Source: Candidatus Tenderia sp. (lineage in GTDB: Bacteria; Pseudomonadota; Gammaproteobacteria; Tenderiales; Tenderiaceae). Taken from it: DNA of 42,925 nt. Location: positions 1-42,925 of the forward strand of contig JANOSY010000075.1 in assembly GCA_031416075.1 (NCBI GenBank), read 5' to 3'. The notes below the pieces were generated by a model. That model saw only the letters and a program-made list of their open reading frames with translations, made no database searches and was not told where the DNA came from. Positions 1 through 42,925 of this stretch are shown piece after piece. Each line of letters starts with the position of its first letter. Positions within the stretch are counted from its first letter, which is position 1. The position numbers and the translations under genes were made by a program.

Positions 1-63
1 CTGTGATAATTCAGACAGTGAGGAGACTATGGTGAAGTGTTTGCGTTATCCAATCAATCTGTC

Positions 64-136
64 GAACCGCCGTGTACGGACCCGTACGCACGGTGGTGTG
101 GGAGGGGGAGGCCGTGAGGCTTTCCCCTATCCCGAT
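64..136 (+). mobile_element. Group II intron 3' end (domains V-VI), class IIC-like; rest of the intron, if present, lies upstream of the window
   Basis: GAACCGCCGTGTACGGACCCGTACGCACGGTGGTGTGGGAGG is the short domain V with the CGC triad typical of IIC. It is followed by domain VI GGGGAGGCC-GTGA-GGCTTTCCCCT and a ...ATCCCGAT terminus. Confidence 0.9.
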
Positions 137-778
137 TGGGCATAACAGGAGAATTTAATGGGATTTGCTATTTCTTGGGTTGCAGTGAAACAAAAAGAAA
201 TTCATCAAGTTCTGGAGCTTTTAAGTCTTGAACGAACTGGTGAAACAGAAGAATTTCCTGAATCACCAATTACCTGCATTTCTATTTCAAATGGGTGGTT
301 TGTTGTATTTGCTAATAAATACAACTCCCCTTTGGTGTCTGCTAAATCTTTAGAGGCTATTTCAAAAGACTGCATGGTTATATCGTGCCAAGTCGAAGAG
401 CATGTGATGGTTAGTTCGGCAACTTGTTACGCTAATGGTATTTTATCTTGGCACGTTGAACATGATGCTCAGGAAAATATGTACTACATCGCATCAAGCG
501 GAAATGTCCCACCTGAATTTAATGAAATTCTAAAGGCAGCAAAGAAAGAACAAGATGACGATGGCGGTGAAGATTCAGAGGTTGATTATATTCATGATGT
601 CCCGATTTTTCTTGCTCAAACAGTGACCTCATTTCGACATGATGAAAATATGACAGATGAAAACCTAAAGCCATTTGAGGTTTTAAAATTAATTCGTAGT
701 GGTTCAAAGCAATCTACTTTTGAAAAACCGTGGTGGAAGTTTTGGTAGGGTGCTATGCCCAACCCGGCATTCAAGCCG
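137..778 (+). mobile_element. Integron-type gene cassette with truncated attC
   Basis: Begins TGGGCATA (core site G/TTGGGCA, cut by the intron). Ends TATGCCCAAC (R'' GCCCAAC 757-763) - CCGGC - ATTCAAGC (L''-like). The two ends are reverse complements. The RBS lies right after the core, the ORF is AT-rich, and no right attC arm was found. Confidence 0.75.
158..748 (+). CDS. Hypothetical cassette protein, 196 aa, acidic, C-terminal KPWWKFW
   Basis: ORF with AGGAG RBS, AT-rich relative to the rest of the window; KPWWKFW-type tails are common on cassette and accessory proteins. Confidence 0.85.
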   Translation: MGFAISWVAVKQKEIHQVLELLSLERTGETEEFPESPITCISISNGWFVVFANKYNSPLVSAKSLEAISKDCMVISCQVEEHVMVSSATCYANGILSWHVEHDAQENMYYIASSGNVPPEFNEILKAAKKEQDDDGGEDSEVDYIHDVPIFLAQTVTSFRHDENMTDENLKPFEVLKLIRSGSKQSTFEKPWWKFW

Positions 779-809
779 GGTATCTATGGGCTCCTCCCGT
801 TTTGCAAGG

Positions 810-1010
810 AGAAGATTGAACTTTTGTCCTCAGGGTAAAGATTGCGTGTATCTATCCGGCCTCTACGTGAGCTATACGATTAGCTCGGGCCATAATGCAA
901 TACGCACGCTGGGTTCCATATAGGGTGTCGGCCTTATTGGCCATACCCGGCTTCGGAGTGTCCTGGCGTCGGTCTTACCTGTTGGGCATCGTTCGTTCTT
1001 CACCTTCGCA
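810..1010 (-). ncRNA. Putative bridge RNA / seekRNA of the IS1111 element (boundaries approximate)
   Basis: Two loops closed by GGCC/GGCC stems. 921-927 and 944-953 match the two halves of the reconstructed target; 849-855 and 893-901 match the two halves of the circle junction. Confidence 0.85.
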
Positions 1011-1091
1011 AGAGCCCGCCCCACGAAGTGCTTTGGGCGTCGTGGCGGGTCTAGTGTGTAACTCGCTTTATTTAAACGTAGCCTACTAATG

Positions 1092-2144
1092 TCAGCGGGT
1101 TGCGATTCCCTCTGCTTTGTTTATCCATTGTGCCTGGTAATGGCGTCCGTGGGCGAGCAGCGCCCACGCGACTCGTGCCAATTTGTTGGCTAAGGCCACG
1201 GCGGCAACGTTGAAGCCTTTGGCTTCTTTAAGTTTGGTCGCCCACTGGAGCAGGCGATCTTCTTTGCCCTCGGCGCAGCGCAATGCACTGCGTGCGCCGT
1301 GAATCAGTAAGGTGCGCAGGTAGCAGTCGCCTCGTTTGGAGATACCGAATAGCTGCTGCTTGCCGCCGCTGGAGTGTTCATGGGGCGTGAGCCCGATGTT
1401 GGCCGAGAAGCAACGCCCAGAGGGGAAGTGGTGAGGATCACCTATTGCGGCGATGAAAGCGGTAGAGTTTAGTGGGCCAAACCCTGGCATCTCCATCAGC
1501 CGTACCACTTGCTCATCCTGGCGGGAGAGTCGCTGGACGCGGATATCGTAAGCATTGATCCACTCATCTTGCAGGGTGAGTTGTGATTGCATTTCGGCAA
1601 AGATCTCCAACGCACCAGAGGATAGGCCGTGGTGTTCGCCGCTTAACACTGCTGTCAATCCTTTGCGTAACGCGGTAGCGCTGCATGGAAAACTCAAACC
1701 ATATTCACCCAGCAGACTGCGTATCTGCAGCATCAGCGCCGTGCGGTTTTCTACCAAGCGCTGTCGCACCCGGTGCAGCATCTGCACATCTTGCTGCGTT
1801 TCGCTGTTAATCGGAACATACAATGTCTCTGGTTCAGAACGCAGATCACAAATCGCCTTTGCATCACGGTAGTCATTCTTATTGCCTAACACCCGACGGC
1901 TGACACGTTGACCGGCAATCAGTTTAACCTCATGTCCAAGCTCGTTGAGTTTTCGCGCCCAATAATGGGCTGTAGCACACGCCTCAATGCCAACCTTGGC
2001 AATAGGTAGATTAGCAAAGAACTCCAACACTTGATCTCGTGACATCTTGCGCTTCAGCACTTCATTGCCTCGCTCATCTTTGCCTACGGCATAGAAAACG
2101 TTCTTGGCAATATCCAATCCAACGACGACTGCGTTATGTTTCAT
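1092..2144 (-). CDS. IS110-family DEDD recombinase/transposase (likely start MKHNAVVVGLD at 2144)
   Basis: GLDIAK, IEAC and KNDYRDA give the DEDD tetrad; HSSGGK catalytic-Ser motif; GDCYLRTLLIHGA and VALANKLAR motifs; uninterrupted ORF. Confidence 0.96.
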   Translation of the reverse strand: MKHNAVVVGLDIAKNVFYAVGKDERGNEVLKRKMSRDQVLEFFANLPIAKVGIEACATAHYWARKLNELGHEVKLIAGQRVSRRVLGNKNDYRDAKAICDLRSEPETLYVPINSETQQDVQMLHRVRQRLVENRTALMLQIRSLLGEYGLSFPCSATALRKGLTAVLSGEHHGLSSGALEIFAEMQSQLTLQDEWINAYDIRVQRLSRQDEQVVRLMEMPGFGPLNSTAFIAAIGDPHHFPSGRCFSANIGLTPHEHSSGGKQQLFGISKRGDCYLRTLLIHGARSALRCAEGKEDRLLQWATKLKEAKGFNVAAVALANKLARVAWALLAHGRHYQAQWINKAEGIATR

Positions 2145-2235
2145 ATCGGATTCCCTCTCTCTCGTTTGGCCGATGACCGACTCACCCGCTTGGCACACCA
2201 TGATGCCGTTTGAAGATGGGAGGAGTCCATTTCAT

Positions 2236-2255
2236 TAGGGTGCATTCCATGTACC
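2236..2255 (+). repeat. GTAG-type REP-like hairpin, split by the IS insertion
   Basis: The reconstructed empty site reads GTAG-GGTGCA-TTCCA-TGTACC. Only one copy is in the window, so repetitiveness is unproven. Confidence 0.5.
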
Positions 2256-2474
2256 ACTCCCCAAAACCATCGCTACTAGCTCATTTGGTGGTGAATCATC
2301 GAGTAGATCCATCATAAACAAGAAGGGGGAGCTACGTTATTTAGCGCATAGACTGCGCTCTGCCTGACTGGAAAAATGAATAACACCAGGCACAACTTCC
2401 CACAAAGGGCCGTAGAAACCAAGGCTATTGAACGGCAGTAGCCGCATAATGCTGGCGCAATTTTTAAGGGGCTT

Positions 2475-2504
2475 AAAACAGAAACAGGGGCCATTGGCCC
2501 CTGT
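2475..2504 (-). terminator. Intrinsic terminator of the PEP-CTERM gene
   Basis: ACAGGGGCCA/TGGCCCCTGT hairpin followed on the minus strand by TTCTGTTTT. Confidence 0.8.
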
Positions 2505-2521
2505 CTTTAACATCTGACTTC

Positions 2522-3328
2522 TTAAACCGCCAGCGCTGTCTGTTTTTTACGTCGGCTCAACCCAATGCCCATCAGCCCAAGGGCTAAAAGCATCACTGTT
2601 TCAGGTTCAGGGACTGTGGCATTGGAACCACCTTGGCTAAGTGACTGCACGTAACCTGTGCCGACCGGGGTGACGCTAATCTGGTTAAACGTGGCAATCA
2701 GCGAGCTTGTGTCCATAAATGAAACACTGAGTTGGTTAAAGGGGAACCTCAACAGTTCAGCCTCTCCCGGCAGTGCATGGCTCAATAAAGCGGTAGGTGT
2801 GGAATAGAGCAAGGTGGTCCAGAAGTTAAACCCCAGTGATGTCACACCACCACCAAGACTCGTGATGTCGATGTTGGCATTTAATGTGGTCAGGCTGCCG
2901 ACAAACATATCTTCCCAGGCGGTTCCACGACGGGTGAGGCGGCGATTGTTATCTACGATGACATCGGCATTGCCATTGGCAGCAACGTTGATGCCGTTAC
3001 CATTAACACTGAACCCATCCAACGCGCCGTTATAGGTCATGCGATCATTAAACCAGCTGATTGTTGAGGGTGAGTTGGTCTCGATGCGAAACTCACCGCT
3101 CAACTTATCCCCCTGATTAAACACAACAACCGTGCCATTATTATTGATTGAGGTGGTGTTGTTAATCGTTGCGGTGTAGTCATAACGCAGATACGTAGCA
3201 GATGCCGCCGTGGGCAGCAGCGCCCCGGCCAGGGTCATAATCGCCAGAACTGTGGCAGCAAACCCTTTTTTCCTGACAGATACATTTGAAGCGGTGGTGG
3301 AGACACTTTTCCAAACAACTGAACTCAT
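2522..3328 (-). CDS. PEP-CTERM sorting domain protein
   Basis: Signal peptide ending ASA; C-terminus VPEPETVMLLALGLMGIGLSRRKK; GGGAG RBS. Confidence 0.93.
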   Translation of the reverse strand: MSSVVWKSVSTTASNVSVRKKGFAATVLAIMTLAGALLPTAASATYLRYDYTATINNTTSINNNGTVVVFNQGDKLSGEFRIETNSPSTISWFNDRMTYNGALDGFSVNGNGINVAANGNADVIVDNNRRLTRRGTAWEDMFVGSLTTLNANIDITSLGGGVTSLGFNFWTTLLYSTPTALLSHALPGEAELLRFPFNQLSVSFMDTSSLIATFNQISVTPVGTGYVQSLSQGGSNATVPEPETVMLLALGLMGIGLSRRKKQTALAV

Positions 3329-3468
3329 CTCTAACTCCCAATGACATGTGAAGGTGGTGCAAGTCTATAGCGGCAAACAGACTGCTGACATTGAACCTTG
3401 GTACTAGATTCTGCCGTTTCTGTTTCGATCTATAGGCATGGGAGTGCATGTGTATTATGAAACTGCTG

Positions 3469-3509
3469 GTGTTACGTATATTTACTTCGTAACACTAAAG
3501 GTATATAGT
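3469..3509 (+). promoter_or_regulatory. Perfect inverted repeat (NikR-like operator) overlapping a putative sigma70 promoter
   Basis: GTGTTACG-N11-CGTAACAC at 3469-3495; TTTACT(3481-3486)-N17-TATAGT(3504-3509). Confidence 0.6.
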
Positions 3510-3646
3510 CGCTCCACTGCCCCAACAACTGTTGATGGCGGTAGATGTAAAAGAGAATGGATTCTCTGCAGATCGTCAGGCCGGACTGCTACCACCCTGG
3601 CAGTTCTGGCCTTCTTTCACTGACTACAGTTCTGGAGAATCGGCAA

Positions 3647-3904
3647 ATGGCATGTGACTCTACTTACCGCAAACATGTTCACCAACAGATAACCCATGTT
3701 CACGCCCACCGACATGACGATGGCCACCACACTCATACCCACGCGGAACTGGTTGTAGGTGAACACGAACATGAACACACACACGAGGTAATGGAACACG
3801 CCCATGATCACGACCACAACGATGATCATCATGACCACGAACATGAGCATGAACACGATGATCATCACCATACAGTCCATAAAGTCGCTGCCGTGGCCGG
3901 ATAG
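3647..3904 (+). CDS. Small His-rich putative metal-binding protein (85 aa)
   Basis: GGAG RBS before the ATG at 3647; 28 His in HxH repeats with many Asp/Glu; no signal peptide. Confidence 0.8.
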   Translation: MACDSTYRKHVHQQITHVHAHRHDDGHHTHTHAELVVGEHEHEHTHEVMEHAHDHDHNDDHHDHEHEHEHDDHHHTVHKVAAVAG

Positions 3905-4000
3905 TGGTGTGATACAACACTGAAACGTACCGGGGTTCTCTCGGAACAGGGTGAATATGATAAAGTTGTCCCCCTGTTTTCAACCCAAGATACCGCTCCC

Positions 4001-5410
4001 ATGGCCCAAACTTTCTACTGGTATGACTACGAGGCCTTTGGCCTGAACCCGATGAATGACCGACTGGCGCAGTTTGCCGGGGTCCGTACCGATATGGAGC
4101 TGAACATCATCGGCGAACCGTTGATGATGTACTGCAAACCGGCCGATGATTTTCTGCCCAATCCAACCTCTTGCCTGATCACCGGCATTACACCGCAGAA
4201 GGCGCGGGCCGATGGCATCCCGGAGGCTGAGTTTATCCGTCGTATCAACGCCGAGTTCAGCCAGCCCAGCACCTGTGTGCTCGGTTACAACAATCTCCGT
4301 TTTGATGATGAGTTCACCCGCTATTCGCTCTACCGCAACCTGCAGGACGCCTATGGCCGCGAGTGGCAGAATGGCTGTTCGCGCTGGGATCTGCTCGACG
4401 TGGTGCGGATGACTCGCGCCCTGCGCCCGGAGGGGATCGAGTGGCCGGTGAATGCTGAGGGGCGCCCCTCGGTGCGGCTCGAAGATCTGACCGTCGCCAA
4501 CAACATCGCCCACGAATCGGCCCACGACGCCCTCTCCGACGTCTACGCCACCATCGCCATGGCGCGTCTGGTGAAGGAGAAACAGGGCAAGCTGTTTGAT
4601 TTTGCCTTTGAGAACCGCACCAAAAACCGCATCAAAAAACTGCTCGACCTCAAGGAGCAGAAGCCGGTGATCCACGTCTCTGGCATGTACCCGGTCGAAA
4701 AAGGCAACATGGCGCTGGTAGTGCCACTGGCGGAGCACCCCATCAACAAAAATGGCATTGTGGTCTACGATCTGAGTGTTGACCCAAAGGATCTGATCAA
4801 CCTCAGTCCTGCCAAGATCCACGAACGGCTCTTCACCAAAAATGAGGATATGCCGGAGGGTGTGACGCGCATCCCGCTCAAGACTGTTCACATCAACAAA
4901 TGCCCGATCATCGCACCGTTTATGACCCTCGACGGCAAGGCGGCCAAGAAGTACGGCATCGACCTTAACCTCTGCCGTGCCAACCTCGATACCCTGCTCA
5001 AACAGCCCGGTCTGGCAAAGAAGATTCAGAAGGTCTTCACCGATGGCCAAACCATCTTTGAGCCGCGCACCGATCCCGATCAGATGCTCTACGGCGGCCC
5101 CTTCTTTAATGATGACGACAAGGCACGCATGGCCCAGGCCCATACGATGTCACCGCAGGAGCTGGCCGACTACCACCCCCCCTTCAACGACAGCCGATTG
5201 TCCGAACTGCTATTCCGGATGCGCGCCCGCAACTGGCCCGAAACACTCAACACCGATGAGCAGGCGCGCTGGCAGGAGTTCCGCAAGAGTCGCATCAACC
5301 TTGACGACTATCTACGTGACATAGCGCTATTGCGCCAGGAGCCACAACGCAACGACGCTGAACAGCTGCTGCTGGATACACTGGTGCACTATGGAAAAGA
5401 GATTGCCTGA
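4001..5410 (+). CDS. sbcB: Exodeoxyribonuclease I
   Basis: WYDYE, GYNNLRFDDE, AHDALSDV and HINKCP motifs. Confidence 0.96.
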   Translation: MAQTFYWYDYEAFGLNPMNDRLAQFAGVRTDMELNIIGEPLMMYCKPADDFLPNPTSCLITGITPQKARADGIPEAEFIRRINAEFSQPSTCVLGYNNLRFDDEFTRYSLYRNLQDAYGREWQNGCSRWDLLDVVRMTRALRPEGIEWPVNAEGRPSVRLEDLTVANNIAHESAHDALSDVYATIAMARLVKEKQGKLFDFAFENRTKNRIKKLLDLKEQKPVIHVSGMYPVEKGNMALVVPLAEHPINKNGIVVYDLSVDPKDLINLSPAKIHERLFTKNEDMPEGVTRIPLKTVHINKCPIIAPFMTLDGKAAKKYGIDLNLCRANLDTLLKQPGLAKKIQKVFTDGQTIFEPRTDPDQMLYGGPFFNDDDKARMAQAHTMSPQELADYHPPFNDSRLSELLFRMRARNWPETLNTDEQARWQEFRKSRINLDDYLRDIALLRQEPQRNDAEQLLLDTLVHYGKEIA

Positions 5411-5513
5411 TTTGAGCCAGACATATATATAGTATGGCTGGTGCCAAACCCCGCCCTGCACGGACAGGGGTAACTGGCTAGACCGTTCAACCCGTGAGCG
5501 ATAACAACCCCCT

Positions 5514-6419
5514 ATGAAACAGCAGATAGGTTACATCGGCCTAGGCCTGATGGGTCGTCCCGCCGCCCTTAATCTGATCAAGGCGGGATACCCCCTTAAC
5601 GTTTATGCCCGGCGCAGCGCAATGATGGAGCCGCTCTGCGCTGCGGGGGCCACCGCCTGCCATAGCCCCGCTGAGGTGGCAGCTGTGAGCGACATCATAT
5701 TCATTAATGTCTCCAACAGTTGTGATGTTGAAGAGGTCGTGCTCGGCCGCAACGGCATCATCACCACCGCCAGACCTGGCAGTGTGGTGGTGGACATGAG
5801 CACTATCTCCCCCGCCGTCACCCGCAACATCGCCGCCCGTTTGGCAGAACGACAGATCGGCATGGTCGACGCCCCTGTCTCTGGCGGTCCACAAGGGGCG
5901 ACGGCGGGAACGCTGGCCATCATGGTCGGCGGCACCACAGAGACAGTTGCCCAGGTATGGCCGCTGCTAGAGGTGATGGGTGGCAACATCGTACATGTGG
6001 GGGATCACGGCGCTGGCCAGGTGGCCAAGGCGTGTAACCAGATAATTGTGGCCCAGGCCATCACCGCCATCGGCGAGGCGTTGCTACTGGCCAAGGCCTC
6101 CGGGGTTGATCCCAGCAAAGTACGCCAGGCGCTAAGTGGCGGTTTTGCCGACAGTGCCGTGCTGCAGATCCACGGCCAGCGTATGCTCGACTACCTGTTT
6201 GAACCGGGTTTCAAGACCAAACTACACCATAAAGATATGCACATTGTGCAAGAGAGCGCCGCTACACTTGGCATCACCCTGCCCGGTGCGGCACAGGCCA
6301 CCCACTACCTCGATACCTTGATGGCGCAGGGAGATTGTGAGCTAGACTCCTCCGCGATGCTGAAGGTATTGGAACAGGTGGTCGGCACCTCTCTTAAACC
6401 CACCAATACTCAAGGATGA
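5514..6419 (+). CDS. NAD(P)-dependent beta-hydroxyacid dehydrogenase (2-hydroxy-3-oxopropionate reductase / 3-hydroxyisobutyrate dehydrogenase family)
   Basis: GYIGLGLMG, DAPVSGG and GQVAKACNQ motifs. Confidence 0.9.
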   Translation: MKQQIGYIGLGLMGRPAALNLIKAGYPLNVYARRSAMMEPLCAAGATACHSPAEVAAVSDIIFINVSNSCDVEEVVLGRNGIITTARPGSVVVDMSTISPAVTRNIAARLAERQIGMVDAPVSGGPQGATAGTLAIMVGGTTETVAQVWPLLEVMGGNIVHVGDHGAGQVAKACNQIIVAQAITAIGEALLLAKASGVDPSKVRQALSGGFADSAVLQIHGQRMLDYLFEPGFKTKLHHKDMHIVQESAATLGITLPGAAQATHYLDTLMAQGDCELDSSAMLKVLEQVVGTSLKPTNTQG

Positions 6420-7309
6420 TCATGGACCACTGCAAAACCCTCCAGACCCTCTGCGCCGCCGCCCTCGCTGCCCTTCTGCTAAGCGGCTGCGAAGAGTCCG
6501 TTGATACCAACTTTGGCACCGGCAAGGTGAGCATAGGTATTAAAGATGCCCCCATCGACGGTGCCATGGCCGTAGTGGTCAGTTTTACCGGCATAGAGCT
6601 TAAGGCCTATAGCGGCGAGACCATCACCCGCACCTTTACCACCCCACGCACCATCGATCTGCTGACACTGCAAGGGACTAAAACCAGCCTGCTGCTGGAC
6701 GGTGAAACAGTAACAGGGGGCAACTACGACTGGCTGCGCCTGAAGGTTGATCTCTCAGCATCCTATCTGACCAACAGCAGCGGTCGGCATAACCTCGCCA
6801 TCCCCAGCGGTGGTGAGAGCGGGCTCAAGGTGATCAACGGATTTACCGTGCCGCAAGATGGCTCTCTGGCACTCACCATCGACTTTGATCTACGCAAATC
6901 GATACTCGAACCCTCCCAAACGGGGGGTGCTTACAGACTCAAACCGGTGCTGCGTCTGGTGCAGAATGACAAAACAGGCCACATCAAGGGCACCGTGCCC
7001 AATAGCCGGGTCAATGGTAGTGGCTGCGGTACTGCCGCTGTCTATCTGTTTGAGGGCAGCAATATCACCGCTGACGACCTGGATGGCATACAGGCCGACC
7101 CCAGCGATTCCTCACTGGTTAAGCTGAACAACAGCAGCGGTAACTATGAGTATGAACTCGGTTTCCTGAATGCAGGCAGCTACACCCTTGCCTTCACCTG
7201 CCAGGCCAATCTCGACAATCCCGAGAATAACGATACCGGCGTCATCTTCAGCGGCACCACCAATGCCACTGTTACGGCGGGGGCAACCACCGCCTACAAT
7301 TTCCCATAA
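6416..7309 (+). CDS. DUF4382-like lipoprotein
   Basis: Lipobox LLSGC; KDAPID, IDFDLRKS and LKPVLRL motifs. Confidence 0.8.
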   Translation: MIMDHCKTLQTLCAAALAALLLSGCEESVDTNFGTGKVSIGIKDAPIDGAMAVVVSFTGIELKAYSGETITRTFTTPRTIDLLTLQGTKTSLLLDGETVTGGNYDWLRLKVDLSASYLTNSSGRHNLAIPSGGESGLKVINGFTVPQDGSLALTIDFDLRKSILEPSQTGGAYRLKPVLRLVQNDKTGHIKGTVPNSRVNGSGCGTAAVYLFEGSNITADDLDGIQADPSDSSLVKLNNSSGNYEYELGFLNAGSYTLAFTCQANLDNPENNDTGVIFSGTTNATVTAGATTAYNFP

Positions 7310-7361
7310 TGTCTACGTGCCGGGCGACAGCCCTTGCCCGGCACCACCCAAAAGATTGAGT

Positions 7362-8714
7362 ATGAAAAACAGTAATATCATTACCCGCGACCTATCCACC
7401 CTCTGGCACCCCTGCTCCCAGATGAAGGACCACGAGTGGCTGCCCCTGGTACCGATCAAACGCGGTGAAGGGGTCTGGCTGGAGGACTTTGAGGGCAAGC
7501 GCTATCTCGACGCCATCAGCTCCTGGTGGGTCAATATGTTTGGTCACTGCAATCCACGTATCAACGATCGCATCAAGGCGCAGCTCGATACCCTCGAACA
7601 TGTGATCCTCGCGGGTTTTAGCCACGAGCCTGTTGTTGAACTGTCAGAACGGCTGATCAAGATCACCCCAGCGGGACTCACTCGCTGTTTTTATACTGAC
7701 AACGGCTCCTCCGCCATTGAGGCGACGCTAAAGATGAGCTTTCACTACTGGCTCAATTTGGGGCAGCCACGCAAAACCAAATTCATCACTCTGAGTAATA
7801 GTTATCACGGCGAGACCTTGGGCGCGCTGGCGGTGGGTGATGTAAAACTCTTTAAAGATACCTACGCTCCACTGCTGATGACACCGATCACCGTTACCAG
7901 CCCCGACTGCTACTTCCGTGAAACAGGCGAAAGCGAGGCCGACTACTCCACCCGCCTGTTTGCCAAGATGGAGCAGACCCTGGCGCAACACCATGACGAA
8001 GTCTGCGCGGTGATTGTGGAGCCGCTGGTGCAGTGTGTTGGTTCGATGCGGATGTATGACCCGGTCTATCTGAAACTGCTACGCAAGGCGTGTGACCACT
8101 ACGGCGTCCATCTGATCACCGATGAGATCGCCGTCGGCTTTGGCCGCACCGGCACCCTGTTTGCCTGCGAACAGGCGGACATCACCCCCGACTTCATGTG
8201 TCTCTCAAAGGGGATCACTGGCGGTTATTTACCACTGGCGGTGGTGATGACCCACGACCATATCTACCAGGCCTTTTATGATAATTACGAGAAGATGAAC
8301 GCCTTTCTACACTCCCACAGCTACACCGGCAATCCGCTGGGGTGTGCGGCGGCGCTGGCGACACTCGACATCTTTGAACAGGATAACATCATCGAAAACA
8401 ACAAGGCGCTGTCGCAGCACATGGGTAACGCCGTCGCCCATCTGCGCGACCACCCCCACGTGGCAGAGGTACGCCAGCATGGCATGATCATCGCCATGGA
8501 GATGGCCAAGGATAAAAACACCAAAGAGCCCTACCCCTGGCAGGAGCGGCGTGGCCTGCGTGTCTACCAACATGCACTCAGCCGTGGCGCGCTGCTGCGG
8601 CCAATGGGCAACGTCATCTATTTTATGCCGCCGTACGTGATCACCCCGGAGCAGATCGACTTTCTCGCCGAGGTGGCCACTGAAGGCATTGATATCGCCA
8701 CAAGGGCAGAGTGA
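7362..8714 (+). CDS. bioA: Adenosylmethionine-8-amino-7-oxononanoate transaminase
   Basis: WHPCSQMK, DAISSWW, DEIAVGFGRTG and SKGITGGY motifs; start trimmed to MKNSNII. Confidence 0.95.
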   Translation: MKNSNIITRDLSTLWHPCSQMKDHEWLPLVPIKRGEGVWLEDFEGKRYLDAISSWWVNMFGHCNPRINDRIKAQLDTLEHVILAGFSHEPVVELSERLIKITPAGLTRCFYTDNGSSAIEATLKMSFHYWLNLGQPRKTKFITLSNSYHGETLGALAVGDVKLFKDTYAPLLMTPITVTSPDCYFRETGESEADYSTRLFAKMEQTLAQHHDEVCAVIVEPLVQCVGSMRMYDPVYLKLLRKACDHYGVHLITDEIAVGFGRTGTLFACEQADITPDFMCLSKGITGGYLPLAVVMTHDHIYQAFYDNYEKMNAFLHSHSYTGNPLGCAAALATLDIFEQDNIIENNKALSQHMGNAVAHLRDHPHVAEVRQHGMIIAMEMAKDKNTKEPYPWQERRGLRVYQHALSRGALLRPMGNVIYFMPPYVITPEQIDFLAEVATEGIDIATRAE

Positions 8715-9448
8715 TGCGGACCCCAAGAATTTATCTACCGGCACCACTACAGAGCGGTATCACCATCGAACTGGACAACAACGGTTTCAGCCACGCCGTG
8801 CGGGTACTGCGCCTCACGCAAGGTTCGCCACTCACCCTCTTTAATGGCGAGGGTGGCGAATATGCAGCCACCCTGTGTAGTGTGGAGAAAAAACGGGCCA
8901 GTGCGACCATTGGTGAATACTCACCACGGGAGTCTGAATCCCCCCTGCCCATCATCCTTGGGCAATGTATATCCCGTGGCGAGAAGATGGATTTCACCCT
9001 TCAAAAGGCGGTAGAGCTGGGGGTGACCGAGATTGTGCCGCTCTTCAGCGAACGGTGTGGTGTCAAACTCGACAAAGAGCGCAGCGACAAACGCACCAGC
9101 CACTGGCAGAACACCATCATCAGCGCCTGTGAACAATCTGGACGTAACCGTCTGCCACAACTACACTCACCGCTAACGCTGGGACAGTGGCTCGGCACCC
9201 TTGAGGCCTCCTGCAAGTTGGTACTCGACCCTTGTGCCAGCCACTCACTACCCCAACTGCCCAGGCCAGAAAAAAACCTTGCCCTGCTGATTGGTCCCGA
9301 AGGGGGATTCAGTGACACCGAGATTGACCACGCCACCCGAACCGGCTTCACCGGCATTCGCCTCGGACCACGCATTTTACGTACCGAAACCGCCGGACTG
9401 ACCGTCCTCAGCGCCATTCAGCTGTTATGGGGCGATTTGGGGCAATAG
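8711..9448 (+). CDS. rsmE: 16S rRNA m3U1498 methyltransferase
   Basis: HAVRVLRL, QKAVELGV, IGPEGG and LGPRILRTETA motifs. Confidence 0.96.
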   Translation: MMRTPRIYLPAPLQSGITIELDNNGFSHAVRVLRLTQGSPLTLFNGEGGEYAATLCSVEKKRASATIGEYSPRESESPLPIILGQCISRGEKMDFTLQKAVELGVTEIVPLFSERCGVKLDKERSDKRTSHWQNTIISACEQSGRNRLPQLHSPLTLGQWLGTLEASCKLVLDPCASHSLPQLPRPEKNLALLIGPEGGFSDTEIDHATRTGFTGIRLGPRILRTETAGLTVLSAIQLLWGDLGQ

Positions 9449-9529
9449 CGCTCAAATCACCGGCAAAAAAAGTAGTATTTACTGAATTTCTAATATACAA
9501 AAACAGCACACGTGTTTCGCTTTTTTGCA

Positions 9530-9556
9530 TCAAGAAATTCAGTGCCGGGCCGATTT
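9530..9556 (+). promoter_or_regulatory. Putative sigma28 (FliA) promoter
   Basis: TCAAG-N14-GCCGATTT upstream of a REC-CheC/GGDEF pair. Confidence 0.5.
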
Positions 9557-9639
9557 AAACCGTGCCGAAGTTCAATATCGCAGGGTAAACCAATGGATAC
9601 CGGCTACCGATCAGGGACAGAGAGAAATATGAGAACCCC

Positions 9640-10659
9640 ATGAGCATTCCAATCATCATCTGCGACGACTCCAGTGTTGCCAGAAAACTGGTGGCACGTG
9701 CATTGCCAACAGGTTGGGATGTTGAGATCACCTATGCCACCAATGGCCGTGAGGGAATTAACGCCATCGCCGCCGGCAAGGGAGATGTAATATTTCTCGA
9801 CCTCACCATGCCCGAGATGGACGGTTTTGACGTCCTTGAATATATCCGCGCCCAGGATCTGCAGACCGTACCCATTGTTATATCCGGCGACATACAACCA
9901 GAGAGTTATCAACGAGTGATGAAATTAGGTGCCTTAGCCTTTATTAAAAAACCGGTAGAGCCGGAAGAGCTGTGCAAAATTCTTGACGAATACGGCGTAC
10001 TGGACATCCTCACGGGTGCTGACAAAAGTACCAAACCCGCCACTGTCACACCCGTGCAGGAAGAGACCCTGGATTTTAGTGACTGGTGTCAGGAGATATC
10101 CAATATCGCCATGGGGCGCGCCGCCGATCTCATCTCAAATATGATAGATGGCACGGTGCAGCTCTCCATCCCCAAGGTCACCACGCTTAAGGCCAGTGAC
10201 CTGAACATGATGCTTGAGTCTGTTGGTTCAGACAGAGAGATTTTTGCTATTAATCAAGGTTTTATCGGCAAAAATATTGCCGGTGAAACAATGATTATGT
10301 TCGAACAGCGGGACACCGCAAAGGTCGCCCAGTTGATGGGGCATCCCGGCGAAACCGATGCGGAGACCATACATGAGCTGACCATCGATATGGCCAATAT
10401 CCTGGTCGGGGCTTTTTTAAAAGGGTTTTCTGACCAGCTGGATATCAGCCTCAGTCAAGGCTACCCTGAGATCTACCTGCATCAGGAAGGCAACAATATG
10501 CAGGAGCGCCGGACCGGACGGGTCAACGGTATCCTGGCCATTGAACAGAGTTATAAACTCGGGCCAGAGCTGATCCACTGCGACCAGTTGATCCTCTTCA
10601 CCCCCGCATCACAACAAGCGTTGAAACTCCAAATCGACTACTCCATGGGAATACTATGA
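9640..10659 (+). CDS. Response regulator with C-terminal CheC-like phosphatase domain
   Basis: Receiver motifs CDDS, LDLTMP and KP; CheC-type (E/D)xxN motifs EISNI and DMANI. Confidence 0.85.
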   Translation: MSIPIIICDDSSVARKLVARALPTGWDVEITYATNGREGINAIAAGKGDVIFLDLTMPEMDGFDVLEYIRAQDLQTVPIVISGDIQPESYQRVMKLGALAFIKKPVEPEELCKILDEYGVLDILTGADKSTKPATVTPVQEETLDFSDWCQEISNIAMGRAADLISNMIDGTVQLSIPKVTTLKASDLNMMLESVGSDREIFAINQGFIGKNIAGETMIMFEQRDTAKVAQLMGHPGETDAETIHELTIDMANILVGAFLKGFSDQLDISLSQGYPEIYLHQEGNNMQERRTGRVNGILAIEQSYKLGPELIHCDQLILFTPASQQALKLQIDYSMGIL

Positions 10660-11615
10660 GCGAAACCGATAGCTCAATTGATGAATTACATGAGCTGCTC
10701 AGCATCCTCCAGCATGTCGATGTTGGTTTGGTGATGCTCGATCTCGACTGCAACATCCTGCTCTGGAACAGCTTTATGGAGAACCATAGCGGCATGGGCC
10801 GTGCCGACGTGGCTGGCAAAAGCCTGTTTGAACTCTTCCCCAACATCTCCCGTGAGTGGTTTAGCAAAAAGATTGACGCCGTCGCCCATCTCAACAGCCG
10901 TTCGTTCAGCGTCTGGAAGCAGCGCCCCTTTTTAATGAAGTTTCAGAGCTACCGCCCCATCACCAGCCGCTCGGAATGGATGTACCAGAATGTCACCATC
11001 TTCCCGATTGTCAGTTTACGAGGCACTGTCGATAAGGTCTGCCTGATGATCTACGACGTCACGGACATGGCACTGAGGGAGCAGAGTATCCAGACCGCCA
11101 ACCAACAGCTTGAAGAGCTGAGCAAGGTGGATGGCCTGACCCAGCTGCTAAACCGCCGCGCCTGGGAAGAGCTGCTTAGCATTGAGTACAAACGCCTGTT
11201 ACGCAGCCAGGCCACCAGTACCCTGGTGATGTTGGATATCGACCACTTTAAACGTGTCAATGATAACTATGGTCATCAGGCCGGTGATGAAATTATCCGC
11301 ATGGTCTCACAACAGCTGCGCCAGCAAAAACGTGACAGCGACATCGCCGGGCGTTACGGCGGCGAAGAGTTTGGCGTCATCCTCCCCGATACCAATGGAC
11401 AGGGCGGTATTGTCTTCTGTGAACGGCTCCGCAAGGCCATCGAATCAACCGTGGTTGAGTACGATGGCAAACCCATCCCGGTCACTGTCAGTCTGGGGTT
11501 GGCGGAGGTCAGCTTTGACAGTGATACCCACATCAAGTGGCTACAACACTCAGACGAGGCGCTGTATGCCTCCAAAGAAAATGGGCGCAACCGCTGTACG
11601 CTCTCGGAAAAATAG
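10656..11615 (+). CDS. PAS-GGDEF diguanylate cyclase
   Basis: DGLTQLLNRR, DIDHFKRVND, RDSD I-site and GGEEF; N-terminal PAS; overlaps the upstream stop codon. Confidence 0.94.
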   Translation: MSETDSSIDELHELLSILQHVDVGLVMLDLDCNILLWNSFMENHSGMGRADVAGKSLFELFPNISREWFSKKIDAVAHLNSRSFSVWKQRPFLMKFQSYRPITSRSEWMYQNVTIFPIVSLRGTVDKVCLMIYDVTDMALREQSIQTANQQLEELSKVDGLTQLLNRRAWEELLSIEYKRLLRSQATSTLVMLDIDHFKRVNDNYGHQAGDEIIRMVSQQLRQQKRDSDIAGRYGGEEFGVILPDTNGQGGIVFCERLRKAIESTVVEYDGKPIPVTVSLGLAEVSFDSDTHIKWLQHSDEALYASKENGRNRCTLSEK

Positions 11616-11629
11616 ACTTTTGTCTGTGA

Positions 11630-11765
11630 ATCTAACGCCAAGTTCAGCGACAGTTTGTAAGTTGCGCGTTGTGGAATACTTTTGCAAAGCAAAACCACAA
11701 AAGCGCGATTTACAAACTGTCCAGTGGAGGCAAAGCCGTAACAGTGCTGCAACGCCTTGTTACAA
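11630..11765 (-). mobile_element. attC recombination site (136 bp)
   Basis: Minus strand: TTGTAAC-AAGGC-GTTGCAGC ... GCTGAAC-TTGGC-GTTAGAT, with the extra base in L''. Long internal inverted repeat GACAGTTTGTAAGTTGCGC/GCGCGATTTACAAACTGTC. Confidence 0.88.
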
Positions 11766-11769
11766 TTTT

Positions 11770-11942
11770 TTAACTTTTTGATTTTTCAGGTTTGTAGTAT
11801 TTTTTGTTACTTAATATAGGGCTTTCTGGATCTGAGTTTGCATTTCGCAAAACTTCGCTATTTTTTGGTTTATTAGCTTATTCCAGTCGGTTTTGCTGGC
11901 TGGTTTAACTTTACTTCCTAGTTCAATGCTATTTTTTTTCAT
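11770..11942 (-). pseudogene. Second antitoxin-like paralogue, frameshifted in an A6 tract
   Basis: Frame 0 reads MKKNSIELGSKVKPASKTDWNKLINQK. One extra A at plus-strand T6 (11861-11866) continues NSEVLRNANSDPESPILSNKKYYKPEKSKS*, stopping 4 nt before attC R''. Confidence 0.7.
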
Positions 11943-12114
11943 TTGGGTGAACTCTTTTAAATTTTTTTAGCTCTTCTTCAGTGGGGAGTACGCTATCAGG
12001 GTCTTCTTTTGCTGCCTTTTCTATTTCTTCGTCGGTCATGTTTTTTAGACGTTCGTAATCAGTTTTGCTTTTTAATTTTTTTAGCTCTTCTAGCGTGTAT
12101 GTTTTTTCAGACAT
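11929..12114 (-). CDS. Short antitoxin-like protein (BrnA N-terminal-like, no C-terminal DNA-binding domain)
   Basis: SKTDYERLKNMTDEEI...DPD motif; immediately downstream of the BrnT toxin; AGGTG RBS. Confidence 0.75.
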   Translation of the reverse strand: MSEKTYTLEELKKLKSKTDYERLKNMTDEEIEKAAKEDPDSVLPTEEELKKFKRVHPNEKK

Positions 12115-12124
12115 TTTATTTCAC

Positions 12125-12409
12125 CTATTGGCCAATTTGAGAGTTATAGATTGCCTTTTCTTTTGTGCTTGCTTTGCGAGCAGATATAAGCCTACGCTTT
12201 GTGTTATTGTCTCTATGCGTGTAAACGACAAATAGTAGCCCTGGCATTGCATAGCCGATTGTTTGAAGGCGCTCCTCTCCGTAGTTTTGTCGCTCGTCAA
12301 TGGTTTCAATTCGATTGGGATCGTTAAAAATTTCTGCTGCATCAAGAAAATCAATTCCGTGTTTATTTAAGTTAATGATTCGCTTTTTTTCATCCCACGT
12401 GTAGATCAT
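12125..12409 (-). CDS. brnT: BrnT family toxin
   Basis: WDEKK..NLNKHGIDF, YGEER and RRLISARKA motifs; AAGGAG RBS. Confidence 0.93.
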   Translation of the reverse strand: MIYTWDEKKRIINLNKHGIDFLDAAEIFNDPNRIETIDERQNYGEERLQTIGYAMPGLLFVVYTHRDNNTKRRLISARKASTKEKAIYNSQIGQ

Positions 12410-12424
12410 GAATATTTCTCCTTA

Positions 12425-12469
12425 TCGTAACACAGGGCTAATGACATAAAGCGACATAACCCGTTAGCC
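12425..12469 (-). other. Cassette entry core site within an attI-like simple site
   Basis: Minus strand: TTATGTC direct repeat x2, then CATTAGC-CCTGT-GTTACGA. GTTACGAT matches the reverse complement of the cassette R'' (GTTACAAT) at 7/8. Confidence 0.55.
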
Positions 12470-12521
12470 ATCAGCTCCCCGCCATTCGTGGCTCGCCAGT
12501 TCACCTCGAACGGCGGGGTAT

Positions 12522-14351
12522 TTGCCCCCCCCTATACTCATCCATCAGTACCCCCCAGTCAATATGACAACATTGCAGTTTGACCCCAAAAGCTGCACAA
12601 TCGCCACCGTATTTAGCCGTTCTCCAGTCGAGACCTACCACTTGTTACACCGTCTAAAATCCCTGATACACGCCCCGTGGCTACGCGCTGTTCTGGCAAC
12701 GGTTATGTTTATAGCCGTACTGTATGGCTATGAGATGTCGGTGGCCCTGCTGGGTGGGTTTGACCACTACCGCTTTTTTGAACGCTGGTTTGAGCTTGGG
12801 TTTGTTGTTTATATCTACCTGATCAGCTATCTGATTTTAAAACCGGGGCGCTGGCGAGCCCTGCAAGCGGCACTCCCCATCCTGTTGATATATGTGGTAC
12901 AGGATATTTTTTACCACTTTTATGGAAAAGTATTCCGCATCATAGAAGTACTGGAGTTACCCGAACTGCTTCAGGTACTGCCACTCACCTACAGCATCCC
13001 GATAGTGTTGATACTGTTACTGCCACTGCTGTGGCTGATGCATTATATCGATTACCAGAAACGGCTCTTGATCCTCATCGGCTCCGCGCCACTACTGGCC
13101 ATCATTGCGCTACTGGAGTTTATGCCACAGGGTTACACATCGCTGATCGATAACCATGGCAACCAGATCACCACCTACTCCGACAGTTTTAGCGTCATCA
13201 ATAACGGTCGTCTGACCATGCTCTTTTACCGCGAGGCAAAACGTGTCGAGGCACTGGCGGCCACCCACCCCTATCGTAACCGTGACGCCTATACGGCAGA
13301 AAACGACCGGTTTGCAACGCAGCTGAAACAGCACAGCAACCAGCGTAACGTACACCTGATTGTGCTGGAGAGTTTTCTTGATCCAACACTCTTTAAAAAG
13401 GCCCGGTTCAGCCAGGACCCCGTACATCCCGACTTTACAACGCTGTTTGGTGACCAACTGGGCCTCTCCATCTCCCCGGTCTTTGGCGGGGGTACGGCAC
13501 AAGCAGAGTTTGAGGTATTGTGTGGCACACCGGCCATGGAGCGGCTGACCAGTGTTGAGTTCAATCTATTCACCGGTAAATCAGCCGAATGTCTGCCGGC
13601 TATTTTTAACCGGCTTAACTACCGCACCGTGGCCACCAACGCCTATCGCCCCAATTTTTTCAATGCAATCCCGGCCTATAAAGGGGCCGGTTTTAAGGAG
13701 ACCTACTTCCCGCGCGAGTATGCGGGCAGCAACCCCACCTACTACAGCAACGGTGATGACGCCGATGATGATTATATCTTTGACGGTGCGCTACTCACCC
13801 AAAATGCTGCGTTTGTCGAACAACATATGCGCGACCATCCTGATCAGCCGCTGATCAACTACATTATGACGGTGTATGGCCATACGCCACACATCCTCGA
13901 TACCCACAAACGGCCAGAACTAATCCAAGTGATTGCCGACCATCAGGATGAACATCTGCAACGGGCCACCAACCAGTTCTATTACCGGACCCAGGCAATT
14001 GCTGCCTACGTACGTAAACTGGTCGCCATCGATCCACAGAGCATCATCATCCTTGTCTCTGACCATGTCCCACCACTGCTCTACGGCCCTACCACCTACG
14101 AGAAGCTGGACTACCTCGACAACCGTGAAACCTTGCCATACCTTAACCGGCTCATGGTGATCGAAAATGGCGAGACCAAACTCTATAAAACAGCTCACCA
14201 CTACGAACTCAACGCCATGGTCTACAACTACATCAGCGGCGGCGACTACTGTCACAACAACCGCTGTCCACATCTAAAGCCAGAAACCGCTATCGCCAAA
14301 GAGGATTACCTTGAGCAGTATATGCGGCTGATGGCCCACGCCTCAGAGTAG
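12522..14351 (+). CDS. LTA synthase / sulfatase-superfamily membrane protein (true start probably downstream, e.g. ~12642)
   Basis: N-terminal TM segments; IVLESF, GGGTAQAEFE (catalytic Thr), GH and SDH motifs. Confidence 0.88.
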   Translation: MPPPILIHQYPPVNMTTLQFDPKSCTIATVFSRSPVETYHLLHRLKSLIHAPWLRAVLATVMFIAVLYGYEMSVALLGGFDHYRFFERWFELGFVVYIYLISYLILKPGRWRALQAALPILLIYVVQDIFYHFYGKVFRIIEVLELPELLQVLPLTYSIPIVLILLLPLLWLMHYIDYQKRLLILIGSAPLLAIIALLEFMPQGYTSLIDNHGNQITTYSDSFSVINNGRLTMLFYREAKRVEALAATHPYRNRDAYTAENDRFATQLKQHSNQRNVHLIVLESFLDPTLFKKARFSQDPVHPDFTTLFGDQLGLSISPVFGGGTAQAEFEVLCGTPAMERLTSVEFNLFTGKSAECLPAIFNRLNYRTVATNAYRPNFFNAIPAYKGAGFKETYFPREYAGSNPTYYSNGDDADDDYIFDGALLTQNAAFVEQHMRDHPDQPLINYIMTVYGHTPHILDTHKRPELIQVIADHQDEHLQRATNQFYYRTQAIAAYVRKLVAIDPQSIIILVSDHVPPLLYGPTTYEKLDYLDNRETLPYLNRLMVIENGETKLYKTAHHYELNAMVYNYISGGDYCHNNRCPHLKPETAIAKEDYLEQYMRLMAHASE

Positions 14352-14447
14352 TCACTGCCCATTAATACACCACCACAAAGTACAACCCAACAGTATCGAT
14401 TACCGTTACTATAAGTCGCTCAGCTGATAGCCAGACAGAACCTACCC

Positions 14448-15698
14448 ATGACCAGTCGCCCTACTGAACTTAGCCAGATCATTGCCCAGGAAAAACCCCG
14501 CCGTCGCAAAATGGTTTTTATCATCGTGCTGATTGTCATCGCGCTGCTGCTCTTCGCCCGGTTTGGCAGTCACGAACAGAAGCAGCCCACCTTTACCACT
14601 GCCACCGTAGAGCGTGGCGACCTGATCACCACGGTTACCGCTACGGGCACCTTGGCACCACTCAACCAGGTGGATGTGGGCAGCGAAGTATCCGGGGTAA
14701 TTGAGTCGATCAGCGTTGATTTTAATGATCGTGTAAAACGTGGTCAGGTGCTGGCACGGATCAATACCGACGAACAGCAGGCCCGTGTTGTGCAGTCACG
14801 TGCGGCGCTGGAGGTAGCGGAGGCGCGGGTGCTGCAGGCCAGTGTCACGGTACGGGAGAGCCAACATAAACTGGCGCGCTGCGAAACATTGTCACAACAG
14901 GGCTACTGTCCGTCCCAGGAGCTGGAGACACTACAGGCCAACCGTGACCGTGCGGTGGCTGACGAGGCCAGCGCCAAGGCACAGGTATCGCAGGCCAAGG
15001 CCACTCTGAACGCCGATCAGACACGCCTGGCCAAGGCCGTCATCCGCTCCCCCATTGACGGTGTTGTGCTTAAACGCGCCATAGAGCCTGGCCAGACCGT
15101 GGCGGCATCGCTGCAGGCCCCCATTCTTTTTACACTGGCCGAAAACCTCAGCCAGATGGCGCTGCATGTCTCCGTCGATGAGGCCGACATCGGCCAGGTA
15201 CACGTCGGACAGAAGGCGACATTCAGCGTCGACGCCTACAACGAACAGGGTTTTGCCGCCACCCTCACCCAGGTCCGGATGGCACCGCAAAACAGTGGCG
15301 GGGTGGTGAGCTACGAGACCATCCTTGCCGTCGACAACCAGGCCCTGACACTGCGCCCCGGCATGACGGCCACCGCCCGAATTGTGGTGCAGGAGATTAA
15401 GGGGGCGCGGCTGCTGCCCAACGCCGCGCTGCGCTTTACCCCCCCGGTGGTCAGCACCACAGAAGATCAAAACCTGATGGATAAACTCTTGCCCCGTTGG
15501 GGCAATCGCAACAGCAGTCGCGACAAAAACGAGCAGCAGAGCCGACAGAAACAGGTCTGGATATTAAAAGAGCAGCGCCCCATGGCCATCACCCTGCAGA
15601 CCGGTGCCAGCGATGGCCGCACCACCGAAATCATCGAGGGGGATCTGCAGCCGGGCAGCGAAGTATTAACCGGCATGACCGGTGGCCCGGCGCAATGA
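14448..15698 (+). CDS. MacA-like periplasmic adaptor (membrane fusion protein)
   Basis: TM anchor; VDVGSEVSG, IRSPIDGVV, VDEADIG and LRPGMTA motifs. Confidence 0.92.
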   Translation: MTSRPTELSQIIAQEKPRRRKMVFIIVLIVIALLLFARFGSHEQKQPTFTTATVERGDLITTVTATGTLAPLNQVDVGSEVSGVIESISVDFNDRVKRGQVLARINTDEQQARVVQSRAALEVAEARVLQASVTVRESQHKLARCETLSQQGYCPSQELETLQANRDRAVADEASAKAQVSQAKATLNADQTRLAKAVIRSPIDGVVLKRAIEPGQTVAASLQAPILFTLAENLSQMALHVSVDEADIGQVHVGQKATFSVDAYNEQGFAATLTQVRMAPQNSGGVVSYETILAVDNQALTLRPGMTATARIVVQEIKGARLLPNAALRFTPPVVSTTEDQNLMDKLLPRWGNRNSSRDKNEQQSRQKQVWILKEQRPMAITLQTGASDGRTTEIIEGDLQPGSEVLTGMTGGPAQ

Positions 15699-16402
15699 GC
15701 AGTGCGGCCCCACTCATCACCCTGCACGACCTGAGTAAGAGCTACGGCCAGGGTGATGCCAAGGTGAACGCCCTCTGCAACATCAACCTGCAGATCAACA
15801 GTGGTGAATTTGTGGCCATGATGGGCCCCAGTGGTTCTGGCAAATCGACCTGCATGAACATTCTTGGCTGCCTTGATACCCCAAGTACCGGCCAATACCT
15901 GTTTCAGGGGGAGGCCGTGGAGCAGTTATCCCGCAACCAACGCGCCTTATTACGTCGCCACTACATCGGTTTTGTCTTTCAGGGGTTTAACCTGCTGGCG
16001 CGTACCAGCGCACTGGAAAATGTCGAGCTGCCACTCATCTACCGCCGCATCCCCAAGTCCGAGCGCCGCGCCCGCGCCCGCGCCGCCCTCGCGGCGGTTG
16101 GGCTGGAGGGACGTGAAAGCCATACCGCTGCTGAACTCTCCGGCGGCCAGCAGCAGCGAGTCGCCATCGCCCGCGCACTGGTCACCGAGCCAGCAGTACT
16201 GCTGGCAGACGAACCCACCGGCAACCTCGATAGCGAACGCAGCCACGAGATCATGGCGCTGCTCACCCAACTCAATCACGACAACGGCATCACCATCATT
16301 ATGGTGACCCACGAGCACGACATTGCCGCCTTTGCCAAACGCACCCTTCACTTTGTAGACGGTGCCATCCAGCAGGCAGCGGTCAACGGGGCATCACTCT
16401 GA
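15695..16402 (+). CDS. ABC transporter ATP-binding protein (MacB/LolD type)
   Basis: [17 protein letters not shown] and [10 protein letters not shown]; ATGA overlap with the upstream gene. Confidence 0.95.
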
Positions 16403-17607
16403 TGTGGTTAAGCGCCCTATCCCTGGCCCTGCGTGAGATCCGCCGTAACCTGCTGCGTTCCATGCTCACCATGCTTGGCATTATCATCGGCGTGGCGGCT
16501 GTCATCATCATGATGACCATCGGCAACGGCACCACCGCCAAGATAACAGCACAGATCGAAAGCCTTGGCAGCAACCTGCTCATCGCCCGCCCCGGTCAGC
16601 GCCACCGCCCCGGTGCCCGTGAACAGGCCAAACCGTTTGAGCTGGCCGATGCCGAAGCATTGGGGCGCGACATACCCAACATCGTCGCTGCCAGCGCCTC
16701 TTCGGTCCAGCCCACCACCGCCATCTTTGGCAACGCCAACTGGTCCAGCACCGTCACCGGTATCGACAATCAATTTCTCACCGTGCGTAACTGGCCACTG
16801 GCCAGTGGCCGTGAATTTAACAGTGGTGAACTGCGGGCCGGAGCCTCCGTCTGTCTGATCGGTGCCACTGTCTCTCAGCAGCTGTTTACCCAGGAGGAGC
16901 CCATCGGTAATTACATCCGCCTCGGCAGAATCTCATGTCAGGTGGTCGGGATTCTGGCCACCAAGGGGCAATCCGCCATGGGCCAGGATCAGGACGACGC
17001 CATCCTCATCCCACTACGCAGCTTCTGGCGTCGTATCGCTGGCAACCAAAATGTCAGCCACATCCACCTCTCAGCGCGCCCGAGTGTTGCGACCGAACAG
17101 GTCAAACGTGATGTCGAACGGCTACTGCGGGAGCGACGCCACATCAGTGGCGACAAAGAGGATGATTTCAGCATCATCGACATGAAAGAGATTGCCAAAA
17201 CCATGGCTGGTACCACCCAGATCATGACCGGGCTGCTCGGTGCCGTGGCCGCCATCAGCCTGATTGTGGGTGGCATTGGCATCATGAACATCATGCTGGT
17301 CTCCGTTACGGAGCGAACCCGCGAGATCGGCATTCGCCTCGCCATCGGCGCACTTGAACGTGAGGTACAGCGACAGTTTCTGGTCGAAGCGGTGGTGCTC
17401 TCCTCCGTCGGCGGCATTCTCGGTATTCTGCTCGCCATACTCGCCTCCTGGTTTATCGCCGGGGCACTTGATGTCCCCTTCCTGCTCGACAGCACAATTA
17501 TCATCGCCGCCTTTCTCTTCTCCGCTGCAGTAGGTGTGCTGTTTGGTTACTTTCCCGCACGCAAAGCCGCACAGCTCAACCCCATTGATGCCTTGCGGCA
17601 TGAATGA
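16402..17607 (+). CDS. MacB-type ABC permease
   Basis: RSMLTMLGIIIGV, GGIGIMNIMLVSVTERTREIG and PIDALRHE motifs. Confidence 0.95.
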   Translation: MWLSALSLALREIRRNLLRSMLTMLGIIIGVAAVIIMMTIGNGTTAKITAQIESLGSNLLIARPGQRHRPGAREQAKPFELADAEALGRDIPNIVAASASSVQPTTAIFGNANWSSTVTGIDNQFLTVRNWPLASGREFNSGELRAGASVCLIGATVSQQLFTQEEPIGNYIRLGRISCQVVGILATKGQSAMGQDQDDAILIPLRSFWRRIAGNQNVSHIHLSARPSVATEQVKRDVERLLRERRHISGDKEDDFSIIDMKEIAKTMAGTTQIMTGLLGAVAAISLIVGGIGIMNIMLVSVTERTREIGIRLAIGALEREVQRQFLVEAVVLSSVGGILGILLAILASWFIAGALDVPFLLDSTIIIAAFLFSAAVGVLFGYFPARKAAQLNPIDALRHE

Positions 17608-17818
17608 TCCGGACACCCCCCCTTTTAAGCCCCCTCACTGATCAAAAACTTACATTAATATAATCATGACAATACAACCGGTTACGTGAACAACCCCGCG
17701 CACACGCCATTTACCATATTTATTAATAGGTAGTTACCCCCCCATTGTTTGAGATAATAGCGATCTACCACAGACCTTTAGTACCAAATTTCATTTACAT
17801 TAACAGGGGAATACTCAG

Positions 17819-19912
17819 ATGAATCGGCATCTACTCACCACAGTAATACTTTCGTTATCGCTACCTGCCATGGTGCAGGCAGCTCCTATACAACGGGCTC
17901 AAAACCCCATTGCCGGGCAATACATCGTACTGATCAAGCCCGATCAGGTGCGTGGGCCGCAAGACTTCAGCGCTGCTGCACGCTCCCGTCCAAGCGTATC
18001 GCAGTTTGCCAACAGCCGCGCCAGGAGCCATGGCGCTCAGGTAGAGCGGATTTTTGAAACCGCAGTACGCGGCTTCTCAGCAAAAATGAGTCCCCGCCAG
18101 GCGCAGCTACTGGCTGACGACCCTGCCATTCTGCTGGTGGAAGAGGATCAAGTCATGAGCATTGACGCCACCCAGGCCAATGCCACATGGGGACTGGACC
18201 GTGTCGACCAGGCCAATCTGCCACTCGACACCAACTACACCTACAACGATACCGCCGCCAACGTACACGCCTATGTCATTGATACCGGGATCTTCTACAC
18301 CCATACCGATTTTGGCGGCCGGGCGGTACCCGGTTTCGATGCCTTCACTGATGGCCGTAATGGTAACGACTGTAATGGTCACGGCACCCACGTAGCGGGC
18401 ACCATCGGTAGTAGCACCTACGGTGTTGCCAAAGGCGTACAACTACACGCCGTGCGTGTTCTGAACTGTACCGGTGCGGGCACCACCGCAGGTATCATTG
18501 CCGGGGTCGACTGGGTGGCAGCCAACCGTCAAACCCCCGCAGTGGCCAACATGAGCCTTGGTGGCGGGGCCTCCAACGCCCTCGACAACGCCGTACGTAA
18601 TGCCATCGCTCGTGGTGTAACGTTTGCCGTGGCCGCCGGTAACGCCAACGCCAACGCCTGTAACTCATCACCTGCGCGGGTAACTCAGGTGATCACCGTC
18701 GGGGCCAGCGCTGCCACCGATGTACGTGCCACCTTCTCCAACTTTGGCACTTGCCTCGATCTGTTTGCCCCAGGCGTCAACATCACCTCCACTTGGAATA
18801 CCAGCAACAGTGCTGTCAACACCATCAGCGGTACCTCCATGTCCTCCCCTCATGCCGCAGGAGTGGCTGCACTCTATCTGGCCGCCAATCCAGCCAAAAC
18901 ACCTGCCGAAGTTGAGGCTGCATTAAAAGGCAGTGCGGTTGGTAAAGTCACATCAGCAGGCACAGGGTCAACTAACCTGTTACTACAGTCACTCTTTGCC
19001 GGGGCTGGCACAGGGGCCACCGTGCCGTTAAACAACGGTGATACCGTGGCAAACATTACCGGCACCCTCGGTAGCGATCGTCTCTACACCGTCACCGTAC
19101 CCAGTGGTGCCACCAACCTGAGCGTCAGCAGCAGCGGTGGAACGGGCAATGCCGACATCTATCTACGCCTCGGCAGCGCACCGCAGCTAGCCACCTTTGA
19201 CTGTCGCTCAATCGCCGCTGGCAACACCGAAAATTGCACCGTTGCCACACCTACCGCCGGTGTCTACTACATCATGTTACACGCCACGGCAGACTATGCA
19301 TCGCTCAGCCTGAACGTAAACTACACCACCAACACTGCCAATCAGGCACCTGTGGCAAACTTCACCACCGCCGTCACCAATCTGAGTGTGCAGTTCACCG
19401 ACACCTCCAATGATACAGACGGCAGCATCACCGGCTGGTTGTGGAATTTTGGTGATGGTGGCAGCTCCGTACTGCAAAATCCCAGCCGTACCTACGCCGT
19501 CAGTGGTAGCTATACCGTCACACTCATTGCTACAGACAATAGCGGTGCCAGCAATACACGCAGCGCTATAGTCACCGTCAGCTCCGGGCAGGCAAACCAA
19601 CCGTGCACCAGCTGTGAAAGTTACACCGGCACCCTCTCCGCCGGTCAGACCGTTTATCAACCCAACGGTGGTTCTTACACCAGTAACGTCAGTGGTGTGC
19701 ATGAAGCGTGGCTGGAAGGCGCCGCAGGCACCAACTTCAACCTCACCCTCTACCGTCAAGCCAGACATAACCGCTGGACCGCCGTTGCTACATCCTCAGG
19801 CACCACCTCCTCTGAGCACGTCAGCTACAGTGGTACCCCAGGCACTTACCGCTGGGGCTTGAATAGCGCGTCAGGCAGCGGTACCTATAACTTATGGATG
19901 ATTCGCCCATAA
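17819..19912 (+). CDS. Secreted S8 serine protease (aqualysin/proteinase K-like) with I9 propeptide, PPC and PKD domains
   Basis: Catalytic [11 protein letters not shown] and GTSMSSPH; PPC DADIY-like motif; PKD WNFGDG. Confidence 0.93.
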
Positions 19913-19968
19913 GTACTGTTGGGTATGCTACGGCCACCATGGCCTAGCACCCAATAGTTGCAAAACCC

Positions 19969-19998
19969 ACTGAAGCCGCACTTGCGGCTTCAGTTTTT
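19969..19998 (+). terminator. Intrinsic terminator after the protease gene
   Basis: ACTGAAGCCGCA-CT-TGCGGCTTCAGT-TTTT. Confidence 0.85.
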
Positions 19999-20160
19999 CA
20001 TACCTCATTAAAAGACCTGTACACGCCCCAGCTTCACTCCGTTCTCCAGTAACATAAACCCACAGACCTATACTAGTACTGCCCCTCACACCCCAAGAGA
20101 CTCGTCACAACAAAGGGCCTGTTCAGAGAACCATGGGTTTACCATCGACCAGCATCACAT

Positions 20161-20191
20161 AAAAAAAGGCCCCGCCATTGCTGGCGGGGCC
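20161..20191 (-). terminator. Intrinsic terminator of groESL
   Basis: GGCCCCGCCA/TGGCGGGGCC stem followed by T7 on the minus strand. Confidence 0.9.
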
Positions 20192-20224
20192 TCTCTTAAC
20201 ACCAAGTATTACGGAACGTTTGGG

Positions 20225-21904
<1,680 letters not shown>

Positions 21905-21920
21905 TCAGTTAAAAACTAAA

Positions 21921-22208
21921 TTATCCAAGAACGGCCAGCAGATCATCTTCACGCATGACCATCAACTCCTGGCCCTCAAGCTTGATCTCGGTGCCGGAGT
22001 ACTTACCAAACAGCACCTTGTCACCCACTTTGACATCCAGGGCGCGCTTGTCGCCGTTTTCCAATATGCGGCCAGTACCTACAGCCACTACTTCACCCAT
22101 CATCGGTTTTTCCTGAGCGGAGCCGGGCAGAACAATGCCACCAGCAGATGTCTCTTCACTCTCAAGGCGTTTTACTACTACACGATCATGCAATGGACGT
22201 ATATTCAC
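21921..22208 (-). CDS. groS: Co-chaperonin GroES (GTG start)
   Basis: [14 protein letters not shown] and GKYSG motifs; GGAGG RBS before the GTG at 22208. Confidence 0.98.
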
Positions 22209-22293
22209 GATATGTTCCTCCTGAAAACATAACACACTGTTATCTAAGCAATTAACATCAGATAAAACATTCTCGGACGAGAAGGTGCCTGTT

Positions 22294-22322
22294 ATATGGG
22301 GAACACTGTTTACAGTTTCAAG
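22294..22322 (-). promoter_or_regulatory. Sigma32 heat-shock promoter of groESL
   Basis: CTTGAAA-N14-CCCCATAT on the minus strand. Confidence 0.9.
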
Positions 22323-22468
22323 GGCGGGGGATGAAATTTTTACTACTTCATGGAACACAACCAGTGTAACCGCGCAATGCCAGTTCGTGATAAATGCCGC
22401 AACAGCGATAGACATATCGCCCAGCGACACACTGCCACCGGGCGTAGATATCAATAGCGATGAAACCG

Positions 22469-23869
22469 TTAATCAATACGTCCATCACGGGCAGCTTTAA
22501 GCACCAGGGCATCAAACGCATCCGCGCTCATCAGCCCCTGTTCGGCGACGAGGTCACGCACCGGGCGACCACTCTTCTCGGACTCTTTGGCCACTTCGCC
22601 GGCCTTCATGTAGCCGATGCTGGTATTGAGCAGGGTGGCCAAGGCGCAGCTGGTATGGAGAAACTTCTTGCAGCGCTCGCGGTCGATTTTCATGCCTTTG
22701 AGGTTAAACTCAGTGGCGGCATTGATGGCGTTGGTGAGCCACTCCATCTGGTCAAACAGCGCCGAGCCCATGGCCGGCATCATGACATTGAGTTCAAGCT
22801 GACCGGCTTGGGTCATGTAACCGATGGCGGCGTCCTGTCCCAGCACCTGAAAACAGACCTGATTCAGCATCTCAAACATCACCGGATTGACCTTGCCGGG
22901 CATGATGGAGGAGCCGGGCTGCACCGGCGGCAGCTGGATTTCGCCAATGCCGGTACGTGGGCCGGAACAGAGCAGCCGCATGTCGTTGCTGATGCGGGTA
23001 ATCTCCAGCGTCAGATCGCGGATCGCCGAGGAGAGGCGTTGAATATCATGAGTCGACTGCATCTGTGCCGCCAGATCATCGGCGGGGCGGATCGTCTCCC
23101 CCATCAACCGCGCCATCTCGACGGCGACACGGTTGGCGTAGTCAGGCGAGGTATTGAGCCCGGTACCGGCGGCGCTGCCCCCCAGACCCACCTCACACAG
23201 CCCATCACGGCACGCTTCAATATTGCGAGCGGCACGACGCAGGGTCCAGGCATAGGCGCTGAACTCACGCCCCAGCGTTGTCGGCACTGCATCCTGCAGA
23301 TGGGTACGGCCCGATTTGACGGTATCCACCTCTTCAACCCCGATACGGGCATATTCGTCGGCCATGTTATTCACGGCCGCCAGCAGGCGTGGCAGCTTCA
23401 TCAACGCCGTCAATCGCAGTGCGGTGGGAATGGTATCGTTAGTGGACTGCCCCATGTTGACGTGGTCATTGGGGTTGATCGGCGTATAAACCCCTTTAGT
23501 GCCCCCCAGTGCAACGTTAGCCAAGTTGGCCACCACCTCGTTACTGTTCATATTGTGGCTGGTGCCAGCCCCCGCCTGGAAACGGTCCACCACAAACTGG
23601 TCCAGATAGTCACCGGCCAGGATCTGGTCACAGGCCGCCACAATCGCCTTAGTCAGGGTGTCGTCCAGCCAGTGGGGCTGGTTGTTGGCAACCGCCGCCG
23701 CACGTTTGATCAGTACATGGGCTTTGACAAAATCAGCATCGGGGCGACGACCACTAATGGGAAAGTTGATCACCGCGCGGGCCGTCTGTGCACCGTACCA
23801 GGCATCAGCGGGGACCTTTACTTCACCCAGGCTGTCTTTTTCGATGCGAAACTGATTTTTATCACTCAC
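22469..23869 (-). CDS. aspA: Aspartate ammonia-lyase / class II fumarase family lyase (aspartase-like)
   Basis: [11 protein letters not shown] signature; QAGAGTS resembles aspartases more than FumC (QTGSGT); AGGAG RBS before the GTG at 23869. Confidence 0.75.
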
Positions 23870-24025
23870 TATGAATCTCCTGTAGATGGGCACGGCGTCA
23901 AGTGCGGACAGTTTAAACCATGAAGGTGTCATACCAACAGTAAAACGGGGACGTCCAATGGGGGCTGGCGCCTCACACTATAATCGCCTATGTTATAGGT
24001 CGGTTTGAGAGGAGCACTGCTGCGG

Positions 24026-24298
24026 ATGGAAGTATGTACACAGTTTCTGATATCCGGCCGTGTGCAAGGTGTCTGGTTCCGTGCCACCACACAACAAACG
24101 GCCAACCGCCTGGGGATTACCGGTTACGCTAAAAATCTGTCTGATGGCCGGGTTGAAGTGTTGGCCTGCGGCAAACATGATAGTGTGACCGAACTGGGAG
24201 AGTGGCTCTGGCAAGGTTCAGCTCACTCTGATGTAAAAAAGATCGTTATTCACCAAAAGGGGGCGCAGGATCGCCCCAATAGCTTTGAAATACGTTGA
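24026..24298 (+). CDS. acyP: Acylphosphatase
   Basis: SGRVQGVWFR and GYAKNLSDGRVE motifs. Confidence 0.92.
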   Translation: MEVCTQFLISGRVQGVWFRATTQQTANRLGITGYAKNLSDGRVEVLACGKHDSVTELGEWLWQGSAHSDVKKIVIHQKGAQDRPNSFEIR

Positions 24299-24326
24299 TC
24301 CATTCACATACCCAAGGAGTTTGACC

Positions 24327-24692
24327 ATGTCTAAAAACAGCCTATTAATCACCACCACCCTGATTGGGGCACTGCTGGCAGCACCCGCCTTTGCCGACAA
24401 GGACAAAGAGAAGAGCGGTGAGGGTAGTGGCCATATGGCCAACCACAAAGAGCACCTTCAGCAACGTCAGCAGATGCACATGGATATGATGAAGATGATG
24501 GCCGATACCATGACAATCCTCCGGGATTTAAACCATCAACCCAGCGCTGATGAGAAAAAGCGGCTCACCGACATGATCAACCGCGTAAACGAAATGCTGG
24601 CACAACATAAAACAATGGATGAAGGCGCAATGAAATCCATGGATCACAAAATGGGCAGCCCTAAAGGGGCCGGACAGCACGATAAAAAGTAA
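24327..24692 (+). CDS. Small secreted Met/His-rich helical protein
   Basis: AAGGAG RBS; signal peptide ending AFA; Met-rich body. Confidence 0.8.
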   Translation: MSKNSLLITTTLIGALLAAPAFADKDKEKSGEGSGHMANHKEHLQQRQQMHMDMMKMMADTMTILRDLNHQPSADEKKRLTDMINRVNEMLAQHKTMDEGAMKSMDHKMGSPKGAGQHDKK

Positions 24693-24835
24693 CCTCAGCA
24701 CCCCTCAGCCCTGCTGAGGGGTATCTCCTCCCTTCTACACACCCCCCCATTCACCACGCCCACTGGCTGGTTAGATACAGTTCGTGCTCTAATCGCAGGC
24801 AAACAAGTCCAACAAAGCCGTGGCCTGGAACTCTG

Positions 24836-27691
24836 ATGAAAAACACCCCCCTACCTGCACTGGCGCTACTCTGCATCATTCAGCTCATCCCATCTGCCCA
24901 AGCGGGCATTAATAACGACCCCAGGCTGAACTGGAAAACCGTCACCAGTGAGCACTTTGCACTCCATTACCATGATGGTGAAGAACAATTGGCCCAGACA
25001 ACCATCGCCATTGCCGAGCGGGTTCACACCAGACTCTCACCCATTTTTCAATGGACACCTCTGGAGCCGACCAACATCGTATTGACGGATCAGGTCGATT
25101 TTTTCAACGGCTCCGCCACTCCCATCCCCACCAACACCATGACGCTGCACGTCACTCCCCCTGAGATATTCACCGGGATTGAGGACCACGCCGGGGCGCT
25201 GGAAACACTCATCACCCATGAGTATGTGCACATACTGCATCTGGACAAGGCGACCCGTGGACCTCTGCTGGCACGGCAGCTGCTGGGGCGGTTTATTCTC
25301 CTATTCCCCGGCGTGTTTCAACCCGGCTGGCTGGTTGAGGGGTTGGCCACATACTACGAGACCGACCCGAAACGGGCCATTGGCCGTGGCCAGAGCAGCG
25401 CGTTTGAGATGCTGATGCGTACCGAATATAGTTGTGGCATCAAACCACAACGGCAAGTTAACCAGCCCATCGCCAGCTGGCCAGGGGGCAGCGTCCCCTA
25501 CCTCTACGGTGTCCACTTTTACCAGTTTATCGCCGACCGCTACGGCGAAGAGAGGATCCAGCAGCTGGTCACACGCTACAGCGGCAACCTGCTGCCCTTC
25601 AGCATCAACAACACCAGCAAACGGGTTTTTGGCAAAGATATGGCGGCGCTGTGGGACGAGTTCGAGGCTTACCTTCAAGAGCAATATCAGCCGCAACTCA
25701 ATACCCTGCAATCACAAGGCGAACACGCTGGGGGGCGTATTGGCGAGCAGGGCTACGTCACCAGCAGCGCCCACCCGCTGCCCGATGGCACACTCTTTTA
25801 CCTAAGTTTCAACGGCTACAGCGCCCCGGCGTTAATGCGGTTGCGACCTGGCTCGCAAACACCCGAGCGACTCGCTGATGTGCATCAGGGGGCTCGTTTT
25901 GATCTGCACCCCGAGGCCGGCATTGTGGTCGCGCAACCTGAGGTGAGCCATAACGCCAACCTCTTTTACGACCTCTACCAGATCGACCCGACCAATGGTA
26001 AGCAGCGCCGTTTAACCCACGACCAGCGCTACCGCGATGCCACCTGGTCGCCAGATGGCAAAGAGATGGTGGCCATACAGAGCGCCTTGGGCAATCAGGC
26101 GCTGCACCGGCTAAATGGCAAAGGTGAACTGATTGAGGTGCTCTGGAGCGGTGAAAATGGCACCACGCTCAACAATCCCGACTGGTCTCCTGACGGCACA
26201 GCACTGGTGATGTCGGTCTGGCGGCCAGACGGGGGGTGGAATCTGGAACAGTTCAATGTGAACGACCGTACCTTCACCGCACTGACACAACAGTCAGTGA
26301 TCGAGGCACACCCCCGCTACAGCCCTGACGGCCGCAGCGTGCTCTTCAGCGCTGATCATGGCGGCACCTACAACCTGCGCCGTCTTGACCTCGCCAGCGG
26401 CGAGATCACTACACTGACCCACGTCGCCAGCGGCGCATTTGAACCCCATCAAGCCACCACTGATGGTCCAATCTACTACACCGGCTTCAACTGCGATGGC
26501 CTGGATATCTACCGTCTTGACCAGCCAGAGTCACTGCCGACCCCGGTGGCCAGTACGGGCACCTCGGGGATCCCGCTACCACCGGCACCCCTGCCAGAGG
26601 GGCTACAGACCCACGACTACTCCCCCTACGCCCATCTGCGCCCACGCTGGTGGTTACCCCACATCGCCATCGAAACCGGCCGTACCGAACTGGGGCTGAC
26701 TACCTCCGCCAGCGACCCACTCAACCGCCACCTCTATCAACTGAACGCCGCCTATGACTTCAGCAACCGGATGCTGATCGGCTCCGTTGACTATATCTAT
26801 GACCGCTACTACCCCCTCTTCAAACTGCACGCAGAACGGTTCAATCAGCTGGAGCACAGCGGTGATGACGTACTGCTACGTGTACGTCAGGAGGAGCGTT
26901 ATCAGGCAGAGGTGGTGCTGCCTTATCTGCAATACAACCGCCAGATCTCACTCCATGCCGCCGCCATCAGCGATCAGAGCGCCGACCACTGGCGGGCGCT
27001 GAGTGTCACCCCCCGCGCCGACCGCACCGACCGCCTACTCGGACTGGCCATCGTCTACAACTCAGCACGGCGTTACCCCCTGGCCATCAGCCGCAGCAAC
27101 GGCGTCTCTCTGCAACTGGTCGCAGAGAGCAGCGACGCCTTGAGCGGCTCGGACTACCGTGGCACCACCTACCTGTTCGATAGCCGCGCCTACATCCCCC
27201 TGGGTGGCAAACATCTGCTGGCCCTGCGTATTGCGGGCGGTGCCGGCGACGATGAGTCACGCCCCTTTGTGCTCGGTGGCAGCCGCAGTGCCGGGCAGAC
27301 CACTGCCCTGCTGGGACCGCCCCAGATCGACTCACCCTTCAACCGGCGCGGCTACGCACTGCGTGGATATAGCGTCGGCGAGGCGGGGCTGGTTGGCTCA
27401 CGTATGGCACTGACATCCGTTGAGTGGCGCTTCCCCATCGCCCTGGTCGAGCGTGGTTTTATGGCACCACCCGTGGCTCTGCACCAGCTGCATGGTCTCG
27501 CCTTTATTGAGGCAGGCGACGCCTGGTACACGGGGCAGAAGGAGCGCTTTGTCACCTCCGCCGGGGTAGAGCTGCGCGCCGAGCTGATGCTCTTTTACGG
27601 TTTAGGGCTTCAGACACGCCTCGGTTACGCCCGCGCCTTTGATAACGGTGGCGATAACGAACTCTATCTGCAGCTGGGCAGCTCATTCTAA
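24836..27691 (+). CDS. Outer-membrane protein: gluzincin-like peptidase + PD40/TolB propeller + Omp85/BamA-type barrel
   Basis: Signal peptide; HEYVH...WLVEGLA; WSPDG repeats; LRGY motif; terminal Phe. Confidence 0.8.
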   Translation: MKNTPLPALALLCIIQLIPSAQAGINNDPRLNWKTVTSEHFALHYHDGEEQLAQTTIAIAERVHTRLSPIFQWTPLEPTNIVLTDQVDFFNGSATPIPTNTMTLHVTPPEIFTGIEDHAGALETLITHEYVHILHLDKATRGPLLARQLLGRFILLFPGVFQPGWLVEGLATYYETDPKRAIGRGQSSAFEMLMRTEYSCGIKPQRQVNQPIASWPGGSVPYLYGVHFYQFIADRYGEERIQQLVTRYSGNLLPFSINNTSKRVFGKDMAALWDEFEAYLQEQYQPQLNTLQSQGEHAGGRIGEQGYVTSSAHPLPDGTLFYLSFNGYSAPALMRLRPGSQTPERLADVHQGARFDLHPEAGIVVAQPEVSHNANLFYDLYQIDPTNGKQRRLTHDQRYRDATWSPDGKEMVAIQSALGNQALHRLNGKGELIEVLWSGENGTTLNNPDWSPDGTALVMSVWRPDGGWNLEQFNVNDRTFTALTQQSVIEAHPRYSPDGRSVLFSADHGGTYNLRRLDLASGEITTLTHVASGAFEPHQATTDGPIYYTGFNCDGLDIYRLDQPESLPTPVASTGTSGIPLPPAPLPEGLQTHDYSPYAHLRPRWWLPHIAIETGRTELGLTTSASDPLNRHLYQLNAAYDFSNRMLIGSVDYIYDRYYPLFKLHAERFNQLEHSGDDVLLRVRQEERYQAEVVLPYLQYNRQISLHAAAISDQSADHWRALSVTPRADRTDRLLGLAIVYNSARRYPLAISRSNGVSLQLVAESSDALSGSDYRGTTYLFDSRAYIPLGGKHLLALRIAGGAGDDESRPFVLGGSRSAGQTTALLGPPQIDSPFNRRGYALRGYSVGEAGLVGSRMALTSVEWRFPIALVERGFMAPPVALHQLHGLAFIEAGDAWYTGQKERFVTSAGVELRAELMLFYGLGLQTRLGYARAFDNGGDNELYLQLGSSF

Positions 27692-27752
27692 AAGATGGCA
27701 CACGCGCCGTTTGGTCTCAGCTAAACGGCATTGATACACCATGGGCCTTCAC

Positions 27753-29459
27753 TCAGCGTAAGTAGGCCTCGCTGGCGTAGCGCCGCATCATGCGCTGGCT
27801 ATTGAAAAAAGAGGCACTTTGGGAGATGGCCCCCTTCATCACCGCCGTCCAGCCGGATGGGTCCTGACAATAGAGCGGCAGAACGGTCTGTTCCAGCTTT
27901 TGATAGAGATGTTCCGCATCATCACCATTGGCAGAGACGTTATCCTCACCAATGGCCCAGCCTGTAATCCCTTCGATACACCCCTCAACCCACCAACCAT
28001 CCAGCACACTCAGATGGGGCACACCATTAAAGGCCGCTTTCATACCGCTGGTACCACTCGCCTCCATCGGCCGCAGCGGCGTGTTCAGCCAGACATCCAC
28101 CCCCGATACCAGGGCCAGTGCCGTCGCCATGTCGTAGTCAGGCAGATAGGCGATAGTGACAACATCTTTAAGTTCATGCAGATGTTTGTACAGTGTTTCA
28201 ATCAGTACCTTGCCTGATCGATCCTTTGGGTGCGCTTTGCCCGCCAGCACTATCTGGAGAGGGTGGCGCTGTGCGATCTGTCTGAGTCGGTTAACATCAG
28301 AAAAGATCAGGTCCGGGCGTTTGTAGGCCGTCATCCGGCGGGCAAAACCGATGGTAAAACAGTCTGCCTTCAGGGTCACCCCCGCCTCTTGCCTAACCTT
28401 ATCGATGAGTCCCTGTTTGGCCTTCTGGTGGGCGGCACGAATCGCCTCATCGGCCACACAACAGGCCACGCGCATCAGCCGCTCCGGTTCATGGCACCAC
28501 CCTGGCAGGACGGCATCGTAGAGTTGCCGGAATGGCAGACTGGTCCAGGTAAAGGGGTGTACACCGTTGGTGATGGCATGAACACGATAACCCGGAAACA
28601 TATGGCGGGAGACCTCGGCATGACGACGGGCGACACCGTTGACATACTCACTCAGACTCAGCGCCAGTCGTGTCATGTTGAGGTGCTCCACGCCGGCCAG
28701 ATGCTGGAGCGTGGGCAGATCGATATAGTCCCCCAGCAGACGCTGTACCAGCTCATAGCTGAACTTGTCATGCCCCGCCTCCACCGGCGTATGGGTGGTA
28801 AAACAGCACAGCTCACGTACACGTGGAATGTCATAAGAGGATTCGCCCGGCCGCAGGTCTCCCCGTGGGTAGGCATAACGGCACAACAGCTCCAGCGCTA
28901 ACAGTGCAGAGTGTCCTTCATTCATGTGGTACTGGCGCAGCTGAAAGCCCAAGGCCTGCAACATACGTGTACCACCAATGCCAAGCACAATCTCCTGTTT
29001 AAGACGGTAGGTCTCATCACCCCCATAAAGCTGCCGTGTGAGGGTACGATCCTCAGTGCCATTCTGCTCCAGATCGGTATCGAGCAGCAGCACCGGCTGC
29101 TCGCCGTTCATATGCCCTTTAAGCACATAGAGCCAACCTCCCACCCAGACGGTTCGCCCCTCAATGGGCACAGCCACAATGGCATTCAGGGGCACTGCCC
29201 AGTGTGATGGATCCCAAGAATCCTTCTGCTCGGTCTGTCGCCCCTCCGGATCGAGTACCTGGTGAAAGTACCCCTCTGTGCTGGCCAGCGTTATCGCTAC
29301 CAGCGGTACCTCCAGGTCGGCGGCAGAACGCAGCGCATCGCCCGCCAACACCCCCAACCCACCCGCATAAGTAGGGATTTCATCACACAGGGCAATCTCC
29401 ATGGAGAAATAGGCCACCCGCAGTTCATGGGTAAAATTATCGATAGTCGCCATGATCAA
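27753..29459 (-). CDS. glgP: Alpha-glucan phosphorylase (short form)
   Basis: AYFSMEI, GGLGVLAGD, HMNEGH, ARRMTAYKR and EASGTSGMK motifs. Confidence 0.93.
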   Translation of the reverse strand: MIMATIDNFTHELRVAYFSMEIALCDEIPTYAGGLGVLAGDALRSAADLEVPLVAITLASTEGYFHQVLDPEGRQTEQKDSWDPSHWAVPLNAIVAVPIEGRTVWVGGWLYVLKGHMNGEQPVLLLDTDLEQNGTEDRTLTRQLYGGDETYRLKQEIVLGIGGTRMLQALGFQLRQYHMNEGHSALLALELLCRYAYPRGDLRPGESSYDIPRVRELCCFTTHTPVEAGHDKFSYELVQRLLGDYIDLPTLQHLAGVEHLNMTRLALSLSEYVNGVARRHAEVSRHMFPGYRVHAITNGVHPFTWTSLPFRQLYDAVLPGWCHEPERLMRVACCVADEAIRAAHQKAKQGLIDKVRQEAGVTLKADCFTIGFARRMTAYKRPDLIFSDVNRLRQIAQRHPLQIVLAGKAHPKDRSGKVLIETLYKHLHELKDVVTIAYLPDYDMATALALVSGVDVWLNTPLRPMEASGTSGMKAAFNGVPHLSVLDGWWVEGCIEGITGWAIGEDNVSANGDDAEHLYQKLEQTVLPLYCQDPSGWTAVMKGAISQSASFFNSQRMMRRYASEAYLR

Positions 29460-29542
29460 TCACCCCTTGTCCAACCATCGACTTCTTGAAAACCTGATAA
29501 TGCTGTCTGTTCATGATCCCTCTCCTTACCCGTTGTTATCCA

Positions 29543-32020
29543 TCACAACTTCACACGTTTCAACCGTAGTGCATTGGTAATCACCGACACAGAACTGAAA
29601 CTCATCGCCGCCGCCGCGATCATCGGTGAGAGCAACAGACCAAAAAATGGATACAACAAACCGGCGGCGATGGGCACACCGGCAGCGTTATAGATAAAGG
29701 CAAAAAATAGGTTCTGGCGAATATTACCCATGGTGGCTTGCGATAGCCGCCGGGCGCGCACGATGCCACGCAGATCCCCCTTCACCAGCGTCACACCCGC
29801 ACTCTCCATCGCCACGTCGGTGCCGGTGCCCATCGCAATACCGACCTGGGCCTGGGCCAGGGCGGGCGCGTCGTTGATGCCGTCACCGGCCATGGCGACG
29901 ATGCGCCCTTCGGCCTGTAGCTGTTTGACCACGGCGGCCTTCTGATCGGGCAATACTTCAGCATGGATCTGGTCGATACCGAGTTTTGCCGCCACTGCCT
30001 CGGCGGTCTTGCGGCTGTCACCGGTGAGCATGACAATGCGGATGCCTTCGCCGTGCAGCAGACGGATAGCCTCCGCCGTGGTCTCCTTGATCGGGTCGGC
30101 GACGCCGATGAGTCCGGCAACACGACCATCAACACCCAGGAACATCACCGTCTGCCCCTCGCTACGCAGGGCGTCAGCCTGGCTGGGTAGATCACCGACA
30201 TCAATGGCAAGATCCTGCATTAGCCTCAAATTACCCAGGGCAATCTTGCGGCCATCCACCACACCGGTAACACCCTTACCAGTGACGGATTGGAAATCTT
30301 CTGCTGCTGCCAGTTCTGCCTGACGTTTTTCTGCACCACGGACAATGGCAGCGGCCAGCGGATGTTCACTGCCACGCTCGATGCTGGCAGCCAGGCGCAC
30401 AATTTCGGCTTCATCAAAACCTTCAGCTACTGTCACACTCACCAATTCAGGATGGCCCTCGGTGAGCGTGCCGGTCTTATCCACCACCAGGGTATCGACC
30501 TTGCGCATCACCTCCAGCGCCTCGGCATTTTTGAACAGCACACCCATCGTTGCGCCACGGCCTGTACCCACCATAATCGAAACGGGCGTAGCCAAGCCAA
30601 GGGCGCAGGGGCAGGCGATAATCAACACCGCCACGGCGTTAATCACGGCATGGGCAAGCCGTGGTTCCGGCCCCCAGATTCCCCAAATGGCCATGGTGGC
30701 CAGGGCAATCAGCACCACCGCCGGAACAAAATACCCGGAGACCTGATCCGCCAGTTTCTGGATCGGCGCACGCGAGCGCTGCGCTTGCGCCACCATCTGG
30801 ACGATCTGCGCCAACAACGTATCAGCACCGACCTTTTCCGCCACCATCACCAGACCACCCGTGCCGTTGATCGTGGCGCCGATCACCTTGGTCCCGCTGC
30901 TCTTCTCCACCGGTACCGGTTCGCCGGTGACCATCGACTCATCCACATGGCTGACGCCATCAACCACACTGCCATCCACTGGCACCTTCTCGCCAGGACG
31001 GATGCGCAACTTATCGCCGGGCTGGACATGCTCCAGCGGAATATCCTCTTCATGACCATCGTCCCGCACGATGCGTGCTGTTTTGGGTGCAAGCCCCAAC
31101 AACAGCTTGATTGCCGTATTGGTCTGGCTGCGGGCGCGCAACTCTAGCACCTGCCCCAGCAATACCAACGTTGTAATAACAGCGGCGGCTTCGAAATAGA
31201 CCGGCACCACACCCATCGCATTAAATACCGAGCGCGGAAAAATATCAGGCATAAGCGCCGCCACCATGCTGTAGCCCCACGCCACCGTGATACCCAGACC
31301 AATCAAGGTGAACATGTTGAGATTGCGCGTCACCAGCGATTGCCAGCCGCGGACAAAAAAGGGCCAACCGCCCCACAACACTACTGGCGTGGCGAGCAAC
31401 ATCTCCAACAGCTGACGTGTGCCCGGCTGGACAACTGCTGCGACACTCTCGGGCCAGAACTCTGCACCCATGGCGCTGATGAATACCGGAATGGAGAGCA
31501 CCGCGCTGATCCAGAAGCGGCGTGTCATATCGTTTAGTTCAGCATTCTCCTCATCTGCTGCTGCCGTTACCGTGCGTGGCTCCAGCGCCATGCCACACTT
31601 GGGACAGTTACCGGGGTGGTCCTGAACGATCTCCGGGTGCATCGGGCAGGTGTATTCAGATTTTGTAGCGGCTGGGGCTACACTCATTGGCTCTAGGGCC
31701 ATGCCACACTTTGGGCAGCTGCCCGGCCCTTGTTGCTGTATCTCAGGATGCATCGGACAAGTATAAAGTGGTGTTGCCGCACTGGCACTGGCACTGGCAC
31801 TGGCATTGACACTGGCCTTGGCACCGGCGGTCTGACTTAACAACTCTCTATGATGATGGCCGCCTTCGACCGGGGAATGAATATATTGTAGCGGTGCTGC
31901 ATTAAACCTGGTCAGACAGCCAGGGCCACAGAAATGGTATCTCTGCCCTTCGTAATCGGCATAGTGGGGGGCATCTGCCGCCACCTCCATGCCACACACG
32001 GGATCTTTTTCAGTTGCCAT
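29543..32020 (-). CDS. Cu(I)-translocating P1B-type ATPase with YHS domain and two HMBD repeats
   Basis: DPVCGM; two YTCPMHPEI...[10 protein letters not shown] repeats; CPC, DKTGT, SEHPL, GDGIND, YN and MSFSS motifs. Confidence 0.96.
31779..31814. repeat. Hexanucleotide tandem repeat in the ATPase linker
   Basis: (GCACTG)4 plus two degenerate units, encoding the ASASASASA linker. Confidence 0.85.
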
Positions 32021-32148
32021 CTTGTTGCCTCGCTTGTTAGCGTTTACAAATAAGATCAGCCCTTTTTAATCGATTCCACTCCGTTATAGCAGCACCACCC
32101 CTTGATGGTGCCCTCTTCAAAACATCAAATAGCGCCGGACTCAGCCCC

Positions 32149-32289
32149 TCATCTGCTTTTATTAACAAACAGATACTTCACCAGCCCGGCCACTACCAGC
32201 AACACAATCAACCAAAAAAGGATGCCAAACCCCCAGTGTCCAGCCCCCATCTCCATTCCCATCGACCAACTGCCGCTATCGTGCATCAT
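32149..32289 (-). CDS. 46-aa single-pass membrane protein, absent from the ORF track
   Basis: GGAGGT RBS; MMHDSGSWSMGMEMGAGHWGFGILFWLIVLLVVAGLVKYLFVNKSR*. Confidence 0.82.
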   Translation of the reverse strand: MMHDSGSWSMGMEMGAGHWGFGILFWLIVLLVVAGLVKYLFVNKSR

Positions 32290-32342
32290 TTAACACCTCC
32301 GCATCGTTGAGCTAACTGTTAAGCGACGTCGAGCATAACACC

Positions 32343-32975
32343 TCAATGCTGATGATCATGTCCATCGTCGTTCATCGTGGCATCCATATCGTCCGTCCCC
32401 ATGCCCAGGTCGTCATGATGGGTACTGTCCAGCGACTCGCCATGGTGGCCATCCATCACCTCAGCGCCACTGCCGCCGTGGTGATCCGCGCCATCGCCGT
32501 GGGAATGGCTATGCCCCTCCCCCTCTGACTTCGGTAGCGACATCACACCTAGGCCGTAACGATAGACCACTTCGCCACCACGCCAGGCGGTTGCTGACAA
32601 CACCGCACCCGCGACCACCATGCCAACGACAAACAGGGTGCCCAGTTTTTTGCCCGTCCAGGTCGAGAATACCGACCAGGCCGCCAACAGCAAAAAGAGT
32701 ACCAACGTGGCGATTGCCCAGTTGCGGTGAAGGGTCATGGCCGCATGAGAGGGGGTATCGTGGGCAACGGTATTGTAGGCATACCACCCGGTCAGGCCGG
32801 TGATGATGGCAAAACCGGCACCAAACCATAAGGACCAGCGCGCTACAATCTGCCACTGCTCCTGCAGAGGTGATTTTACAAAGAGTGTGACCACGGTCAG
32901 GCCGGCAGCCAGGGAGAGTAGCGCCACGGTAAAGTGGACAAAGATGGGGTGCCAGTTGGGGATGATTTCGAACAT
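32343..32975 (-). CDS. DUF2231-like membrane protein with His-rich tail
   Basis: HPIFVHF and GGEVVYRYGLGV motifs; four TM segments; His/Asp tail. Confidence 0.85.
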   Translation of the reverse strand: MFEIIPNWHPIFVHFTVALLSLAAGLTVVTLFVKSPLQEQWQIVARWSLWFGAGFAIITGLTGWYAYNTVAHDTPSHAAMTLHRNWAIATLVLFLLLAAWSVFSTWTGKKLGTLFVVGMVVAGAVLSATAWRGGEVVYRYGLGVMSLPKSEGEGHSHSHGDGADHHGGSGAEVMDGHHGESLDSTHHDDLGMGTDDMDATMNDDGHDHQH

Positions 32976-33081
32976 TTAGTGCTCCTTAAAACAGTGTTTA
33001 GTTAAATGCTGTTGAGTCCATTCGTCTTCAGCAAACTTGCCGTCACCATTGTTACACCTATACAGCTGTAAAGAATAGTGG

Positions 33082-34050
33082 TCAGAACCAGAAACGGAGA
33101 CCGGCTACCACACGGGTATCATCTGTCTGCCCGCCAGCTGCGCGCACATAATCGGCTGTATCACCGTAGGTGCCTGCCCACTCAATACCTATGTAGGGGG
33201 CAAACTCCCGTCTGACCTCATAGCGTAGACGCAAACCTGCCGTCACGCTTGAAAGACCACTGCCCAGATCCCGTTCAGGATCATCCTTACCATAGAGCAT
33301 TGCCTCAACACGCGGTTGCAGAATCAGCTTCTGGGTAAACAGCAACTCATACTCGGCACTCAACCCGACGGCACTGCGGCCACCGTCACCCAGATAAGCG
33401 GTGGCCCCCACCTCAAACCAGTAGGGGGCCAGCCCCTGCACACCCATGGCGAGCCAGGATTGATTCTCCCCTTCACCACTGTCGTAACGCAAACCGAGTT
33501 CACTATTCCAATAAGTATCAATGGCATGGCTCCAGAGCAGTTGGGTGCTAGCCTCCATCAATGAGTCATTGGCAATATCACCTTCTGCTTTCAGTACAAT
33601 GCGATTGTAATCACGGCCATACATGGCTTTAAGGTCATATAACCGCCAGCTGCTATCTTTACCACGCACCGCCTCCAGGCGATCAACCATTAATGTTGCC
33701 ATGGTGTATTGATCCGCCAGCGTTAACCGCGGTGACGCCCTAAATTCAAGGCCATCGGAGTAGGCGTGGGGATCACGGGCATCCGCCGGGGCCGGTCCCC
33801 CTTGCATCTTCATGCCACCCATGTCGCCCGCGCCATGTTGCATTGCACCACCCATAGAGTCTGCCCCCATATCCATACCAGAAAAGTCCATCTCCATTTC
33901 ATCGGCAGCCGGTGTCGACATGCCACTTGCATGTCCCGAATGGTCCATGGCCATATCGCCCGCTGCCCATAAGGGGGCGATATTGATGAGCAGTAACGCC
34001 GCCATTAATGGTTTTTTTCTGTTTGTCATACTATATATACACCTACTCAT
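33082..34050 (-). CDS. copB: Copper resistance protein B (outer membrane)
   Basis: Met-rich N-terminus; ARDPHAYS, GLAPYWFE and RREFAPYIG motifs; terminal WF. Confidence 0.93.
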   Translation of the reverse strand: MSRCIYSMTNRKKPLMAALLLINIAPLWAAGDMAMDHSGHASGMSTPAADEMEMDFSGMDMGADSMGGAMQHGAGDMGGMKMQGGPAPADARDPHAYSDGLEFRASPRLTLADQYTMATLMVDRLEAVRGKDSSWRLYDLKAMYGRDYNRIVLKAEGDIANDSLMEASTQLLWSHAIDTYWNSELGLRYDSGEGENQSWLAMGVQGLAPYWFEVGATAYLGDGGRSAVGLSAEYELLFTQKLILQPRVEAMLYGKDDPERDLGSGLSSVTAGLRLRYEVRREFAPYIGIEWAGTYGDTADYVRAAGGQTDDTRVVAGLRFWF

Positions 34051-34067
34051 CACAACTCCTCCCGGAT

Positions 34068-35852
34068 TCAAGAGACCACCACTTCACGGAACATGCCTGC
34101 ATCCATGTGGTATAGCAGATGGCAGTGCCAGGCCCAGTGGCCCAGCGCATCGGCAGTGACAAGAAAGCTGATCCGTTGCGCCGGTTGCACACTGATGGTG
34201 TGGCGACGTGAGAGCACCCCACCCTCCGGGCTTTCCAGCTCACTCCACATACCGTGCAGATGCATGGGGTGAGTCATCATGGTGTCGTTGTGCAGAATGA
34301 CTCGCAGCCGTTCATTGTGGCGAAAGTGAATAGGTTTGGATTTGCCAAACTCCACCCCATCAAACGACCAGGTATAACGCTCCATGTTGCCCGTCAGGTG
34401 TAGCTCCATATCACGCCCCGGCTCCCGCAGATCTGTGGGGCCATGAACGCTCCGCAGATCCGCATAGGTCAATACTTTGCGGCCGTTATTACGCAGACCA
34501 ATACCGGGATCATCGAGATTGGTGCGTGGGGTATCAACACGCATATCAACACTGGGGCCATACTCTGTGCTGGCGTGGCGCACTTTGACTGCCGACGCTG
34601 CCATCGGCATAGCGTGGCTACCGTGGTCCATCCCCACCATCGCACCTCCTTCGCCCATCATGCCCATCATGCCCATCGCGCCCATAGTTCCCATCATGTC
34701 TGTCATGGTCAGCATCTCGGGTTTGTCCAGCGCCGGCACAGGGGCCGCTAACCCGGCACGGGTTGCCAGCGTACCTCTGGCGTAACCGGTACGGTCCATC
34801 GACTGTGCAAAAATGGTGTAGGCATCATCACTCGGGGTCACAATCACATCATAGGTTTCACCCGGACCAAAGCGGAACTCATCCACCGTAACCGGCGCAA
34901 CCGCCAGACCGTCAGCCCCCACCACGGTCATCTTCAATCCGGGTATACGCACGTCAAAATAACTTTGGGAACCCCCATTAATAAAACGCAGACGAACCCG
35001 TTCCCCTGGGCTGAACATCCCCATCCAGTTACCCCGTGGGGTGGTGCCGTTCATCAAGTAGGTATACCCATACGCGGAGATGTCCGCCAGATCCGTAGGA
35101 CTCATGCGCATCTGGTTCCACATCCGCCGCTTGGAGATGGCAGAGGCCAACCCTTCGGTGCTGACATCACGAAAAAAGTCGACTGCGGTAGGCTGGTTAA
35201 AATTGTAATAGTCGGACTGCTTTTTCAGATTGTTAAAGACGTTCATGGGGTCGTCATCTGTCCAGTCTGACAGCAAGACGACGTGGTCACGGTCAACGTG
35301 CGGACCAGTCTCTTCAGCAGGGTCGATAATAATCGCCCCATACATGCCCGTCTGTTCCTGAAAGCCGGAGTGGGAGTGGTACCAGTAACTACCCGACTGC
35401 TGCACTTTAAAGCGATAGACAAACGTTGTGCCCGGCGCAATGCCATCAAAACTGATGCCCGGTACGCCGTCCATCTCAAATGGCAGAATAATGCCGTGCC
35501 AATGGATAGAGGTCGACACACTCATGTGGTTAGTCACACGAATGGTGATCGTATCGCCCTCGCGCCAGCGTAACGTTGGTGCGGGAATAGAACCATTAAT
35601 CGTCGTTGCCATGCGTGGCGCGCCTGTAAAGTTGGCGGGCGACTCTGCCACCGTCAACTCAAACTCCGTGCCACGTAACACCGGGGCTGAACCGGTCGTT
35701 GTCATGCCTGCCACCTCAGTGGCTGACTGCGCCCAGGCTGATTGGCTTGCGGGTGCCAATCCTAACAACACCCCTCCCGCCATCAACCCCTGTACAAAAC
35801 GGCGACGTGGCAAGTTAGCCAGTGGTAGGTTAGGTGGAAAATTGTGTTTCAT
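34068..35852 (-). CDS. copA: Copper-resistance multicopper oxidase (Tat substrate)
   Basis: RRRFV Tat motif; HWHG, WYHSH, HPMHLH and HCHLLYHM copper motifs. Confidence 0.97.
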   Translation of the reverse strand: MKHNFPPNLPLANLPRRRFVQGLMAGGVLLGLAPASQSAWAQSATEVAGMTTTGSAPVLRGTEFELTVAESPANFTGAPRMATTINGSIPAPTLRWREGDTITIRVTNHMSVSTSIHWHGIILPFEMDGVPGISFDGIAPGTTFVYRFKVQQSGSYWYHSHSGFQEQTGMYGAIIIDPAEETGPHVDRDHVVLLSDWTDDDPMNVFNNLKKQSDYYNFNQPTAVDFFRDVSTEGLASAISKRRMWNQMRMSPTDLADISAYGYTYLMNGTTPRGNWMGMFSPGERVRLRFINGGSQSYFDVRIPGLKMTVVGADGLAVAPVTVDEFRFGPGETYDVIVTPSDDAYTIFAQSMDRTGYARGTLATRAGLAAPVPALDKPEMLTMTDMMGTMGAMGMMGMMGEGGAMVGMDHGSHAMPMAASAVKVRHASTEYGPSVDMRVDTPRTNLDDPGIGLRNNGRKVLTYADLRSVHGPTDLREPGRDMELHLTGNMERYTWSFDGVEFGKSKPIHFRHNERLRVILHNDTMMTHPMHLHGMWSELESPEGGVLSRRHTISVQPAQRISFLVTADALGHWAWHCHLLYHMDAGMFREVVVS

Positions 35853-36029
35853 ACAGAGAGTTCCTCTCCTGAGTGACCATTTTTAATCTGTAGTGCCAAG
35901 GCACACAACCTGTATTCGGACATCTCAATCACAGCATTAACTTTGTTGAACAGGTTTTAAAGTCTGACAACGCCAAACACTTAAGACTATCGTTCATCAA
36001 CACGTCTCCCTCTACTCATACGCCATGCT

Positions 36030-36521
36030 TTACCATAGCTGCTGGCCTGACGCCTTCACCGCCGCCACCCGCGTACAAAAATCGGCGGGGCCATAGGCAT
36101 ATACCGTCTGTTGCTGAGAATAACCATCACTCCCCTTTGGTTGTTCGGTATACAGCAGTGGCCGCCCGCTTTTTTCTGCATGACGCAGTAACCAATCTAA
36201 CGCACGCTGCGGAATTCGTTTCCCCACAGGCACAGCCAGATCAACAGGTCCGCCTCTCCATCTCAACCGGTTAAATACAACAATCACCTTTGAGCAGCTA
36301 GGCTGCATCCATGTCGGCAGCGGCGACTCATCCATCAACCAGCCACACGTAAAAGCACCACAGGGATCATGAGGACGATTGTCATAATCACCACACTTCC
36401 CACCACTGCTGTATTGGCAGCCATTGCCGGGGTAGAGATGGACCCCATTCACATAGGTCTGCAACCACCCATCACAACACGCCGTACAGGGCTGGCACAC
36501 TCGGGCATTTATCATCACCAT
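36030..36521 (-). CDS. Cys-rich hypothetical protein (CxxCxxCC motif)
   Basis: CQPCTACC...C...C..YDNRP..C..F.C.W pattern reminiscent of YkgJ-like Zn/Fe-chelating domains. Confidence 0.78.
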   Translation of the reverse strand: MVMINARVCQPCTACCDGWLQTYVNGVHLYPGNGCQYSSGGKCGDYDNRPHDPCGAFTCGWLMDESPLPTWMQPSCSKVIVVFNRLRWRGGPVDLAVPVGKRIPQRALDWLLRHAEKSGRPLLYTEQPKGSDGYSQQQTVYAYGPADFCTRVAAVKASGQQLW

Positions 36522-36545
36522 TAGCTCACTTAGTCGCCAGAGTGT

Positions 36546-37034
36546 CTAACTGCCCGAATAATGGATGCCACCGTTATGTTTTACACCATCGGCGGTTTTA
36601 AACTGAAACATCAGCTGATGTTTACCCGAGTGCCCCAGATCATACCCCACCATGTACCACTCACCCATTTTCATGGTCGCCTTAGTCTCGACACTGCCAT
36701 TGGGATGCACCACCTTGGTATTCATCGACAGATCCGCCACCGCCTGACTATTCTGTTCAACCTTGATCATAAAGTCGTGGCTACCACCCATCTCACTGCC
36801 CGCCTTGGCCTTCATCACTTGAATAGTGACGTTGTAACCATCCACCTCTTTCTGTTCTGTTAACCCATCACCTGCCGCTGCCGGGGTGGCGGCCATCGGC
36901 ATCATGGATGATGAACCTGACATACCGTGTTTCATCCCTCCACCAGAACCGTGATCACCTGATGCAAACAAAACCGGTGCTGCCACCAAGGTGGCAAATG
37001 CAAAACTCATCGCAAATACAGTGGTATGTTTCAT
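36546..37034 (-). CDS. Secreted Met/His-rich putative copper-binding protein
   Basis: AGGAG RBS; signal peptide; Met/His-rich; first gene after the cop box. Confidence 0.82.
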   Translation of the reverse strand: MKHTTVFAMSFAFATLVAAPVLFASGDHGSGGGMKHGMSGSSSMMPMAATPAAAGDGLTEQKEVDGYNVTIQVMKAKAGSEMGGSHDFMIKVEQNSQAVADLSMNTKVVHPNGSVETKATMKMGEWYMVGYDLGHSGKHQLMFQFKTADGVKHNGGIHYSGS

Positions 37035-37119
37035 GTAACGTCTCCTGGCCGATTAAAGATAGTCTCTTCCGGAACCGCCATTGTGCTGCTCCAGTGACTT
37101 TAGAATAGCGACCAGGCGC

Positions 37120-37168
37120 TGTCATAAAGGTGACGGCCGCATTACAAACTTGTAATGTAGATGTCATG
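37120..37168. promoter_or_regulatory. CusR/CopR box between the divergent promoters
   Basis: Palindrome CATTACAA-AC-TTGTAATG (37140-37157) flanked by TGTCAT/GTGAC half-sites. Confidence 0.8.
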
Positions 37169-37240
37169 TTGATGGCAGACAGCTCCAGCTAACCTGGATT
37201 GCACGTGGTTAATACCTCTCCTCAGACAAACAGGCAGACA

Positions 37241-37927
37241 ATGAAGCTTTTAATCGTTGAAGATGAGATTAAGACCGGTGAATACCTCAAACAGGGGTTG
37301 AGTGAAGCGGGGTTTATCGTTGATCTCTGTCACAACGGTTTAGACGGTTACCATCTGGCCATGACCGGACCCTACGAACTGATCATCCTCGATGTGATGC
37401 TGCCGGACGTGGATGGCTGGCGAATCCTCACCTCACTGCGCGATGCCGGTAAAAAATCACCGGTACTCTTTTTAACCGCCCGTGACAGCATTGATGATCG
37501 TGTTAAAGGGCTGGAGCTGGGGGCAGATGACTATCTGGTCAAACCATTTGTCTTTGCGGAGTTGCTCGCCCGTGTTCGCACCCTGTTACGGCGTGGCGTA
37601 AACCCGACCAACGAACCCACCCTCAAGATCGCCGACCTGGAGTTGGATCTGACCCGCCATCGCGCCACTCGGGGCGGTCAACGCATCCACCTGACTGCAA
37701 AAGAGTTTGCACTCCTGGAGCTACTGGTACGACGCCAGGGCGAAGTCTTGCCACGTTCACTCATCGCCTCGCAAGTCTGGGACATGAACTTTGATAGTGA
37801 TACCAACGTGATTGACGTCGCCATTCGCCGCCTGCGTGCCAAGATCGACGACCCCTTTGAACCCAAACTGATCCATACCGTACGTGGCATGGGCTACATG
37901 ATCGATTTACCGGATAGCGCCGCATAA
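37241..37927 (+). CDS. cusR: Heavy-metal response regulator (CusR/CopR)
   Basis: [36 protein letters not shown] and HTVRGMGY motifs. Confidence 0.93.
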
Positions 37928-39298
37928 ATGAGACACCCTATCTCCCTCACCCTGCGCCTGACACTGCTATTTACCGCTGCCTCCATCATCGTACTGCTCA
38001 CGTTTGGCTGGATTATCGGCCGCTCCATCGAGCAGCATTTTGTTGCAGAAGATCTCAACGAACTTGAAGTCATCACCGCGTCCGTACAACAGACACTCAC
38101 CACGCTGGAACACAACCAACAACCCGATGAGATCAAACAACGACTTGAGGACATTTTAGTCGGCCACCACAGTGCGCTGCTGCGTCTTAGTGATTCACAA
38201 GAACGGATTGTTTATCACAGCCCCGGCCCCGATTTCTCGTCACTGCCCACCATCACCGCTGAACAGAGACTGATCCCCAAATGGAGTGATGGCAAACACA
38301 ACTACCGCCTGTTAATTCAGCGTGTCACCACCGATTGGGACACCTATACCATCGTGGCTGCTGTTGCCATCGACTTCCATCTGCATTTTTTCAGTCACTT
38401 TATCCGTACCCTCTGGCTCATGGTCGCCGGCGCTATTGCACTCATGGTGCTGTTGGCATGGATGGCCGTCCGCCAAGGACATCAACCCCTGCGCCAGATC
38501 GTCAATCAGATCCGCCAGATTCGCGCCAGTGAGCTCAACAGCCGCATCGAGCCAGACACCGTTCCCACGGAGCTGACCGAGCTGGCCCACTCGTTCAACG
38601 AGTTGATGCAACGGTTAGAGACATCATTTGCTCAGCTCTCCCACTTCTCGGCCGATATCGCACACGAGTTGCGTACCCCCATCACCAACCTGATGACCCA
38701 AACCCAGGTAGTACTCTCACAGCCCCGTGATAATCAAGCCTATCAAGAGACCCTCTACTCCAACATGGAGGAGTATGAGCACATGGCACAAATGGTGGGC
38801 GACATGCTCTTTCTTGCCAAGGCCGATAACGGCCTGAAGCCCCCCGCCACTGTCGCCATCACGTTGGCAACGGAGATAACAAGTCTATTCGACTACTATG
38901 AGGCGTGGGCCGAAGAGCAAGGGGTACAACTCATCACTCAAGGCAACGCTACGATTCAAGGGGACCGTCCGATGTTACGGCGGGCACTGGGCAACCTGCT
39001 TGCCAACGCCATTCGCCACACCCCTGCCGGCATGGGTGTCACCATCAAGGTCAGTCAGGAGCACAACACAACCACCGTCACCATACAGAACCCCGGCACA
39101 GCCATTGCTGCGGAACATCTACCACACCTCTTTGACCGTTTTTACCGCATCGATCCGTCACGCCAGCGTAATGAGGAGGGGGCCGGGTTAGGGTTGGCCA
39201 TCGCTAAGTCAATCGTCGACATCCATGGTGGCAACATCTCAGTCACCTCTAACGATACACTCACGGAATTTCAAATAAGACTCAGCACCAACGCATAA
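37928..39298 (+). CDS. cusS: Heavy-metal sensor histidine kinase (CusS/CopS)
   Basis: Two TM segments, HAMP, FSADIAHELRTP and GLGLAI motifs. Confidence 0.92.
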   Translation: MRHPISLTLRLTLLFTAASIIVLLTFGWIIGRSIEQHFVAEDLNELEVITASVQQTLTTLEHNQQPDEIKQRLEDILVGHHSALLRLSDSQERIVYHSPGPDFSSLPTITAEQRLIPKWSDGKHNYRLLIQRVTTDWDTYTIVAAVAIDFHLHFFSHFIRTLWLMVAGAIALMVLLAWMAVRQGHQPLRQIVNQIRQIRASELNSRIEPDTVPTELTELAHSFNELMQRLETSFAQLSHFSADIAHELRTPITNLMTQTQVVLSQPRDNQAYQETLYSNMEEYEHMAQMVGDMLFLAKADNGLKPPATVAITLATEITSLFDYYEAWAEEQGVQLITQGNATIQGDRPMLRRALGNLLANAIRHTPAGMGVTIKVSQEHNTTTVTIQNPGTAIAAEHLPHLFDRFYRIDPSRQRNEEGAGLGLAIAKSIVDIHGGNISVTSNDTLTEFQIRLSTNA

Positions 39299-39444
39299 CA
39301 ACGATGATGTTTAAGGTTTAAAAAAGGCGGGGGCACACATCGACCCCGGCAAGGGAGTCGAGCCTGATCCAACAGCGATACCATTCAACAGTGGTCACCA
39401 TCAGATCAAGCCGGATCTACTTCATATCAGACACTAAGACCTGA

Positions 39445-40191
39445 CTATTTTTCTTCGTTTTTAGCTGCAAGCTCAATACTTTCAAGCAGTTTTTCATCCA
39501 GCATTGGCACTGTCTCAAGCGTCGTTGCATCTTCAACCAGTGGTGTGAGCTGGGTATAAAGGGTTTCGCTGTAGGTATGCAGCGTACGGAACTGCTCAGC
39601 CAATTTACCACCCTGCTCAACAGCCGCCTTCAGGGTCATAACACGTTGCTCTTGGGTACGCTTTTCCTTACGCAAAGAGACAACCTCATTAGAGACCTGC
39701 TTACGTGCCTCAGACTCCTCATCCTTCTGCTTCTTGAGCGCCTTCATCTTCTTGACCACATTTTCTGGTGTATCCGCCAGAATCTTATTGATCGTTTTAA
39801 AGGTCTTCTCTTTCTCTGCCAGCTGAGCCTTAATGGTGATCAGCTCTTTCTCCTGCGCTTCACGCAGAGCGGCAATTGTCAGCTCAATCTTACGCTGCCC
39901 AGCCAAAGCGCCTTCTTTAGCAGCTTCTGACAGCGTCTGTGCACGCTCACTGAGCGCTACCTTTTTTTCCATAATGCCAACGGCAATCTGGGCATGCTCC
40001 TGTGCTTCTTTGATGTTGATGTCGGCTTCAATAGATCTTTTAATCGCCGCATCCAGAGTGGTTTTAAGATCTTCAGCGCTAGAGTCTGGATCTATACCCA
40101 ACGCTTCACACGCCGTTCTCATCAGTATCTGCTTGCCTATGGCAAGTTCTTTCCACACTTTTAATTGCAGTTGCAAATCAGCTTGGTCCAC
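39445..40191 (-). CDS. Coiled-coil hypothetical protein
   Basis: 248-aa K/E/A-rich heptad pattern; GGAG RBS before a GTG start. Confidence 0.85.
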   Translation of the reverse strand: MDQADLQLQLKVWKELAIGKQILMRTACEALGIDPDSSAEDLKTTLDAAIKRSIEADINIKEAQEHAQIAVGIMEKKVALSERAQTLSEAAKEGALAGQRKIELTIAALREAQEKELITIKAQLAEKEKTFKTINKILADTPENVVKKMKALKKQKDEESEARKQVSNEVVSLRKEKRTQEQRVMTLKAAVEQGGKLAEQFRTLHTYSETLYTQLTPLVEDATTLETVPMLDEKLLESIELAAKNEEK

Positions 40192-40413
40192 ATATTTCTC
40201 CGGGTTAGTTAGGGGGGTATCTCTTCAAGGGGCGTTATTGTATCCTAAAATGAGCCGGTCAACCCATTCTCCATGCGTTGAGGGGGGAATTTGCCTCACA
40301 AACGCCCCCTTCCCAGCCCCCCTTTCCACCGGGAAACGGCCCCCAAAGGGTTGTTCATCTCCATCACACTCACTGCTTTTTGATCGTGATACACGACGCT
40401 ACAACGCATCGAC

Positions 40414-42123
40414 TTAAACCAGACGCGCCTTGAGAAAGCCCACTATCTCTGCCAAAGGGATAAACTGGTTTTCAGTATCGCGCCGCCCTTTATACTCCAG
40501 CTCCCCCTTATCCAACCCCTTTTCGCTAAAGACAATACGATGGGGAATACCAATCAGCTCCATATCCGAAAACATAACCCCTGGGCGCTCCTTGCGATCA
40601 TCAAACAGCACCTCAAAACCCGCCGCCACCAACTCTCCGTAGAGTTTTTCAGCCGCCTCGCACAGACGCTGTGACTTATGCATATTTAATGGGATCAAGA
40701 CCACATGGAAAGGGGCAATGGCAACGGGCCAGATGATCCCCTGAGCATCATTGTTCTGCTCAATGGCTGCCGCCACAATGCGCGAAACACCAATGCCATA
40801 ACAACCCATGGTCATCACCACCGGTTTACCATCTTCACCCTGCACGTTTGCCTTCATCGCCTCGCTATACTTGCGGCCAAGCTGGAAGATGTGACCCACT
40901 TCAATTCCACGTTTAATCAGCAGTGTGCCTTTACCGTCCGGGCTGGCATCACCTTCAACCACATTGCGAATATCGACCACCACCCCTTCCGGCAGATCAC
41001 GCCCCCAGTTAACGCCCGTCAGATGTTTACCGTTCTGGTTCGCGCCGCAAACAAAATCAGCCAGCTGGGCAGCACTACGATCAACAATCACCGGGATGCT
41101 CAGCCCCACCGGGCCGACTGAACCCGGCGCACACCCTGCTACCGTCTTCACCTGCTCGGGGGTAACAAAGGTGAGGGGCGTGGCAATCTGGGGGAGCTTC
41201 TCCACTTTGACCTCATTCACTTCGTGGTCGCCTCTGACTACCAGCGCCACCACGCTCCCCGGCACAGCCCCCTGCACCAGCAGCGTCTTCACCGTCTGGC
41301 AAGCCTCTATATTAAGGTGAGCACACACCTCTTCGATGGTGTGCTGGGCTGGGGTATCAACCGTGGTCAGTGTCGCTGTTGCTGCTGGACGGCCACTGCT
41401 CGGAGCCACCGCTTCGGCCAACTCAACGTTGGCGGCGTAATCACTCTCCGTACTGAAGGCGATGTCATCCTCACCGGATGAGGCCAGCACGTGGAATTCA
41501 TGGGAGGCGTTACCGCCGATGGCCCCCGTATCGGCCTGCACCGCGCGGAACTCCAAACCAAGACGGCTAAAGATGCGGGTATAGGTCTCGTACATCACAT
41601 CATAGGTCTGCTGCAAAGAGGCATCGTCGATATGAAAGGAGTACGCATCTTTCATCAAAAACTCACGGGCGCGCATCACACCAAAACGGGGGCGGCGCTC
41701 ATCACGAAACTTGGTCTGGATCTGGTAAAAATTGGCGGGCAGCTGTTTGTAGCTGCGCAACTCGTTACGAATCAGGTCTGTTACCACCTCTTCATGGGTC
41801 GGCCCAAAGCAGAAATCACGCTCATGGCGGTCTTTAAGCCGCAACATCTCTTCGCCCATCTGCTCCCAGCGACCCGACTCCTGCCACAGCTCAGAGGGCT
41901 GAATCGCCGGCATCAGGATCTCCTGCCCGCCTGCGCGGTTCATCTCCTCACGGACGATCGCCTCCACCTTGCGTAATACCCTCAACCCCATCGGCATCCA
42001 GGTGTAGAGCCCTGCCGCCAGTTTGCGGATCATACCGGCGCGCGTCATCAGCTGATGGCTAACAACTTCGGCGTCGGAGGGGTTCTCTCTCAAGGTCGAC
42101 AACAGGATCTGGGATGTACGCAT
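40414..42123 (-). CDS. proS: Proline-tRNA ligase
   Basis: [25 protein letters not shown] and MGCYGIG motifs; editing insert present. Confidence 0.98.
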
Positions 42124-42224
42124 GACGGCTGATTCTTCTTGAATTTGTTAAGGGGGTGGATTTTAGCCGCTCGGGGGGAGCGGTGGCCAGCGTTGATGGC
42201 AAAATCGGCAGGGTATTTTGCCTT

Positions 42225-42525
42225 TTACTGAAGATCAATCCCGGCATCAACGATCTGACAGCCCAGCTACCCAGCAATAATACGCATCTCCTTTTCAGCG
42301 TTATGCAGGCAGCTGGTGGCCCCCGGCGAGGGGGTCATATTGAAGATAATGCCGTTGCCGGGGTCGATCTTAGCCTCGCCCATATGCAGCTTGCTGTTAA
42401 TCTTGTCGATCATCACCGGACGGATACCGCCAATCCTCTTGGCAAATTCCAGATCCTTCAGTTACAGTGTTGGCACCACCTTGCGGGCATCGTTCAGGAG
42501 ATATACCGCCGAGCAAGACTATGAA
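42225..42525 (-). pseudogene. C-terminal fragment of a malate:quinone oxidoreductase-like (epsilonproteobacterial-type Mqo) FAD enzyme
   Basis: LNDARKVVPTL*LKDLEFAKRIGGIRP...MGEAKIDPGNGIIFNMTPSPGATSCLHNA. In-frame stops at 42462-42464 and 42267-42269; no 5' part visible. Family assignment is from motif recall. Confidence 0.7.
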
Positions 42526-42799
42526 CACCTATCACGCCGGACAGGTGAGATCGCACGCTGACCGCCATGGAGAACAAAAAGAGGGTGATTAATCCCCGAG
42601 AGTGCTCATAAAATCAGGTCATGAAATAGCGACACAATCACCCTCCAAAACCAAGACGCCCCTGCACTGGCGATAACCAGGGTGAAGCAGGCGTGAAGAC
42701 ATTCAGATTTAAAGCATGGAAATCGGCCAATAACCCCATTTCTGGAAAACTGTGTATTACCGATGCATAGCATAACAAAATAGCCCTGTTGTGGCTTAA

Positions 42800-42925
42800 T
42801 GAACTTGTACACCGAGATGGGATAAACTAACCCCAACTAGAGAAGAGATGTATCAAGAATGAGCAAATCAAAGCCACTATTTTCGAGTGAATTTAAAGAA
42901 GATGCCGCCAGTTTGGTTCTGGATA
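42800..42925 (+). mobile_element. Left end of an IS3-family element; OrfA starts at 42859 and is cut by the window end
   Basis: MSKSKPLFSSEFKEDAASLVLD resembles the IS3 OrfA HTH N-terminus; candidate 5'-TG end (TGAAC) at 42800. Confidence 0.7.

What the first reader, a model, noticed from the sequence alone, without database searches (positions are those of the whole stretch)
744..2255. The IS target is a hybrid of an attC left arm and a GTAG REP-like hairpin
Seen: the left target half overlaps the attC L''-like box (GCCCAAC-CCGGC-ATTCAAGCCG). The right half is GTAG-GGTGCA-TTCCA-TGTACC, and the expected right attC arm is absent. The guides match both halves, so the junction itself appears to be the programmed target rather than later damage. 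GGTAGGGTGC also occurs at 744-753, over the cassette stop codon. Known: IS110/IS1111 members targeting attC sites and members targeting REPs are described separately. Inference: either a repeat family combining both features, or an element retargeted between these niches.
Basis: partly seen in the sequence, partly recalled or inferred. Interest (0 to 1): 0.7.

Follow-up and report, generated by a model that had tools for sequence, protein, structure and literature searches.

The report
REP-targeting IS1111 beside truncated attC
An RNA-guided insertion sequence that aims at the head of a common genomic repeat (REP) sits here where such a repeat abuts half of an integron recombination site, and its two flanks come from different loci, so this is an ordinary element in an unusual spot.

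Summary
Window 783-2237 (minus strand) is an IS1111-type IS110-family element with 13-bp subterminal inverted repeats and a 309-nt 3' non-coding region. That region holds two guides, AAGCCGGGUA and CACCCUA, which together read a 15-bp target, AAGCCGGGTA|GGGTG.

The attC left arm is genuine. ORF 158-748 is an integron gene cassette. Its homologues in Lysobacter, Proluteimonas and Pseudoxanthomonas lie in classical cassette arrays with the same L'' box. The right half is a genuine REP associated with a RAYT transposase.

The idea of a programmed attC/REP hybrid target is not supported, for four reasons:
- The 15-bp target is an ordinary extended REP head (AGCCNNGTA|GGGTG). It occurs at 30 distinct sites in five genomes of the genus, and only 1 of those 30 has an attC box nearby.
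- The window's two flanks are not cognate. In congener G003 the window's right flank is contiguous with the left flank of contig C65.
- In congener G004 an attC left arm is already fused to a REP head with no IS present.
- None of 111 related IS ends from metagenomes has an attC-type flank, and 28 of 111 flanks end in hairpins.

Verdict: this is a new member of the known REP-targeting IS1111 elements. One copy hit a REP head that had replaced the right arm of a terminal attC.

The parts
65..136 (+). 3' end (domains V/VI) of a group II intron. It abuts the cassette start to within 1 nt.
   Evidence: Rfam RF00029, 45.2 bits against a gathering score of 40. The same arrangement is seen in G001 at L069:150-219, 50.2 bits.
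136..141 (+). Cassette 5' boundary TTGGGC, complementary to GCCCAA of the R'' box.
   Evidence: Read. The same 5'/3' complementarity holds in G004 (TTAGGC/GCCTAAC), in G001 (TTAGGG/CCCTAAC) and in the Xanthomonadales homologue cassettes (TTATAC/GTATAAC).
158..748 (+). Cassette ORF of 196 aa with no Pfam or NCBIfam family.
   Evidence: Relatives were found at 23 loci. The 57-59% identical ones lie in cassette arrays in Proluteimonas, Lysobacter and Pseudoxanthomonas. No DNA match in G001-G004.
744..753 (+). GGTAGGGTGC, a REP-type head that overlaps the stop codon.
   Evidence: GTAGGGTGCWATNNCC occurs 3 times in G000 and 0 times in the reversed-pattern control.
756..777 (+). attC left arm: R'' GCCCAAC, 5-nt spacer CCGGC, L'' ATTCAAGCCG.
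   Evidence: The L'' box matches 10 of 10 invariant columns (13-22) of 12 aligned attC sites. A position-weight score alone is not significant: 14.5 bits, rank 6, against a control maximum of 15.2.
773..782 (+). Left target half AAGCCGGGTA, read by guide 1.
   Evidence: The other left junctions read AGCCGGGTA (C40), AGCCCTGTA (C65) and AGCCATGTA (C64).
783..2237 (-). IS1111-type IS110-family insertion sequence, 1455 bp.
   Evidence: Ends follow the rule of 7 bp left and 3 bp right of the repeats (PMC11187229, passages). They agree with empty sites. About 4-5 copies: depth 114 against 23-29 for the flanks.
786..798 (.). Subterminal inverted repeat ATGGGCTCCTCCC. Its partner lies at 2218-2230.
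   Evidence: 12 of 13 positions are complementary. The other copies have A at window position 790.
2218..2230 (.). Subterminal inverted repeat (partner of 786-798).
1092..2144 (-). DEDD transposase/recombinase, 350 aa.
   Evidence: PF01548 and PF02371. NF033542 'IS110 family RNA-guided transposase', 311.7 bits against a cut-off of 140.
783..1091 (-). 3' non-coding region that should give the seekRNA/bridge RNA.
   Evidence: Fold z-score -2.91. It is identical across the guide region in the G002 copy.
944..953 (-). Guide 1, AAGCCGGGUA in the RNA. It pairs with the strand complementary to the window's left flank.
   Evidence: Equivalent guides sit at the same place in relatives.
921..927 (-). 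Guide 2, CACCCUA in the RNA. It reads TAGGGTG of the REP head.
   Evidence: The 16-nt hairpin between the two guides covaries in three elements.
1012..1039 (.). 28-nt unit of a second small repeat family, present in this IS copy only.
   Evidence: Absent from the G002 copy and from the contig of run X3. The core GTGCTTTGGGC occurs 12 times in G000.
2238..2255 (+). Right flank. GGGTG is the guide-read half. GGTGCAT-TCC-ATGTACC is the REP hairpin. This flank belongs to a different site from the left flank.
   Evidence: G003 joins it directly to the left flank of C65.

Best explanation
Window 783-2237 is one of about 4-5 copies of an IS1111-type, RNA-guided insertion sequence.

Its 3' non-coding region should give a seekRNA/bridge RNA with two guides separated by a small hairpin. 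Guide 1 (AAGCCGGGUA) and guide 2 (CACCCUA) together specify AAGCCGGGTA|GGGTG, overlapping at a TA core. That 15-mer is the extended head (AGCCNNGTA|GGGTG) of the RAYT-associated REP elements of this genus. The REP loop and 3' arm are not read by the guides, so the IS enters several REP subfamilies.

The left flank in the window is the last part of an integron gene cassette. Only the left arm (R''-spacer-L'') of its attC survives, because a REP head stands where the rest of the attC should be. The AAGCC of L'' doubles as the AGCC of the REP head, and the IS hit that head.

The right flank in the window belongs to a different REP site, the one whose left half ends contig C65. The attC-plus-ATTCC-hairpin 'hybrid' seen in the contig therefore arose either by recombination between two IS copies or by a wrong assembly path through the repeat in this metagenome-assembled genome.

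Shown: the IS anatomy, the guide matches and their covariation, the REP family with its RAYT, the cassette and attC left arm, and the non-cognate flanks.
Inferred: expression and use of the RNA, how the attC/REP fusion arose, and which right flank belongs to the window's left flank (C17 is the best candidate).
For: IS family:
- Pfam PF01548 and PF02371; NF033542 at 311.7 bits.
- 13-bp subterminal repeats with 7/3-bp extensions, and a 309-nt non-coding region downstream of tnp. These are the features described for IS1111 (PMC11187229, passages).

Guides:
- 10-nt and 7-nt matches that overlap at TA, with the top-strand complement first. This is the order published for IS1111 seekRNAs.
- The same geometry, with other sequences that match each element's own flanks, holds in L023 (47% aa identity), L024 (44%) and a Klebsiella plasmid IS (43%).
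- Of 79 related metagenomic elements, 31 have a guide of at least 7 nt to their own flank at that position. When flanks are paired with other elements the mean is 1.2 and the maximum 5.

REP:
- 32 intact REPs in 6 subfamilies in G000, against 0 in the reversed control. Six of the 32 carry the AGCCNNGTAR head.
- All 4 IS left junctions carry that head.
- A RAYT (NF047646, 206 bits against a cut-off of 80) is flanked by inverted GTAGGGTGGGCA REPs.
- AGCCNNGTARGGTG occurs 6/5/12/3/6 times in G000-G004, against 0/1/0/0/2 for the reversed pattern.
- Right junctions GGGTG plus four different hairpins are seen in the window, C17, G002 and G016.
- Empty perfect targets sit in plain REP context at G002:C46 and G003:C1.

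attC.

Non-cognate flanks: in G003, 1398 nt of the C65 left flank (93.7% identity) runs straight into 1161 nt of the window's right flank (93.5%) at an uninterrupted REP-like site. Unitigs of the probable source run do not link the two flanks, which have depths 29 and 23.

Fusion without an IS: G004:C123.
Against: - The window's left flank is the only 10 of 10 match to guide 1, and it lies in an attC. The IS is antisense to the cassette and close to the 5' end of the attC. That is the position and orientation reported for the IS1111-attC subgroup (PMC3001079, passage).
- The C40 left flank, a 9 of 9 match, also has GCCCAAC 70 nt upstream and TTGGGCATAAC before that. A second attC-like context cannot be excluded, although it scored -3.0 with the left-arm matrix.
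- The two REP-context left junctions in G000 (C65, C64) each have two mismatches to guide 1. I could not see the guides of those copies, because their contigs end 140-149 nt into the IS, and the run contigs I laid drop rare variants.
- The pairing of the window's left flank with the C17 right flank rests on a 14 of 17 local similarity to G004 (my rough estimate puts chance at about 0.01), on a contig of run X3, and on elimination.
- RNA expression was not tested.
Confidence: 0.75

Rival explanations
1. The IS is programmed for a composite attC-left-arm/REP site that forms a repeat family, or it is an attC-targeting IS1111 recently retargeted to REPs, with the AAGCCG of guide 1 a relic of reading the L'' box.
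For: - The attC left arm is genuine, and guide 1 covers AAGCCG of L''.
- The orientation and position match what is reported for IS1111-attC elements.
- An uninterrupted attC-arm/REP-head fusion exists in G004, and a looser one in G001.
- Natural retargeting by guide replacement is documented for ISEc11 and ISXne4 (PMC11187229, passage).
Against: - Only 1 of 30 AGCCNNGTARGGTG sites has an R'' box within 40 nt upstream.
- None of 111 related IS flanks has the left-arm signature, and 28 of 111 end in hairpins against 1 of 111 when shuffled.
- The 47% identical relative in G003 sits in another REP type.
- Full attCs of this genus found with model R1 lack AAGCCGGGTA.
- The window's right flank is not cognate.
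Confidence: 0.1
2. The window junction is a single original insertion, so its left and right flanks are cognate, and the G003 arrangement is the derived one.
For: - Contig C75 runs through the whole IS.
- Both flanks fit the guides.
- The window copy has a private base at 790 and the 28-nt insert, which may have let the assembler resolve it.
Against: - G003 has an uninterrupted site joining the C65 left flank to the window's right flank. In G000, C65 ends exactly at AGCCCTGTA|IS.
- The window's cassette is absent from G001-G004.
- The k=31 unitigs of the probable source run do not bridge the IS.
Confidence: 0.08
3. The 'attC left arm' is a chance resemblance inside a degenerate REP, and ORF 158-748 is an ordinary gene.
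For: - The left-arm matrix score is 14.5 bits, rank 6 in the genome, below the reversed-genome maximum of 15.2.
- Covariance model R1 gave no truncated hit.
- G000 has no integron integrase above the cut-off.
- GTAGGGTGCWATNNCC is shared with two other G000 sites.
Against: - Homologues of the ORF are cassette-borne and followed by attCs with the identical 10-nt L'' at the same spacing.
- TTGGGC upstream of the ribosome-binding site is complementary to R''.
- The genus has integron integrases (G003 483 bits, G002 478 bits) and full attCs in all five genomes.
Confidence: 0.05

Closest known systems
ISPa11, and ISPpu9/ISPpu10: REP-targeting IS1111/IS110 elements
   Same: - DEDD transposase, site-specific insertion at a fixed position inside REPs, no clear target duplication.
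- For ISPa11, a seekRNA from the non-coding region downstream of tnp, with a top-strand complement followed by a bottom-strand match.
(PMC1525189 and PMC11187229, passages read.)
   Different: - The REP family here is different (GTAGGGTG head with an AGCC extension).
- Only the REP head and 5 nt of the stem are read, so several hairpin subfamilies are hit.
- Sequence relationship to ISPa11 was not measured, because no reference sequence was at hand.
IS1111-attC subgroup (ISPa21, ISPst6, ISKpn4, ISPa25)
   Same: IS1111 architecture. At the window's left junction the IS lies near the 5' end of an attC, antisense to the cassette, as reported for that subgroup (PMC3001079, passage).
   Different: - Other copies and relatives sit in REPs, not attCs.
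- The attC here lacks its right arm.
- Clade membership was not tested. The defining papers (PMC2447020 and Post & Hall 2009) were not held.
IS621, the IS110-group bridge-RNA recombinase
   Same: RNA-guided recognition of both target and donor with a dinucleotide core. The natural target is in a REP, according to the discussion of PMC1525189. The candidate donor guides here (CAUUAU and AUAGAUA, core TA) parallel the target guides.
   Different: In IS621 the bridge RNA is encoded in the left end, upstream of the recombinase gene, and there are no long subterminal repeats (PMC11208160, passages). The donor guides here are 6-7 nt and could be chance matches.
IS4321/IS5075
   Same: Named IS1111 members. 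Their transposases are 37% identical over 96% of this one.
   Different: [quoted passage not shown]

Membership tests
IS1111 group of the IS110 family | DEDD (RuvC-like) N-terminal domain plus a Transposase_20 C-terminal domain | tested here: met
   PF01548 at 1e-17 and PF02371 at 6.3e-22. NF033542 at 311.7 bits against a cut-off of 140.
IS1111 group of the IS110 family | Subterminal inverted repeats of 11-13 bp, with 7-bp and 3-bp terminal extensions | tested here: met
   13-bp repeats at 786-798 and 2218-2230, 12 of 13 complementary. With 7/3 extensions the element is 783-2237, which agrees with the empty sites. The rule comes from PMC11187229.
IS1111 group of the IS110 family | Long non-coding region downstream of tnp that encodes a seekRNA, with the top-strand complement 5' of the bottom-strand match and the two overlapping in the target | tested here: met
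   By sequence only: guides at positions 139-148 and 165-171 of the non-coding region overlap at TA, and covariation is seen in relatives. The RNA itself was not observed.
REP / RAYT system | GTAG-type head followed by an imperfect palindrome, in many intergenic copies | tested here: met
   32 intact copies in 6 subfamilies, against 0 in the reversed control. Whether each copy is intergenic was not checked one by one.
REP / RAYT system | A RAYT (Y1 transposase) gene flanked by inverted REPs | tested here: met
   G000:C55 ORF of 186 aa, NF047646 at 206 bits against a cut-off of 80. REPs lie at 51010 (+) and at 51624 and 51798 (-).
Integron attC site | R'' (RYYYAAC), a 5-nt spacer and an L'' box directly after a cassette ORF, with the cassette's 5' TTRRRY complementary to R'' | tested here: met
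   GCCCAAC-CCGGC-ATTCAAGCCG at 756-777 and TTGGGC at 136-141. L'' matches 10 of 10 invariant columns of alignment A2. Homologues are cassette-borne.
Integron attC site | L' and R' (GTTRRRY) right arm able to pair with the left arm | tested here: not met
   No GTTRRRY lies within 250 nt of the window's right flank or the C17 right flank. Model R1 gave no hit over 560-782.
Integron attC site | An integron integrase in the genome | tested here: not met
   G000: best TIGR02249 score 86.7 bits against a cut-off of 265, plus a 41-aa N-terminal fragment at C26:1199-1324. Congeners G003 (483 bits) and G002 (478 bits) have one.
IS1111-attC subgroup | Transposase inside the monophyletic attC-associated clade | not tested
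   No named ISPa21, ISPst6 or ISKpn4 sequence could be fetched. PMC2447020 was not held.
IS1111-attC subgroup | Recurrent insertion in attC sites | tested here: not met
   One of 4 left junctions in G000 is clearly in an attC arm. The copies in G002 and G016 and the empty perfect sites are in REPs. None of 111 related ends has an attC-type flank.

The most novel reading that the evidence does not exclude
The REP head is not just debris next to a broken attC. In this genus the distal end of the chromosomal cassette array is a conserved attC-left-arm/REP chimera. Unrelated terminal cassettes in G000, G004 and G001, each with its own matching TTRRRY/RYYYAAC pair, all abut the same REP cluster. 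On this reading the chimera still takes part in cassette turnover, or forms repeatedly through the shared AAGCC, and the IS guide reads exactly this junction.
Probability: 0.08. Interest if true: 0.7.

Novelty: new member of a known kind. Interest (0 to 1): 0.33.

Why it matters
IS110/IS1111 elements are the source of programmable bridge-RNA/seekRNA recombinases, so natural sets of guides and targets are useful.
- This element and its 111 metagenomic relatives give a ready covariation series with the guides at a fixed position.
- Within one genome, two left junctions carry two mismatches to guide 1 (AGCCCTGTA and AGCCATGTA against the guide's AGCCGGGTA).

The case is also a caution. In a metagenome-assembled genome, the two flanks of a multi-copy IS need not belong together, and a 'hybrid target' can be built from them.

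The fusion of a REP head onto a truncated terminal attC, found in at least two species, is a small new observation on how REPs and integron arrays interact.

Tried and rejected
- I first concluded that the attC arm was a chance resemblance. The grounds were no integron integrase in G000, a crude palindrome scan with 0 hits, AGCC being part of REP heads, and similarity of 744-763 to two other G000 sites. I dropped that reading after one search showed the ORF's homologues in classical cassette arrays.
- Truncated searches with covariance model R1 on the window, C40 and G004 left flanks gave nothing. A half-site is too short for that model.
- The left-arm weight matrix did not lift the window site above the control.
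- Pairing the other IS junctions by synteny failed. The C40 proximal 540 nt is specific to G000. The C64 neighbour in G001 maps to a rearranged part of C9.
- The first metagenome scan, with the exact left end of this IS, found 0 matches.
- The plasmid search gave no element I could label as attC-targeting, so the requested tree was not built.
- Rfam has no family matching the non-coding region.
- Laid contigs cannot show rare guide variants or link the flanks. Parts without cover in runs X2-X4 mean nothing.
- Supplementary figures of PMC11187229 (targets and seekRNAs of ISKpn4, ISPst6 and ISPa25) were not seen. They may bear on whether L'' is part of the IS1111-attC target.
Full report
**What is there.** The window carries an IS110-family element on the minus strand. 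The transposase gene is at 1092-2144. It matches Pfam PF01548 and PF02371 and NCBIfam NF033542, 'IS110 family RNA-guided transposase', at 311.7 bits. The gene is followed by a 309-nt non-coding region (783-1091).

The ends have 13-bp subterminal inverted repeats at 786-798 and 2218-2230. Applying the 7-bp/3-bp terminal extensions described for IS1111 elements (PMC11187229, passages) gives an element of 783-2237. The junctions read ...ATTCAAGCCGGGTA|IS|GGGTGCATTCCATGTACC.... 'GTAG' exists only when read across the IS.

**Guides.** In the RNA sense the non-coding region holds AAGCCGGGTA (window 944-953), a 16-nt hairpin, then CACCCTA (921-927). The first is complementary to one strand of the left flank over 10 nt. 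The second equals the other side of the target from -5 to +2, and the two overlap at TA. This order and overlap are what Siddiquee et al. report for IS1111 seekRNAs (passages).

Several results show this is not chance:
- Matches of 9 nt or more reached the observed number in 1.65% of 2000 shuffles.
- Two relatives with 47% and 44% identical transposases (L023, L024) and a Klebsiella plasmid element (43%) have different sequences at the same two positions. Each matches its own flanks, and the hairpin between the guides covaries.
- Of 79 distinct related elements from metagenomes with enough sequence, 31 carry a guide of at least 7 nt to their own flank at positions 140-185. When flanks and elements are mispaired the mean is 1.2 and the maximum 5.

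The programmed target is therefore 15 bp: AAGCCGGGTA|GGGTG. Candidate donor guides (CAUUAU and AUAGAUA, core TA) parallel this geometry, but at 6-7 nt they could be chance.

**The right half is a REP.** G000 has 32 intact elements of the form GTA(G/A)GGTG plus hairpin, in six subfamilies. The reversed-sequence control has none. A 186-aa ORF on C55 is a REP-associated tyrosine transposase (NF047646, 206 bits against a cut-off of 80). It is flanked by inverted GTAGGGTGGGCA REPs.

Six of the 32 REPs, and all four IS left junctions in G000, carry AGCC two bases before GTA. Across five genomes of the genus, AGCCNNGTARGGTG occurs 6, 5, 12, 3 and 6 times, against 0, 1, 0, 0 and 2 for the reversed pattern. 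All 30 distinct sites are followed by REP hairpins.

Right junctions of four copies are GGGTG followed by four different hairpins: the window, C17, G002 and G016. Empty perfect targets exist in plain REP context at G002:C46 and G003:C1. AAGCCGG is therefore part of an ordinary REP head.

**The left half is nevertheless a true attC arm.** I first doubted this. G000 has no integron integrase above the cut-off, and a weight matrix of the left arm ranks the site only sixth, below a control maximum.

The ORF at 158-748 settles the question. It has relatives at 23 loci. The closest (57-59% identical, in Proluteimonas, Lysobacter and Pseudoxanthomonas) lie in classical cassette arrays. Each is followed a few bases after the stop codon by RYYTAAC-AATTC-ATTCAAGCCGA...CGGCTTAAYTCAGGCGTTRRRY. 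The window has:
- the same layout, GCCCAAC-CCGGC-ATTCAAGCCG;
- a 10 of 10 match to the invariant L'' columns;
- the cassette signature TTGGGC (136-141), complementary to R'', just upstream of the ribosome-binding site.

The genus has integrons. Integron integrases are present in G003 (483 bits) and G002 (478 bits), with fragments in G001 and G004. Full attCs were found with a model built from the 12 aligned sites in all five genomes. No right arm follows the window's left arm in any candidate partner.

**The two flanks do not belong together.** In congener G003, 1398 nt homologous to the left flank of G000 contig C65 (93.7% identity) runs directly into 1161 nt homologous to the window's right flank (93.5%). 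The joint is an uninterrupted REP-like site...AGCCCTGTAG.... In G000, C65 ends exactly at AGCCCTGTA|IS. The IS therefore entered that site, and the window's right flank is its right half.

The genome is a metagenome assembly. In the probable source run the left flank (depth 29), the IS (depth 114) and the right flank (depth 23) are separate unitigs, and nothing links the two flanks. The contig's path is either a real recombinant between IS copies or an assembly choice. I cannot tell which.

The window's left flank probably pairs with the right junction at the end of C17 (GGGTGCGCTGTGCGCAC...), for two reasons:
- A contig of run X3 joins GCCGGGTA|IS| to that flank.
- The G004 orthologue of the C17 flank (92% identity over 501 nt) is preceded by a cassette and an attC left arm similar to the window's, 14 of 17 positions.

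**The fusion predates the IS.** G004:C123 reads GTTAGGC, then a 214-aa ORF, then GCCTAAC-ACTGC-ATTCGAGAGCC-AAGCCAAGCCAAGCCAGGTA|GGGTGGGCAC..., followed by the REP cluster. No IS is present. The 214-aa ORF is unrelated to the window's ORF.

G001 shows a looser version at the same locus. A group II intron 3' end is followed by TTAGGG, a cassette ending in CCCTAAC, and the same REP. A REP head thus stands where the rest of the terminal attC should be in at least two species. How that arose is not shown. Deletion through the shared AAGCC and REP insertion are both possible. The fact that the terminal cassettes differ remains unexplained.

**Relatives.** None of 111 distinct related IS ends has an attC left-arm signature in 60 nt of flank. 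28 of 111 flanks end in a perfect stem of 6 bp or more, against 1 of 111 when shuffled. The relative in G003 sits in another REP type, GTAGCC|CGGATGC.... The clade targets palindromic repeats.

**Comparison with what is known.** REP-targeting IS110/IS1111 elements are well described: ISPa11, ISPpu9/10 and IS621 (PMC1525189, PMC11187229 and PMC11208160, passages read). attC-targeting ones are also described: ISPa21, ISPst6 and ISKpn4. This element is a new member of the first kind. At one site it mimics the second, being antisense to the cassette and near the 5' end of an attC (compare PMC3001079). Membership of the IS1111-attC clade was not tested. The defining papers were not held and no named reference sequence was available.

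**Limits.**
- RNA expression was not shown.
- The guides of the C64 and C65 copies were not seen.
- The pairing of the window's left flank is inferred.
- C40's left flank has a weak attC-like context that I could not settle.
- Supplements of the seekRNA paper were not seen.

Noticed in passing
window 1012-1039: This IS copy carries a 28-nt insert that is exactly one unit of a small repeat family (core GTGCTTTGGGC, 12 copies in G000). The 100% aa-identical copy in G002 and the contig of run X3 lack it. It looks like a recent insertion polymorphism of a REP-like unit inside an IS non-coding region.
   Followed up: partly
window 65-141; L069:150-225 (G001:C151): In two species a group II intron 3' end abuts (within 1 nt) the TTRRRY start of a gene cassette, in the same orientation as the cassette ORF. 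Group IIC-attC introns are reported in the opposite orientation (PMC3001079). Loose ends of other intron copies in the laid runs diverge at window positions 137, 141 and 149.
   Followed up: partly
L071 (G004:C123) 763-1500; L069 (G001:C151) 219-720; window 136-782: The locus next to the same REP cluster and conserved downstream gene holds a different terminal cassette in G000, G004 and G001. Each has its own matching TTRRRY/RYYYAAC pair, yet the terminal attC lacks a right arm. How these cassettes turn over is unexplained.
   Followed up: partly
G000:C26:1199-1324: A 41-aa ORF matches the first 39 positions of the integron integrase model (37.8 bits). It is the only trace of an integron integrase in this 99.98%-complete genome, although full attCs persist (C61, C17, and probably C9, C73, C32, C64 and C82).
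   Followed up: partly
G000:C64 and C65 left junctions: Two IS copies sit at AGCCCTGTA and AGCCATGTA, two mismatches from guide 1 (AGCCGGGTA). Either these two positions are tolerated, or those copies carry variant guides that the assembly does not show.
   Followed up: partly
L126-L245 (metagenome contigs): More than 111 distinct IS1111 elements share the end motif ATGGNCTCCTCCCGTTTTGCAAG and mostly a TAT extension, but have very diverse flanks. This is a large natural series of reprogrammed guides.
   Followed up: partly
G000 genome, e.g. the end of C9: A repeat of more than 100 nt is present in 27 identical copies (it contains GTAGCGCTATTATATATGATC). A second motif, TAGTGTACTGTAACAAAT, occurs 36 times. 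Neither was characterised.
   Followed up: no
window 3557-3904 (+): An ORF of 115 aa has an extremely His/Asp/Glu-rich C-terminal half (HDHDHNDDHHDHEHEHEHDDHHH). It may be a metal-binding protein. Rfam gave only sub-threshold matches in this region.
   Followed up: no
window 2522-3328 (-): A 268-aa protein with a C-terminal PEP-CTERM sorting motif (PF07589, 30.2 bits) lies directly next to the IS.
   Followed up: no
G000:C40:5429-5517: The left flank of another IS copy has TTGGGCATAAC, the same 11-mer as the window's cassette start. GCCCAAC follows 12 nt later, and the IS junction lies 70 nt beyond that. This could be an ORF-less mini-cassette or chance. The last 540 nt of this flank is absent from congeners.
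   Followed up: partly

Follow-up and report, generated by a model that had tools for sequence, protein, structure and literature searches.

We have found that positions 783–2237 of the window (the whole 42,925-nt stretch of Candidatus Tenderia sp. DNA analysed here), read on the minus strand, are an intact insertion sequence (IS) of the IS1111 group, IS110 family, and that its non-coding end very probably encodes the RNA that directs its own recombinase. We give a probability of about 0.88 to the reading in which a DEDD recombinase is guided by an RNA from this end (minus strand, ~1011 to 800), folded into a scaffold with a target module and a donor module. An initial annotation had proposed an RNA-guided recombinase with a TA core and a ~15-nt target, a candidate new orthologue, and this proposal is now supported by covariation in the scaffold and by the tracking of flanking sequence by the guides in 57 loci. 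The IS is a clean extra example of an RNA-guided kind that has been described, and the mechanism itself is not new. The coordinates of the features are collected in Table 1.

Table 1 Features of the insertion sequence and of its predicted bridge/seekRNA (window positions; paired positions of helices are joined by "with")
Feature	Position	Strand	Description
Whole IS, 1,455 bp	783..2237	-	From the junctions; 7-bp TAATGAA (2237→2231) and 3-bp AGA (785→783) extensions counted in
Target TA dinucleotide (core) at junction	781..782	.	The TA at 2236–2237 opens the IS left extension
Left subterminal inverted repeat	2218..2230	-	13 bp; ATGGACTCCTCCC in gene orientation
Right subterminal inverted repeat	786..798	-	Against the left repeat, 12/13 in this copy and 13/13 in the copies on C40, C64 and C65
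Recombinase gene, 351 aa	1092..2147	-	ORF, Pfam, NCBIfam; 369 aa if started from the in-frame ATG farther upstream, at 2201
28-nt insert	1011..1038	-	From a genome-wide small repeat; just upstream of the conserved RNA
Structured core of predicted bridge/seekRNA	830..1010	-	nhmmer homology and consensus fold; homology from ~1011 to IS end
T1, 5′ target guide AAGCCGGGUA	944..953	-	Complement of core plus right target half, top strand (gene orientation)
T2, 3′ target guide CACCCUA	921..927	-	Same sequence as left target half plus core, top strand; pairs with the bottom strand
D1, donor guide AUUGCAUUA	893..901	-	8/9 complementary to IS left end TAATGAAAT; last six bases (898→893) also in P1 with 991→986
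D2, donor guide AUAGAUA	849..855	-	Identical to IS right end plus TA
Helix P1	986–991 with 893–898	-	94.3% paired; double changes in 3/6 pairs
Helix P2	977–979 with 971–973	-	Consensus fold
Helix P3	962–969 with 906–913	-	Encloses the target loop with P4
Helix P4	955–957 with 915–917	-	Encloses the target loop with P3
Helix P5, hairpin between T1 and T2 (GGCC AAUAA GGCC)	939–942 with 930–933 (930..942)	-	100% paired; double changes in 3/3 main pairs
Helix P6, outer GGCC/GGCC of donor-loop hairpin (858..891)	888–891 with 858–861	-	100% paired; double changes in 2/4 pairs
Helix P7, inner helix of donor-loop hairpin	882–885 with 870–873	-	85.8% paired; double changes in 4/4 pairs
−35-like hexamer TTGCAA of a promoter formed only on IS-end joining	802..807	-	TTGCAA-17-GATAAT
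Target sequence of the IS			AAGCCGGGTAGGGTG

The two junctions of the element read AAGCCGGG-TA(781–782)-TCTATGG on the left and CATTTCAT-TA(2236–2237)-GGGTGC on the right. Removal of the IS therefore yields AAGCCGGG-TA-GGGTGC and joining of its ends yields ATTTCAT-TA-TCTAT, so that the target and the joined donor ends reconstructed in the initial annotation are borne out by both junction sequences. The ends are the same in a full copy, 98% identical, from another genome of the genus (G002), and IS contigs from three other runs (X3, X4 and X5) span 774/780–2242/2243. The anatomy is that of the IS1111 group, for which the part of PMC11187229 used here gives subterminal inverted repeats of usually 11–13 bp with a 7-bp left and a 3-bp right extension: the present repeats are of 13 bp, the extensions of 7 and 3 bp, and the long non-coding end lies 3′ of the gene (309 nt downstream, 1091→783, vs 90 nt upstream, 2237→2148). 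Neither the G002 copy nor any IS contig of X3, X4 and X5 carries the 28-nt insert, which is no part of the ancestral IS; the small repeat behind it has 25 copies in the genome of the window. A single low-depth contig skips 1211–1297 inside the element, the sole joint seen among the contigs of X1, X3, X4 and X5.

The identification of the gene as an IS110/IS1111 recombinase stands on its domains as well as on this anatomy. The protein matches PF01548 (RuvC-like N-terminal domain, 64.5 bits) and PF02371 (IS116/IS110/IS902 C-terminal domain, 78.1 bits), scores 311.7 bits with the NCBIfam model NF033542, 'IS110 family RNA-guided transposase' (cut-off 140), and resembles in its C-terminal part the PDB transposases IS621 (E = 4e-06) and ISCro4 (E = 5.5e-06). 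Residues D12, E55, D92 and D95, which we take to be the DEDD residues, are invariant in 16 relatives, as are G252, L253, P255 and G261 within the sequence GLTPHEHSSG (residues 252–261 of the 351-aa protein). This sequence fits GL-P----S(T)G, which PMC11187229 gives as a C-terminal-domain motif of the IS1111 group. Relatives of the recombinase number in thousands, the best 120 spanning 92% down to 55% identity; the nearest are metagenomic, and the Pseudomonas aeruginosa protein P0084 is 57% identical.

The two target guides match the reconstructed target of the window without a mismatch (T1 10/10, T2 7/7), and base 943 lengthens the T1 match from 10 to 11. On the plus strand the four motifs TAGGGTG (921–927), TACCCGGCTT (944–953), TATCTAT (849–855) and TAATGCAAT (893–901) lie exactly where they had been placed, and the TA core claimed for all four guides is present, each ending in UA in the window. 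The match to the top strand is 5′ of the match to the bottom strand, and D1 and D2 repeat this arrangement of T1 and T2 for the joined ends. To estimate the agreement expected by chance, the non-coding end (window 803–1091) was shuffled 3000 times with its dinucleotides preserved. A match as good as the 10-mer was reached in 2 shuffles, those of the two 7-mers in 311 and 388, and that of the 9-mer with one mismatch in 131; no shuffle of the 3000 reached all four. The 7-mers are thus singly weak (~10–13% by chance); it is as a set that the matches count, and most of the weight falls on the comparison with relatives.

For this comparison relatives were sought in one genome per species, giving 595, from which the best 80 loci (42–59% identity) were kept. 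In 70 of these 80 the stop codon was followed by 330 nt or more, and in all of these 70 testable loci the non-coding end is homologous by nhmmer (~window 1011 to the IS end); the left ends can likewise be aligned. Guides and flanks were compared in 57 loci (the window and 56 others) having both flanks and clean end anchors, 14 being dropped. The longest run shared by T1 and its own right flank averages 6.65, vs 3.62 when flanks are permuted, and that shared by T2 and its own left flank 5.98 vs 3.25; none of 5000 permutations was as high in either test. In fixed register the T2 match is 5.91 of 8, vs 2.52 permuted. The corresponding figures for T1 are weak (4.05 of 10 and 3.70 of 11, vs 3.22 and 2.76), because the loop is unaligned in register; the register-free measure, which alone is strong for T1, was used instead. 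Since the related loci are kin, the permutation counts overstate their independence. The covariation of guide with target that had been suggested as a check is thus seen, the variable loops tracking their own flanks over the 57 loci with 0/5000 permutations as high. A further instance comes from the genome of the window itself, in which a second, decayed IS1111-type element with a broken gene (C45, ~106012–107420; longest frame 264 aa) has different guides, and these fit its own, different flanks, a palindromic target.

The scaffold was derived from the window and 40 loci, taken from 43 that cover both ends of the core after dropping two near-duplicates and one row short at its 5′ end. The RNAalifold consensus of these 41 sequences has 32 pairs in nine helices, and 24 of the pairs show double changes. 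By an independent count 95.3% of cells pair. Shuffling gave 72.0%, with none of the 500 shuffles as high, and sliding the partners by 1–3 columns gave 30–46%. In P3 and P4 all 11 pairs show double changes, with 97.0%, 90.2% and 100% of cells paired; in the window itself two of the four pairs of inner P3 are mismatched. The hypervariable stretches between the conserved helices are exactly the proposed positions of the target guides. Both of the GGCC stems picked out in the initial annotation are conserved, as P5 and P6, each paired in 100% of the 41 sequences and with double changes. Its TGCGT/ACGCA helix, proposed to close the donor loop, fares less well: it can form in this copy and its two inner G-C pairs are invariant, but it is paired in 59.5% over the 41 sequences, the other three positions being mostly unpaired. 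We reject it as a conserved helix. GCGU (909–906) pairs instead with ACGC (969–966) in P3, where four of four pairs covary. Folding, suggested as a check for 810–1010, is borne out by the comparative fold with its 95.3% pairing; the single-sequence minimum-free-energy fold of 810–1010 is not distinctive (z = −1.70; 13/200 shuffles as good). Single-sequence folds, in which guide bases pair with each other (z = −2.91 for the 309 nt), were set aside as evidence of structure. A scan of window 1–3000 against Rfam 15 at E ≤ 1 matched no family except a piece of a group II intron.

The donor guides behave unlike the target guides because the IS ends vary less. D2 matches its own right end at 6.88 of 7 positions, vs 5.38 permuted (0/5000 as high; 57 loci), and D1 its own left end at 6.65 of 9, vs 6.06 (0/5000 as high; 57 loci), a slight margin. 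This margin is one reason for considering that the target module alone is the RNA guide, a short seekRNA. The protein would then find the IS ends by their subterminal repeats, and D1 would be no more than one strand of P1 and D2 a conserved sequence. The predominant RNAs that co-purify with IS1111 transposases are of 82–96 nt, and only target matches are described for them in the part of PMC11187229 drawn on. Moreover, the penultimate base of D1 pairs with its P1 partner in 59/59 loci and complements the left end in 12/59, and the last base does so in 46/59 and 24/59, respectively. D2, however, follows every variant of the right end, its positions matching in 57, 57, 57, 57, 57, 56 and 51 of the 57 loci, of which the last two are core positions. 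Where D1 faces left-end positions −5 to −2, its bases agree with the left end in 53–57 of 57 loci and track the rare changes there; the three 5′ bases (opposite +2 to −1) match in 49, 32 and 38 of 57, and the last two in only 12 and 25. We therefore allow the target-only reading a small chance of being right and prefer the RNA with both modules. It is barely credible that the internal copies of target and ends act as DNA, as binding or decoy sites for the recombinase, for although sequence identity by itself cannot separate a function in DNA from one in RNA, the helices around the motifs keep their pairing through double changes (24/32 pairs), the mark left by selection for a folded single strand, and experiments have shown that the family uses such RNAs (PMC11187229, PMC11208160, in the parts cited).

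As the last six bases of D1 lie in P1, the guide for the left donor end is also a strand of a long-range, covarying helix. This agrees with PMC11208160, in which a multi-loop is said to hold the donor-binding nucleotides in many IS1111 orthologues. The upstream strand of P1 (991→986 in the window) is UGAUGG in most relatives and is identical to the IS left end at 4–6 of 6 positions in 54/59 loci, and the D1 bases within P1 also change in step with the left end of the individual element. It may be that the RNA holds its own left-end donor guide in check through P1, and that donor DNA displacing this internal mimic is a switch gating capture of the circle; we regard this idea as speculative and rather unlikely. 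At 36 of the 57 loci a left junction of xA stands against xG in the right junction and in T1, T2 and D2, the second core base being A in the donor and G in the target; the element of the window is one of six (of 57) with TA throughout. It is this donor A that makes the −10 box complete in the junction promoter described below, and expression and recombination may thus pull on the same core base. The possible sequestering of a guide by P1 and the A/G mismatch in the core are the only parts of the system that might be new, and both the multi-branch fold and P1 may already be present in published supplements (PMC11187229, Supplementary Figs 6–7, with long-seekRNA folds; PMC11208160, Extended Data Fig. 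10 and Supplementary Table 5).

The promoter would form on joining of the ends as TTGCAA-17-GATAAT, which agrees with the consensus at 9/12 positions. The arrangement recurs in 61 loci, where the hexamer across the joined ends is TATAAT in 20, TACAAT in 19, TATGAT in 9, GATAAT in 6 and another sequence in 7, and junction promoters are known from the family (PMC12288879, in the part cited). A sigma-70 promoter scan of 700–2300 found 0 sites (1.3 expected), so no promoter can be proposed for the integrated copy. By analogy with the family, as presented in the parts of PMC11208160, PMC11187229 and PMC12288879 cited, the cycle may run as follows. The element would excise as a circle, and the joined ends would create the promoter, driving the gene and then the non-coding end; the RNA would be cut out or processed and bound by the recombinase. 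A single RNA would then synapse the circle junction and the target, with strands exchanged at TA. In the target module, on the preferred reading, AAGCCGGGUA (953→944) pairs with one strand of the right target half and CACCCUA (927→921) with the other strand of the left half. A small hairpin lies between these guides, each of which contains the TA of strand exchange, and together they specify ~15 bases, AAGCCGGG-TA-GGGTG on the plus strand.

At least four copies of the IS are present in the genome of the window, the interior being assembled only here. Four contig ends break inside the IS, those of C40, C64 and C65 giving further junctions like the left one of the window and that of C17 a further one like the right; the four left and two right junctions of this genome are 97–100% identical. 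In run X1, possibly the source sample, the IS unitig has a depth of 114 vs 23–29 for the flank contigs; this fits 4 or 5 copies, which is only a hint. On the T1 side we have seven distinct flanks (plus strand, each followed by TA): AAGCCGGG, TAGCCGGG twice in different contexts, CAGCCGGG, TAGCCCTG, CAGCCATG and AGCCAATG. In that order they match the T1 guide at 10, 9, 9, 9, 7, 7 and 5 of 10 bases, and three natural insertions are mismatched with T1 at bases 2 and 3 beyond the core. On the T2 side all six flanks (three distinct sequences) start TA-GGGTG and match the guide at 7/7; those of X4 and X5 are the flanks of C17 and G002, so the six are not independent. Other copies of the IS at unrelated sites would have spoken against a guided target, and all junctions found, several of them on metagenome contigs with possible chimerism at repeats, are of the AGCC..G-TA-GGGTG type, with only TA common to both junctions and no added bases.

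The exact 15-mer target has no uninterrupted match in the genome of the window. The looser AGCCNNGTAGGGTG occurs uninterrupted at four sites, each adjoining a short palindrome, and the target is thus one arm of a REP-like host repeat. In the contigs of X1, X3, X4 and X5 there is no joint across the IS that would represent the empty site of this locus, and no circle of joined IS ends, rare forms being beyond what contigs can show. Window positions 783–1010, which include the guides, have no listed difference in the IS contigs of three other studies. Searched in distant mode, a plasmid collection gave 94 records, the 10 listed covering only 6–7% of the IS at 72–79% identity; with no record covering at least 80% of the query, there is no close copy to name in that collection. 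All of the IS depth in X1 carries the 28-nt insert, which indicates that the element spread after gaining it. That the element is a dead relic, its matches leftovers without present function, is accordingly very hard to believe: the window copy does have one mismatch in its right subterminal repeat and the 28-nt foreign insert, but its 351-aa frame is open with the invariant residues of the family, several near-identical copies lie at different sites, with the spread in X1 later than the insert, and the junction promoter is intact.

Far less work has gone into IS1111-type systems than into IS621-type ones, and the guided recombinase proposed here adds a cleanly readable IS1111-type bridge RNA, as predicted, from an uncultured freshwater-sediment bacterium, with guides, target, ends, core and junction promoter all readable from the sequence. 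The ~57–70 relatives are a ready set for separating the scaffold from the programmable positions of the RNA. For those who engineer recombinases there are leads in the self-consistent palindromic TA core, in natural insertions with 1–3 mismatches in one guide and in the possible guide-sequestering helix. For its own genome, the IS explains several contig breaks and shows host REP-like repeats being colonised.

Bridge RNAs have been predicted for 93.0% of the IS1111 elements in ISfinder, as stated in the part of PMC11208160 consulted, and a seekRNA has been shown experimentally for four IS1111 members, including ISEc11, ISPa11 and ISKpn4/ISPst6 (Siddiquee et al. 2024, PMC11187229). The kind is therefore already described in print, and the present system, a new orthologue of a known one, is no surprise. 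With ISEc11, ISPa11 and ISKpn4/ISPst6, as they are characterised in the text cited from PMC11187229, it shares the DEDD transposase, the GL-P----S(T)G motif, subterminal repeats with 7/3-bp extensions and a non-coding end downstream of the gene; it differs in its target and guides, and in that its RNA is predicted from sequence. The same source gives for IS1111 seekRNAs a top-strand match 5′ of a bottom-strand match, the two overlapping at the insertion point, as in the window, whereas in IS110 elements the order is reversed. ISPa11 also targets a REP element (PMC11187229), and REP-type targets occur in several members of the family. The short seekRNA of PMC11187229, in the account cited, excludes the donor-reading module that we describe for this IS.

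The likeness to IS621 (Durrant et al. 2024, PMC11208160, as far as cited here; structures 8wt6–8wt9) lies in one RNA with a target module and a donor module, each reading both strands around a 2-base core. Common to both are also a recombinase with a RuvC-like domain and a serine-bearing C-terminal domain, and a junction promoter on the circle, which for the present IS is predicted from its joined ends. The RNA predicted for the present IS, however, is downstream of the gene, whereas that of IS621 is upstream, and the order of the guides within the loop is reversed. This IS differs further in its long subterminal repeats and in a donor guide placed in a multi-branch fold, not in a simple internal loop, and the two proteins align only over residues 217–340 (E = 4e-06). 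Its core, as read from the sequence, is TA, whereas that of IS621 is CT. Close comparators are the predicted IS1111 bridge RNAs of ISCARN28, ISAzs32 and ISPa11 (Durrant et al., Extended Data Fig. 10).

A further copy of GGTAGGGTGC lies in host DNA left of the insertion, 30 bases ahead of the target (window 745–754; compare 2236–2245), so the IS, an IS1111-group element with a TA core, is located within a cluster of one repeat arm. On its other side is a gene for a protein whose C-terminal tail, PEPETVMLLALGLMGIGLSRRKK, we take to be PEP-CTERM-like from its motif. Because this gene is upstream of and co-directional with the IS gene, transcriptional read-through into the IS is possible. The contig start truncates a group II intron, directly downstream of whose end is an ORF (158–748) that gave no match in a Pfam search. 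The features are collected in the table.

Features of the insertion sequence, its surroundings and related loci in the same genome
Feature	Location	Strand	Details
Group II intron 3′ end	window 65–136	+	Rfam Intron_gpII, full model 1–77, 45.2 bits, E 5.4e-07
28-nt insert	window 1011–1038		within IS non-coding end, immediately upstream of conserved RNA
268-aa protein gene	window 2522–3328	−	upstream of IS, co-directional with IS gene
Second IS1111-type element (L007)	own genome, C45 about 106012–107420		transposase gene broken, longest frame 264 aa
Partial bridge-RNA-region match	own genome, C31:46544–46641		nhmmer E 7.7e-10
Partial bridge-RNA-region match	own genome, C77:4575–4679		nhmmer E 3.3e-07

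The 28-nt insert is a small REP-like mobile repeat. It is missing from the 98% identical IS copy in another genome of the genus (G002), and the contigs that carry the IS in sequencing runs X3, X4 and X5 lack it as well; its 24-nt core occurs 25 times in the source genome (up to 4 mismatches allowed) and is found too in other genera of the family. In run X1 the entire IS depth carries the insert, from which it follows that the IS continued to spread after acquiring it.

The RNA region of the second element, L007, looks intact and its guides match its own palindromic target; the adjoining 143-aa ORF may encode an IS200-type TnpA, which it resembles by eye. The two partial bridge-RNA matches both lie apart from any full IS found and may be solo fragments or remnants.

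Core dinucleotides were compared using loci L046–L125, of which 57 were used, and window positions 781–782 and 2236–2237. In 36 of the 57 the left-junction dinucleotide is TA or CA, but TG or CG is found at the right junction and in three of the four guides; TA at both junctions is confined to six, the window element and five others. The A of the left-junction dinucleotide is part of the left extension of the IS and completes the −10 box of a junction promoter. If joined, the IS ends (783–807 and 2231–2237) give the sigma-70-like promoter TTGCAA-17-GATAAT, with the joint falling within the −10 box. Across the joined ends of 61 loci this box reads TATAAT (20), TACAAT (19), TATGAT (9) or GATAAT (6), and on these sequences the arrangement is family-wide here, in keeping with the junction promoter (Pjunc) as a family feature already described (PMC12288879).
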